33,522 nt of DNA. Source: a virus. Its lineage: Duplodnaviria; Caudoviricetes. Of this stretch, positions 1 to 33,522 are shown piece by piece. Where the stretch lies: the IMG/VR virus record IMGVR_UViG_3300046049_000069, positions 1-33,522 of that record, one strand, 5' to 3'. The stretch's first letter is position 1; each line of letters begins with the position of its first letter. Both the position numbers and the translations under genes were made by a program. The notes under the pieces were generated by a model, which searched no databases, had not been told where the DNA came from, and saw nothing but the letters and a program-made list of their open reading frames with translations.

Positions 1-305
1 GGGTTACGCTCCGCGTGGGCGATGAGTTCCCGCTCCGGGTGGAGTTCGAGGAGGACCGGTTCGGGATCTCCGGGGAGTACATGTTAGCGCCTCGTATCAA
101 CCGGGACGCCGATACCCACCCGAGCATAGCGGACGGGCCGACGTGGGGCGACCGGTTCGACACCCGCGACGAGTGTTACGCGGGCGACTGTGAGAACCCC
201 GTTTCCGAGGCGGCTATGGCGGACGGCTACCCGCTGTGTACGGACCACGACACGGACGAGGCGCGGAGCCTCTACGACGACCGCGACGAGGAGGACGCGG
301 ACTAA
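1..305 (+). CDS. Hypothetical protein, 5'-partial, with C-terminal Cys/His zinc-binding motif
   Basis: Frame is open to the window edge; acidic; CYAGDC...LCTDH; TAA overlaps the next ATG (TAATG). Confidence 0.6.
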   Translation, partial: VTLRVGDEFPLRVEFEEDRFGISGEYMLAPRINRDADTHPSIADGPTWGDRFDTRDECYAGDCENPVSEAAMADGYPLCTDHDTDEARSLYDDRDEEDAD

Positions 306-586
306 TGTCGAACGACGACGTGTCGAACGACGACGTGTACCGTCTCCCGGACGGCTGCGTCGTCTCTTTGTCGGACCTTGAACGCGGGAAAGGGTGTTCC
401 CGGTGTGCGGCGTTCGTCCCTGTCCGTCGAGACCTCCCTCCGGAACCGGACGAGGCGGACTATACACGGTTCGGCATGACGGATTATGCCGGAACGGACA
501 ACCGCGTTATCGGGGGCTCCGTCTCCGGGTTTCTGTGTCCGGACTGTCGGAACGACTTCTACAAGTGGTTAGCGGAGGGAGCGTGA
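305..586 (+). CDS. Small zinc-finger protein (CxxC...CPDC)
   Basis: ATG at 305 coupled to the upstream stop; CSRC and CPDC motifs. Confidence 0.65.
   Translation: MSNDDVSNDDVYRLPDGCVVSLSDLERGKGCSRCAAFVPVRRDLPPEPDEADYTRFGMTDYAGTDNRVIGGSVSGFLCPDCRNDFYKWLAEGA
306..335 (+). repeat. 15-bp tandem duplication (TGTCGAACGACGACG x2) encoding SNDDV twice
   Basis: Seen directly in the sequence. Confidence 0.9.
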
Positions 587-682
587 GTATGGAGTCCGAC
601 GACGACGAGATAGCGGACGTTCTATCCGACCTCAAATAACCGCTCCGTAGCGGGCGTCACTCTCCCGGTTTCCCGGGGTCGT

Positions 683-966
683 ATGTTCTACAAAAATTAG
701 AAACCCGTTTGACCGGATTTACTTTTCAGGAATTAAATCCTCTCGGAAGTCTCTCTAATTTCTGAACATGCTTTTCAAATCCATGTTTGAGAATTACGGA
801 GGATTCAAGACGACTGAATTTTCCGAGAATTAAATCACCTCGACCATGTTTCTAATTCCTGAACATGGATTTGAAAAGCATGTTCAGAAATTACGGAGGA
901 CTTCGAGCGGATTTAGATTATCAAAAATAAATGTGGGGATACGGGTTTCTAATTTTTGTAGAACAT
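683..966. repeat. AT-rich imperfect 284-bp palindrome made of ~97-bp periodic units; candidate replication origin or protein-binding array
   Basis: Perfect 26-bp IR (683-708/941-966) and perfect 32-bp IR (756-787/862-893) share one axis at 824.5; units 700-796, 797-893 and 894-967 align as direct repeats; no credible ORF. Function is inferred. Confidence 0.85.
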
Positions 967-1058
967 GTGAGTGGCGGGGAGAACCGCTTACACGGCGGGT
1001 ATTCGGGGGCGTTGAGTGACCGCTTTCCACGGTCGCCGCTACGCCGCGGTAGTTCAGA

Positions 1059-1071
1059 GGTAACTTTTTAA
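1059..1071 (+). promoter_or_regulatory. Archaeal BRE/TATA-like promoter (GGTAACTTTTTAA)
   Basis: About 35 bp upstream of ATG 1104; the same GTAACTTT core occurs near 6504 (+) and 26895 (-). Confidence 0.6.
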
Positions 1072-1103
1072 CCGTCCGTTCCGACGGTACGCCCGGACGA
1101 CCT

Positions 1104-2225
1104 ATGCCCGACGACGAAAGCCTTGGAGACTTTGAGGCGTCAGGGGACGAGGAGCCCCCGGACGCCTCGGAGGACTCAACCGAACAGGAGGCGTATCGCG
1201 GACAGACACATCCCGTCGACGACGAGGGACCGGCGCCCCCACAGCCCGGCGAGGAGGACCCGACGAAAGCCGCGAACTCCCCCGGGCAGCCCGACGTTCA
1301 GACCGTCCAAGCCAGACAGGAGGTAACGGACTTAGAGGACCGCCTCGACGACGTGGCGGCGGAAATTGAACGGAACCGTCCCCTCGGCCCGGAGAACCCG
1401 CTGTCCCTCGACCCTCGCGTCGGCGTGAACGACCTCGCGTTCGACAGGGCAAAACCCGGTGCGAAGGTCTACGTCGTGGACGTTCTCGCGGAGTCCGTCG
1501 ACGACTATTACGAGGCGTTCCCGGACGCCCCCGCGCTGGACGAGTACGGAGGGAACGTCCTCGTCCGGTTCCGCGACGCGGACGCCGTGTTCGCATGCGT
1601 CTACGTAAAGGACAGCCTCACGTCCGTCGACTCGAACCTCACCGCCTACCCCATGCCGGAGTCCCGCCTCACGCGTTACCCCGCGGAACAGGCGACCATG
1701 GTCGGATCCGCCTCCGAGGAGTTCGAGAGGACAGATTTCCCGGGTGGTCCCGCGCTCGGGACGGCGGAGGCTATCGCTACGACTCTTTCCGAGATTTGGG
1801 GACAGAACCCTCAAATCCCGGTCGGGGACACGACAGCTCCGAAAGTCGTAGACGCCCTCCGCGAGGAGTTTGACGAGGAAACGGTCCGCGAGGCGGTCCA
1901 GCGGGCGGGCTACGAGGAACAGGTCTACGGAGACGACGAGGAGGAGGTCGTAGCGGACGGCGGGGTAACGGAGGACGACCTCCGCGAGGCGACGGAGGAG
2001 TTTTTCGACGCGGACGACGTGGACAGCGTAGACTACGCCCCGGACCGCGACTTCGGTATGGTCGTCGTCTCCGTTGAGGAGGAGGACGCGGGGTTCGGAG
2101 ACGGTGAGACGTTTGACCTCTTAGAGTTCGAGGAGACGCTGAACTCCCACGGGTTCAGACATACCGGGTTCGCCCCCGCGCCCGGTATGACACAGGTAAA
2201 CGTCTCCGCGGGGGAGGAGGAGTAA
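1104..2225 (+). CDS. Acidic multidomain hypothetical protein
   Basis: 373 aa with haloarchaeal codon bias; central domain ending YPMPESRL resembles a recurring haloarchaeal motif (from recall); VADGG linker. Confidence 0.75.
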   Translation: MPDDESLGDFEASGDEEPPDASEDSTEQEAYRGQTHPVDDEGPAPPQPGEEDPTKAANSPGQPDVQTVQARQEVTDLEDRLDDVAAEIERNRPLGPENPLSLDPRVGVNDLAFDRAKPGAKVYVVDVLAESVDDYYEAFPDAPALDEYGGNVLVRFRDADAVFACVYVKDSLTSVDSNLTAYPMPESRLTRYPAEQATMVGSASEEFERTDFPGGPALGTAEAIATTLSEIWGQNPQIPVGDTTAPKVVDALREEFDEETVREAVQRAGYEEQVYGDDEEEVVADGGVTEDDLREATEEFFDADDVDSVDYAPDRDFGMVVVSVEEEDAGFGDGETFDLLEFEETLNSHGFRHTGFAPAPGMTQVNVSAGEEE

Positions 2226-2226
2226 C

Positions 2227-2400
2227 ATGGACGACCAGGACGAGGCGACGGGTGACGACCTCGTTACTCGTTTTTGTGCCTGTGGAGACTACGAGGTTCA
2301 GGTCTCGGACGGAGAGGTGGATATGGACGTTATCTGTCCCGAGTGTGGAAACCACTTTGGACAGGGAACCGGCCATTTAGCGGCGGCGGACGAGGAGTAA
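2227..2400 (+). CDS. CPxCG-type zinc-finger microprotein (57 aa)
   Basis: Translated manually: MDDQDEATGDDLVTRFCACGD...ICPECGNHF...DEE*; fills the gap exactly and is coupled to ATG 2400. Confidence 0.7.
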   Translation: MDDQDEATGDDLVTRFCACGDYEVQVSDGEVDMDVICPECGNHFGQGTGHLAAADEE

Positions 2401-4067
2401 TGTCGGACGCGGACCTACCTCTCGGCGTTGAGAAAGGCACAGGGGACCCGGTCTCTATCCCGATAACTCACACGCTCCTCACGGGGAAAACCCGGCATGG
2501 GAAAAGTGAGACCATGAAAACGCTCGCAGAGGCGGCGGTCGAGGCGGGCTATGCGGTGTTGCTGTTCGACGTGAAAACGCCGCGGGACTACGAGGGCATG
2601 GGACGACAAACCCCGGTCTACATAGAGGAGGGAACGAACCCGACGCGGCTGAAAGGCCTTCTCGAAAGTAGTTCTGAAATGTCCCTCTCATTCCAATTCC
2701 CGGAGTTAATCAAAGTCTACGAACCGGGGGACACCTACCGGGATATCCTCAACCGAACGCGGGCGTTCATGGAGGAGGACCGGCACCCGGTTGAGGAGGA
2801 TAAACTCCGGGTGATAGACCACCTCCTCAACGACCTCCTCCGCGACCTCGAAAACGTCGAGATCTCGGACACGCTGGACCTCGAACCCGGGATTAATGTC
2901 ATGGACCTCCACCATGTCGGGTCGGGCGTTCAGCAAATCGCTATCCAGTCCACGGTCGATCAAATCCTTAAAGCCGAAACCCGCGAGAACGTTATCATTG
3001 GGGTGGACGAGGCCCATAATTTCATCCCACAGCGGGGGAACCCGCCCGCGAACGAGACCATAACCCGTGCCATCCGGGAGGGCGGCGCGAAAGAGGTCTG
3101 GGTATGGCTGTCCGACCAAACGATAACCGGGGTGGATAAGGATCCACTCAAACAGGTAGGCGTGTGGATCCTCGGGAAACAGCGGGAGAAAAACGAGGCG
3201 GGGCGCGTCCTCGACCAAATCCCCGGGCGGGCTGAATACGCCTCCGAGGACGTCATGACCCTCGACAAAGGCCACTTTATCGTGGCGCTCGACGAGAAAC
3301 AACCCCTCGTTTACGTCCGTCCCCGGTGGGTGGACGACGAGACCGCCCGACAGATAGCCACAGGAGAAACCACGATGGACGAAACCGAACCCGAACCCGA
3401 CCGCGACGAGGTCGCGGACTTAGAGACACGGTTAGAGGAAAAGGACGCGGAGATCCACCGATTGGAACAGGAGAACTCGACCCTCCGCGAACGAACAGCG
3501 GACCTACAGGAACAGGTCGAGGGGCTGAATAGCCTCCTCGAACAGTCCGAGGCGCCCGGGGAGACGGACGACCCTGGGGAGGCCGCGGGCGACCCAGACG
3601 CCGCCCCGGTCCACATTTCGGAGTCTCGCGTTCGCGCTATCGTGATGGAGGAGTTCGAGGAGCTACGCGACCATGACTATTTCCCGACCGTTGAGGACGT
3701 GGTCGCGGAGATAGACGTTCCCGATGACGCCTACGTGGACCATGCAGAACCCCGGCTCGTCGTCCGGAACGTCGTCGAACCACTCCACCTCTCGACGGAC
3801 TCCATAAAGGGCAAAATCGCTATCCTCTACGCGGAGGGTGAACTCCCGGAAGACGAGTGGTTTACGACGGGGCTCCTCTACGACCTTTTTCAAACCCGGG
3901 GGTGGGACGACGACCCGCGTCGCGCCCACGGCATAGACGACTTCTGTAAATGGGGGTATTTCGAGCGGAAATATTACAACGAGACCCGACACTACCGCCT
4001 CTCTATGACGCCCGCGGAGGCGGAGGAACGCGGCCGCCTCAACTACGAGGAGGAGGTGAAGGCGTAG
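2400..4067 (+). CDS. HerA/FtsK/VirB4-superfamily P-loop ATPase with coiled coil and probable C-terminal winged-helix domain
   Basis: HTLLTGKTRHGKS Walker A, LLFDVK, VIIGVDEAHNF Walker B, REG...W..DQ motif; heptad-rich segment LETRLEEKDAEIHRLEQEN; start moved to the coupled ATG at 2400. Confidence 0.8.
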   Translation: MSDADLPLGVEKGTGDPVSIPITHTLLTGKTRHGKSETMKTLAEAAVEAGYAVLLFDVKTPRDYEGMGRQTPVYIEEGTNPTRLKGLLESSSEMSLSFQFPELIKVYEPGDTYRDILNRTRAFMEEDRHPVEEDKLRVIDHLLNDLLRDLENVEISDTLDLEPGINVMDLHHVGSGVQQIAIQSTVDQILKAETRENVIIGVDEAHNFIPQRGNPPANETITRAIREGGAKEVWVWLSDQTITGVDKDPLKQVGVWILGKQREKNEAGRVLDQIPGRAEYASEDVMTLDKGHFIVALDEKQPLVYVRPRWVDDETARQIATGETTMDETEPEPDRDEVADLETRLEEKDAEIHRLEQENSTLRERTADLQEQVEGLNSLLEQSEAPGETDDPGEAAGDPDAAPVHISESRVRAIVMEEFEELRDHDYFPTVEDVVAEIDVPDDAYVDHAEPRLVVRNVVEPLHLSTDSIKGKIAILYAEGELPEDEWFTTGLLYDLFQTRGWDDDPRRAHGIDDFCKWGYFERKYYNETRHYRLSMTPAEAEERGRLNYEEEVKA

Positions 4068-4069
4068 CC

Positions 4070-4249
4070 ATGTCTCACGCCGCCTACGCGACACTCTCGG
4101 GCGCCCTCGTCGCGTCCGCGTGGTTCGTCCTCAACCCCCTGAACCTCGGACAGGTAACGGCGGCCGCGGCGGGGTTCGTCGTCGGCGTCGTCGTCTACCT
4201 CGGGATAGCGATAGTCGACAGCCTCTCGGAACGGAGGACGGGGGCATGA
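4070..4249 (+). CDS. Small membrane protein with two TM helices
   Basis: MSHAAYATLSGALVASAWFVL...AAAAGFVVGVVVYLGIAIV; TAGCCATG coupling. Confidence 0.65.
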   Translation: MSHAAYATLSGALVASAWFVLNPLNLGQVTAAAAGFVVGVVVYLGIAIVDSLSERRTGA

Positions 4250-5013
4250 AACGCGGTGTTATCGGCGTTCCGGACTCCTCGGGCTGGATAGCGACGGTTG
4301 AGGGCGTTGAGACCACGCGACAGGACGAACTCGGGAACGACCGGACCGCCGCCCTTTCCGTTACCGAACAACGGGACCTCATGGGCGGGACGACGTACTA
4401 CAGCGGCGAGGCGTTCCGGGAGCGGACCGTCGAGAACGAGGGCTACGAGTATCGGGACGGGGTAATTAAAACGACGCGGAACCTACAGGAAACGGTAGAC
4501 CACACCCGGTACGTCCTCGTCCCCCGCGTCGAGGACGCCCACGCCGGATACATGGTCGTCTCGTCGTCCAGCGGCGTGTTCGCGTTCGCTACCGTGTCCC
4601 GACAGAACCCCGGACGCGTTCAGGCGGCGCGGATCCGGACCGGGGACTTTCTCCGCGACCGCCGCGACGAGGTGGACGTCAAGACCGCGGGCGGAACCAC
4701 CGGGTCGCCGCACGCCGGGAAAGTAACCGCGTGGGGAGACGACGTGTTAGCGGACCCCGACATGGACGACCTCCTCGGGCGACAGGTCCACGGAGACCTC
4801 CTCAACCAGGTCGCGGTCCGCTACATATGGGACAACATCCCCCACTACGTCTATCTCGCCCGGTCGGGCTACGTCGAGATCTACAAACCGACCGACACGA
4901 CCACGGAACAGTTTTTGAACTACGTCCGTCGGGAAATTATCCCGTATACGGACGCGGCGGAGACCGACGGGGAACAGTCTAGTCTCGACGAGGCGGACGA
5001 GGGGGACGAGTAA
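4246..5013 (+). CDS. Hypothetical protein with C-terminal QSSLDE motif
   Basis: ATGA overlap; MKRGVIG... 255 aa; acidic tail. Confidence 0.7.
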   Translation: MKRGVIGVPDSSGWIATVEGVETTRQDELGNDRTAALSVTEQRDLMGGTTYYSGEAFRERTVENEGYEYRDGVIKTTRNLQETVDHTRYVLVPRVEDAHAGYMVVSSSSGVFAFATVSRQNPGRVQAARIRTGDFLRDRRDEVDVKTAGGTTGSPHAGKVTAWGDDVLADPDMDDLLGRQVHGDLLNQVAVRYIWDNIPHYVYLARSGYVEIYKPTDTTTEQFLNYVRREIIPYTDAAETDGEQSSLDEADEGDE

Positions 5014-5016
5014 CCT

Positions 5017-5415
5017 ATGGACGAGTTCGCGGTTCGCGCCCGGGAGAACGCCCCGGTCAATGACTTTCAGGTTCAACTCCACGAACTCCTCACCCGCTAC
5101 GAGGCGGATATCGCGGACAACCCCGCCGCGACCGCGGCGCTACTCGTCGAGTACGTGGACTCTCTCCGCCTTCTCTACGACCTCGACGTAGACGGCGGCC
5201 ACGTAAGCGACGAGATCCTGGGGGTCACGTTCACACCCCCGGACGGGGCGGGGTCCGTCGGGTGGCTGAACGCGCCTCGGATCGGAGCGTATCACGATAT
5301 AGACAGGGAGGCGTTCGAGGCGGCGTCCGAGGTCCCTGTGGAGATAACGGGCGACCCCGAGGAGGGGACTATCACGTTCGAGTTTGGGGAGGACGACGCC
5401 GAACCGGATCCCTAA
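5017..5415 (+). CDS. Hypothetical acidic protein
   Basis: Operonic ORF with haloarchaeal codon bias. Confidence 0.65.
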   Translation: MDEFAVRARENAPVNDFQVQLHELLTRYEADIADNPAATAALLVEYVDSLRLLYDLDVDGGHVSDEILGVTFTPPDGAGSVGWLNAPRIGAYHDIDREAFEAASEVPVEITGDPEEGTITFEFGEDDAEPDP

Positions 5416-5439
5416 GTAGAGCGGACTGGACCGTATTCT

Positions 5440-6483
5440 ATGTCACACGCGAAAAGACAGGGAGCGGCGTTTTTCTCCGGGGGCTACGACTCTCTCGTCT
5501 CCACCTACAAAACGATGGAGGTGGACGGGAACGCGGACCGCGTGGTTCACGTAGACACGGGGACCGGAATCCCGTTAAACGAGCGGTTCGTCGAGGCGGC
5601 CGCACAGAACTATGGGTGGTATCTCGTTAAACTCCGTCCTCGTAAGACTTTCTGGTGGTACGCGAAAAAGTACGGGTTCCCCGGGCCGAGTAAACACTCG
5701 TGGTATTACCGGTATCTGAAAGAACACCCGATTAAGCGGTTCTGTCGTATCTACGACGGGAAGCCCTACCTCTATACGGGCGTCCGAAAGGCGGAGTCGA
5801 ACCCCCGCATGGGTCGCGTCGTCGACCTGAACGAGGCGGAGTTCGGGTATTGGAACGCTCCATTGGCGGAGTGGACGGACGAGGACGTGGAGGCGTTCCT
5901 CGTCGACCACAGCCTCCCGCGGAACCCGGTCGTCGAGGAGATAGCCCGGTCGGGGGAGTGTTACTGTATGGCGTATGGTCTCCGGGAGTTCGAGGTGGAT
6001 CTCCGCGGCTACGAGGACGAGGCCCCGCCGGAGTGGTTACGCTCCCACGTCCAACGTCTCAAACGCAAAGAGTGGGAAGTTCAGGCTTACCGCGGTCGCG
6101 TCCACGGGTATCTAAAAGAGGACTACCCGGACGTGTATGAGGCGATTCACGACTACCGGACTGAGAACGACGACTCTCGTCTCCGCCTCGCCGTCCTCCG
6201 CGAACAGCATCCGGATCTCGCGGCGGAGATAGAGTCCATAGACGAGGTGGTGGCTGTCTCAAAGGGTCGAGAACAGGACTATTCATGGTTAGGACACGGG
6301 AAAATGTCCAGTCCGGAACTCCGTCGTAAGACCATGCCGGACACACAGGAACTTCTCTGTGAGGACTGTCGGGACTCCACCTCGACCGCGGGCGTCTCTC
6401 ACCCGGATCCGGACGCCCGCCTTCTCGTCGAACCGGAGGAACCGGACGCCGGGGAACAGTCCAGTTTCGACGACCTTCTCTAA
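5440..6483 (+). CDS. PAPS reductase-family (adenine nucleotide alpha hydrolase) protein
   Basis: PP-loop FSGGYDS, VHVDTG, TGVRKAES..R, PLAEWTDEDV, SGECYC and distal CEDC. Confidence 0.85.
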   Translation: MSHAKRQGAAFFSGGYDSLVSTYKTMEVDGNADRVVHVDTGTGIPLNERFVEAAAQNYGWYLVKLRPRKTFWWYAKKYGFPGPSKHSWYYRYLKEHPIKRFCRIYDGKPYLYTGVRKAESNPRMGRVVDLNEAEFGYWNAPLAEWTDEDVEAFLVDHSLPRNPVVEEIARSGECYCMAYGLREFEVDLRGYEDEAPPEWLRSHVQRLKRKEWEVQAYRGRVHGYLKEDYPDVYEAIHDYRTENDDSRLRLAVLREQHPDLAAEIESIDEVVAVSKGREQDYSWLGHGKMSSPELRRKTMPDTQELLCEDCRDSTSTAGVSHPDPDARLLVEPEEPDAGEQSSFDDLL

Positions 6484-6502
6484 CCAACCACCGTTAACGT
6501 CC

Positions 6503-6538
6503 AGTAACTTTATGATCCCCCATCTACAATGCGTAGAT
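6503..6538 (+). promoter_or_regulatory. TATA-like promoter (GTAACTTTATG) followed by inverted repeat ATCTAC-N5-GTAGAT
   Basis: Motif and IR lie immediately upstream of ATG 6539. Confidence 0.5.
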
Positions 6539-6656
6539 ATGGTACAGAAAGCCACTCCGCACGACGAACAGCGAACCCGGTTCGAGGAGGTCGAGGACTA
6601 ATGACGGGCGCGGAGACCCTGTTCGTCTTTTCGACGGTCGCCGTCGTCTCAACGCT

Positions 6657-7040
6657 GTGGACGCTGTTCGCGGTCGCGTGGACGGTCGCCCCATAAACGC
6701 CCACGACCGCGTCTACGACCGCGACTACGTGGACCTTCCACCCGTCGAGACAGGCGACCGCGTTCGCGTCGCCTACGTCTCGAACCAAACCAACTCCACA
6801 CAGGAGCGAGCGGGGGAGGTCGTCGAGATCCACGCGAACGGGTTCACGTTCGTCCACGACTCCGGCGACGAGAAACTGGCGACCTCCGTCCGCGACCACG
6901 AGGACCACATCACGGACCGCCCGATCCAGCGTCGTATCGTGACGGTCAAGAAACGAGACGGTCGCTACGTCCACGCGACCGAATTGAACCGAAACCACGA
7001 GGCCCCGATGGAGACGACCGTCGAGGTTGTTGAGGACTGA
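6657..7040 (+). CDS. Hypothetical protein, possible SH3-like barrel; start uncertain
   Basis: VETGDRVRVAY...GEVVEI pattern; GTG start only. Confidence 0.55.
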   Translation: MDAVRGRVDGRPINAHDRVYDRDYVDLPPVETGDRVRVAYVSNQTNSTQERAGEVVEIHANGFTFVHDSGDEKLATSVRDHEDHITDRPIQRRIVTVKKRDGRYVHATELNRNHEAPMETTVEVVED

Positions 7041-7128
7041 ACGCCGCGACCCCCTCCGCCCGTAACCTCGTCGGGGACCGCCCCCGCCGAGGCGGGACGT
7101 AGGAGGGTCCCGATAGCAACCCCACGCT

Positions 7129-7470
7129 ATGCAACGACCACTCAACTCCCTCGAACAGGGAGACAGGATAGAGGTAACGCTTAACGACGGGTCCGAGATC
7201 GTCGGACTCTTACAGAACGCCCCGGACACAGGCCCCCCGACCACGCCCGACGGAGAGGCGGCGGGCTGGACCGAAAAGACACACGTCTCGGGCGTCCACG
7301 TGGAGGAGAATAACGGAACCGCGACTACCTACGAGAGTCTACTGCTAACACAGGAGCGGCATGGAGACGAGTGGGGAGCGATACAGGTCGTCGGATACCG
7401 CTACTATACGACAGACTATACCTCCCATGAACTCACGGAGGACGTCGCGGAGGTGACGGTCCGTGCGTAA
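7129..7470 (+). CDS. Hypothetical protein, possible SH3/Sm-like fold
   Basis: LEQGDRIEVTLNDGSEIVG; AGGAGG upstream. Confidence 0.6.
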   Translation: MQRPLNSLEQGDRIEVTLNDGSEIVGLLQNAPDTGPPTTPDGEAAGWTEKTHVSGVHVEENNGTATTYESLLLTQERHGDEWGAIQVVGYRYYTTDYTSHELTEDVAEVTVRA

Positions 7471-8068
7471 CCTTCCGCCTGGCGTCTCCGTCTCGGACCT
7501 CCCCGGGACCCGTCCGGGTTCAGACCCGGCGTGTCGAGAGTGTTCCGCGCCCGAGAACCGGGCGGCGTTCGACGAGGATCTACGGACGGACGGAGGACCG
7601 CCGGACCTGTTCGTTTCCGCTGTGGACCTCGACCGCGGCGGGAATACGGTCCACGTTTACGACCGGGATAAGACAGACCCCGGTGCGCGAAAAGAGACGT
7701 GGAGGCGGTCCCTGTGCGGACAGTCCTCAACGAAAACGACCCAGGCCCGGAGTCTCCGGGCGAACATGGACGCGGTGGACTGTGGTTCATGCCTCCGTAT
7801 CATCGACTCCCTCCGCGACGAGACGGGGACGCGACAGGATACTATCCGGACGGACGGCGGAGAGAACGAGGACGACGGGGACGGGGGGTGGAACCCGGAA
7901 CCGGCGTCGCTCCGCGACGGAGAGACGACGGATATCTCCGCGCACGCCCGCCGGAACCTCGAACAGATCCAGATTGCGGTTGAGAACGGCGACCTGGACG
8001 AGGACGACGTGGACGAGGAGACACAGGCGGACCTCGAACGGATCCGCAACGACGAGGACCAGCGGTAG
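7463..8068 (+). CDS. Hypothetical Cys/His-containing protein with two RTDGG motifs
   Basis: NLPPGVSVSDLPG N-terminus, CREC, H...LCG...CGSC. Confidence 0.65.
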   Translation: MRNLPPGVSVSDLPGTRPGSDPACRECSAPENRAAFDEDLRTDGGPPDLFVSAVDLDRGGNTVHVYDRDKTDPGARKETWRRSLCGQSSTKTTQARSLRANMDAVDCGSCLRIIDSLRDETGTRQDTIRTDGGENEDDGDGGWNPEPASLRDGETTDISAHARRNLEQIQIAVENGDLDEDDVDEETQADLERIRNDEDQR

Positions 8069-8069
8069 T

Positions 8070-8507
8070 ATGTCCGACGAGACGACGGTCTACCGCGTCC
8101 CTGCGGACGGACACGGAACGCTGTTCGTCGCGGCGGCCGACGCGCCCGAGGCGTTCGAGATCGCCCGCGAACAGGGGACCGTCGCGGACGCCGACATGAC
8201 CCTGTCTATCGGGGACTCCTACCGGGACCGAGTCCGTGAGGTTGAGGACCACCGGCGGACACCGATTAACGTTGAGAACGCGGCCCGCGACGACCCCGAG
8301 ACACCGGACGCTATCCCCGGGTTCCCGACGGTCGAACGACTCCGCGCCTCCCGAGAGGCGATAGGTGTTTCACAGCGGGACGTCGCGGAGGTCATGGGCG
8401 TCTCCCCGCGGACTGTTTCCCACTACGAGAACGGGCGCCGGGAGATCTCCCTGTCGAACGCCCGCGACTACGCGAACGCCCTCCACCGTTTCGCGGAGGA
8501 CGAGTAG
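8070..8507 (+). CDS. XRE/Cro-C1 family HTH transcriptional regulator with N-terminal extension
   Basis: RLRASREAIGVSQRDVAEVMGVSPRTVSHYENGRREIS; ATG at 8070. Confidence 0.85.
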   Translation: MSDETTVYRVPADGHGTLFVAAADAPEAFEIAREQGTVADADMTLSIGDSYRDRVREVEDHRRTPINVENAARDDPETPDAIPGFPTVERLRASREAIGVSQRDVAEVMGVSPRTVSHYENGRREISLSNARDYANALHRFAEDE

Positions 8508-8509
8508 CC

Positions 8510-8818
8510 ATGCCGGAGTCTATGGACGCGGCGGAACGACTCCGGGTCGTCGGACACATGGACGACGAGACCACGCTCGCGGTCTACTGGCGGGCGTTCG
8601 AGACAACGTTCCGCGCCCGCCTCACCCCCATACAGGGCGGCGAAGCCCTCACGATACCCTCCATCGTGGAGGTTGAGTTCGACGGGTTCGAGATCCCCGG
8701 GACGGAAACGGACCGACAGACCTGTCGGTATATCCACGTCCCGCCCGTCGTCCGTGAAGCGGTCCAGCGCCCGGTCCAGTACCCCGACAACGAGGACAAC
8801 GAGGACGAAGACCCATGA
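8510..8818 (+). CDS. Hypothetical protein, possibly AbrB-like
   Basis: GEALTIP and YIHVPPVVRE resemble AbrB swapped-hairpin motifs (weak). Confidence 0.5.
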   Translation: MPESMDAAERLRVVGHMDDETTLAVYWRAFETTFRARLTPIQGGEALTIPSIVEVEFDGFEIPGTETDRQTCRYIHVPPVVREAVQRPVQYPDNEDNEDEDP

Positions 8819-9009
8819 CCGATAACGAACACTTCACGGGCGATGTAGAACGATACGGGTGTACGAGATGTAAGAACAAGCAGTTCTACGTAGTCACTGA
8901 TTCGGACGGGATTTCGTTCCTCAGATGTGTTACTTGTGACCGAACAATTTTGCCTAACCACCAGTCAGTCAACTCGGATACAGACCAGGAGGGTGACGAT
9001 CATGCGTAA
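8815..9009 (+). CDS. Zinc-ribbon microprotein
   Basis: CTRC...CVTC; visibly lower GC than its neighbours. Confidence 0.65.
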   Translation: MTDNEHFTGDVERYGCTRCKNKQFYVVTDSDGISFLRCVTCDRTILPNHQSVNSDTDQEGDDHA

Positions 9010-9232
9010 CGCGGACGAGGGGATGTTCGAGTGTTTTGAGTGTGGAGCGGAGACGCCGACCGACGAGGCTGTGTTCGAGAATCGGGTCTACGAGGCGGAG
9101 GTCGCCGTCGACCCGTCCCCGTACCACCACATGGACCCGCGGCATACCCCAACGACGGAGACCCGTCCAGCGGGTACGGGCCGGGTCCCGGTCTGTCCGG
9201 ACTGTTCGAGGGAGGACCATGCGGAGACGTAG
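9002..9232 (+). CDS. Zinc-finger microprotein
   Basis: MRNADEGMFECFECG...VCPDC; GGAGGG upstream. Confidence 0.65.
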   Translation: MRNADEGMFECFECGAETPTDEAVFENRVYEAEVAVDPSPYHHMDPRHTPTTETRPAGTGRVPVCPDCSREDHAET

Positions 9233-9461
9233 CCCCCGACGCCCACGCCTCCCCCGTCGGGAACGCCGCGACACCCGCCGGCCGCGGCGAACTTCCGGGT
9301 CCCCGACGTGGTTCGACGAAGACACGTCTCCGTGTGCCTGTTCCGAGGCGGACCGCGAGACGACCACAGTCCGGTCCCATACCGGTTACTCCGACTTCTA
9401 CTACGCAAAGGCCCGCTGTGAGACGTGTGGAGAGACGTGGTGTTACTGGATAGCGGGCTAA
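9219..9461 (+). CDS. Zinc-ribbon protein with Arg-rich N-terminus
   Basis: MRRRSPRRPRLPRRERR...CAC...CETCG; GGAGG upstream. Confidence 0.55.
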   Translation: MRRRSPRRPRLPRRERRDTRRPRRTSGSPTWFDEDTSPCACSEADRETTTVRSHTGYSDFYYAKARCETCGETWCYWIAG

Positions 9462-9514
9462 ACGACGGTACTTATCCCGTGGCTTTTATACCCATCCACG
9501 TATACGCTACGTAT

Positions 9515-9628
9515 ATGGAGGACGAGATCCTCGTCCGAGAGTGTCTCCACGGACACGCCGAACCCATCCAGAAACACGGCGGGCCATCCCGCTGTCCACG
9601 CTGCGGATCCCGCTACGCCGACCGGTAA
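9515..9628 (+). CDS. CPxCG zinc-finger microprotein (37 aa), probably leaderless
   Basis: CLHGH...CPRCG; TTTTATA about 28 bp upstream. Confidence 0.6.
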   Translation: MEDEILVRECLHGHAEPIQKHGGPSRCPRCGSRYADR

Positions 9629-9956
9629 CGTCAGACAGACGTCACACACAACATTAACACCCCTCCCCACGCACCCAACCATGTGGCGGACACCACCCCG
9701 CGGACCCCTCCGCGACGGTAACCCGCCACCGGAGCGTCACACACTCCACCCCCATCTTCCCCCGACAATCCACAGAACAGCAGCCATATAGCCGCACATC
9801 ACCGCGGACACCCGAACGCGACCCACCACACCCCGGAACCGTTCACCCCCGCCACACCCCGCTCACGCCCGTCTAACAACCGCTGTAAAACCCCAACCCA
9901 TACCGATAGTGACCCGACCGTATATTTAACACGCTTCCCCCGATACGTCTCTCCTA

Positions 9957-10280
9957 ATGAGAGACAAACACCGTCGAACGAACAGGACGGTCGGCACGAA
10001 CCAGCCGACGACCACCCCGACGGGACAGGGACTCCGATCCCTCACAGTCATAACACCCGTCGGAGACGTCTCCGTCGCGTTCGGAGTAAACCACCATATC
10101 GCGGCGGTCGCCGCGGAGGTGTTAACCCGCCTCGAACGAGACCCGGAGCTACAGACATACAGCCTCGTCCTCGTCGAGGGTGACGAGGGGACGCCGCTGG
10201 ACCACGGGGACACGCTCGGATCCGCCGGGGTGGCAGACGGGGCGGAACTCGTCCTCGAAAGCAACCCCGTAGCGATATGA
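9957..10280 (+). CDS. Ubiquitin-like (beta-grasp, YukD/EsaB-like) protein
   Basis: PLDHGDTLGSAGVADGAELVL matches the ubiquitin/YukD C-terminal L.D..TL...G+.DG..L.L pattern; TATTTAA promoter near 9923. Confidence 0.6.
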   Translation: MRDKHRRTNRTVGTNQPTTTPTGQGLRSLTVITPVGDVSVAFGVNHHIAAVAAEVLTRLERDPELQTYSLVLVEGDEGTPLDHGDTLGSAGVADGAELVLESNPVAI

Positions 10281-10936
10281 CGCGAGACGACTACGGAGAG
10301 AAACGAGCGGACGGACAGTACGAGAACTACCCAACTCCTCCCGAGGGAGAACTGGTCCAGCCCGTCCGAGAGTCCTATGTCCATGCGGAGTGTGAGGCGG
10401 CCACCCGCATGTCGCGGGAGTTAGCGGAGGGGTTCGCCCGGGACCCCGACTACTACGACGGCACCTACTGTGCTACCTGTGAAGGGCATTTCTCGCTGGA
10501 CGAGTTCAGATGGAAAAATACGGAGATCTCACTCGACGAGGCGGGCGTCGTCGCGGACCATGAGGACCCGCCCCGGGGCGAGAACGACGCGCCCGAGGAC
10601 TATAGAGGACCGGTTCACTATGTCCACGCGGCGGAGAATCACACAGTTACGGAGACGGAGTTTATAGAACGCTACGGAGAGACGGAGTTGGGCCTTCTCA
10701 CTCCGGACCCGCTGAAATACAAGGCCTCGGAGGGGGTAGTCTCCCTTTCATTCGAGGAGGTTCGCCTCCGTGTCACGGAGACAGATAAGACGGGCGTCGC
10801 CTACCTCGGGGTCTACGACTGTAGCTACTCTAACCCCATGAAACAGGACTACGACCTTACCGAAGGGTCGGAGATAATCCTCACTCTCGACGGGGGAGCG
10901 TTTGAGGTCGTCGGAGACGTGGAGGCGGGTGAGTAG
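10277..10936 (+). CDS. Conserved phage-type zinc-binding protein plus C-terminal domain
   Basis: PVRESYVHAEC...FARDPDYYDGTYCATC..HF...F.W resembles a widespread uncharacterised phage family (from recall); ATGA overlap with the Ubl gene. Confidence 0.7.
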   Translation: MTRDDYGEKRADGQYENYPTPPEGELVQPVRESYVHAECEAATRMSRELAEGFARDPDYYDGTYCATCEGHFSLDEFRWKNTEISLDEAGVVADHEDPPRGENDAPEDYRGPVHYVHAAENHTVTETEFIERYGETELGLLTPDPLKYKASEGVVSLSFEEVRLRVTETDKTGVAYLGVYDCSYSNPMKQDYDLTEGSEIILTLDGGAFEVVGDVEAGE

Positions 10937-10938
10937 CC

Positions 10939-11379
10939 ATGTCCGACGAGTTCGACTACGACCGGGAGAACGTCGTCGAGGAGATCCACGGGCTCGCAAA
11001 GACCCGCCTCTCCGCCCCCGTCACGCTCAAACTCGTTGCGTGGGACGGCGGGGACTTTCAGGTAGTCGCGTTCCACAGCATAGAGGCGACCTATCCCGAC
11101 GAGGAGGAGGAGGAGGAGCGGTGGGTGGCGGTGGACGGACTCCCGTTCTACCGGGAACGCCTTATGTTCTCGACGACCGGAGACGTGGAGGGCTGGATTC
11201 TCCATGAGGTCGTCCGGAGACGCTGTGGACGGACAGGCGCGGAGCCTATCTGGACGGAACAGGTCGGGGGCTATACCCCTAACTGGCCGAAACCAATTGA
11301 GGACGACGAGGACGACGAGGGAGACGACGAGGACGGACCGACATATCCGGGGTCGACGTTCCCGGGGAGGTTTGCCTAA
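10939..11379 (+). CDS. Hypothetical acidic protein
   Basis: Coupled operonic ORF. Confidence 0.65.
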   Translation: MSDEFDYDRENVVEEIHGLAKTRLSAPVTLKLVAWDGGDFQVVAFHSIEATYPDEEEEEERWVAVDGLPFYRERLMFSTTGDVEGWILHEVVRRRCGRTGAEPIWTEQVGGYTPNWPKPIEDDEDDEGDDEDGPTYPGSTFPGRFA

Positions 11380-11930
11380 TGGGAGATCTCGACGTCGACT
11401 ACCGGGAGTTAGAGGTCCCGGAGGAGAAGGACCCGCCGGAGTATCGCTATCAGGAGCGGCGGGCGGATATCCTCCAGAACTACCTCCTCGACAAAGGCCA
11501 CCCGGACCGCGTGAACTGGTCCGAGTTAGCCCGGTATTACGATAAATCAAAGTCCACGCTCCACAACGACAAACTGACGCTTACGGAGTGGTTAGTGGCG
11601 AATCTGGATATCGGGCGTATCGGGGAGATCGGGACCGCGCTCTTTGAACAGGGGTTACTGGAACTACAGGCGGACGACGACTACGACCCGTTCGACCTCC
11701 ACGCGTTCGTCGCAAAGTGGACCTCAACGCTGGACGACCTCGGGATTATCGATCTCGACGACGCGGACGAGGACGACCTGTTCGTCACCGACGACGAGGG
11801 CGGCGTCACCGTTGAGATCGCCGGCGTCGCAGCGGACGACGTCGCGGACATGGACATGCCGGACCGAACACAAACCGACGACCCCGCCGATGAGGGCGAG
11901 GCGGAGGAGGAGGAGGCGGTTGAGGCATGA
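11379..11930 (+). CDS. terS: Putative terminase small subunit (N-terminal HTH)
   Basis: HTH VNWSELARYYDKSKSTLHND, helical middle, acidic tail; upstream of TerL. Confidence 0.55.
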   Translation: MGDLDVDYRELEVPEEKDPPEYRYQERRADILQNYLLDKGHPDRVNWSELARYYDKSKSTLHNDKLTLTEWLVANLDIGRIGEIGTALFEQGLLELQADDDYDPFDLHAFVAKWTSTLDDLGIIDLDDADEDDLFVTDDEGGVTVEIAGVAADDVADMDMPDRTQTDDPADEGEAEEEEAVEA

Positions 11931-12385
11931 CGGACGAGTTCATGCGGGACGCCCGCCGGTTCCGCCTCGTCCGCGTGGCGGACGGAAGCGGCGGTTCCGA
12001 AACCGGTGTCGTCGCGGTCGGCGTTGAGTTTCCGTCCGGCGCGGTCTGTATGGAGTGGCTGGACGACGAGTACCCTGACGTCGCAACCGGCGCGAACGGA
12101 CTCTCCGTTAAACCCGGACCAGACGGGGTAGACGACACGCGAGCGGTCCACGGACACGGAGGACGGGCCCGCGTCGAATGGGTAGATCCCTCCCGAACGG
12201 TTCAGGAGGGCGACGCTGTTGAGTGTCCCTATTGCGGCGGGGAGGTCCCGCTGGCCGAGTGGACGGTCTACAGACACGGCGGGGGGTCATGTCCGCTCTG
12301 TGGCGTCTGCCACCTCCCGGACGCTATTCGACGCTCACAGGCGGACGACCCGATGGCGGACCGCGACACAGAACGGGGGTGGTAG
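11927..12385 (+). CDS. Conserved phage protein fused to a C-terminal zinc finger
   Basis: RRFRLVR..D.SG.S.TGVVA.GVEF..G...W...HGHGG motif; CPYCG...CPLCG. Confidence 0.7.
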   Translation: MTDEFMRDARRFRLVRVADGSGGSETGVVAVGVEFPSGAVCMEWLDDEYPDVATGANGLSVKPGPDGVDDTRAVHGHGGRARVEWVDPSRTVQEGDAVECPYCGGEVPLAEWTVYRHGGGSCPLCGVCHLPDAIRRSQADDPMADRDTERGW

Positions 12386-12387
12386 CC

Positions 12388-12696
12388 ATGTGTAAACCGG
12401 CCTGCGAGATCGTTGAGACGGTCCAGCCGGGACGGATCTTTACCTGTGAGGAGGGCGGGCTGTGGTTCTCCGGCATGAACGCCCACGTCGGACCCCTCGT
12501 CCATGGCGTCGCCCGAGCGTTAGCGGCGGCGGGCTACACGGTCGGGGACCCCCGCGACGAAGCGGGCGGAATCTACCTCCCGGTCGAGGGCGTCAAGGCG
12601 GTCTCAAACGAGGACCTAAACCGTCTCGTCTCACCCCCGGGCGGGAACCGTGGCGCCGTGGACGAGGACCGACACCTTCCGGAACCATATCTATGA
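12388..12696 (+). CDS. Hypothetical protein
   Basis: TAGCCATG coupling; MCKPACEIV... Confidence 0.55.
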   Translation: MCKPACEIVETVQPGRIFTCEEGGLWFSGMNAHVGPLVHGVARALAAAGYTVGDPRDEAGGIYLPVEGVKAVSNEDLNRLVSPPGGNRGAVDEDRHLPEPYL

Positions 12697-12995
12697 GTCC
12701 ACAGGCCACGCTCAACGACATAGCGCCGGATCCAGAAGAACAGTCCGACGAGGCGGGTGTGGAGCCCGCTATTGTGGACGCAAACCCCGGGGTTGAGGCG
12801 GGGAAACCGGCGTCGAACGTCCCGCGTCCGGAAGACCTCCGGGAGCCCCAGGAGCCCAGCGGGTCCGCGTTGAGGCCGCGCTGCGGCGGGCGACAGGGAC
12901 GGACGTGGACCTGTCCCACGTGTGGCGCGGCGTCGGAGACGTGCTACCGGTGTTCGGCGTGTGGGAAAGACCTCGTCGCGGCGGAGGGACGGTAG
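12693..12995 (+). CDS. Zinc-ribbon protein
   Basis: ATGA overlap; CPTCG...CSACGKDL. Confidence 0.6.
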   Translation: MSPQATLNDIAPDPEEQSDEAGVEPAIVDANPGVEAGKPASNVPRPEDLREPQEPSGSALRPRCGGRQGRTWTCPTCGAASETCYRCSACGKDLVAAEGR

Positions 12996-12998
12996 CGG

Positions 12999-13391
12999 AT
13001 GGCGACAATCCAGAAACGCCCGGTTGCGGTTGCGGTTCGAGCGGCGGAGCCCGGTGAACAGATAGAGACGCGAGAAGAAACCCTGACAGCGGACGCAGGC
13101 GACCTCATAATCACGGGGGTCCACGGAGAGGTCTACCCGATCAGCCCGGAGATCTTCGTGGAGACCTACGCCCCGGCGGACGAGGCCGGGATGGACCTCT
13201 ACCGGGAGTGTCTCCCCGAAGGCGTCCGCGTCGAGTTCGAGACGGTCGATACGGTCACCCTCCTATCCGGGGTGTGCGTGGATCCGGCGGAGCTGGACGC
13301 GAACGAGATCCGGGACGCGGAGGCGTTTGCCCGTCGGCTGATGGAGTCCAGCCCGAACGTCCCGGACGCCTCGGAGGTCGTCTACGTATGA
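12999..13391 (+). CDS. PGDYG-like phage protein
   Basis: KRPVAV.....IETRE.....AGDLIITGVHGEVYPISPEIFVETY pattern. Confidence 0.65.
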   Translation: MATIQKRPVAVAVRAAEPGEQIETREETLTADAGDLIITGVHGEVYPISPEIFVETYAPADEAGMDLYRECLPEGVRVEFETVDTVTLLSGVCVDPAELDANEIRDAEAFARRLMESSPNVPDASEVVYV

Positions 13392-13741
13392 GTGGACGTC
13401 GGGGACGCGACCCCTACCGGGACGGACGGGAGGAGGCAAAAAACAGGGGCCTCGACCGCCGCGGCGAAGAACAATTCGGGTCGTCGGCCCACAGCGTGAC
13501 GGTCTGTCCGGAGTGTCGCTGTCACCTCCCCGACCTCTCCGGGTTTAACGAAACCCCGGCGGCGTGTCCGGAGTGTACGGCACGGCTCCGCTGTGCGGGC
13601 TGTGGCTCAACCCTCGTCGAGGCAGACCGTACCAAAGGGTCGGATCTCGCGGACGGCCTCTGTCCCCGCTGTGGAGAACCCGCGGACGGGTCGGGAACGA
13701 CGCCCGAGGACGAGGACTTCACGTGGAACGACTCCGCATAA
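13388..13741 (+). CDS. Double zinc-ribbon protein
   Basis: CPEC, CPEC, CAGC, CPRCG; ATGA overlap. Confidence 0.65.
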   Translation: MSGRRGRDPYRDGREEAKNRGLDRRGEEQFGSSAHSVTVCPECRCHLPDLSGFNETPAACPECTARLRCAGCGSTLVEADRTKGSDLADGLCPRCGEPADGSGTTPEDEDFTWNDSA

Positions 13742-13770
13742 ACCATATACCGATGTATCCTTTCTGAACC

Positions 13771-15273
13771 ATGGGAACGAACACCTCGCCCCCGGGTTCG
13801 ACGGACGCGGACGCGGAACCGGCGGTCGGCGGGACTGAACCCTCGGGAGAGGTCGACGGACTCCACTACGACCCGACGGCGGACCGCCCGCTCCGCTATG
13901 AGTTTTGGTCCGAACAACTCCGCGCCCTCTCCCACCTGAACCCGACGGACGACCGGTGGGGGGCGCTCCAAGCTAAATACCGGGAGTTAGAGGAGGTGTG
14001 GATAGACGACCCGCACCCACCTGACGGGTGGGATATCGTGGGGGCGTTAGGCGGGTTCCGCTCGGGGAAGTCGACGACCGGGGCGCGGTGGACCATCACG
14101 TCCGCCCTCGAACGCCCGGGGTCGCGGTGGCTGGCTATGGGACAGGACTTTGCGAAAGCAAAAAAGACGACGTATAAGGTCCTGTTCCAGAACCTCCCCG
14201 GGGACATGACGCACGTCCTCACGCGGAACCATAACGGTCCAGAAACCTCGCCTATCGTCGCGGACTACGCCCGTCGAGATAAGGTCCTCACGCTCCGGAA
14301 CAGCTCCCAAATCGTCCTCGGGTCCGCGGATAACCCGGGCCGGCACGCGGGCGACGAGTTCCACGGCGGGTGGCTGGACGAACCGTCTCTTTACGGCGAC
14401 GAACTCCACCAAACACGACGCATGATCGGGTCCCGCCTCTCCGCTGGACCACCGGCCGTCCAGTTTTGGACCTACACCGGGAACGGCATGGAAGGGAACG
14501 CCGCCTACGAAGTCATGGAGAAACGGGTGGACGAAGACGACGAACCCCTAAACGTGAATATCACGGTCGTCCGGCTGAACGTCCTCCAAAACCCGTTTAT
14601 CACCCAGGCGACGAAACGAAAACTATTGCGACAGTACGAGGGAACGGAGTTAGAAAAACAGGGGCTGTATGGCGGCTACGCAGCGGCAAGAGGCTTAGTC
14701 TACTCCGCGTTTAACCGGAACGACCACGTGCTCCCGGCGGCGGAGGCGGATATCCTCGTTGAGGACGCGTTCCGGGTCTATGGCTACGACGCTGGGTGGG
14801 GCGACCCCCGCGTGCTCTTGGAGGCCGGACGGAACGCGTACGGACAGTTACTCGTTGTGGACGAGTTCTACGAGGAGGAGACACAGCCTGAACACGCGAT
14901 TAAGTGGCTCCGCGGCGGACTCCCCGGGACGGAGGAGTCCCCGACGGGCCGGATACTGGCTGAACATGAACCAGCGGATATCCAGAAGTTCAGGCGGGCG
15001 GGCTACCAAGCGGTCCCGGCGGAAAAGTCACTCGACGCGGGGATCCCGGCGGTCCGACGTCGCCTCGGAACGGACTCCGAAGACCGCGTCGGACTCCTGA
15101 TATCGGACCGCTGTGAGAACCTTATCCGCGAACTACAGGACTACCAAACGGACGAGGTCGGGAAAAAAAGCGCGGAGGACCACGCCGCGGACGCCCTCCG
15201 CTACCTGATTATGGGATATGACGAGGCCGGGGGGTCGTCGTCGGGCGGGTCAAGTTCCGTCGAAACAGCGTAA
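13771..15273 (+). CDS. terL: Terminase large subunit
   Basis: Walker A GGFRSGKST, Walker B GGWLDEP, RNase H-like GYDAGWGDP, C-terminal DHAADALRY. Confidence 0.92.
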   Translation: MGTNTSPPGSTDADAEPAVGGTEPSGEVDGLHYDPTADRPLRYEFWSEQLRALSHLNPTDDRWGALQAKYRELEEVWIDDPHPPDGWDIVGALGGFRSGKSTTGARWTITSALERPGSRWLAMGQDFAKAKKTTYKVLFQNLPGDMTHVLTRNHNGPETSPIVADYARRDKVLTLRNSSQIVLGSADNPGRHAGDEFHGGWLDEPSLYGDELHQTRRMIGSRLSAGPPAVQFWTYTGNGMEGNAAYEVMEKRVDEDDEPLNVNITVVRLNVLQNPFITQATKRKLLRQYEGTELEKQGLYGGYAAARGLVYSAFNRNDHVLPAAEADILVEDAFRVYGYDAGWGDPRVLLEAGRNAYGQLLVVDEFYEEETQPEHAIKWLRGGLPGTEESPTGRILAEHEPADIQKFRRAGYQAVPAEKSLDAGIPAVRRRLGTDSEDRVGLLISDRCENLIRELQDYQTDEVGKKSAEDHAADALRYLIMGYDEAGGSSSGGSSSVETA

Positions 15274-15345
15274 CGAGGTAGTAGAAGGGTTTTTAGAACA
15301 TGGTAGATAAATGTAGATGCGACAGGTACGGGAGGTGAACTACGA

Positions 15346-15471
15346 ATGAGCTACGACAACTGTCCAGAGTGCGGCGACGAGAACATGACGTTACGGACGG
15401 ACTTTGACTCGGAAATTATAACGTGTCAAAGCTGCGGCTGGCGCGAAAACAAATCCGTCGACGGACTCTAA
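15346..15471 (+). CDS. CPxCG zinc-finger microprotein (41 aa)
   Basis: Translated manually: MSYDNCPECGDENM...CQSCGW; GGAGGTGA SD upstream. Confidence 0.7.
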   Translation: MSYDNCPECGDENMTLRTDFDSEIITCQSCGWRENKSVDGL

Positions 15472-15528
15472 TACGAACGACTAACTCCGTCGAGAACACC
15501 TAAGTCCCGTCGTCGAGACGGTCATGCT

Positions 15529-15906
15529 ATGCCGGTTCACGCGGTCCGGGTCGAGACGAGTAAAGTCTCCTCGGGCGTCCCGATAGAGACGATCCTCTCG
15601 CAATTCGGGGGGTCGAGATCGACGGTGCTTGACGAGGAGGCGATTCCGCCGGGGCTGATTGAACCGACGGATCCGGAACCGCTGGATGAACCGTACCGTC
15701 GCGCGTTCTGGCGCTTCGACCCGGGGACGCATAGTGTGGCAGCCCTCCTCAACGACCTCGAAACAAGCCTCTCGGGGAACGCGGAGTGGTATCGGATCCG
15801 ATACCACTCATGCGACCACGACCGCCCGGCGGCGGACCGCGGCGGCTGTACGTGGGACTCGTTAAAGGCGCGGTTTAGCGGTCCGGTCCCGTCCGAGTTA
15901 GCGTAG
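15529..15906 (+). CDS. Hypothetical protein
   Basis: 125 aa; HSCDHD...C motif. Confidence 0.6.
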   Translation: MPVHAVRVETSKVSSGVPIETILSQFGGSRSTVLDEEAIPPGLIEPTDPEPLDEPYRRAFWRFDPGTHSVAALLNDLETSLSGNAEWYRIRYHSCDHDRPAADRGGCTWDSLKARFSGPVPSELA

Positions 15907-15999
15907 TGTCTCGCCCCTGTGGTTCGCGGGCGGGTACCGCATAGACATTCCCGATACCATTATTACCCCTGGCGATAGTTCTGCGGACGGGAACCACAC

Positions 16000-16353
16000 A
16001 TGATAGATATAGACCTCGACGGGCTTTCCACGATCCCGGTCTATTGGGGCGTCCAGATTCATACCTGTAAGTCACGACCCGAGGACGCCGAGGCGGAGTG
16101 TGAGATCTTCCGCCCGTCTCGCGGACAGGTCGACCCCGGGGACGTTCCGGAGGCTGTCGTCAACCCGGTCAAGGAGGTGTTCTCCGACGAGGTCCTCATC
16201 CCCACGCCAGATATGATCGACGACGACGAGGACGACGAGGACGAGGGTGAGTTCCCCGGACTCCCGGGCGTCGTCCTCGTCTCCGACGCGGACGAAGCAA
16301 TGCTGAACAGCCTACAGGACCCGGACACCGACCCCGGAGGCATGTTCCAATAA
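16000..16353 (+). CDS. Hypothetical acidic protein
   Basis: Codon bias; TTATTA upstream. Confidence 0.6.
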   Translation: MIDIDLDGLSTIPVYWGVQIHTCKSRPEDAEAECEIFRPSRGQVDPGDVPEAVVNPVKEVFSDEVLIPTPDMIDDDEDDEDEGEFPGLPGVVLVSDADEAMLNSLQDPDTDPGGMFQ

Positions 16354-16355
16354 CC

Positions 16356-16682
16356 ATGGACGAGAACGAGGACGAGGACGAGGGGTCGGTTCGGGAGGTG
16401 CGGGTCGACGAACGGGCGGCGTTCCTCACGATGGACGCCCTCGAACGACAGGTCGTGGCCGCGGTCGCGGCGGAGGAGTTCGAGGTCGCGGCGGAGACGG
16501 CGGCGGCGCTGTTCCTCATACAGTCCGAACTCCCGCGGTGGACCGACGAGTATCACCGCGTCTCGGAGTCGTTTCCTGTCGACGAAAAACAGGTCGGCGG
16601 CGCTATGGAGACGGTCTACGAGTGGACCGTGGCGAACGACCACAACGCCCGGGAGTGGTTCGAGGACACCGGCGACGAGTAA
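16356..16682 (+). CDS. Hypothetical acidic protein
   Basis: TAACCATG coupling. Confidence 0.6.
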   Translation: MDENEDEDEGSVREVRVDERAAFLTMDALERQVVAAVAAEEFEVAAETAAALFLIQSELPRWTDEYHRVSESFPVDEKQVGGAMETVYEWTVANDHNAREWFEDTGDE

Positions 16683-16684
16683 CC

Positions 16685-16972
16685 ATGGAGTCCCTGTTCG
16701 ACGAGGCGGACGAGGAGACGTTCGCGGAGGCGGTTGAGACGTGGGGGATAGCGGCACAGGTAGACATGGCGGAGGAGGAGGCGGCGGAGTTCATAGTCGC
16801 CTCGAAACACTACGCCCGAGGGAAAGTGGACCTCGACGGGGTGGTAGACGAGTTAGCGGACCTCCGTATTATGTCCGAACAGTTAACGGAGGTCATCGGG
16901 CGCGACCGGGTGGAACGGAGAGTAGAGTCGAAAATGGACCGGCTACGCGAACGGTTAGCGGAGGCGGACTGA
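16685..16972 (+). CDS. MazG-like NTP pyrophosphohydrolase
   Basis: WG..AQ....EEEAAEF...DELADL.IM.EQL all-alpha NTP-PPase motif. Confidence 0.75.
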   Translation: MESLFDEADEETFAEAVETWGIAAQVDMAEEEAAEFIVASKHYARGKVDLDGVVDELADLRIMSEQLTEVIGRDRVERRVESKMDRLRERLAEAD

Positions 16973-16976
16973 ACCA

Positions 16977-17351
16977 ATGGACGACATTTCCGCTAATATC
17001 CTGAACGAACGACGCGAACCGTACCGACCGACAAAAGACGAGATCCGCGACGGGGCGCTACAGATTCTCGTTGAGGGACGGGACCCCGACCCGGGGGCGC
17101 GGACACATATGGCGTGTCCCGAGTGTGGCTACCAACTCGTAACCGGCCGGGAGTCCCACGGCCCGGACGTCCCCGGACTCCGCGAGACGATTGAGTGGGT
17201 CGCGGAGAACTACAGCGGGACGTTCGACGCCGCGGAGATCCGCGAACTCGTCGCGGCGGCGGTCGTCGAGGTTTTGGACGACCAGGACGAGGCGGGGCTG
17301 GACGCGGACACCCATGAGACGTTAGACGAGTATTCCGGAGAGGGCCTATGA
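16977..17351 (+). CDS. Hypothetical protein with CPECG motif
   Basis: Operonic ORF. Confidence 0.6.
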   Translation: MDDISANILNERREPYRPTKDEIRDGALQILVEGRDPDPGARTHMACPECGYQLVTGRESHGPDVPGLRETIEWVAENYSGTFDAAEIRELVAAAVVEVLDDQDEAGLDADTHETLDEYSGEGL

Positions 17352-17586
17352 GTGAGGCGGACGCGGCGGAGGACAAGGCATGACGGACTTCAACGACCTC
17401 TTGAAACTCTTCGTGGAGGAGGCAAGAGGCCGAACCCCACGTCCTCCGCGCCCTCACCTGTGAACATGGCCCTACGAAACGAATACACGGGACTCGGGTC
17501 GAATCAAGCCTTTCCCGCGTATGGTGTTCGGAGTGCGGCGACATGGTAGATGTAACATTCTACGCGGTCCCCGAGAGGGTAGAGAC

Positions 17587-18237
17587 ATGACTGAACAGGA
17601 TGGACGGCGGGAGGGCGTTGAGGACCCGTCCGTTCCGTGGCGCGACCTCTCCGAAACGGAGAAAGGAGAGTTCGTTAACATGTTACGGCGGGCGGGGCTG
17701 GACCTCGACTCCCGAGCGGAGGCAGAGAAATACTACGGGAACATGCACCGGGCGGACGCTGAACTCCGGCGACAGAACCAACCGCTACCCGAGGAGGTCC
17801 ATAACGAACACTACGGCGTCCTCGCCGTGGATCCGGAGACGGAACTGTTCGGAGTCGGGGAGTTCGGTCCCGGCGTCGCGGGAGCGGGAACGCCCGTATT
17901 CGAGGCGCGGACGGCGAACGACTCGTTCCTCACGTTCTGTTTCCCCCCTTCGGCGGTCGCGGACGAGTACCTCCGGGTGTTCCACGCGGTCGCGTACGAG
18001 GCGGGAGAGTTCTCGTTTCTCATGGACCGCGTGTTCGAGCGGTTCGGACCGGACGACCCCGACCCGCGGGAGGTTGTCTTTACAAACGTCGTCACGGAGT
18101 TCCTCCGTGGGGAGGACCTCGACGTGAAACTGGACGGGTTCGCGTGGCGGGAGGTCGAGATCCCCGACGGAGAACCGCACGCCGGAGAGGACGTCCGCGA
18201 ACTCGTCGGAGAGTGGAACCCCGGGAGGGAGTCGTAG
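17587..18237 (+). CDS. Hypothetical protein
   Basis: MTEQDGRREG... 216 aa, acidic. Confidence 0.65.
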   Translation: MTEQDGRREGVEDPSVPWRDLSETEKGEFVNMLRRAGLDLDSRAEAEKYYGNMHRADAELRRQNQPLPEEVHNEHYGVLAVDPETELFGVGEFGPGVAGAGTPVFEARTANDSFLTFCFPPSAVADEYLRVFHAVAYEAGEFSFLMDRVFERFGPDDPDPREVVFTNVVTEFLRGEDLDVKLDGFAWREVEIPDGEPHAGEDVRELVGEWNPGRES

Positions 18238-18239
18238 CC

Positions 18240-18401
18240 ATGCCGGAGTGCCAAAACTGTGGGTCCCACGTCTCCGGCGACTACGCCCGCGTGTTCACTC
18301 CGAGAGATATGGAGGCCCCTCGCGTGTGTCCGTATTGTCCCGATAAAGTCCGGGACGGGCGCGACGTGCGGGCGGCGCGTTCAACGCGTCGAAACGCGTA
18401 A
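18240..18401 (+). CDS. Haloarchaeal zinc-finger microprotein (MPECQNCG...YARVF...CPYC type)
   Basis: Motif typical of haloarchaeal and haloviral small Zn proteins; TAGCCATG coupling. Confidence 0.75.
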   Translation: MPECQNCGSHVSGDYARVFTPRDMEAPRVCPYCPDKVRDGRDVRAARSTRRNA

Positions 18402-18408
18402 TTGTTTC

Positions 18409-18425
18409 CGTAGACGACCTTTATA
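18409..18425 (+). promoter_or_regulatory. CGTAG-N6-TATA promoter
   Basis: CGTAG acgacc TTTATA, 25 bp before ATG 18450. Confidence 0.6.
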
Positions 18426-18449
18426 GACACAGACAGTAAACCGCTGTGT

Positions 18450-18824
18450 ATGTCCACGGACCCCGACATAGACCAGGTCGACGAGGCGGCGGACGAGATC
18501 TCCGGCGCGACCGCCGGGACGACGGAGGCGGGCCGGTGGTTCGCCCGCGCCTACGTCGTCGGACTCCTCGTTCTCGTCGTCGGCGGGTTCTCGGGCCTGC
18601 TCTACCTCGGCGTTCTCGACCTCTCGGTTTCGCTCACGGCGGAGGTGACCGTCGGGTGGGTCGTCGAGTATATCGTCGCCGGTATGGGGCTCCTCCTCGT
18701 CGCGTTCACGGCGTTCATGGTCGTCAAAGCCGCAGGGGGGAACCTCGTCGCGTCCGTTATCCGGGGCGGGGCGCGTCTCGCGGACGCCTACAGCCTCCCG
18801 GAGAACCAGGACGGCGAGGAGTAG
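18450..18824 (+). CDS. Membrane protein with 2-3 TM helices (holin-like candidate)
   Basis: Two long hydrophobic stretches with charged termini; own promoter. Lysis role is speculative. Confidence 0.65.
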   Translation: MSTDPDIDQVDEAADEISGATAGTTEAGRWFARAYVVGLLVLVVGGFSGLLYLGVLDLSVSLTAEVTVGWVVEYIVAGMGLLLVAFTAFMVVKAAGGNLVASVIRGGARLADAYSLPENQDGEE

Positions 18825-19002
18825 CGTCGTCCAGCGTCGCCACTCTCAGGGGTCGGTCCAAGGCGGGTAGTGTAGGAGAACCCGCGCTACGCGGCCGGTT
18901 CTACCACGCGACGGTTCTCAAAACCCCGTCCGTCCCGTTGACGTAGACCCTGCCTACTACCCGCGACGAGGATTTAACCGTCTCCTACGTGGACTGGATA
19001 CC

Positions 19003-19476
19003 ATGGACCTGTCCTTTCCGGACGCCGGGGATATCGACTCCCGGTGTCATCGGAAACTCCCCGACGCCGAGACGCCGGACGCTATCCTCGACCGCTGTAA
19101 GGACGAGGCGGTAACGTGGTTCGAGAGAGAACGCGGCTACTCGTTCTACGTGTGTGAGGCCCACGCCCGCGAGGTGCTCCGTTTCGGAGCGGCGAACTCC
19201 GCCGTCTTGGACATGGGGATCAACGACCTTCGGCGTCTCGCCTCCCAGGCGGGGATCAACTCGAACGGCATGTCCCGGGCGGACCTCCAGCGGACCCTCC
19301 TCGTCGCCCCGGACGCCTCGGACCTCCCGGACCACCCCCGAGTGTCGCCGTGTCGAGGCTGTCATAAACTCACACGCTACGACGACCTCAACCACGCAGC
19401 GTTACGCTGTCCCGCCTGTCGAGACGGCGTTCCCGAGATAGACGTCGACGACGCTGTGCTCACGTCGGACGCGTAA
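19003..19476 (+). CDS. Zinc-binding protein with central SAP/HeH-like motif
   Basis: MGINDLRRLASQAGINSNGMSRADLQRTL; CEAH, CRGC, CPAC. Confidence 0.6.
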   Translation: MDLSFPDAGDIDSRCHRKLPDAETPDAILDRCKDEAVTWFERERGYSFYVCEAHAREVLRFGAANSAVLDMGINDLRRLASQAGINSNGMSRADLQRTLLVAPDASDLPDHPRVSPCRGCHKLTRYDDLNHAALRCPACRDGVPEIDVDDAVLTSDA

Positions 19477-19479
19477 CCC

Positions 19480-20163
19480 ATGCCCGGGGACCATGACTCC
19501 CCGAACGACGAGGCGGACGGGAGCGGGCTATCCGAGGACGACTTTCGGCGGATCTCGGCGTTCGCGGACAAGGATCCGGACGACCGCGACCCCTCCCAAC
19601 TCGTCCCGAACGCAGGAGCGGGTCGTCCAGCCGCCGCTCGTTCAGCCCGGGACCACGGCGTCTCCGCTCGACGCTGTAAGACCATGCGGCGACGGATGCG
19701 GGACGCAGAAACGGTTCAAGAGGTGATGGAAGAGTATCCAGAGACACACACCTCGGAAGTCATGAAACACGTCTACGGAGACTGTCCGCACTCCCACGAG
19801 GAACCCGCGACCGCCTCCCCACAAATCGGAAAGCGGGAGTGCCGCCTGTTTCGAGAACGGTACGCGGCGGGCTGCGACGTCGAAGAGATCTCTACGGAGT
19901 TCTACCGGGCCGATAACACGGTAACGAGACACATTTTCGGACGGTGTTCCCACGAAAATACCCCCCGTCCGCTATCAGTCTCCGCGGTCGCGGCGTCGAC
20001 CTGTCGTCGCCTCCGGGAGACGTATGTCGGAAACCCGAAAGTGAACGTCTCGGGGGCGGCGACCGCGACCGGGCTCCGGGCGGAGGTCGCGGCGACGCAC
20101 CTGTTCGGATACTGTAGCTGTGACGTCGAAACGGACGCCGCGGACCATGTGGAGACGTGGTAA
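19480..20163 (+). CDS. Protein with three tandem C..(HTH-like)..H..G.C.H/C repeats, probable DNA-binding
   Basis: RCKTMR...KHVYGDCPH; ECRLFR...RHIFGRCSH; TCRRLR...THLFGYCSC. Confidence 0.7.
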   Translation: MPGDHDSPNDEADGSGLSEDDFRRISAFADKDPDDRDPSQLVPNAGAGRPAAARSARDHGVSARRCKTMRRRMRDAETVQEVMEEYPETHTSEVMKHVYGDCPHSHEEPATASPQIGKRECRLFRERYAAGCDVEEISTEFYRADNTVTRHIFGRCSHENTPRPLSVSAVAASTCRRLRETYVGNPKVNVSGAATATGLRAEVAATHLFGYCSCDVETDAADHVETW

Positions 20164-20201
20164 TATGGTCGTACCCGACATGGGCGTCGACCCCCGGGGC
20201 G

Positions 20202-20218
20202 CGTAGAATAGTTTAAAG
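20202..20218 (+). promoter_or_regulatory. CGTAG-N6-TATA promoter of the portal gene
   Basis: CGTAG aatagt TTAAAG upstream of ATG 20253. Confidence 0.6.
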
Positions 20219-20252
20219 AACGCCCGGTTAGACCTGAACGCTAAGGATACCC

Positions 20253-22832
20253 ATGGGCGCTATGGATAATTTACTCTCCGGGGTCGCGGGCGTCGAGAAC
20301 ACGGCGTCCTCACGCAGACCCCGGTCCGGGGGCCGTCACCCTGGGGGCGACGGACTCCCGGAGTCGTTGGACGACTCCCCGCTGTGGCTCCGGAAAGCGG
20401 TCACGGATGGACTACAGGCACAGCGGGGGCGAACGTCCCGGGCGGTGCTTAAACAGGAGGTGGAGCGGAAAGCCTCCCTTCCACAGGCGTTACAGAACGC
20501 CCTTGACGAGGCGGACGCCGCCCCCAAGCCCTACGACGCCGAAACCCTCCGGGACCTCAGCACGTCACCCGTCCCACAGACCTACGTCGACACATTAGCA
20601 CAGGACGCCGCCTCCGCTGACTGGACGCTCCGCCCGATAGACGAGGCGGCGGACGTCGACGCCGGACGGGTCGCCCGGATTGAACGCCGCCTCCGGAACC
20701 TCGTCCCCGACTCCACGTTCCCCGAGTTCTTAGAGGAATGGAGTCGATCTATATTGCGTCTCGGGGACGGGACCGTGGTAAAGCACTACCCCGGCGGGGA
20801 CCCCGGGAACGAGGTCGGGGAGATCGTTCACGTCGACTCCTCAACCATGTTTAAACGACTGGACATGGACGGATACGCGGACGGCTACGTTCAAATGACA
20901 GCGGCGGACGACCGGAACCGGACGGAGTTCTCGGCAACCCCGCTGGATTTAGAGGAGGTCGTCTGGGTCTCATGGGCGCGACGCGGGAACCACGTCTACG
21001 GGGAGGGCCCCGTTGAGAAAGGGCGGGATACGATAGAGATCTTAGAGGAACTATTGGAAAAGGAACTTCTTGACCTCGTGCAGGGGATGCCGCCCGGGGT
21101 TCTCTCCCGACCGCCGGACACGGAAGCGGCGATAGACGCCGAGGATTGGGAGAACTTCAAAGACGATATGCGGCTACAGCGGGGTGAACGGCATAGGTTA
21201 GCGTTCACTAAGTTCCCTGTAGATTACACAGCCCTTACGCCGAACTATCAGGAATTACAACTCCTCGAACGGTATAAGTCGAAAGTCACGGAACTCGGCG
21301 GCGTCTTTAAAGTCAATCCATCGTATGCGGGGTTCGAGTTCGAGAACGTGAACCGGGCGACGGACGAAAGCCAACAGTTAGCGTATAAACAGCGGGGGTT
21401 TCAGGTATTGATATCGCGGTTAGAGGCGGCGCTGACGTTCGGTGTTATCCCCGATATGGACGTTGAGCTCGGGCTGGATCTCGACACGCCGGACGACATG
21501 GACCTCCCGGAACTCCGGTTCGAGTTCGAGCGGGAACGAACGACGGCGGAGAAACGGACTCGGGCGAACTACATAACGGACGCTGTGAACGCCGGGAAAG
21601 AGGCGGCGGACGCCGGGCTGGACGTGCGGTGGAAAGACGGCCAACCCGTGATAGCGGACGGAGCAATGGAGGCGGGGAACGCTGGCGGTGGCGGCGGTGG
21701 GGGTGGGCTGTTCGGATCCGCGGACACGGACGACGAACTCGTTGAGGCGTATATGAAAGCCACCGGGCGGGACGACGTTCACGTATTGGGGTTCCCGATG
21801 GGCGGCGTCGCCCACAGCGGAGACGGAGAGACGTGGGCGCGGTTCATGAACGCCCTCCTCGACCGTGGGGCGGAGAAAATCGTCGACCTGAAAGCGGAAC
21901 GGAACGGCAGGACCCGGGAGTATCCAGCGGACGCCCTCCCCGGGGACCATGACCCCTTGGTCGCGGTCCACGGACTCCCGAAAAACATCGTTACGGCTGT
22001 TCTACAGCGGTTCGAGGAGGTTCACCTCCAAATGTTGAACACCGGGAAGCGTCGGGAGGCGGGTGACGGGGGAAACGCGGACCGGGACGGGGAGACGGAC
22101 GCCCCGTCCCCGCTCTCGAAAGACGAGATTGATACGCTGGACGAACTCCTGTTCCAAGCGCACACGGAACAGATATTCCCGGCGTCCGCGGACGAGATAG
22201 AGAAACGAGTGTTCTCCTCGTCGGACGTCCCGGACTACGTATTGGACAAGATCCGGGAGGCGTTGGACGACGGGGCGGTGTTCGACGCGATAGAGACCGC
22301 GGGGGACACGGTGAACGAGGCGAAAACGGCGGTTGAGGATATCCTTGAGGATAACCTTCTCGACGAGGACGGGTGGAGTCTCCGCGAGATCCGCGACGAC
22401 ATACAGGGGACGTTCGGGGACCTCTCCGAGGAGGAGGCCGAACGGATAGCCCGGACGGAAACCTCCTCAACGCTCAACACAGCCCGGGAGAAAGGCTACG
22501 AGGAGCGGGACGACGCCGGGAGCCTCGTGTTCGAGTGGGTCGGGCCGTCGGACTCCCGGACCACGATGGCGTGTGAGTTTATGAAAGACGGGTCCGCCGC
22601 GGTTGAGGACGCGGCGTTCGCGTTCGACGGCACACAGACACAGCCGCTTTCGATGGCTGAACTCAAAGCGGTCCAGAACCGCGTCGCGGACTACTATTTC
22701 CCGTCCCTGACGTGGAGAGAACACGTCCTTCATCCGGACGAGAGACACACGTTTAAGCGGGTTATCCCGGGCGTGTCCGCCGCTGCGGAGTTCCCGGGAT
22801 CCGCGGGCGTCTCCGTTGAGGGGGTCGTGTAG
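20253..22832 (+). CDS. Portal protein fused to a C-terminal MuF/SPP1 gp7-like head morphogenesis domain
   Basis: HK97-like portal motifs (LRLGDG, YGEGPVE, GMPPGVL, VFKVNPSYAG, NRAT); poly-Gly linker; MuF motif ERIARTET..LN.A...GY...WVGPSDSRT..AC...HP..RH. Confidence 0.85.
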   Translation: MGAMDNLLSGVAGVENTASSRRPRSGGRHPGGDGLPESLDDSPLWLRKAVTDGLQAQRGRTSRAVLKQEVERKASLPQALQNALDEADAAPKPYDAETLRDLSTSPVPQTYVDTLAQDAASADWTLRPIDEAADVDAGRVARIERRLRNLVPDSTFPEFLEEWSRSILRLGDGTVVKHYPGGDPGNEVGEIVHVDSSTMFKRLDMDGYADGYVQMTAADDRNRTEFSATPLDLEEVVWVSWARRGNHVYGEGPVEKGRDTIEILEELLEKELLDLVQGMPPGVLSRPPDTEAAIDAEDWENFKDDMRLQRGERHRLAFTKFPVDYTALTPNYQELQLLERYKSKVTELGGVFKVNPSYAGFEFENVNRATDESQQLAYKQRGFQVLISRLEAALTFGVIPDMDVELGLDLDTPDDMDLPELRFEFERERTTAEKRTRANYITDAVNAGKEAADAGLDVRWKDGQPVIADGAMEAGNAGGGGGGGGLFGSADTDDELVEAYMKATGRDDVHVLGFPMGGVAHSGDGETWARFMNALLDRGAEKIVDLKAERNGRTREYPADALPGDHDPLVAVHGLPKNIVTAVLQRFEEVHLQMLNTGKRREAGDGGNADRDGETDAPSPLSKDEIDTLDELLFQAHTEQIFPASADEIEKRVFSSSDVPDYVLDKIREALDDGAVFDAIETAGDTVNEAKTAVEDILEDNLLDEDGWSLREIRDDIQGTFGDLSEEEAERIARTETSSTLNTAREKGYEERDDAGSLVFEWVGPSDSRTTMACEFMKDGSAAVEDAAFAFDGTQTQPLSMAELKAVQNRVADYYFPSLTWREHVLHPDERHTFKRVIPGVSAAAEFPGSAGVSVEGVV

Positions 22833-22835
22833 AGC

Positions 22836-24203
22836 ATGGGGCGGGGGCGGGAGGAGGAGCTATGGACCGCCCTCCACGGCTACTCCTCAATTAACGGCGT
22901 TCCGTCCGTCGCCTCTCTCCGGTCGTTGTGGACGCTCGGGCCGGGAGAGTCCTTGTCTACGAGACAATCGTTTACGCCGTATAACGTGTGGGAGGAGAAT
23001 AATGGGGCGACCGTCGGGGACGGTCCGAACTCACTCGAACAGTTACAGACGGACGCCGCTGCTGGGGACTCGAATGCGATACTTGAAACCGCGTCGCTCG
23101 GGATTTATCGGGCGGGGACACAGGTTCAGACCGCGGGCGGGATGTGGGGACGCTCCGCTCCGGAGGGCGACCAATTCTACGAGTTAGGGTATGGCCGAGA
23201 GGGTGGAGAATCCTATATCTATCACCGGGACTATGCGGACGACTACCGGATCGCGTTCTCGAACGAGGCGTCGGGGGAGTCGGAGATCTCGCGGAACGCT
23301 GGACATTTAGACCCGGGTGCGAAGAACACGGTCGGACACGCGGAGGTCTACGGGATAGACCCCTTGGACGGCTCCGGGCCCTCGGGGATAACTCTCGACG
23401 CGGCGTCTGGCTATGTCCGCGGGTTCCGTATCGGGTGGTATGGCCCCTCCGTCACGGTCCCATACATAGCCGCGGTCGGGGACTTCTCGGGGGAGTGGCG
23501 GCAAAACACGTGGCCGATCTGTTTGATAGATCCGGTCGGGGAACCCTTGATATCTCGACCGAACGAACCGTTCCACTTTGCGGCACATAATAATGGAACG
23601 ACCGGGAACGCCCTCGACATGCGGGTCGGCGGGCGACAGTTTTCGTATGCCGGGGAGATCAACGCAGGGCGGCGGGACCTCACACACCAAACGCCGGAAA
23701 TGACGCTCCCGATGGACGGAACGGGGAGCGGGCCGAACGACCTCTACGTCGTGGCTGTCGTGAAGCGAAAAGCGGGGTTCGAGGAAACCGCGGCGACGGT
23801 CGGACGGGTTGAGGTGGATACCGGGAACACGATGGCCCTCCACGCCCGCGTCCTCCCGGAGACGGATATCAATGGGACGCTTTCGTATGAGAATCCGTCC
23901 GACACGTTCGGGGAAACCGCCTACGTCCAGATAGACGCACAGGCGGACACGCCGGACCGCCTCACTCTCTCGACGGAGACGGATCCGGACGCCCTTGACG
24001 AGGACGCGACGAAAGTCGCGGGCGTGAAATGGGGCGGGCGGTTCGTGGGGTCGGACACGGCTGTCCAGCAAACCGCGGTCGGAGACGCTGGACGGTTCGA
24101 GTTACAACTCGTCCGTGACCACCCGACGGTTATCGTCGCTCGAACGAACGACGGGAACACGGCGACGGCGTCGTTCAGTATCGGACTCCCCGGAATAGAG
24201 TAA
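22836..24203 (+). CDS. Beta-rich putative minor virion protein
   Basis: 455 aa rich in G/T/D; YRAG...RIGWYG motif; lies within the head module. Confidence 0.65.
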   Translation: MGRGREEELWTALHGYSSINGVPSVASLRSLWTLGPGESLSTRQSFTPYNVWEENNGATVGDGPNSLEQLQTDAAAGDSNAILETASLGIYRAGTQVQTAGGMWGRSAPEGDQFYELGYGREGGESYIYHRDYADDYRIAFSNEASGESEISRNAGHLDPGAKNTVGHAEVYGIDPLDGSGPSGITLDAASGYVRGFRIGWYGPSVTVPYIAAVGDFSGEWRQNTWPICLIDPVGEPLISRPNEPFHFAAHNNGTTGNALDMRVGGRQFSYAGEINAGRRDLTHQTPEMTLPMDGTGSGPNDLYVVAVVKRKAGFEETAATVGRVEVDTGNTMALHARVLPETDINGTLSYENPSDTFGETAYVQIDAQADTPDRLTLSTETDPDALDEDATKVAGVKWGGRFVGSDTAVQQTAVGDAGRFELQLVRDHPTVIVARTNDGNTATASFSIGLPGIE

Positions 24204-24282
24204 GTCGAGTGGGACGACGGGGACCCGGGGGGTGACGGTTGGGACAGCGGATGTACTGATAGCCGTCGTGGACCAGGGAACG

Positions 24283-24299
24283 CGTAGCCTATCCTTAAG
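24283..24299 (+). promoter_or_regulatory. CGTAG-N6-CTTAAG promoter
   Basis: CGCGTAGCCTATCCTTAAG, near-identical to 31991-32009. Confidence 0.65.
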
Positions 24300-24324
24300 A
24301 CCCTCGGCGGACTCAAACGGGGTA

Positions 24325-24633
24325 ATGCCACACGAACGCGACCGGAGTTTCGACATAGAGAACTCGGGGACGGAGATCGTTATCGACACCGCCGGGGACC
24401 ATATCGTAGACGTGGTTATGAAAGACGGAGACGCCGCGGCGGACTACGCCCTCGACGTGTCGGACCGCAAAAGCGACTGGTTTACGGACACGGAAACGTT
24501 TTCGGGGGTTACGTCCATAGACGACGGCTACTACAACTCCCACCGGTACGTCAGGTTTAGGGTAACATCCGGAACCGGCGGATCCGGGGATACTGCGGAC
24601 GTATTGCTTTCGTCCGCCGGGAAAGGAAGGTAG
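24325..24633 (+). CDS. Small beta-sandwich protein (putative capsid decoration)
   Basis: ...SDW...RYVRFRVTS pattern; ATG 24325 lies 25 bp after the TATA element. Confidence 0.6.
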   Translation: MPHERDRSFDIENSGTEIVIDTAGDHIVDVVMKDGDAAADYALDVSDRKSDWFTDTETFSGVTSIDDGYYNSHRYVRFRVTSGTGGSGDTADVLLSSAGKGR

Positions 24634-24639
24634 ACGGAT

Positions 24640-25149
24640 ATGCCATGGAAACCTACAGGAACCTCGGGGAACCCGACGGATAGCGTCTATGCGGATTTGG
24701 TTAATACAGAGGAATTAGACATTGGCGGAAGCGATTTTGCTTCTTCCGGTGACTACATCCCCCAATATACGTTTGGTCCAAACGCCAACAGACAGCTTTC
24801 TTTTACCAACACGGGGTATGATAACGATGGAGATTTAAGCCGTATTCATGTCGAATGGGACAAACTGTTTCCATCGGACGTGCAGTCCGCTGTTTTCGGA
24901 GAAATATTTATATCAACAGTAGGGACTGACGAAACAATTGATGTTCGTGTTTTCAATGGTGTTGACGGTGAGACTGTCGCAGAACAAACAGGAATTACTA
25001 CGACGGGGTTAATATCGCTTGGGCCTGTCAACTACGAGCCATTAACCACGACCGACCGAATTGCACTTCGATGGGAATGGCGGGAAAGCAACGGCGCGAA
25101 TCCGTCGGAAGTCCGAATCCCGTACATAGTCCTGGGTGCCCAATTATGA
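24640..25149 (+). CDS. Putative variable virion surface protein with low-GC 3' part
   Basis: 169 aa beta-rich; sharp drop in GC after about 24690. Confidence 0.65.
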   Translation: MPWKPTGTSGNPTDSVYADLVNTEELDIGGSDFASSGDYIPQYTFGPNANRQLSFTNTGYDNDGDLSRIHVEWDKLFPSDVQSAVFGEIFISTVGTDETIDVRVFNGVDGETVAEQTGITTTGLISLGPVNYEPLTTTDRIALRWEWRESNGANPSEVRIPYIVLGAQL

Positions 25150-25178
25150 AAAATACGTAACAAACTGTACGATAACAA

Positions 25179-25436
25179 ATGAATTGGGACCAGTACGAGG
25201 ACCTTGTCGAGAAAGCCGCGGCGTCCAAACAGGAACGGACTGCCCGAGAGGTTGAGATAGAACAGGCGCTAAACTGTTCTATGCCGGGGCTCCTCCGGCG
25301 TCTCCTCGACGAGAACGACGGGAAAGTCCGGTCGGGGCTCCGCCAGTTGAACGAGCGGCTGGACGAGGCGGGGATGGACGCGGACGTCTCGCCGAACACG
25401 TTCTACGATTATCTGGACAAATACCGACTCCGGTAG
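25179..25436 (+). CDS. Small HTH-like DNA-binding protein
   Basis: C-terminal VSPNTFYDYLDKY resembles a recognition helix; AT-rich upstream region. Confidence 0.6.
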   Translation: MNWDQYEDLVEKAAASKQERTAREVEIEQALNCSMPGLLRRLLDENDGKVRSGLRQLNERLDEAGMDADVSPNTFYDYLDKYRLR

Positions 25437-25442
25437 ACCCGC

Positions 25443-25570
25443 TGGGGGTAGATTGAAGTCCCCGGCGGGCTACTCGTCGGGTGTGGAGTCCGGCGAAAGC
25501 GGAAACCCATTTCGGGATTGAAACGAGTAGGCTGACTCCACAGTCCGGGGGATTACTCACCTCACCCCCA
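25443..25570 (+). ncRNA. Putative structured ncRNA containing a solitary CRISPR-repeat-like unit
   Basis: Complementary pairs 25443-449/25564-570, 25460-465/25545-550, 25470-477/25523-530 and 25482-490/25534-542; no credible ORF. Confidence 0.5.
25488..25524 (+). CRISPR. Solitary 37-nt CRISPR-repeat-like unit (haloarchaeal I-D-like), not an array
   Basis: GTCCGGCGAAAGCGGAAACCCATTTCGGGATTGAAAC: 37 nt, GTC start, AAACCC-N5-GGG hairpin, ATTGAAAC 3' handle; the match to I-D repeats is from recall. Confidence 0.6.
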
Positions 25571-25611
25571 CCTCCCCACCCACCACCTGGATCTCGGGCC
25601 AAACTCAACAT

Positions 25612-25634
25612 GCGGGGCGCTTTTTCCGTCCCGC
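25612..25634. terminator. Hairpin with internal T-run between convergent units
   Basis: GCGGGGCG-CTTTTTC-CGTCCCGC. Confidence 0.4.
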
Positions 25635-25658
25635 TACTCTCCACTTGAAAACGAGGGG

Positions 25659-26843
25659 TTACTGTCGGTCCGCGTTGTCGATGACTCGGTAGCCGTGGTC
25701 CGAGAGGACTCCGGCGACGGCGACGAGTTCGTCTGCGTCCACGGTCCACGCTTCACGGTCCGAGTCAAAGGTCCGGTGGGTTTCGTTCCACGGCGTCTCT
25801 TTGATAGCCTTGTTAAACGGCGTTTCACTATCGGGGGTATCCCACGGCGCGGGTGCGTCGAGTACCGCTTTCATGCCGTACTCGGATTCAACGATCTTCG
25901 TAACGCGGACCGTCGAGTGGCTGTGGGCGTCCGGCGAGGATTCGACGAGTTCGGCGTCCGGGACGTCGGCCCACGGCGACCTGTCGGCGTCCGCGTCGTC
26001 GGCGTTGTAGCGGGACTCGAACGCTCGGGCGGCGCGGGCATGGGCGGACCCTAAGGCCTCGTCGAACGCGTCCGCGACCGTCCCGACCTCGTAGTGTTCC
26101 TGTATGTTGTTGTCGTAGGCGACGAGTGGCTGGTCGGCTATCGCGTCGTAGGTTGGGAGGTCGCCCTCGGGGTCGAGGTCGCCCGGCGGGTCGCCCGATT
26201 CGACGACGCGGAGGGGGCCGTCAAAGTTGGAGTCGTAGCGGAACGCGCCTTGGCCTTTCTGTCCGGCGACGGTTTGGTGGAACGTGCGAACGGCGCGGTG
26301 GACGACGAGACGGTTCGAATCTTTTTCGTTTCGGGTGAACGCGTAGAACCCGCCGCGGGGTCCCTGAACGAGGGCGAACCGGCTTCCCGTGAGGGTTCCC
26401 CATGCGTTCGGGTTCAAAAATACGTCTCCGTCGCGGAGGTCGCGGCCGTACTCGGGCGGGGAGTAGGCGGGTTCGTCCGGTTGGGACGCGGGGGGTGTCC
26501 CCGAGATAACGGAGGCGGTGAGAGCCTGTCCTATGCGGTCCTCGGGTTCGACGACGCGGGCGACGGTCGCGGGCTGTTAACGGTCGGCCCACAGGATACG
26601 GTCGCCGGGTTTGAGGTACTCAAGGGCGTCCACCGGTCGTCCGGCGTCCTCACCGGCTAACCCGAACTCCGTCGGGAGGTCGCGGGCGTCGGCGTCCGCC
26701 TGGGGTTTGCCGCCGTCCGTTCGGATCTCCGCGTCGAGGTAGTCTGTGGCGGCGTCGCGGAGGGCGTTCTCCGCGGCGTCGCGTCCGTTTTCTCGTTCTA
26801 TCTGTCGAACCGTGTCGAGAACTGCGTTCGTCGGTCTGTTCAT
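25659..26843 (-). pseudogene. Single ~394-codon minus-strand gene interrupted by one in-frame TAA (26579-26577)
   Basis: ORFs 26577..26843 and 25659..26417 are in the same frame; the linker reads WADR*QPATVARVVEPED...DVFLNPNAW with no other stop; promoter GGTAACTTTATT and AGGAGG upstream. Confidence 0.7.
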
Positions 26844-26994
26844 AGCGGGTGTCCTCCTACGGTCTACGTTACGGAGAGGGGTATAATAAAGTTACCGGAC
26901 ACAAGGGGGAGTGTATAGCCGGCTGTATAGTCCCCACGTTCCATTATACGTAAGGCCCACCCGCCTCTACGCTACGGACGAGGGTTCCCACATA

Positions 26995-28524
26995 ATGCCG
27001 GAGTCGTTCGACGAGGCGTTCCCCGGCGGCGTCGAAGAGTGTACCCGCCGGCTCGGACAGGAACCCTCCATAGACGACCCGGAGGCGCTCTGTGGGTGGC
27101 TACAAGAACACGGGTTCGAGGCTATCGCGGACGCGGATCCGGACTCTATCCTCGCAGGGCTGGACGTCGAGTTCGTCTCCGTCGTCGACGAACCCGCACA
27201 AGACTCCGAGTGGCTCCTCGCCAAGTCCGCGGACGCGGACGCAAACGAGTGGACGCCCGGCGAGGACAAACTCAACAGCGCCCCCGTCCTCCTCAAACAA
27301 GGCAACGACGACGAGGCGGACGGGGACGACCCGGAGCGAAAGGTCTTCGCGGCGGTTCTCAAACCCGGCGAGGAGGACGCCCACGGAGATCTCCCGCCCG
27401 AACCCGAGATCGAGTCCGCCGCACATGCGTGGATGAAAGAGTCCCGGAAAATGGACTCCGACCACGACCTCCTCGACGGCGAAGGCGTCCCGATAGAGTC
27501 GTATATCGTTCGGGGCGACCCGGACGGGTTCACGACGCCCGACGGGAACACACGAGAATACCCCGAAGGAACGTGGATCCTGGGGGCTGAACTCTCCGAG
27601 GAGGCATGGAAACGGGTCGAGAACGGGGAACTCACAGGGTTCTCCATCTATGGAGGCGCGACGCGGATCAATCCGGACGCCCTCCGGACGGAGGAACAGA
27701 AACAAGCAAACGAGATCCTCAAGGCGGTCAACCTCGACGACTTAGCGGACGCTGTGGCGGCGTTCGAGGCGGACACGGGGGACGACCTCTCCGAGGCGAC
27801 CCTCGTCGAGTTCCTCACCTGGGTCGAGGCAAACCCCAACTACGACGAGACCGACGACGAGAACGTAGCGGACGGGACCCACGACTCCAACTCCAACTCC
27901 AACTCCGACGACGAGGACGACGAGGACGACGAGGACGAGGAAGAGGGCTCTATGTCCAAGGACGACGCGGTCGCGGAACAGGCGCGGGAAACACTCACGG
28001 TTTTACAGAAACACATGGGAGACGCCAACTCCGACGACGGTACCGAGGACGGACAGAACGAGATCTCGGACACGCTGGACGAGATCCGGGATCTCGCCAA
28101 GGAAACGAACGAGACGGTCCAGAAACACGCGGACCGCCTCGAATCACTCCGCGGCGACTACGACGAACTCCGCGACGAACTCGACGAGGTTCGGAAAGCG
28201 GTCGGGCTCGTCGACGGCGACGACTCCGGCGACGAGGGCGACGAGGCGGGCGAACAGACCACGGCCGGGGAGGGCGACCCCGACCCGGACGGCGGCGACG
28301 CCGACGGTGAGGCGGCGAAGGCGGTCGCGGACCTCCGCGACGACCTCGAAAAAGCTGGACTCCTCAACGACGACGAGGACGGCGACGGACACGACGAGGA
28401 CGTGACCCGGAAGGCACAGAAGAACGCGAACGTCGAGGGCGGCGGCGAGGAGAACGTCGAAAAGTCGGACGACGACGACCTCAACGTCACGTTCGAGGGG
28501 ATCACGGAGGCGACGGGAGACTAA
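26995..28524 (+). CDS. XkdF-like prohead serine protease fused to an acidic coiled-coil scaffold
   Basis: VSVVDEPA, VLKPG..DAHGD, DSDH, IESYI, GTWILG, W.RVENGELTGFSIYG; directly upstream of the capsid gene; ATG at 26995. Confidence 0.85.
   Translation: MPESFDEAFPGGVEECTRRLGQEPSIDDPEALCGWLQEHGFEAIADADPDSILAGLDVEFVSVVDEPAQDSEWLLAKSADADANEWTPGEDKLNSAPVLLKQGNDDEADGDDPERKVFAAVLKPGEEDAHGDLPPEPEIESAAHAWMKESRKMDSDHDLLDGEGVPIESYIVRGDPDGFTTPDGNTREYPEGTWILGAELSEEAWKRVENGELTGFSIYGGATRINPDALRTEEQKQANEILKAVNLDDLADAVAAFEADTGDDLSEATLVEFLTWVEANPNYDETDDENVADGTHDSNSNSNSDDEDDEDDEDEEEGSMSKDDAVAEQARETLTVLQKHMGDANSDDGTEDGQNEISDTLDEIRDLAKETNETVQKHADRLESLRGDYDELRDELDEVRKAVGLVDGDDSGDEGDEAGEQTTAGEGDPDPDGGDADGEAAKAVADLRDDLEKAGLLNDDEDGDGHDEDVTRKAQKNANVEGGGEENVEKSDDDDLNVTFEGITEATGD
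27883..27906 (+). repeat. Hexamer microsatellite (ACTCCA)n encoding SNSNSNS
   Basis: Seen directly in the sequence. Confidence 0.8.
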
Positions 28525-28526
28525 CC

Positions 28527-29729
28527 ATGTCACAGCCACAACCCAACGGGCTTCCGCCGGAGCGAAAAACGGTCAAGAGCCGGTCGCCAAATATCCCGTC
28601 CGCGTCCGCCGCACACCGGGCGTCGTTCGGGGACCTGTTCGAGGTCGTGCAGAAGGAAACGGGGAACCCGGACCTGGATAGAGTTCTCTACTCGGATCCC
28701 TGCGGCTGGATGGCGGGCGGAGAGATCGGGAAGAACGCCGTCCACTACCCCACGCAGATGTTCGAGGGGACCGGACAGGGCGACGGGTGGGAAGCGGTGT
28801 TCAAGCGGTGGAACAGCCTCCGACCCGGCGCGGACACGTCCCTGTTCGAGGCGTCCATGGAACTCAAAAAGGCCATGGACACGACCTCGTTCAGCCTCCC
28901 CATCTTCGTCTCGCCCGAGGTCTACGTCTCCTCGGGACAGAACACGCCGCTCGCGGACATGATGGCACGCGTCGCGGTGCAGGAGGAGACCATCGAGGCG
29001 GACGAACAGACCGACGTCGGGGACGTCAACTCGTTCTCGGAGACGGGGACCTACACCCAAACCGACGACACCTACGGGAACCACTCCTACGACGTGGACG
29101 CCTACGGCCGCGAGGCGGAGGTCACGGATTTCGTCCAACTCGCGGCGTCCAGCCTCCGCTCAACGCGGTCCACGACGGAGGAGGGCGTCATGCGGGCCAT
29201 GCGACAGTACGAAGAGGCCCAAGTCATCCGCGGAACCAACAACGACGCCTCCGGGTTCGACGGGTTCGAGGATCTCGTCTCAACCGCCTCCCCGGATCTA
29301 TCTATCGACCTCTCGGGCGCCACGCTGTCTATCGACGACATCTACGACGTGGAGGAATCCCTCGAACGGGAGGGCGCGGACCTTCAGAACGTCGTTCACG
29401 TCACCGCCCACAGCCCCTACTACGACCTCAAGAAGGAACTCGACGACTTCACGGAGTTCACGAACCCGGGCGACGAACTCGACTTCGGGTTTGAGGGGAT
29501 CATGGTGGACGGAAGCCCCATCCTCAAAAGCCACGGCGTCAACAACACGGCGTCGTCGCGGGACGTGTGGAGTCTCGACATGGGCGGGTGGTACATGGGG
29601 ATGTTACAGGACGCGACCCTTCACCCCCTCGCAAAGACGGGGCCGCAGGAGACGTTCGCGGTGGACGCCTACGGGACGCTCGTCGGAGAGGGAATTAACC
29701 ACCTCCACCGGATCCAGAACGTCGCCTAA
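28527..29729 (+). CDS. Major capsid protein (HK97 fold)
   Basis: 400 aa after the protease; LPIFVSPEV...TPL, EEAQVIRG...GFDG, VDGSPI, PLAKTG patterns; strongly biased codons. Confidence 0.85.
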   Translation: MSQPQPNGLPPERKTVKSRSPNIPSASAAHRASFGDLFEVVQKETGNPDLDRVLYSDPCGWMAGGEIGKNAVHYPTQMFEGTGQGDGWEAVFKRWNSLRPGADTSLFEASMELKKAMDTTSFSLPIFVSPEVYVSSGQNTPLADMMARVAVQEETIEADEQTDVGDVNSFSETGTYTQTDDTYGNHSYDVDAYGREAEVTDFVQLAASSLRSTRSTTEEGVMRAMRQYEEAQVIRGTNNDASGFDGFEDLVSTASPDLSIDLSGATLSIDDIYDVEESLEREGADLQNVVHVTAHSPYYDLKKELDDFTEFTNPGDELDFGFEGIMVDGSPILKSHGVNNTASSRDVWSLDMGGWYMGMLQDATLHPLAKTGPQETFAVDAYGTLVGEGINHLHRIQNVA

Positions 29730-29739
29730 CGACAGAACC

Positions 29740-30021
29740 ATGGGACAGACACCTACCAAGCAGGCGAACGCGCACAAGGAACACGGACAGCGGTCCGAAA
29801 CCCACAGCGTGGACGTGTCTACGGACTCGAACGGCGACGGGTCCGCGACAGTCACATGGGACGAGGGGTTCGGCGGGAACGTTCGGGTGTTCCCCGCCCT
29901 CCCCGAACAGGGGGACGTGTGGGTTTCCTCGAAAGGGGATTCACAGGCGACGGTGAACGTCGGCGGTGCGACCGCCTCCTCCACGGTTACGGTGGAGGTC
30001 GTCGCGTTCGGAGACGACTAA
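29740..30021 (+). CDS. Small beta-rich capsid decoration or fibre-tip-like protein
   Basis: Immediately after the MCP; VTWDEGF....V...VVAFG pattern. Confidence 0.6.
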   Translation: MGQTPTKQANAHKEHGQRSETHSVDVSTDSNGDGSATVTWDEGFGGNVRVFPALPEQGDVWVSSKGDSQATVNVGGATASSTVTVEVVAFGDD

Positions 30022-30127
30022 CCTCTGTCTCCGCAGCGTAGACCACGACCACCTGGTTTTTCTCCTGGTCGTCGCGGAACGTACCTTTTAGACCGGTCGG
30101 GTTGCGATACGGGTAAGAACCCGAGAC

Positions 30128-30967
30128 ATGTCCAGTATCTCCTCGGAGGTCATCGACGAGGTCCCGTACGCCTCCCCGGACGACGTGTTAAAGCACATCC
30201 GGAACCGGGACAGTTTCTCCGACCCCGGCGAGTCGGAGGCTATCAGTATGCTCATGGACCGGACGGACTTTGTGGACGACCGGACGAATCGGGCGTGGCG
30301 GCGACGGGAAGTCGCGGGCTACGAGCGATCCGTCACGCTGTCTCACCTACAGAAACAGCAACGGCACAGGCGGCGGGCGCGGCGTCGTCGGAGTGGCCGC
30401 CGCCTCCGCGGCCCAACACAACTCCCGGACCCCTACGCCCCGGTCCAACTCCCCTACCTAAACACACAGTCTATAGAACGCCTCGAACTCATAGCCGGGG
30501 AGTCCTATACCGATATCTCCGCGGACGGCGTGGAGTCCGTCTCCTCCGAGAGTGACGTTGAGGATAACCTGTGGTATCTGCAGGGGTCGCGGGGCCGCGT
30601 CCAGATAGATGTGGCCGCTCTCACGGTCGGACCGAACACACGACAGGGCCGGGTCGTCGACCCGACGACCGCGGTCGTGACGTTCCGATACGGGACGGAC
30701 GAGACCGCCGCGGCGACGGAGGCGGGGAACGGAACCATCAATGGGACGACGGACCCGAACACCACCTCCGCCGGGGTCTCAACCAGCGTCCCGGACTCCG
30801 TTCGGGAGGCAGTTGGAAAACTCGTCGCGGCGGACCTCGCCCGGATGGACAGCGTGGGGGACATGTTCCGAACGTCCGGCGACGACCTCGACCTCTCGGA
30901 CGCGGCGAACGACCTACAGGAGGACGCGATGGACGCAATAAACGAGTGGCGGCGGGAGATCCCATAA
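30128..30967 (+). CDS. Head-tail adaptor (gp6/gp15-like)
   Basis: YASPDDV N-terminus, VDDRTNR.W, VTFRYG, VPDSVREAV..LVA; gene position. Confidence 0.7.
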   Translation: MSSISSEVIDEVPYASPDDVLKHIRNRDSFSDPGESEAISMLMDRTDFVDDRTNRAWRRREVAGYERSVTLSHLQKQQRHRRRARRRRSGRRLRGPTQLPDPYAPVQLPYLNTQSIERLELIAGESYTDISADGVESVSSESDVEDNLWYLQGSRGRVQIDVAALTVGPNTRQGRVVDPTTAVVTFRYGTDETAAATEAGNGTINGTTDPNTTSAGVSTSVPDSVREAVGKLVAADLARMDSVGDMFRTSGDDLDLSDAANDLQEDAMDAINEWRREIP

Positions 30968-31524
30968 TGGCGAGAGTTGAGACAACCCGAAACCTCGACG
31001 CCCTCGACGAGATAACGAGCGGGTTCGACGTGGAGGGCTCGTACGGGTACACAGCGGACCACGCCCCGTACGTGAATTGGGAAACGGTGTACGCCGGGAC
31101 CAGCCCACCGTTTGCCCCGATCCGAGAGTGGGTTCACCGGAAATGGACCGACCTCGACGCTGGCCTAAAGTCCGCCGCGGATCCGGCGGGAACCCTCACA
31201 AAAGAAGAACACAAAGACGCGGTCGCGTGGATCGTCGTCGGCGCTATCGCGGAAAACGGCACGAAAGCTATCCGGTATATGGAGCGGTCTATGGAACGGA
31301 CGAAAGCAAACCAGGGGGCGATAGCGGCACAGTATCAGGGGTCCGAGGACCTCCACGCCCCGTTCAAACTCGTTCGGGACTTTCTGGACGTCGCGTTCGG
31401 AGCGTCGCAGGATATCGTCGCGGACGAAGCGACAGACACCGGAAAACTCCTCCAAAGTGGGTTCGTTTCGGTGGAGGAGCTGAACACAGGAACGGGCTTT
31501 GAACGGGAGGGCGGAGGGGAGTAA
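30967..31524 (+). CDS. HK97 gp10-like tail completion/neck protein
   Basis: YTADHAPYVNW, PPFAPIREWV..K, I...GT....YM, DTGKLLQSG; TAATG coupling. Confidence 0.6.
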   Translation: MARVETTRNLDALDEITSGFDVEGSYGYTADHAPYVNWETVYAGTSPPFAPIREWVHRKWTDLDAGLKSAADPAGTLTKEEHKDAVAWIVVGAIAENGTKAIRYMERSMERTKANQGAIAAQYQGSEDLHAPFKLVRDFLDVAFGASQDIVADEATDTGKLLQSGFVSVEELNTGTGFEREGGGE

Positions 31525-31527
31525 CCG

Positions 31528-31989
31528 ATGGCGGATCCGGACTACGACGTTCCCGCGAAAATAGTTGAGATTTTAGATACGGAGTGGGACACGAATAACG
31601 CCTCGAAACCGGGGGTTATCCGTGTTCGTCGAGCGGAGCAAAGCGTCTCGCCGGGGACGGACGAGTATATCCTCGTCGCCTCAACACAGGAACTCCTCCC
31701 CGAGTGGCGCGGTGGGAGACAGACCCGCGACCACTCCGCCGCGGCGTTCGCGGAGGTAAAAACCATCACCTCCCACTCCCGGCGGATGGAGATCTTTAAC
31801 GAGATAGACCGGATAGTCGTGGACCACCGGGACCGTCGAGACGCGGAACAGAACTCCGAACGGTCTGAACCTATCGGGGATTGGGATACGCTGGACTACA
31901 ACGCGACCATGCCGGACGAGGAGATATTCGACGTGTTCCCGATAGAATACACCTTTTCGTTTACCGCCCGTTCGAGGGTTCCTGGGTAG
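31528..31989 (+). CDS. Putative tail terminator protein
   Basis: Size and position just before the tail tube gene. Confidence 0.55.
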   Translation: MADPDYDVPAKIVEILDTEWDTNNASKPGVIRVRRAEQSVSPGTDEYILVASTQELLPEWRGGRQTRDHSAAAFAEVKTITSHSRRMEIFNEIDRIVVDHRDRRDAEQNSERSEPIGDWDTLDYNATMPDEEIFDVFPIEYTFSFTARSRVPG

Positions 31990-31992
31990 TCG

Positions 31993-32009
31993 CGTAGCCT
32001 ACTCTTAAG
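31993..32009 (+). promoter_or_regulatory. CGTAG-N6-CTTAAG promoter of the tail tube gene
   Basis: CGCGTAGCCTACTCTTAAG, 30 bp before ATG 32039. Confidence 0.65.
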
Positions 32010-32038
32010 GTTCGTCCCGAGGAGGAGTTGGGTAAGAC

Positions 32039-33064
32039 ATGTCCATTTCCGGCGACCCACAGAAAGGACACGACTCGGATATCCTCGTTGGGCTACAAAA
32101 CGCACAGCGGACGACCGTCACCCCCGATAGGCGTTTCGGGTTTATAGAGGAGGAGACGGACCACCCGGATCCCGAGGTTGAGTGGAACGAACAGTATCTA
32201 ATCGGGACCGGTCGAGAACAGCATGGAAAGGACGAGGGACAGCGGACGTATGAGGGTGGCTCGTACCCGATTATCCCCTACGACGGGTTCCCTATCTATC
32301 TCCTGTTCGGGGCGTATCAATCGTTTACCGCGGACTCTCCCTCAACGGGGACGGACACTCACACGTTCGAGGTGTTAGGCGGGGACGGGGGTTCCGCCAC
32401 GGAGTCGCCGCCGACGTTCACGGTTGAGGGGATCCACTACGGGCGCGGCGGGGCGTCGGACTTTGTGCGGACGTTTAACACGGTCGGCGTCTCCTCCGGG
32501 GAGATCTCCGTGGATAACGAGGGGCGACTCACGACGACGCTGGACACGCTCGCCCTCGGCGTCTCCCCTGGGTCCAGCCCGACCGCTATTTCTTCCGTTC
32601 CGGACCGGAACCCGTGGCTGTTTTCGGATATCTCGTCTAACTTTTCGTTCGACGGGACGACGTTCGCCCGGTTCGAGGAGTTCACGTATAGCCTCAATCA
32701 GAACGCCTCCGCAAAACACTACGTTGAGTCCGACCGCGCCCCGGACCCGTATGAGATCCTCTGGGGCGGACAGGCGAACCATGAACTAACTGCAACTATC
32801 ACGGTCGTCGACGACACGCTCTACTCGGAACTCACGTCCGCGACGGACGGGGGCGTGAACGTGAACTTCCGATTCACCCGACCGAACGGGGACTATATGG
32901 ACTTTGACTTGCAGGCGACGAACCTCACGGAGGTCCCCCATACGACCCCCCGCGGCGAAAGTGGAGACGACGACGCCGTTCAGGTTGAGGCCACTATCGT
33001 CCCGGAGTCGGTCGTCGTCGAGGTGACGGACTCGAACTCCGCCGGGGCCCGCTACGACGCGTAA
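32039..33064 (+). CDS. Major tail tube protein (non-contractile type)
   Basis: 341 aa rich in S/T/G; THTF...PPTFTVE...P..F pattern; no sheath gene precedes it. Confidence 0.75.
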   Translation: MSISGDPQKGHDSDILVGLQNAQRTTVTPDRRFGFIEEETDHPDPEVEWNEQYLIGTGREQHGKDEGQRTYEGGSYPIIPYDGFPIYLLFGAYQSFTADSPSTGTDTHTFEVLGGDGGSATESPPTFTVEGIHYGRGGASDFVRTFNTVGVSSGEISVDNEGRLTTTLDTLALGVSPGSSPTAISSVPDRNPWLFSDISSNFSFDGTTFARFEEFTYSLNQNASAKHYVESDRAPDPYEILWGGQANHELTATITVVDDTLYSELTSATDGGVNVNFRFTRPNGDYMDFDLQATNLTEVPHTTPRGESGDDDAVQVEATIVPESVVVEVTDSNSAGARYDA

Positions 33065-33116
33065 CACGCCGTAGTCTCCCGATACTATTTTACTACCTCC
33101 CTGCGGTTCGTAGAGT

Positions 33117-33522
33117 ATGTCGTTTCAAAACACCCCGGAGGACACGGAAACGGGGACCTATCAGGACGCGACCGTCGACGAGACGGAGACGACGGAGGTA
33201 TGGAAAGAGATAGCGGTCGAGGACGAGGGCGAGACCGTCACGAAGACGTTCGGGTTCATCATTATCCCGGCGTCGAACGTCTCATGGGCACGAAAGAACA
33301 CCCTCGTTCAGGAGGTCGCCCGGTCGTCTCCCGGACCCGGGTTCGACGCGATACAGTATTATAAAGAAATGTTCGACTATCAGGTGCAGGAAACCTCGTT
33401 CCTCCCGGATAATAAGACGGTGAAGGCGTGGCTGGACGAGGGCGCGGACCACCGTCTCGTCAGGGAGTTAGAGGACTTAGCCCCGGACCCATTGAACCTC
33501 GGAGACGACGAGGGCATGAAAG
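33117..33522 (+). CDS. Putative tail assembly chaperone, 3'-partial
   Basis: Translated manually: MSFQNTPEDTETGTYQDATVDE..., open to the window end; follows the tail tube gene; TTTTTA upstream. Confidence 0.6.
   Translation, partial: MSFQNTPEDTETGTYQDATVDETETTEVWKEIAVEDEGETVTKTFGFIIIPASNVSWARKNTLVQEVARSSPGPGFDAIQYYKEMFDYQVQETSFLPDNKTVKAWLDEGADHRLVRELEDLAPDPLNLGDDEGMK

Follow-up and report, generated by a model that had tools for sequence, protein, structure and literature searches.

An AT-rich palindromic array of 284 bp, putatively a protein-docking site, in a haloarchaeal tailed virus

Introduction

Proteins and molecular motors are loaded onto DNA at arrays of short boxes, as in iteron and operator arrays, plasmid centromeres, and the FtsK-gamma/KOPS system. 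The palindromic units of BIMEs follow an alternating layout, and hairpin-telomere resolution sites of the N15 telRL type form a perfect palindrome at the central axis.

Several comparable elements have been described in haloarchaea, their viruses, and other prokaryotes. SMR-A of Haloquadratum walsbyi is ~110 bp long, has terminal inverted repeats, produces no duplication and inserts in palindromes; the mobilisation of the SMR class has been described as enigmatic (PMC3119063). Haloarchaeal orc/cdc6 origins are AT-rich and carry inverted ORB repeats with a G-string (PMC3528665). The intergenic repeats of halovirus HF2 are dispersed promoter units of 29-58 bp (PMC8707807), and the haloarchaeal promoter pattern has been given as SRnnRnnnTTWW (PMC5974055). 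BIME/REP sequences of Escherichia coli are short GC-rich palindromic units scattered as hundreds of copies and associated with RAYT transposases (PMC3184786), and the dif site comprises two 11-nt inverted repeats flanking a 6-nt spacer (PMC8371274).

This study presents a computational analysis of an AT-rich intergenic element at positions 683-966 of a viral contig, which an initial annotation had interpreted as a phased binding platform for two dimeric proteins, such as a bidirectional origin, partition site, or cruciform/hairpin end, or else as a long hairpin RNA. The region is a real, sharply bounded cis-element, which we tentatively regard as a putative docking array.

Genomic context of the element

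The window analysed is the whole record IMGVR_UViG_3300046049_000069, a linear contig of 33,522 bp that is ~62% complete, i.e., ~38% of the genome is missing. It contains terminase, portal, protease, major head, and tail-tube genes, and its capsid protein is 44% identical to that of HCTV-2 and 42% identical to that of HHTV-2 (both Saparoviridae). Because of this gene set and capsid protein, the contig is assigned to a haloarchaeal tailed virus related to HCTV-2/HHTV-2. The element lies within a ~420-bp gap between a 16-codon open reading frame (ending at 639), located downstream of a PCNA-like gene, and a promoter-like motif that is common to relatives and begins about 90 bp downstream of the element. 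All flanking genes lie on the + strand. Open reading frames overlapping the element encode merely 21-57 aa and none is credible, so a coding role was dropped. The features of the locus are as follows.

3..305, + strand: viral PCNA-like gene, C-terminal part (upstream synteny anchor)
640..682, unstranded: GC-rich left flank, which on folding pairs with the right flank once the element is deleted in silico (weak support)
683..966, unstranded: the complete AT-rich element, composed of three palindromic modules of 97 bp, with its overall dyad at 824.5 (symmetry and period analysis)
683..708, + strand: left terminal inverted repeat, 26 bp, perfect, with the variant half-box ATGTT-N7-AATTA (arm pairing)
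716..739, unstranded: box A1, GATTTA-N12-TAAATC, dyad 727.5 (sequence, dyad scan)
756..796, unstranded: box B1, TAATT-N4-AACATG-N11-CATGTT-N4-AATTA, dyad 776, with an asymmetric 11-bp spacer at 771-781 (sequence, dyad scan)
812..836, unstranded: box A2, right half intact, left half degenerate (motif comparison)
853..893, unstranded: box B2, dyad 873, spacer 868-878 the exact reverse complement of the B1 spacer (arm pairing)
910..932, unstranded: box A3, GATTTA-N12-TAAAT, dyad 921.5 (sequence, dyad scan)
941..966, - strand: right terminal inverted repeat, 26 bp, perfect (arm pairing)
967..1058, unstranded: GC-rich right flank with short hairpins (folding)
1059..1072, + strand: promoter-like motif before the 373-aa gene, outside the element (comparison with relatives)
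1104..2225, + strand: 373-aa gene conserved in relatives, function unassigned (downstream synteny anchor)
2400..4067, + strand: candidate partner gene, encoding a HerA/DUF87-like ATPase that has a coiled coil and, by prediction, a winged helix at its C-terminus (profile and Atlas models)

Elsewhere in the window, a PAPS-reductase-domain gene (5440-6483, E=8e-19) and a ubiquitin-like gene (9957-10280, YukD, E=5e-7) were recognised. A single 37-nt CRISPR-repeat-like unit at 25488-25524 matches Rfam CRISPR-DR60 over its full length (19 bits, E=1.2, gathering score 45). It follows an 85-aa open reading frame (25179-25436) without a Pfam match, and a second degenerate stretch ending in ATTGAAG occupies 25430-25459, ~28 nt upstream. 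The unit was not found in the related loci scanned. Judged by its sequence, it is a candidate solitary repeat, resembling an RNA anti-CRISPR, or a mini-array; RNA anti-CRISPRs reportedly take the form of a solitary repeat, which is the comparison behind this reading.

Symmetry, periodicity, and composition

The initial annotation had described a 284-bp palindrome with its axis at 824.5, two perfect inverted repeats of 26 and 32 bp on that axis with partly symmetric sequence between them, a 97-bp tandem array, and strong AT-richness in a GC-rich genome; all of these observations were borne out. About the axis, 99 of 142 ungapped pairs are complementary, compared with a mean of 38.6 and a maximum of 61 in 20,000 shuffles of the element. 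The perfect runs comprise 26 bp (683-708/941-966) and 32 bp (756-787/862-893). By zone, pairing reaches 26/26 at the ends, 29/47 in the A1/linker region between the repeats, and 32/32 around box B, falling to 12/37 at the centre (788-824) and 8/28 in the flanks. When indels are allowed, the two arms are 82% complementary. The best direct offset is 97 bp (55.6% identity; shuffles 26.9%, maximum 40.1%), and since none of 5,000 random perfect palindromes matched to the element in composition exceeded 54.3% identity at any offset, the period is not a mere by-product of the symmetry. Tandem Repeats Finder did not call the array at score 30, and it is therefore a diverged one.

The element has a GC content of 35.6%, as compared with 62.6% for the contig, and contains the least stable 100-bp and 250-bp duplexes of the contig. 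Its A-tracts are not in helical phase at 10-11 bp (0.19, a score that 96% of random placements equal or better). Thus, of the phased platform proposed earlier, the exact fixed spacing described below stands, whereas helical phasing of the A-tracts does not. A cruciform is unlikely because the A-tracts are unphased and the centre is unpaired, and the lack of pairing across the central 74 bp speaks against a hairpin telomere, so the cruciform or hairpin end suggested initially lost ground. A resolution site of the hairpin-telomere type was likewise rejected, with pairing at only 12 of 37 positions at the central axis.

Since the element lies near the contig end, a fold-back artefact of assembly or amplification was also considered, and we regard it as highly improbable. 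Such a chimera would copy adjacent sequence almost perfectly, whereas the arms here are just 82% complementary and contain indels; moreover, no other part of the contig contains this sequence, and the genes to either side remain intact and in synteny.

Organization of boxes and half-units

The array can be resolved into six half-units of alternating orientation with the consensus CATGTT-N4-AATTA-N15-GGATTTA. Their AATTA anchors are spaced exactly 61/36/61/36/61 bp apart, even though the half-units are identical at only 12-27 of 34 positions from the anchor onward; half-units 2 and 5 show apparent compensating indels that keep the 15-bp linker length. Secondary dyads were located at 727.5, 776, and 873, with a weaker one at 921.5 (21/45). 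The earlier placement of box A near 727, 824, and 921 thus holds for the outer two boxes, while at 824 only the right half is present, the left half matching GGATTTA at 3 of 7 positions. The assignment of box B to 776 and 873 was reproduced at both dyads, and the terminal half-boxes differ from it in that ATGTT and AATTA are separated by 7 bp and not 4.

Box A right halves and B half-sites have words of 8-11 bases in common: TTCAGGAATTA occurs at 725-735 (box A right half) and, reversed, at 853-863 (B half-site), and GAGAATTA, at 789-796 and 825-832, is common to a B half-site and a box A right half. Modules 2 and 3 have AATTACGGAGGA and AATTAGAAAC in common in direct register, and module 1 mirrors module 3, so the simplest history, suggested by the sequence, is a tandem duplication followed by a fold-back duplication. 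One palindromic module would have been duplicated in tandem to give modules 2 and 3; module 3 with the B spacer would then have been copied back as an inverted duplication, giving module 1, after which fold-back correction would have kept the two B-containing arms identical.

The boxes and their spacing show signs of selection. Motif positions are identical between the arms at 38/39 sites compared with 49/66 for non-motif positions (p=0.002), while non-motif bases are identical at 31/31 sites inside the two perfect repeats and at 18/35 in the A region (p=2e-6). The array could alternatively be functionless DNA, left in a tolerant, variable slot by successive fold-back and tandem duplications, or a cluster of weak promoter-like AT motifs. 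A duplication history by itself yields symmetry and periodicity, the element is on one contig only, and it contains five matches to SRnnRnnnTTWW, a count inflated by AT-richness. However, the boxes and exact spacing were selectively kept while the linkers diverged, and compact phage genomes seldom retain functionless DNA, which makes either possibility decidedly unlikely.

A restriction-word purge test on the element gave P(0)=0.51. In the window as a whole, palindromic words are strongly avoided (CTAG 1 vs 65 expected; CTCGAG and TCGCGA absent; GCGC, GGCC, AGCT, and GTAC at half expectation), and relatives shun other words, with no CATG in L043 and no GATC in L054.

Folding potential

The region 640-1060 folds with an energy of -198.3 kcal/mol (z=-13.5), and this strong fold raises the possibility that the element acts as a long hairpin, either in RNA read through from the upstream operon or in single-stranded DNA, selected for pairing of the arms. 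Perfect pairing takes in non-motif bases, the flanks lengthen the stem, and a local side hairpin containing G.U pairs is predicted at ~797-825, near the centre. Folding is nevertheless expected of any palindrome, and both strands behave alike: RNA folding energies are -136.7 vs -133.9 kcal/mol without + or - bias, and wobble-type mismatches number 9 (+) vs 6 (-). Neither the 97-bp period nor the fixed spacings are explained by pairing. In Rfam, the interval 500-1200 gave 13 matches at E up to 5, all below gathering (the best at 56.6 vs 139.7 bits), those to the hairpin being sub-threshold microRNA-hairpin matches; a known structured RNA family was accordingly rejected. The hairpin RNA of the initial annotation thus survives as a possibility, without support from strand bias or a threshold Rfam match, and we consider the hairpin reading unlikely.

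Distribution among related viruses and sequence collections

Nine syntenic loci of three lineages (L003/L006-L011, L004, and L005) keep the PCNA gene, the promoter, and the 373-aa gene, with 52-61% best-segment identity in the 373-aa protein, and lack the element. Ahead of the promoter, these loci have a gap of 6-51 bp. Applied to the window, the same script returned 39 bp, but only by including a 57-aa open reading frame that starts inside the element and is not credited. Different small genes occupy the syntenic slot. As these relatives are distant and the gene content of the slot differs, absence from them does not imply a recent insertion. In L005, the same variable slot contains a duplicated promoter-plus-leader cassette (2486-2607 and 3055-3127) before two small genes, and L003 encodes a TFIIB-repeat protein (3383-4255, E=3e-20).

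The initial annotation had suggested looking for the same architecture in related viruses, and none was recovered. Against 133.7 bits for the element, ungapped palindrome scans, which pass over 150-200 bp at piece ends, gave at best 36.9 bits in 25 related loci and 33.7 bits in 24 pieces taken from 11 halovirus records (HCTV-2 and HHTV-2 with their first 50 kb, the other nine in full). Pattern scans of IMG/VR yielded no match to the full B box, six to the terminal 17-mer (all by chance in AT-rich contigs), and 21 to the half-unit pattern, none of them palindromic. Searches with blastn found no match to the element in phages and, in plasmids, only a 34-bp match to a Brevibacillus plasmid or short weak ones.

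In GTDB genomes, a single exact pattern of the full B box matched four times, all in bacteria and never in haloarchaea; as this one pattern was the sole probe of haloarchaeal host genomes, these may contain copies. Three of the matches belong to a ~105-bp dispersed palindrome in one Crinalium genome, which was set aside as unrelated because a GC stem-loop forms its 11-bp spacer and its arms show no convincing alignment beyond the searched motif. Across 301 cyanobacterial genomes, only matches of 20-47 bp were obtained, in 13 of them. In its own right, the Crinalium repeat gave 76 blast matches over both strands of that MAG and shows paired changes in the central stem (CATG to CGTG on both arms).

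The element therefore occurs once within the 33.5-kb contig and in none of the IMG/VR, phage, plasmid, and GTDB collections searched, and no description of it was found in a literature search with most subscription journals outside its scope. It is so far unique, a single instance absent from the related viruses examined.

Comparison with mobile, recombination, and origin elements

A serious, though less probable, alternative to docking is that the element is a non-autonomous mobile repeat, i.e., an SMR/MITE-like fold-back element that entered a GC-rich hairpin without duplicating its target and that may comprise three ~97-bp units, either nested or in tandem. In that case, a transposase or recombinase acting in trans would bind the boxes, and the virus would carry the element as a passenger. 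The 26-bp perfect repeats lie at its exact ends, its composition is foreign, and the syntenic slot of relatives lacks it. No target duplication was detected, a boundary grid giving just 3-4 bp repeats within the ends. After in silico removal of 683-966, the flanks fold together (z=-2.35), the gain from joining them having p of about 0.06 and 0.01 under two shuffles, and a 9-bp stem lengthens to 13 bp across the junction, as it would with 3.7% of window 4-mers. This empty-site evidence is, however, marginal and post hoc, and the IMG/VR search for an empty allele with the right-flank hairpin returned two chance matches. One copy in 33.5 kb, the lack of haloarchaeal B-box matches in the GTDB scan and of any real plasmid or phage match, and internal boxes that alternate in direction instead of all facing inward also speak against mobility.

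Similarly to SMR-A as described, the element is non-coding, set in a haloarchaeal context, bounded by terminal inverted repeats without target duplication, and possibly inserted in a palindrome, and its 97-bp module approaches the ~110 bp of SMR-A; compared by description, it differs in its 284-bp length, three internal modules, and single copy (PMC3119063). A target of the SMR-A type (a PATE/IS605 near-terminal palindrome) may have its counterpart here in a weak empty-site hairpin, and the flank has no plasmid match. Resemblance to the ends of IS4 elements (IS231/ISH8), as given in PMC2266710, includes half-boxes that start with CAT and have AA at 11-12, and a B spacer of 11 bp, the length of IS231/ISH8 target duplications. 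In contrast to IS231, TAA at 15-17 is unmatched, and in contrast to ISH8, T at 15 is unmatched; the left end starts with T, a flanking duplication is missing, and the spacers are inverted and not direct (PMC2266710). An IS4-type MITE was therefore rejected: the terminal repeats pair at 26/26 bp, but a target duplication is absent and the ends in Table 1 of that paper are only partly matched by eye (PMC2266710). Like BIMEs, which are protein-binding sites, the element is a mosaic of palindromic units and linkers; unlike REP/BIME, it has 35.6% GC and a single locus, and no RAYT match was found in 40 open reading frames (PMC3184786). It shares AT-rich intergenic motifs in a halovirus with the HF2 repeats, but it forms one symmetric block, with a separate shared promoter ~90 bp downstream (PMC8707807).

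The inverted B boxes, together with the terminal repeats, could also allow a tyrosine or serine recombinase to invert or resolve the DNA. B1 and B2 carry the same asymmetric 11-bp spacer in opposite orientations, and the half-units share blocks in mosaic fashion. On the other hand, no recombinase was recognised among the 40 open reading frames scanned, the invertible segment carries no gene, and the layout departs from the 11-6-11 geometry given for dif (PMC8371274), so we judge site-specific recombination quite unlikely. A Xer/dif site was excluded, as the spacers measure 11 bp (B) and 12 bp (A) instead of 6 (PMC8371274).

With orc/cdc6 origins, the element shares AT-rich DNA of low stability and inverted motifs (PMC3528665). 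An ORB-like pattern with a G-string, based on the ORB consensus and shaped after the motif at 25640 had been seen, matched only there and not in the element, where the longest G run is 4 bases. No Cdc6/Orc was detected among the 40 open reading frames scanned, the neighbours of the element being the PCNA-like and 373-aa genes. With the element missing from relatives and an ORB/G-string match absent, the earlier suggestion of a bidirectional origin is not supported as a family-wide proposal.

Two further observations concern replication-like sites. One ORB-like motif with a G-string, unique in the window, lies at 25640-25658, with a C-rich tract just upstream on the same strand; none of the related loci scanned has this motif. 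Three related viruses (9630-9950 here, ~7120-7690 in L098, and ~14520-15180 in L004) have a long C-skewed non-coding stretch in the same place, ahead of the ubiquitin-like gene with the YukD match, and its sequence shows little identity between viruses. This stretch is a better candidate than 683-966 for a family-wide origin, terminus, or packaging site.

A putative docking array and its candidate partner

Our preferred reading, held tentatively and with somewhat less than even confidence, is that the element is a docking array, specific to this lineage, where a dimeric DNA-binding protein would bind to readily melted DNA, since fixed spacing with drifting linkers typifies protein-binding arrays. 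Dimers would bind each B (and A) dyad cooperatively along ~280 bp and, once bound, would organise or open the DNA. The protein-binding platform proposed in the initial annotation is consistent with the exact spacing and conserved boxes. The two proteins proposed there are not required: because box A right halves share words with B half-sites, a single protein could read both boxes. Docking and mobile-repeat readings overlap, given that the ends of mobile elements also bind protein. Perfect identity of non-motif bases is not predicted by protein binding alone and therefore points to pairing, recombination, or conversion, and the perfect terminal repeats and foreign composition suit a mobile element equally well.

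Like iteron/operator, centromere, and KOPS-type arrays, the element has repeated short boxes at fixed spacing in AT-rich DNA, and an ATPase for which a winged helix is predicted is encoded nearby; unlike in those arrays, its boxes form alternating dyads and not direct repeats, they are unphased, and the gene is not adjacent. By analogy, it appears to work most like an iteron/operator array or an SMR-like repeat, and it is not assigned to any of the known classes compared here.

The leading candidate partner, proposed speculatively, is the HerA-like ATPase encoded 1.4 kb downstream of the element, a protein of 555 aa with 25 metagenomic homologues. It matches HerA in the PDB (E=3e-9), and DUF87 was found in 19 of 22 aligned homologues. 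Its winged helix is predicted solely from Atlas models of the C-terminus, with TM scores of 0.52-0.57 to BlaI/CopY, ArsR, PadR, and Fur clusters, all below the naming bar. The ATPase and four homologues gave no match in 53 related halovirus loci (0.93 Mb with overlaps), and a single-sequence viral scan found no homologues; the ATPase is thus missing where the element is missing. Joint absence from distant relatives in a variable region is weak evidence, the link is circumstantial, and the conserved 373-aa gene and its promoter stand between the element and the ATPase gene. As the contig lacks ~38% of the genome, a different partner may be encoded in the remainder.

If the ATPase is the partner, the element would be a private motor-loading site of this lineage, origin-like or partition-like. 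A broader proposal, which we consider doubtful, is that the array and the gene for the HerA-like ATPase with its coiled coil and winged helix constitute an undescribed two-part module of haloarchaeal tailed viruses, in which winged helices would read the alternating dyads and load a ring-shaped motor onto meltable DNA at a private, Orc-independent origin or segregation site, swappable in the variable slot.

Biological significance

Hardycor1 and HHTV-2 are without a replicase gene and need host enzymes, according to PMC7911831, and no mapped origin was found for viruses of the Hardycor1/HHTV-2 type in the literature searched. Should the element prove to be a mobile repeat, the SMR class (PMC3119063) would gain a relative built of several modules. 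The compact, bounded 284-bp element and its candidate partner gene form a ready construct for ARS, stability, and binding assays.

Follow-up and report, generated by a model that had tools for sequence, protein, structure and literature searches.

A diverged haloarchaeal type I-D repeat-like unit in an HHTV-2-like virus as a candidate RNA decoy

A single 37-nt unit at positions 25488..25524 (+ strand) of an HHTV-2-like virus genome is, as judged by pattern, position weight matrix (PWM), and array comparison, a diverged mimic rather than a close copy of a haloarchaeal type I-D CRISPR repeat. We put the probability at about one in two that it acts as a Racr-like RNA decoy for Cas6d/Cascade, directed against host CRISPR immunity. 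The DNA analyzed here, referred to as the window, is the entire IMG/VR virus record of 33,522 bases, which is ~62% complete. Its gene order (terminase, portal, phrog_35927, phrog_37024, prohead protease, and major capsid protein) is the order found in Haloarcula hispanica tailed virus 2 (HHTV-2; Saparoviridae), and the record is part of the genome of an HHTV-2-like (Saparoviridae-like) virus. The terminase, the major capsid protein, the portal (20253-22832), the 455-aa protein (phrog_35927), and the prohead protease (26911-28524) were assigned by PHROG matches. The 85-aa gene (25179..25436, + strand; phrog_37024), a homolog of HHTV-2 gene 35, is the last + strand gene ahead of the repeat. Between it and a convergent - strand gene (25659..26843), a relative of HHTV-2 gene 37 with unassigned function and no PHROG family, lies the repeat-bearing gap of 222 nt (25437-25658). 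The convergent gene carries an in-frame TAA at 26577-26579, either a pseudogene mutation or a sequence error, where relatives have one uninterrupted 366-375-aa ORF; a TATA-like stretch is located upstream of it. In Atlas searches, the 85-aa protein matched nothing but viral clusters without names, and the 375-aa protein had no match. The absence of cas genes from the window, part of the original prediction, held up in the 40 ORFs scanned with PHROGs and Pfam (238 listed) of this ~62% complete genome, and no known acr gene was found near the repeat.

The 37-nt unit and its repeat family

The unit occupies exactly the predicted position and strand, and it is present once in the window even when 3 mismatches are tolerated (0.01 occurrences expected in shuffles). 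It keeps all invariant I-D bases, namely the GTC start, the AAACCCA...CGGG stem (CCC at 25506-25508 and GGG at 25514-25516), and an 8-nt handle, ATTGAAAC (25517-25524), that matches the host invariant. By analogy with the cleavage described in the accessible text of a type I-D review (PMC10212523), Cas6d is predicted to cut between 25516 and 25517. All 22 bases of the invariant frame are intact, and the remaining 15 positions are at random level. The haloarchaeal I-D identity that had been proposed from stem and handle is borne out by this frame, by a PWM score of 19.3 bits, compared with -1.5 for the best null among 100 Markov copies of the window, and by cas10d genes beside arrays of the family. 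The score is nevertheless below that of host repeats (median, 55 bits), and over positions 4-15 and 23-25 the unit scores -25, no better than random sequence (-22). Alignment to haloarchaeal repeats, suggested along with the original prediction, matched the family, although the closest host repeat shares only 28/37 bases (76%) with the unit and 20/22 across the 3' part (72 host consensus entries from two overlapping sets).

For the host side of this comparison, a query-derived pattern consisting of the 22 framing bases of the 37-mer was run against GTDB, yielding 91 stretches; these contain 1999 matches, which represent 90 distinct repeats, and 1271 spacers with a mode of 36 nt. The best 80 of the 91 stretches are nearly all haloarchaeal and mostly multicopy arrays. 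In the noncircular sample, arrays were chosen by CCC-N5-GGGATTGAAAC alone, a 19-nt core present in 55/401 Halobacteria genomes sampled, and 17 independent arrays were found among 30 loci from this search. At eight conserved positions that had not been selected for (1-3, 16-18, 22, and 26, each conserved in 15-17 of the 17 independent arrays), the 37-mer has the commonest base; its bases at positions 4, 7, 13, and 23 occur in 0/17. Since cas10d accompanies arrays of the repeat family, scoring above the cut-off in three of the five family genomes tested and adjoining the arrays in two, the subtype was assigned as I-D. Haloarchaeal I-D arrays (L008-L098 and L296-L325) and the window share the 37-nt register, the GTY start, the AAACCC-N5-GGG stem, and the ATTGAAAC end. 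In contrast to these arrays, the viral unit is a single copy, with no second I-D copy in the window and no leader or spacers, and its 5' part is swapped for sequence that pairs with the flanks.

Flanks and predicted fold

A degenerate second copy had also been suggested upstream. A possible degenerate repeat (25436..25459, + strand) does end 28 nt before the 37-mer, with a handle-like octamer, ATTGAAGT, at its end (25452-25459), but it is nearer to I-B than to I-D: the gapped score of the 40 nt ending at 25459 against four I-B repeats was equalled by 0.13% of 1500 random 40-mers of the window, compared with 3% for I-D repeats. The pattern RTTGAARY occurs three times in the window (both strands), twice at this site at a distance of 65 nt, which is inside the I-B array period of 64-68 (one array) and outside the I-D period of 69-82. 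Because these tests were set up after the site had been seen, and because the octamer is predicted to lie in the loop of a strong hairpin (25438..25469, + strand; -21 kcal/mol) whose geometry is not that of a canonical Cas6 substrate, we rate it as plausible, though unproven, that the upstream unit is a degenerate repeat, more I-B-like than I-D-like.

Either flank of the 37-mer could in principle serve as a guide, that is, the 28-nt linker (25460..25487, + strand), which holds the 5' arms of three helices, or the downstream 36 nt (25525..25560, + strand), whose sequence complements the upstream flank in three blocks as well as itself. Complementarity is perfect between 25523-25530 and 25470-25477, between 25534-25542 and 25482-25490, and between 25545-25550 and 25460-25465 (all + strand). 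By a statistic that was picked after sequence inspection, these helices comprise 18 bp between the strict 36-nt flanks (P = 0.0005; 2000 shuffles), a level equalled by 0/1313 host repeat flanks and 6/4773 window positions, and 23 bp when the end bases of the repeat are included, reached by 0/2000 shuffles. Two of the blocks cross and would form either alternative helices or a pseudoknot, the latter being outside ViennaRNA scoring. The flanks of the related locus L284, described below, contain one 8-bp complementary block (P = 0.03).

The region as a whole (25437-25570), originally put forward as a folded noncoding RNA, has a moderate predicted fold (z = -1.97; 7/200 shuffles as good), but the opposite strand folds as well (z = -2.34), and so do repeat-less relatives (L100, z = -2.43). 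The CCC/GGG stem of the repeat is predicted with a probability of 0.55-0.98 depending on context (0.97 for the local fold, 0.55-0.60 when longer RNAs are folded at 37°C); the value for L284 is 0.33, and 130 host array repeats have a median of 0.20. Once cut at 25516, the two halves are predicted to be held together by 5.5-11.8 kcal/mol, and the first eight downstream bases of the product are predicted to be 3-24% unpaired (host median, 48%); 12% of 400 host guides are equally closed there, so that a closed guide taken alone is a weak point. Farther downstream, a GC-rich hairpin with a U-rich loop (25612..25634, + strand) is common to the repeat-less relatives L100 and L103 and is likely a terminator or 3' stabilizer; homology of their hairpin with the linker hairpin of the window, with 9 shared bases only, is not claimed. 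No Rfam family matched the region of 25437-25570 at an E value of ≤1 (4227 families, ribozymes included). A hammerhead or HDV-like ribozyme, considered on account of a GAAAC that pairs back to CUACUCGU and of the crossing helices, was rejected by eye against consensus features, as catalytic core segments are missing or misplaced. By a simple pattern, no TATA-like hexamer was found in 25100-25490; a sigma-70 scan is inapplicable to archaea. No sequencing runs were listed for 24600-26600, which counts neither for nor against the unit.

Related viruses and the L284 tandem pair

Related loci were gathered by searching with three protein alignments (85-aa protein, 455-aa protein, and protease). Near-identical records were merged, and loci not spanning the interval were removed, as were five AT-rich false matches (L105, L106, and L110-L112). 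Ten other lineages span the interval: L099, the L100 group, L103, L104, L285, L293/L294, L291, HHTV-2, L295, and L284. By ungapped PWM, 9/10 have no repeat in the gene interval; the closest relatives, whose 85-aa gene is 60-69% identical, are without one, and the window-type 37-mer was seen in one contig only. A near-match to the 37-mer in L294 falls in a coding region and was discarded.

The exception is L284 (the same locus as L124 and L190; IMGVR_UViG_3300031732_000004), which has 32-46% protein identity to the window virus and also surfaced independently in an IMG/VR repeat scan (39 stretches). At L284:3955-4019 (L124:2457-2521), an I-B repeat directly abuts an I-D-like unit with zero spacer. 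The 30-nt I-B unit matches a haloarchaeal I-B array repeat at 27/30 bases, and the I-D-like unit reaches 30/37 at best and 25.5 bits. The pair is positioned between the 455-aa homolog and the protease, with the same flanking genes as in the window, which supplies the decoy option of the original prediction with an independent parallel. Its repeats fill the loop of a stem that is short-looped and repeat-less in L285, L293, and L294, and L284 shares with its closest relatives a conserved TATA-like hexamer ahead of the element, hairpins, and a pyrimidine end. A covariance model of this scaffold built without L284 finds L284 at 68 bits and has no match in the window's stretch. Because the model misses the window, the two viruses, with a common gene interval and no demonstrable common RNA family, are best read as separate acquisitions. 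In both viral I-D units, the 3' stem and handle are kept and the 5' part is drifting. The L284 pair is a cleaner candidate for a dual-subtype decoy than the window's unit. Apart from array copies, no further solitary I-B unit with more than 22/30 matches was found in at least 120 IMG/VR stretches, and the L284 pair and one host I-D repeat returned nothing real from 50,697 phage records.

Among these relatives, L285:5652-5821, L293:7460-7632, L294:7445-7617, and L291:8100-8282 share a conserved structured element of ~170 nt in the intergenic space upstream of the prohead protease gene. It combines a TATA-like hexamer with several hairpins and ends in pyrimidines, and it may be a haloviral noncoding RNA that has yet to be described. 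The 85-aa family is fused to a portal/MuF C terminus at L124:22-837 (in that clade), stands alone in the window and HHTV-2, and is present twice in L291.

Candidate roles and known systems

Were the 37-mer to act as a decoy, + strand transcription would produce it as the 3' end (3' UTR) of the transcript that runs from the portal to the 85-aa gene. The CCC/GGG stem would then be bound by host Cas6d, with cleavage just ahead of ATTGAAAC (25516/25517). The analogy is with Cas6d in cyanobacterial data, where cleavage behind the stem gives an 8-nt 5' handle and a 29-nt 3' handle (PMC10212523, accessible text). The upstream product, which would have the stem but lack a proper 5' handle, would sequester Cas6d together with Cas7d in the manner of RacrIF1 in type I-F, which needs its stem-loop and inhibits through the upstream, stem-bearing product (PMC10651486, accessible text). 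The downstream product, with a perfect handle and a guide predicted to be paired, would occupy Cas5d/Cas7d and find no target, and either product would leave fewer working Cascade complexes. Consistent with this mechanism are the retained invariant frame with its eight unselected positions, a cut-site stem predicted to form more readily than in host repeats, the seemingly independent parallel of the L284/L124 pair in a related virus, and three predicted flank helices that are rare in shuffles, host flanks, and the window alike. On the other side, identity is only 28/37, and the RNA may stay uncut, because four of its bases are unseen in the 17 arrays and Cas6 recognition is partly sequence specific (PMC10212523, accessible text); diverged repeats can escape processing in I-B (PMC9458426, accessible text). 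With no TATA-like hexamer in 25100-25490, the unit may depend on read-through of the structural operon, which may come too late to blunt interference. It is known from a single contig, its closest relatives manage without it, and no host was found. Finally, its 21 terminal bases also occur in L128 by coding coincidence, so such matches do not require a CRISPR origin. A bolder version, which we consider doubtful, holds that Saparoviridae-like haloviruses have twice, independently, built one RNA that would decoy two CRISPR subtypes, with an I-B-type and then an I-D-type unit presented in a stem's loop, the arms of that stem also locking the would-be guide; L284 would then represent the clean version, and the window a version that has diverged further and may be clamped by a pseudoknot.

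The search for a host behind this statement covered several routes. An alignment (A3) matched 0/401 Halobacteria genomes, leaving no provirus or host; a DNA search found none, with acidic low-complexity DNA and a single small host-like gene dominating its matches; and the 1271 spacers gave exact matches of ≤17 nt. Phage and plasmid sequences compared with the region by blastn gave only weak matches, those to haloarchaeal and cyanobacterial plasmids partly covering the repeat's 3' end. Integration into host arrays through the repeat, a mechanism mentioned in the accessible text of PMC10651486, is not favored: there is no integrase in the 40 ORFs scanned of this incomplete genome and no provirus.

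Of the other explanations, an inert relic is unlikely, though a serious contender. A host repeat would have been captured by recombination in a hypervariable gap, rich in hairpins, that separates convergent genes, and it would now be decaying, the fold serving termination or mRNA stability only. The random level of positions 4-15 fits such decay, as do the absence of the repeat from 9/11 lineages, the equally good fold of relatives without it (L100, z = -2.43), the lack of a dedicated promoter by the TATA-like hexamer pattern in 25100-25490, and a neighboring gene that is itself interrupted by a stop. Neutral decay should, however, also strike the invariant positions, and 22/22 of these are intact while the other 15 are at random level; moreover, a second lineage carries repeats of two subtypes in the same interval. 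Less probable than a relic is that host Cas6 was borrowed as an RNase or 3'-end cap for the structural transcript, or to separate it from a convergent antisense transcript, with immunity unaffected. In both viruses the repeats do follow directly after the last portal-block gene and precede a terminal hairpin or pyrimidine tract, but a step that relies on a 19-nt core found in just 55/401 Halobacteria genomes would fail in most hosts, and nine lineages do without the repeat. Chance or a coding by-product is very improbable. L128:2485-2521 has the same 21 terminal bases on the opposite strand as codons of a tape-measure-like motif, VSIPKWV (a source of false positives for SRU screens), and an antisense ORF of the window (25279-25749) reads the same seven residues. 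This ORF is not acidic, overlaps both neighbors, lacks a PHROG match, and does not make a credible gene. Per window, 19 fixed bases have an expectation of 1e-7, and the repeat family matched is the one found in the likely host group, in the exact 37-nt register and with the L284 parallel.

The original prediction had also allowed for a virus-made guide, as in a mini-array or a CreA/CreR-like RNA: either the linker with the handle of the degenerate unit or the downstream 36 nt with that of the 37-mer would steer host Cascade to a competing virus or a host promoter. Handle-like octamers at a distance of 65 nt, within the I-B array period of 64-68, speak for this possibility, as do a degenerate first repeat in which chiefly the handle survives, typical of CreA (PMC9458426, accessible text), and the phage mini-arrays targeting cas promoters described in the accessible text of bioRxiv 2023.03.03.530964. 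Yet the proposed search of both flanks against haloviruses and host loci gave nothing above controls: in 2.09 Mb of host and virus loci (336 sequences), neither flank beats five shuffled versions, the best matches being 23/36 for the downstream flank (shuffles, 23-24) and 21/28 for the linker (shuffles, 20-21). Five matches with PAM plus linker seed in these loci agree at only 13-15/28 bases each, and a match of the linker to L283 (21/24), at a gene end and missing the seed, equals the shuffled controls. The downstream seed pattern occurs in 0 stretches of IMG/VR and the whole downstream flank in 0/5 I-D host genomes, and PAM plus linker seed occurs in 3/401 Halobacteria genomes, a number that a rough calculation based on composition puts at about chance. 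At 28 nt, the linker falls short of 1270/1271 host spacers (32-48 nt), and the seeds are GC rich and predicted to be paired. The mutual complementarity of the flanks speaks against a functional guide. The second repeat of CreA loses its handle, whereas the second handle of the window is perfect, and the L284 repeats have no spacer between them at all. A guide is therefore improbable, and the decoy remains our preferred reading.

The decoy reading brings the unit close to the Racr/SRU elements (RacrIF1 and RacrIC1; Camara-Wilpert et al. 2023, PMC10651486), and comparisons here refer to the accessible text of that paper. Shared features are one intergenic repeat-like unit on a mobile element, a virus with no cas match in the 40 ORFs scanned and no array (~62% complete genome), and a Cas6 stem-loop and cut site that are, by prediction, kept. 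Within the 100 nt over which solitariness is judged, there is no second I-D copy, and a weak I-B-like unit ends 28 nt upstream. As to a promoter within ~250 bp upstream, a simple pattern gave no TATA-like hexamer in 25100-25490 of the window, for which read-through is possible, and a conserved one in the L284 clade. In contrast to Racrs, the unit is of haloarchaeal I-D type, its flanks are mutually complementary, it may have an I-B-like partner upstream, and its relative L284 has a clear I-B plus I-D pair. SRUFinder demands ≥90% identity over 90% of a known repeat from a database of 17,823, and the unit reaches 76%, measured against 72 host consensus entries rather than that database. Because it fails this published identity test, it is Racr/SRU-like in its proposed working and is not filed as a member. 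The Racrs tested belong to I-C, I-E, I-F, and V-A and are all bacterial. Among the matches listed, the Racr candidate table already includes SRUs of haloarchaeal I-B type and I-D SRUs of a non-haloarchaeal type; in its accessible part, 0 matches were obtained with four strings that mark the haloarchaeal I-D repeat, and the L284 record number is also absent. Several of L113-L145 (e.g., L118:2485-2566) are non-haloarchaeal viruses with solitary I-D repeats, some with a truncated second copy 12 nt later, and that table already contains at least one of them.

Viral mini-arrays and phage regulatory crlRNAs (Shmakov et al., bioRxiv 2023.03.03.530964, accessible text) likewise carry repeat-like units that rely on host Cas, with handles at a crRNA-like distance; the window differs in its dissimilar units, its short linker (28 versus 32-48 nt), its period of 65 versus 69-82 for I-D, and the lack of a PAM-flanked seed target above controls in the sets searched. 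With CreA/CreR of haloarchaeal I-B loci (PMC9458426, accessible text), it shares a degenerate first unit, of which chiefly the 8-nt handle is left, and a second unit that is better preserved. Unlike CreA, which has a handle-degenerate second repeat and sits in a cas locus beside a toxin, the window's unit is viral, has a perfect second handle and no toxin or promoter target, and is apparently paired with a unit of a different subtype. One anti-CRISPR, a protein, is named for type I-D in the accessible text of the I-D review (PMC10212523). By title and start of abstract, no paper on a haloviral I-D repeat mimic or two-subtype pair was found, with most subscription literature outside the search. 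The halovirus mimic and above all the L284 I-B plus I-D pair are short candidates testable in haloarchaea. They suggest that screens at 90% identity miss mimics keeping only the Cas6 stem and handle; if the dual-subtype reading is true, an archaeal RNA anti-CRISPR against two subtypes has been overlooked by identity-based SRU searches.

Four further elements of the window stood out. Positions 683-966, intergenic, contain an AT-rich 114-nt inverted repeat (82% complementary) with an 81-nt direct repeat at 97-nt spacing, a candidate replication origin, packaging, or operator region. At 18144-18401 (+ strand), a small zinc-finger-like protein with two CxxC motifs is encoded by DNA that matches many haloarchaeal genomes at ~72%, which suggests that the gene is likely host derived. 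Among the viral genes are also a ubiquitin-like YukD-family protein (9957-10280, + strand) and a PAPS-reductase-domain protein (5440-6483, + strand).

Follow-up and report, generated by a model that had tools for sequence, protein, structure and literature searches.

Why would a virus of archaea carry a single CRISPR repeat whose two flanks are complementary to each other? The question is raised by an intergenic element in IMGVR_UViG_3300046049_000069, a 33.5-kb Caudoviricetes record, 62% complete, of which positions 1-33,522 were analysed as one stretch (the window). The window is the DNA of a Saparoviridae-like halovirus, whose hosts are salt-loving archaea. It contains genes for the terminase, portal, head protease, major head and tail tube proteins, and the best annotated-phage matches of both the protease and an 85-aa protein encoded next to the element belong to HHTV-2, a Saparoviridae member. 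The 85-aa gene (25179-25436, plus strand) is a homologue of HHTV-2 gene 35, with a weak helix-turn-helix likeness and a weak match to StbA (E 0.0034). Between its stop at 25436 and a convergent 252-aa gene on the minus strand (25659-26417), partially homologous to HHTV-2 gene 37, lies the element with its stems and repeat. The neighbour genes belong to no named family in Pfam or PADLOC; acr/aca neighbours are frequent, not required, for SRU/Racr loci. A proviral homologue of the 85-aa gene occurs in one of 401 Halobacteria genomes, and no repeat was seen downstream of it there.

Elsewhere in the window, the AT-rich stretch at 683-966 has inverted arms of 114 nt and direct repeats of 81 nt and could be a replication origin or a packaging site; Rfam miRNA matches at this region score far under the cut-off. 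The ORF at 24232-24633 probably starts at ATG 24325, because a promoter-like CTTAAG lies at 24294, within the listed frame. This halovirus also possesses a PAPS-reductase-domain gene (5440-6483) and a YukD/ubiquitin-like gene (9957-10280).

An altered, solitary type I-D repeat

The 37-mer at 25488-25524 (plus strand) had been taken for a CRISPR repeat in a first-pass annotation, and so it proved: its motif at 25503-25524 matches long arrays in many Halobacteria, in the 30 of 64 parts scanned. We assign the family to type I-D because the arrays in two genomes flank the genes for Cas1d, Cas3', Csc1 and Csc2. Like haloarchaeal I-D repeats, the window repeat has a GT start, a CCC/GGG hairpin (25506-25516) and a ATTGAAAC end, the last 8 nt (25517-25524) forming the handle. 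The GT at positions 1-2, which lie outside the search pattern, is common to the window and 36 of 36 array repeats, and the initial GTC to the window and 30 of the 36. The best of 73 array repeats agrees with the window repeat at 27 of 37 positions (73%); a closer repeat may exist beyond the parts scanned. In the 3' part, up to 20 of 22 positions agree with one of the 73, and of the 12 positions 4-15 no more than 5 do. Cas6d is described as cutting 3' of the hairpin and leaving an 8-nt handle (PMC10212523), and by analogy we infer a cut between 25516 and 25517 here.

The repeat stands alone, with one match in the whole window. Its setting is that of SRU/Racr loci: solitary, intergenic and in a mobile element, with cas genes absent nearby. 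One weak look-alike lies upstream. At 27/37 as the best of 73, it falls below the SRUFinder rule, which asks for 90% identity or more across 90% of a known repeat (PMC10651486, methods). Type I-D systems were found in only 15 of the 401 Halobacteria. Of 33 virus records examined over their full length, three contained the repeat pattern: an array record, a mini-array record and the relative L250. It was found in none of the five related records of the orthologous clade and not in HHTV-2, and L250 was the only positive among the protease-defined relatives. A separate scan with a type I-B pattern (34 of 64 parts, 120 loci) yielded a single array, without any convincing lone repeat of haloarchaeal type. 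A viral contig (L216:1900-2100) carries a type I-D mini-array of three degenerate repeats.

Complementary flanks and competing folds

The first-pass annotation had described four stems around the repeat, and all are present on the plus strand with exact coordinates and letters. Stem A joins CTACTCGT (25470-25477) to ACGAGTAG (25523-25530) over 8 bp and stem B joins TGTGGAGTC (25482-25490) to GACTCCACA (25534-25542) over 9 bp; the outer stems are P, CCCCGG (25460-25465) with CCGGGG (25545-25550), and O, TGGGGGT (25443-25449) with ACCCCCA (25564-25570). A and B do cross in the order A-B-A'-B'. The 5' strands of O, P and A are all upstream of the predicted RNA start. Overlooked in that description were a stronger rival hairpin at 25431-25476 and a 3-bp extension of B (25492-25494 with 25531-25533).

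Four disjoint Watson-Crick stems totalling 30 bp were found in 0 of 2,000 dinucleotide shuffles. Among the 2,000 shuffles, 15 contained two disjoint stems of at least 8 bp, as did 10 of 522 window tiles; the best tiles total 30, 29 and 29 bp of stems, and 28-30 bp is reached occasionally. For stems that span a repeat, natural haloarchaeal array units are a fairer null than dinucleotide shuffles. Two such stems of at least 8 bp were seen in none of 1,215 natural haloarchaeal spacer-repeat-spacer units and in 2 of 5,000 random spacer pairs, and a single one of at least 9 bp in 18-19 of the 1,215 units. By itself, an 8-bp match like that of A is not rare: about 3% of random 39-mers from the window have one, and so do about 10% of run-preserving shuffles. 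A, O and P jointly (8, 7 and 6 bp) recurred in 20 of 5,000 run-preserving shuffles, at thresholds chosen post hoc; their joint occurrence is still uncommon and is without explanation in the decoy reading that we favour below. A duplication origin for A, O and P was rejected, 1,084 of 2,000 shuffles being equally good. In locus L010, stems that follow the homologue of the 85-aa gene lie in a coding frame; stems of 8-10 bp can thus be chance, and caution is in order.

Would the four stems assemble into a pseudoknot cage? The proposal is that O, P, A and B do so in read-through RNA, switching with a hairpin-plus-rod fold. All four stems are perfect, the joint rarity of A, O and P speaks for it, and the two folds are mutually exclusive, as in a switch. 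In the fragment 25437-25580, an A-less scaffold has -47.1 and the A helix contributes -10.1 if initiation is counted and about -14 if it is not, which brings the sum near the free minimum of -58.6 before any penalty. A pseudoknot penalty is roughly 10-15 kcal/mol. In the fragment 25430-25600, however, the A-less scaffold reaches -52.8 against -72.0 for the free fold, the penalty being additional. A strong competitor is the local hairpin H0 (25431-25476, plus strand; core 25438-25449 with 25458-25469), predicted at -28.7 kcal/mol with z -4.4 (0 of 200 shuffles), which in read-through RNA absorbs the 5' strands of both outer stems together with part of A. H0 has a probability of 1.0 in long fragments and would form first; O and P are pairings of G-runs with C-runs. 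When the 5' arm of H0 is removed, another local hairpin captures A and P.

Pair probabilities of A, O and P stay at or below 0.01 across almost every nested ensemble, the exception being a value of 0.5 for O in one of them. A nested ensemble cannot contain A and B at the same time; yet O and P, neither of which crosses B, still lose to H0. In the long fragment 25430-25600, B itself drops to 0.11 and other pairings win. The A-less scaffold includes the 3-bp extension of B, which would be incompatible with A because no linker is left, 4 nt having to span about 20 bp by geometry. From the fold energies of the two fragments the cage is disfavoured in these models, and we consider it quite improbable. 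The expectation that both crossing stems share one transcript and beat rival folds failed: the predicted start excludes A, and the energies favour H0 plus the rod. From the earlier interpretation the lone repeat, the flank acting as a stem strand and the crRNA mimic as best reading survive, and the four-stem pseudoknot cage and a new ncRNA class are not supported.

Homologues of the element were found neither in phages nor in viral contigs (0, 3 and 15 short matches, the latter two sets judged to be chance). Plasmids gave repeat-level matches only, and 27 related virus records gave only the repeat of L250. Rfam covariance models, ribozymes included, gave no match with E of 1 or less near 25443-25570.

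A predicted small RNA that displays the repeat

We searched for promoters with a 16-nt matrix trained without the window on 22 related loci, which supplied 154 gene-upstream regions; in many genes, the ATG lies 36-37 nt past the motif start. The matrix predicts a promoter-like motif at 25446-25461 (plus strand), with a TATA-like ATTGAAG at 25452-25458. It ranks 92 of 67,012 window positions. Its score of 6.3 is modest, and a site within the repeat scores 7.0. From this motif the 5' start of the RNA is predicted at 25481-25483, the first bases of B, and the 5' strands of A, P and O would therefore lie outside the RNA, in promoter DNA. The promoter expected within 250 bp upstream of an SRU/Racr repeat is represented here by the predicted motif only.

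Comparison with relatives covered 17 loci in which a homologue of the 85-aa gene is followed by intergenic or new-gene sequence. In six of them (the window, L244, L239, L247, L258 and L251, of which L258 and L251 are close kin) a motif scoring at least 5.9 starts 0-15 nt past the stop of this gene, against 2.5% of random 20-position stretches that score at least 6.3; all six have a structured stretch past the predicted start, and five have no ATG in its first 30 nt. A TATA-like hexamer stands 28 nt before GTGTA in four relatives' promoters, as TTGAAG stands 28 nt before GTGTGG in the window; this spacing is not enriched in count versus other distances, and its four examples are homologous. A sigma-70 promoter scan was discarded as not applicable to archaea. 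The late promoters at 31994-32009 and 24284-24299 share GTAGCCTA before CTTAAG.

The predicted small RNA of about 143 nt (25481-25625, plus strand) would run from 25481-25483 to a U-run. The latter forms the loop of a terminator-like hairpin (25612-25634, plus strand), and similar hairpins are found past the same gene in several relatives. The RNA is predicted to fold into a rod, with a 12-bp clamp (B/B' plus the 3 bp), an AGUA/GAA loop and the repeat hairpin at the tip. The 5' strand of the clamp (25482-25494, plus strand) comprises B, a bulged C and the extension at 25492-25494; its 3' strand (25531-25542, plus strand), GCT followed by B', corresponds to nucleotides 7-18 past the repeat. Clamp pair probabilities are 0.85-1.0, and across four choices of start and end those of B and of the repeat hairpin are 0.87-1.0 and 0.88-0.97, respectively. 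With its real flanks the repeat hairpin attains a probability of 0.98, versus a median of 0.15 with 250 random flanks, and of 200,000 random leader/spacer pairs 0.05% form a 9-bp clamp of this type. The folding z of the rod is -2.5, and its minus strand folds equally well (-25.0 versus -23.7). When the RNA is cut in silico, the halves remain paired (-41.0 versus -8.7 and -22.6 apart). Three handle bases are predicted to be paired (unpaired probability 0.24, 0.23 and 0.04).

Past the clamp, a tail hairpin (25547-25569, plus strand; pair probability 0.87) pairs a G-run with a C-run and has an open C-rich loop. The C-rich tail at 25552-25590 holds TCACCTC in an open hairpin loop, which we take to resemble an anti-Shine-Dalgarno sequence; C-rich loops also occur in L258 and L251.

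Between clamp and hairpin lies a candidate sarcin-ricin/loop-E-type internal loop (25494-25530, plus strand), in which CGAAAG (25494-25499), from the rebuilt part of the repeat, faces CGAGTAG (25524-25530). Its shape is presumably 5x4. AGUA/GAA is the sarcin-ricin/loop E consensus as given in PMC1865062; here both strands face each other between two G-C pairs, the likeness being a sequence match within a predicted fold. Loops in the same register, 3 nt from B on both sides, were seen in 2 of 1,349 natural units and the pattern anywhere in a unit in 94 of 1,349, for a motif spotted post hoc. ViennaRNA, which has no loop E model, chooses a different register at this site. The loop competes with stem A, both using the bases of A'.

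Guide, scaffold or decoy

Does the stretch after the repeat guide anything? The earlier claim that it behaves as a stem strand and not as an ordinary spacer agrees with our searches, in which no target was found, and with its pairing to the 5' end of the RNA. It had no match in 50,697 phage records, its 24-mer none within 3 mismatches in 401 Halobacteria, and its 15 16-mer matches in viral contigs are at chance level. Seeds flanked by the GT- or GC-type PAMs described for type I-D (PMC10212523, PMC8482600) occurred at chance level only in 17 I-D loci, 24 viral loci and the window. The first 9 nt past the repeat have a match on the bottom strand next to the TATA in the virus's tail-tube promoter, where the flank is TAA; a random 9-mer matches a promoter zone in 0.8% of trials. 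These 9 nt exactly complement a portion of the 32004 late promoter. The tail-tube promoter is disfavoured as a target: TAA is given as a Haloferax I-B PAM in PMC6546412, whose 10-nt seed rule the match fails, the listed I-D PAMs start with G, and positions 10 and 12 are mismatched. Rejected were a coding-gene match in L010 (20/28, flank GAG, E 0.56) and a match in G001 (20/22) that misses the seed. For 845 host spacers searched against these viruses, the matches listed were only of 15-27 nt and of low complexity, and no host was assigned from them. No two repeats were found to enclose a spacer matching another virus, as in a viral mini-array.

These results bear on two readings in which the element would be a guide. 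The cut flank might direct host Cascade to repress a host cas or a viral promoter, in the manner of Cracr or CreR; a single repeat, a spacer-like stretch and a terminator do occur together in CracrVA1 (bioRxiv 2024.10.29.618823), and the 9-nt match beside the tail-tube TATA would suit such a role. We nevertheless think this reading improbable, given the wrong PAM type and the two mismatches at that site, the failure of the 24-mer in the 401 Halobacteria, a best PAM-flanked seed of 9 positions in the 17 type I-D loci (chance level), an own-promoter site that amounts to a 6-nt match with GAC, and the pairing of guide positions 7-18. Alternatively, the element could be a degenerate creA-type mini-array of two repeats, with ATTGAAGT (25452-25459) as the 5' handle and the next 28 nt as the guide. 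Positions 25435-25459 fit a hairpin plus handle at 14 of 17 positions with a 4-nt insert, and of 653,810 positions only 4 reach this score, of which two are true repeats. Yet the letters at 25452-25459 score as a promoter, recur as a TATA in the relative L257, and form the H0 loop in RNA; 28 nt is shorter than the 32-48 nt among the common lengths of the 845 spacers, and no target rose above chance, which makes this reading highly improbable.

With the Cracr, CreR and CreA RNAs, as presented in bioRxiv 2024.10.29.618823, 2023.03.10.532045 and 2023.03.03.530964, it shares a degenerate repeat, a spacer-like stretch and a terminator-like hairpin, and it differs in having no PAM-flanked seed of at least 10 nt in 17 I-D loci or the window and in its paired guide region. 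The main text of bioRxiv 2024.10.29.618823 contains no mention of 'I-D' or 'archae'. Virus-borne mini-arrays, as reported in PMC11656645, likewise have a host-type repeat in a virus, and L250 has two adjacent repeats; however, the window has no second good repeat and no protospacer was found in related viruses, and the L250 repeats have no spacer between them and are followed by native scaffold. Racr, as described in PMC10651486, is like the element in consisting of one intergenic viral repeat without cas genes, with a promoter-like motif upstream and with hairpin and handle kept. In contrast, the element is 73% identical to the best host repeat found, has both flanks paired into a rod and is of haloarchaeal type I-D. 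According to the same source, RacrIF1 works via an upstream product of 70-76 nt, which carries a Cas7 filament without Cas5 and Cas8, whereas the element would have about 7 nt before its repeat. The element would act like a Racr at best. Supplementary file 3 of PMC10651486 does include I-D entries, none with CGGGATTGAAAC, and no 'Halo'. Our literature search, which covered open papers and the main texts of preprints, found no paper on a lone repeat in a halovirus or on a clamped repeat.

The crRNA mimic proposed at the outset remains the best reading of the element. A single altered I-D repeat, likely in a small RNA with its own promoter, may serve as a decoy for host type I-D Cas proteins, making it a candidate scaffold-displayed RNA anti-CRISPR; we rate this as a serious possibility, somewhat short of probable. 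An RNA started at 25481-25483 would display the repeat at the tip of a stem-closed rod, where Cas6d would bind the hairpin and cut after 25516. The halves would stay joined by the B/B' clamp, which would keep guide positions 7-18 paired and leave free no more than the 8-nt handle and some 6 nt of guide. This pairing would restrict Cas7d loading, and Cas6d and the handle-binding subunits would be sequestered in a short, non-targeting complex. Stem strand A and the two outer 5' strands would be promoter DNA or, in read-through RNA, part of H0. Against the decoy speak the 27/37 identity, the part-paired handle, the absence of the repeat from close relatives and the presence of type I-D in only 15 of 401 Halobacteria. 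Acceptance of the altered repeat by Cas6d may fail (27/37; at most 5/12 at positions 4-15).

A parallel to the window is L250, in which a type I-B repeat (Rfam CRISPR-DR24) is fused to a type I-D repeat with zero spacer. Three relatives (L252, L246 and L253) have the promoter and surroundings of L250, lack the 65-nt insert and form a plain long hairpin at the corresponding site. The stretch past the L250 repeats is native sequence (20/21 match in L252) and pairs with the upstream flank with a probability of 0.88-1.0 in single-sequence folds. The repeat hairpins are weak in that fold (0.28 and 0.34), and the alignment-based fold of the family does not recover the terminal stem. As modelled, L250 shows repeats seated in the loop of a native stem, with the flank as scaffold and not spacer.

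The conserved promoter and small structured RNA-like element of L250 (3859-4062) also occurs in L252, L246, L248, L253, L247 (9275-9395) and L249 (9722-9838), the fused I-B and I-D pair in L250 alone; L247 has related words at two further sites, and L249 at one. The element had no Rfam match at gathering score in the scanned loci.

The promoter-plus-hairpin elements past the 85-aa gene differ among relatives (L239:8604-8740, L244:7840-8010, L242:8530-8730, L258:9626-9810 and L251:764-935) and often end in a hairpin with a U-run loop. Their sequences are not alignable with that of the window (alignment z at most 1.9), and short words common to the window and L007/L239 or L250 were not significant. 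The slot past the 85-aa gene is thus common to relatives and its cargo differs; judged from these sequences, it is a variable small-RNA slot.

The small RNA might then be structural or regulatory and unrelated to CRISPR, the repeat having landed in the variable slot, where it was absorbed or is decaying. Unrelated structured sequences do fill the same slot in relatives, the close relatives have no repeat, and in the window the 5' part of the repeat is rebuilt and the handle part-paired. Yet the hairpin is intact, as is every one of the 8 handle bases, the clamp lifts the hairpin probability from about 0.15 to 0.98, and L250 independently displays both haloarchaeal repeat subtypes in a stem loop; we regard this reading as unlikely. 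The decoy reading can also be generalised. Saparoviridae-like haloviruses may build decoys by inserting CRISPR repeats into loops of small RNAs of their own, in the window with a clamp that keeps the Cas6d-cut halves joined, leaves one Cas7 footprint free and traps a stunted I-D complex, a mirror image of RacrIF1, and in the relative with fused I-B and I-D repeats that jam both systems; we hold this version to be conceivable and rather unlikely. In its boldest form, which is very improbable, the read-through RNA would refold into the pseudoknot, switching the decoy on or off. A structural study has reportedly found a pseudoknot in RacrIF1.

A survey of haloarchaeal tailed viruses reports no clear anti-CRISPR proteins (PMC8651126), and the Racrs described as tested in PMC10651486 act on types I-C, I-E, I-F and V-A. 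If true, a type I-D decoy in a halovirus would fill both gaps, that of an anti-CRISPR of haloarchaeal viruses and that of a Racr against type I-D. Identity-based SRU searches would miss the clamped design, which offers a direct test of whether flank pairing sets which Cas subunits a repeat mimic traps. Even if only absorbed, the repeat points to a variable small-RNA slot in these viruses and to an RNA family of theirs that is unannotated.
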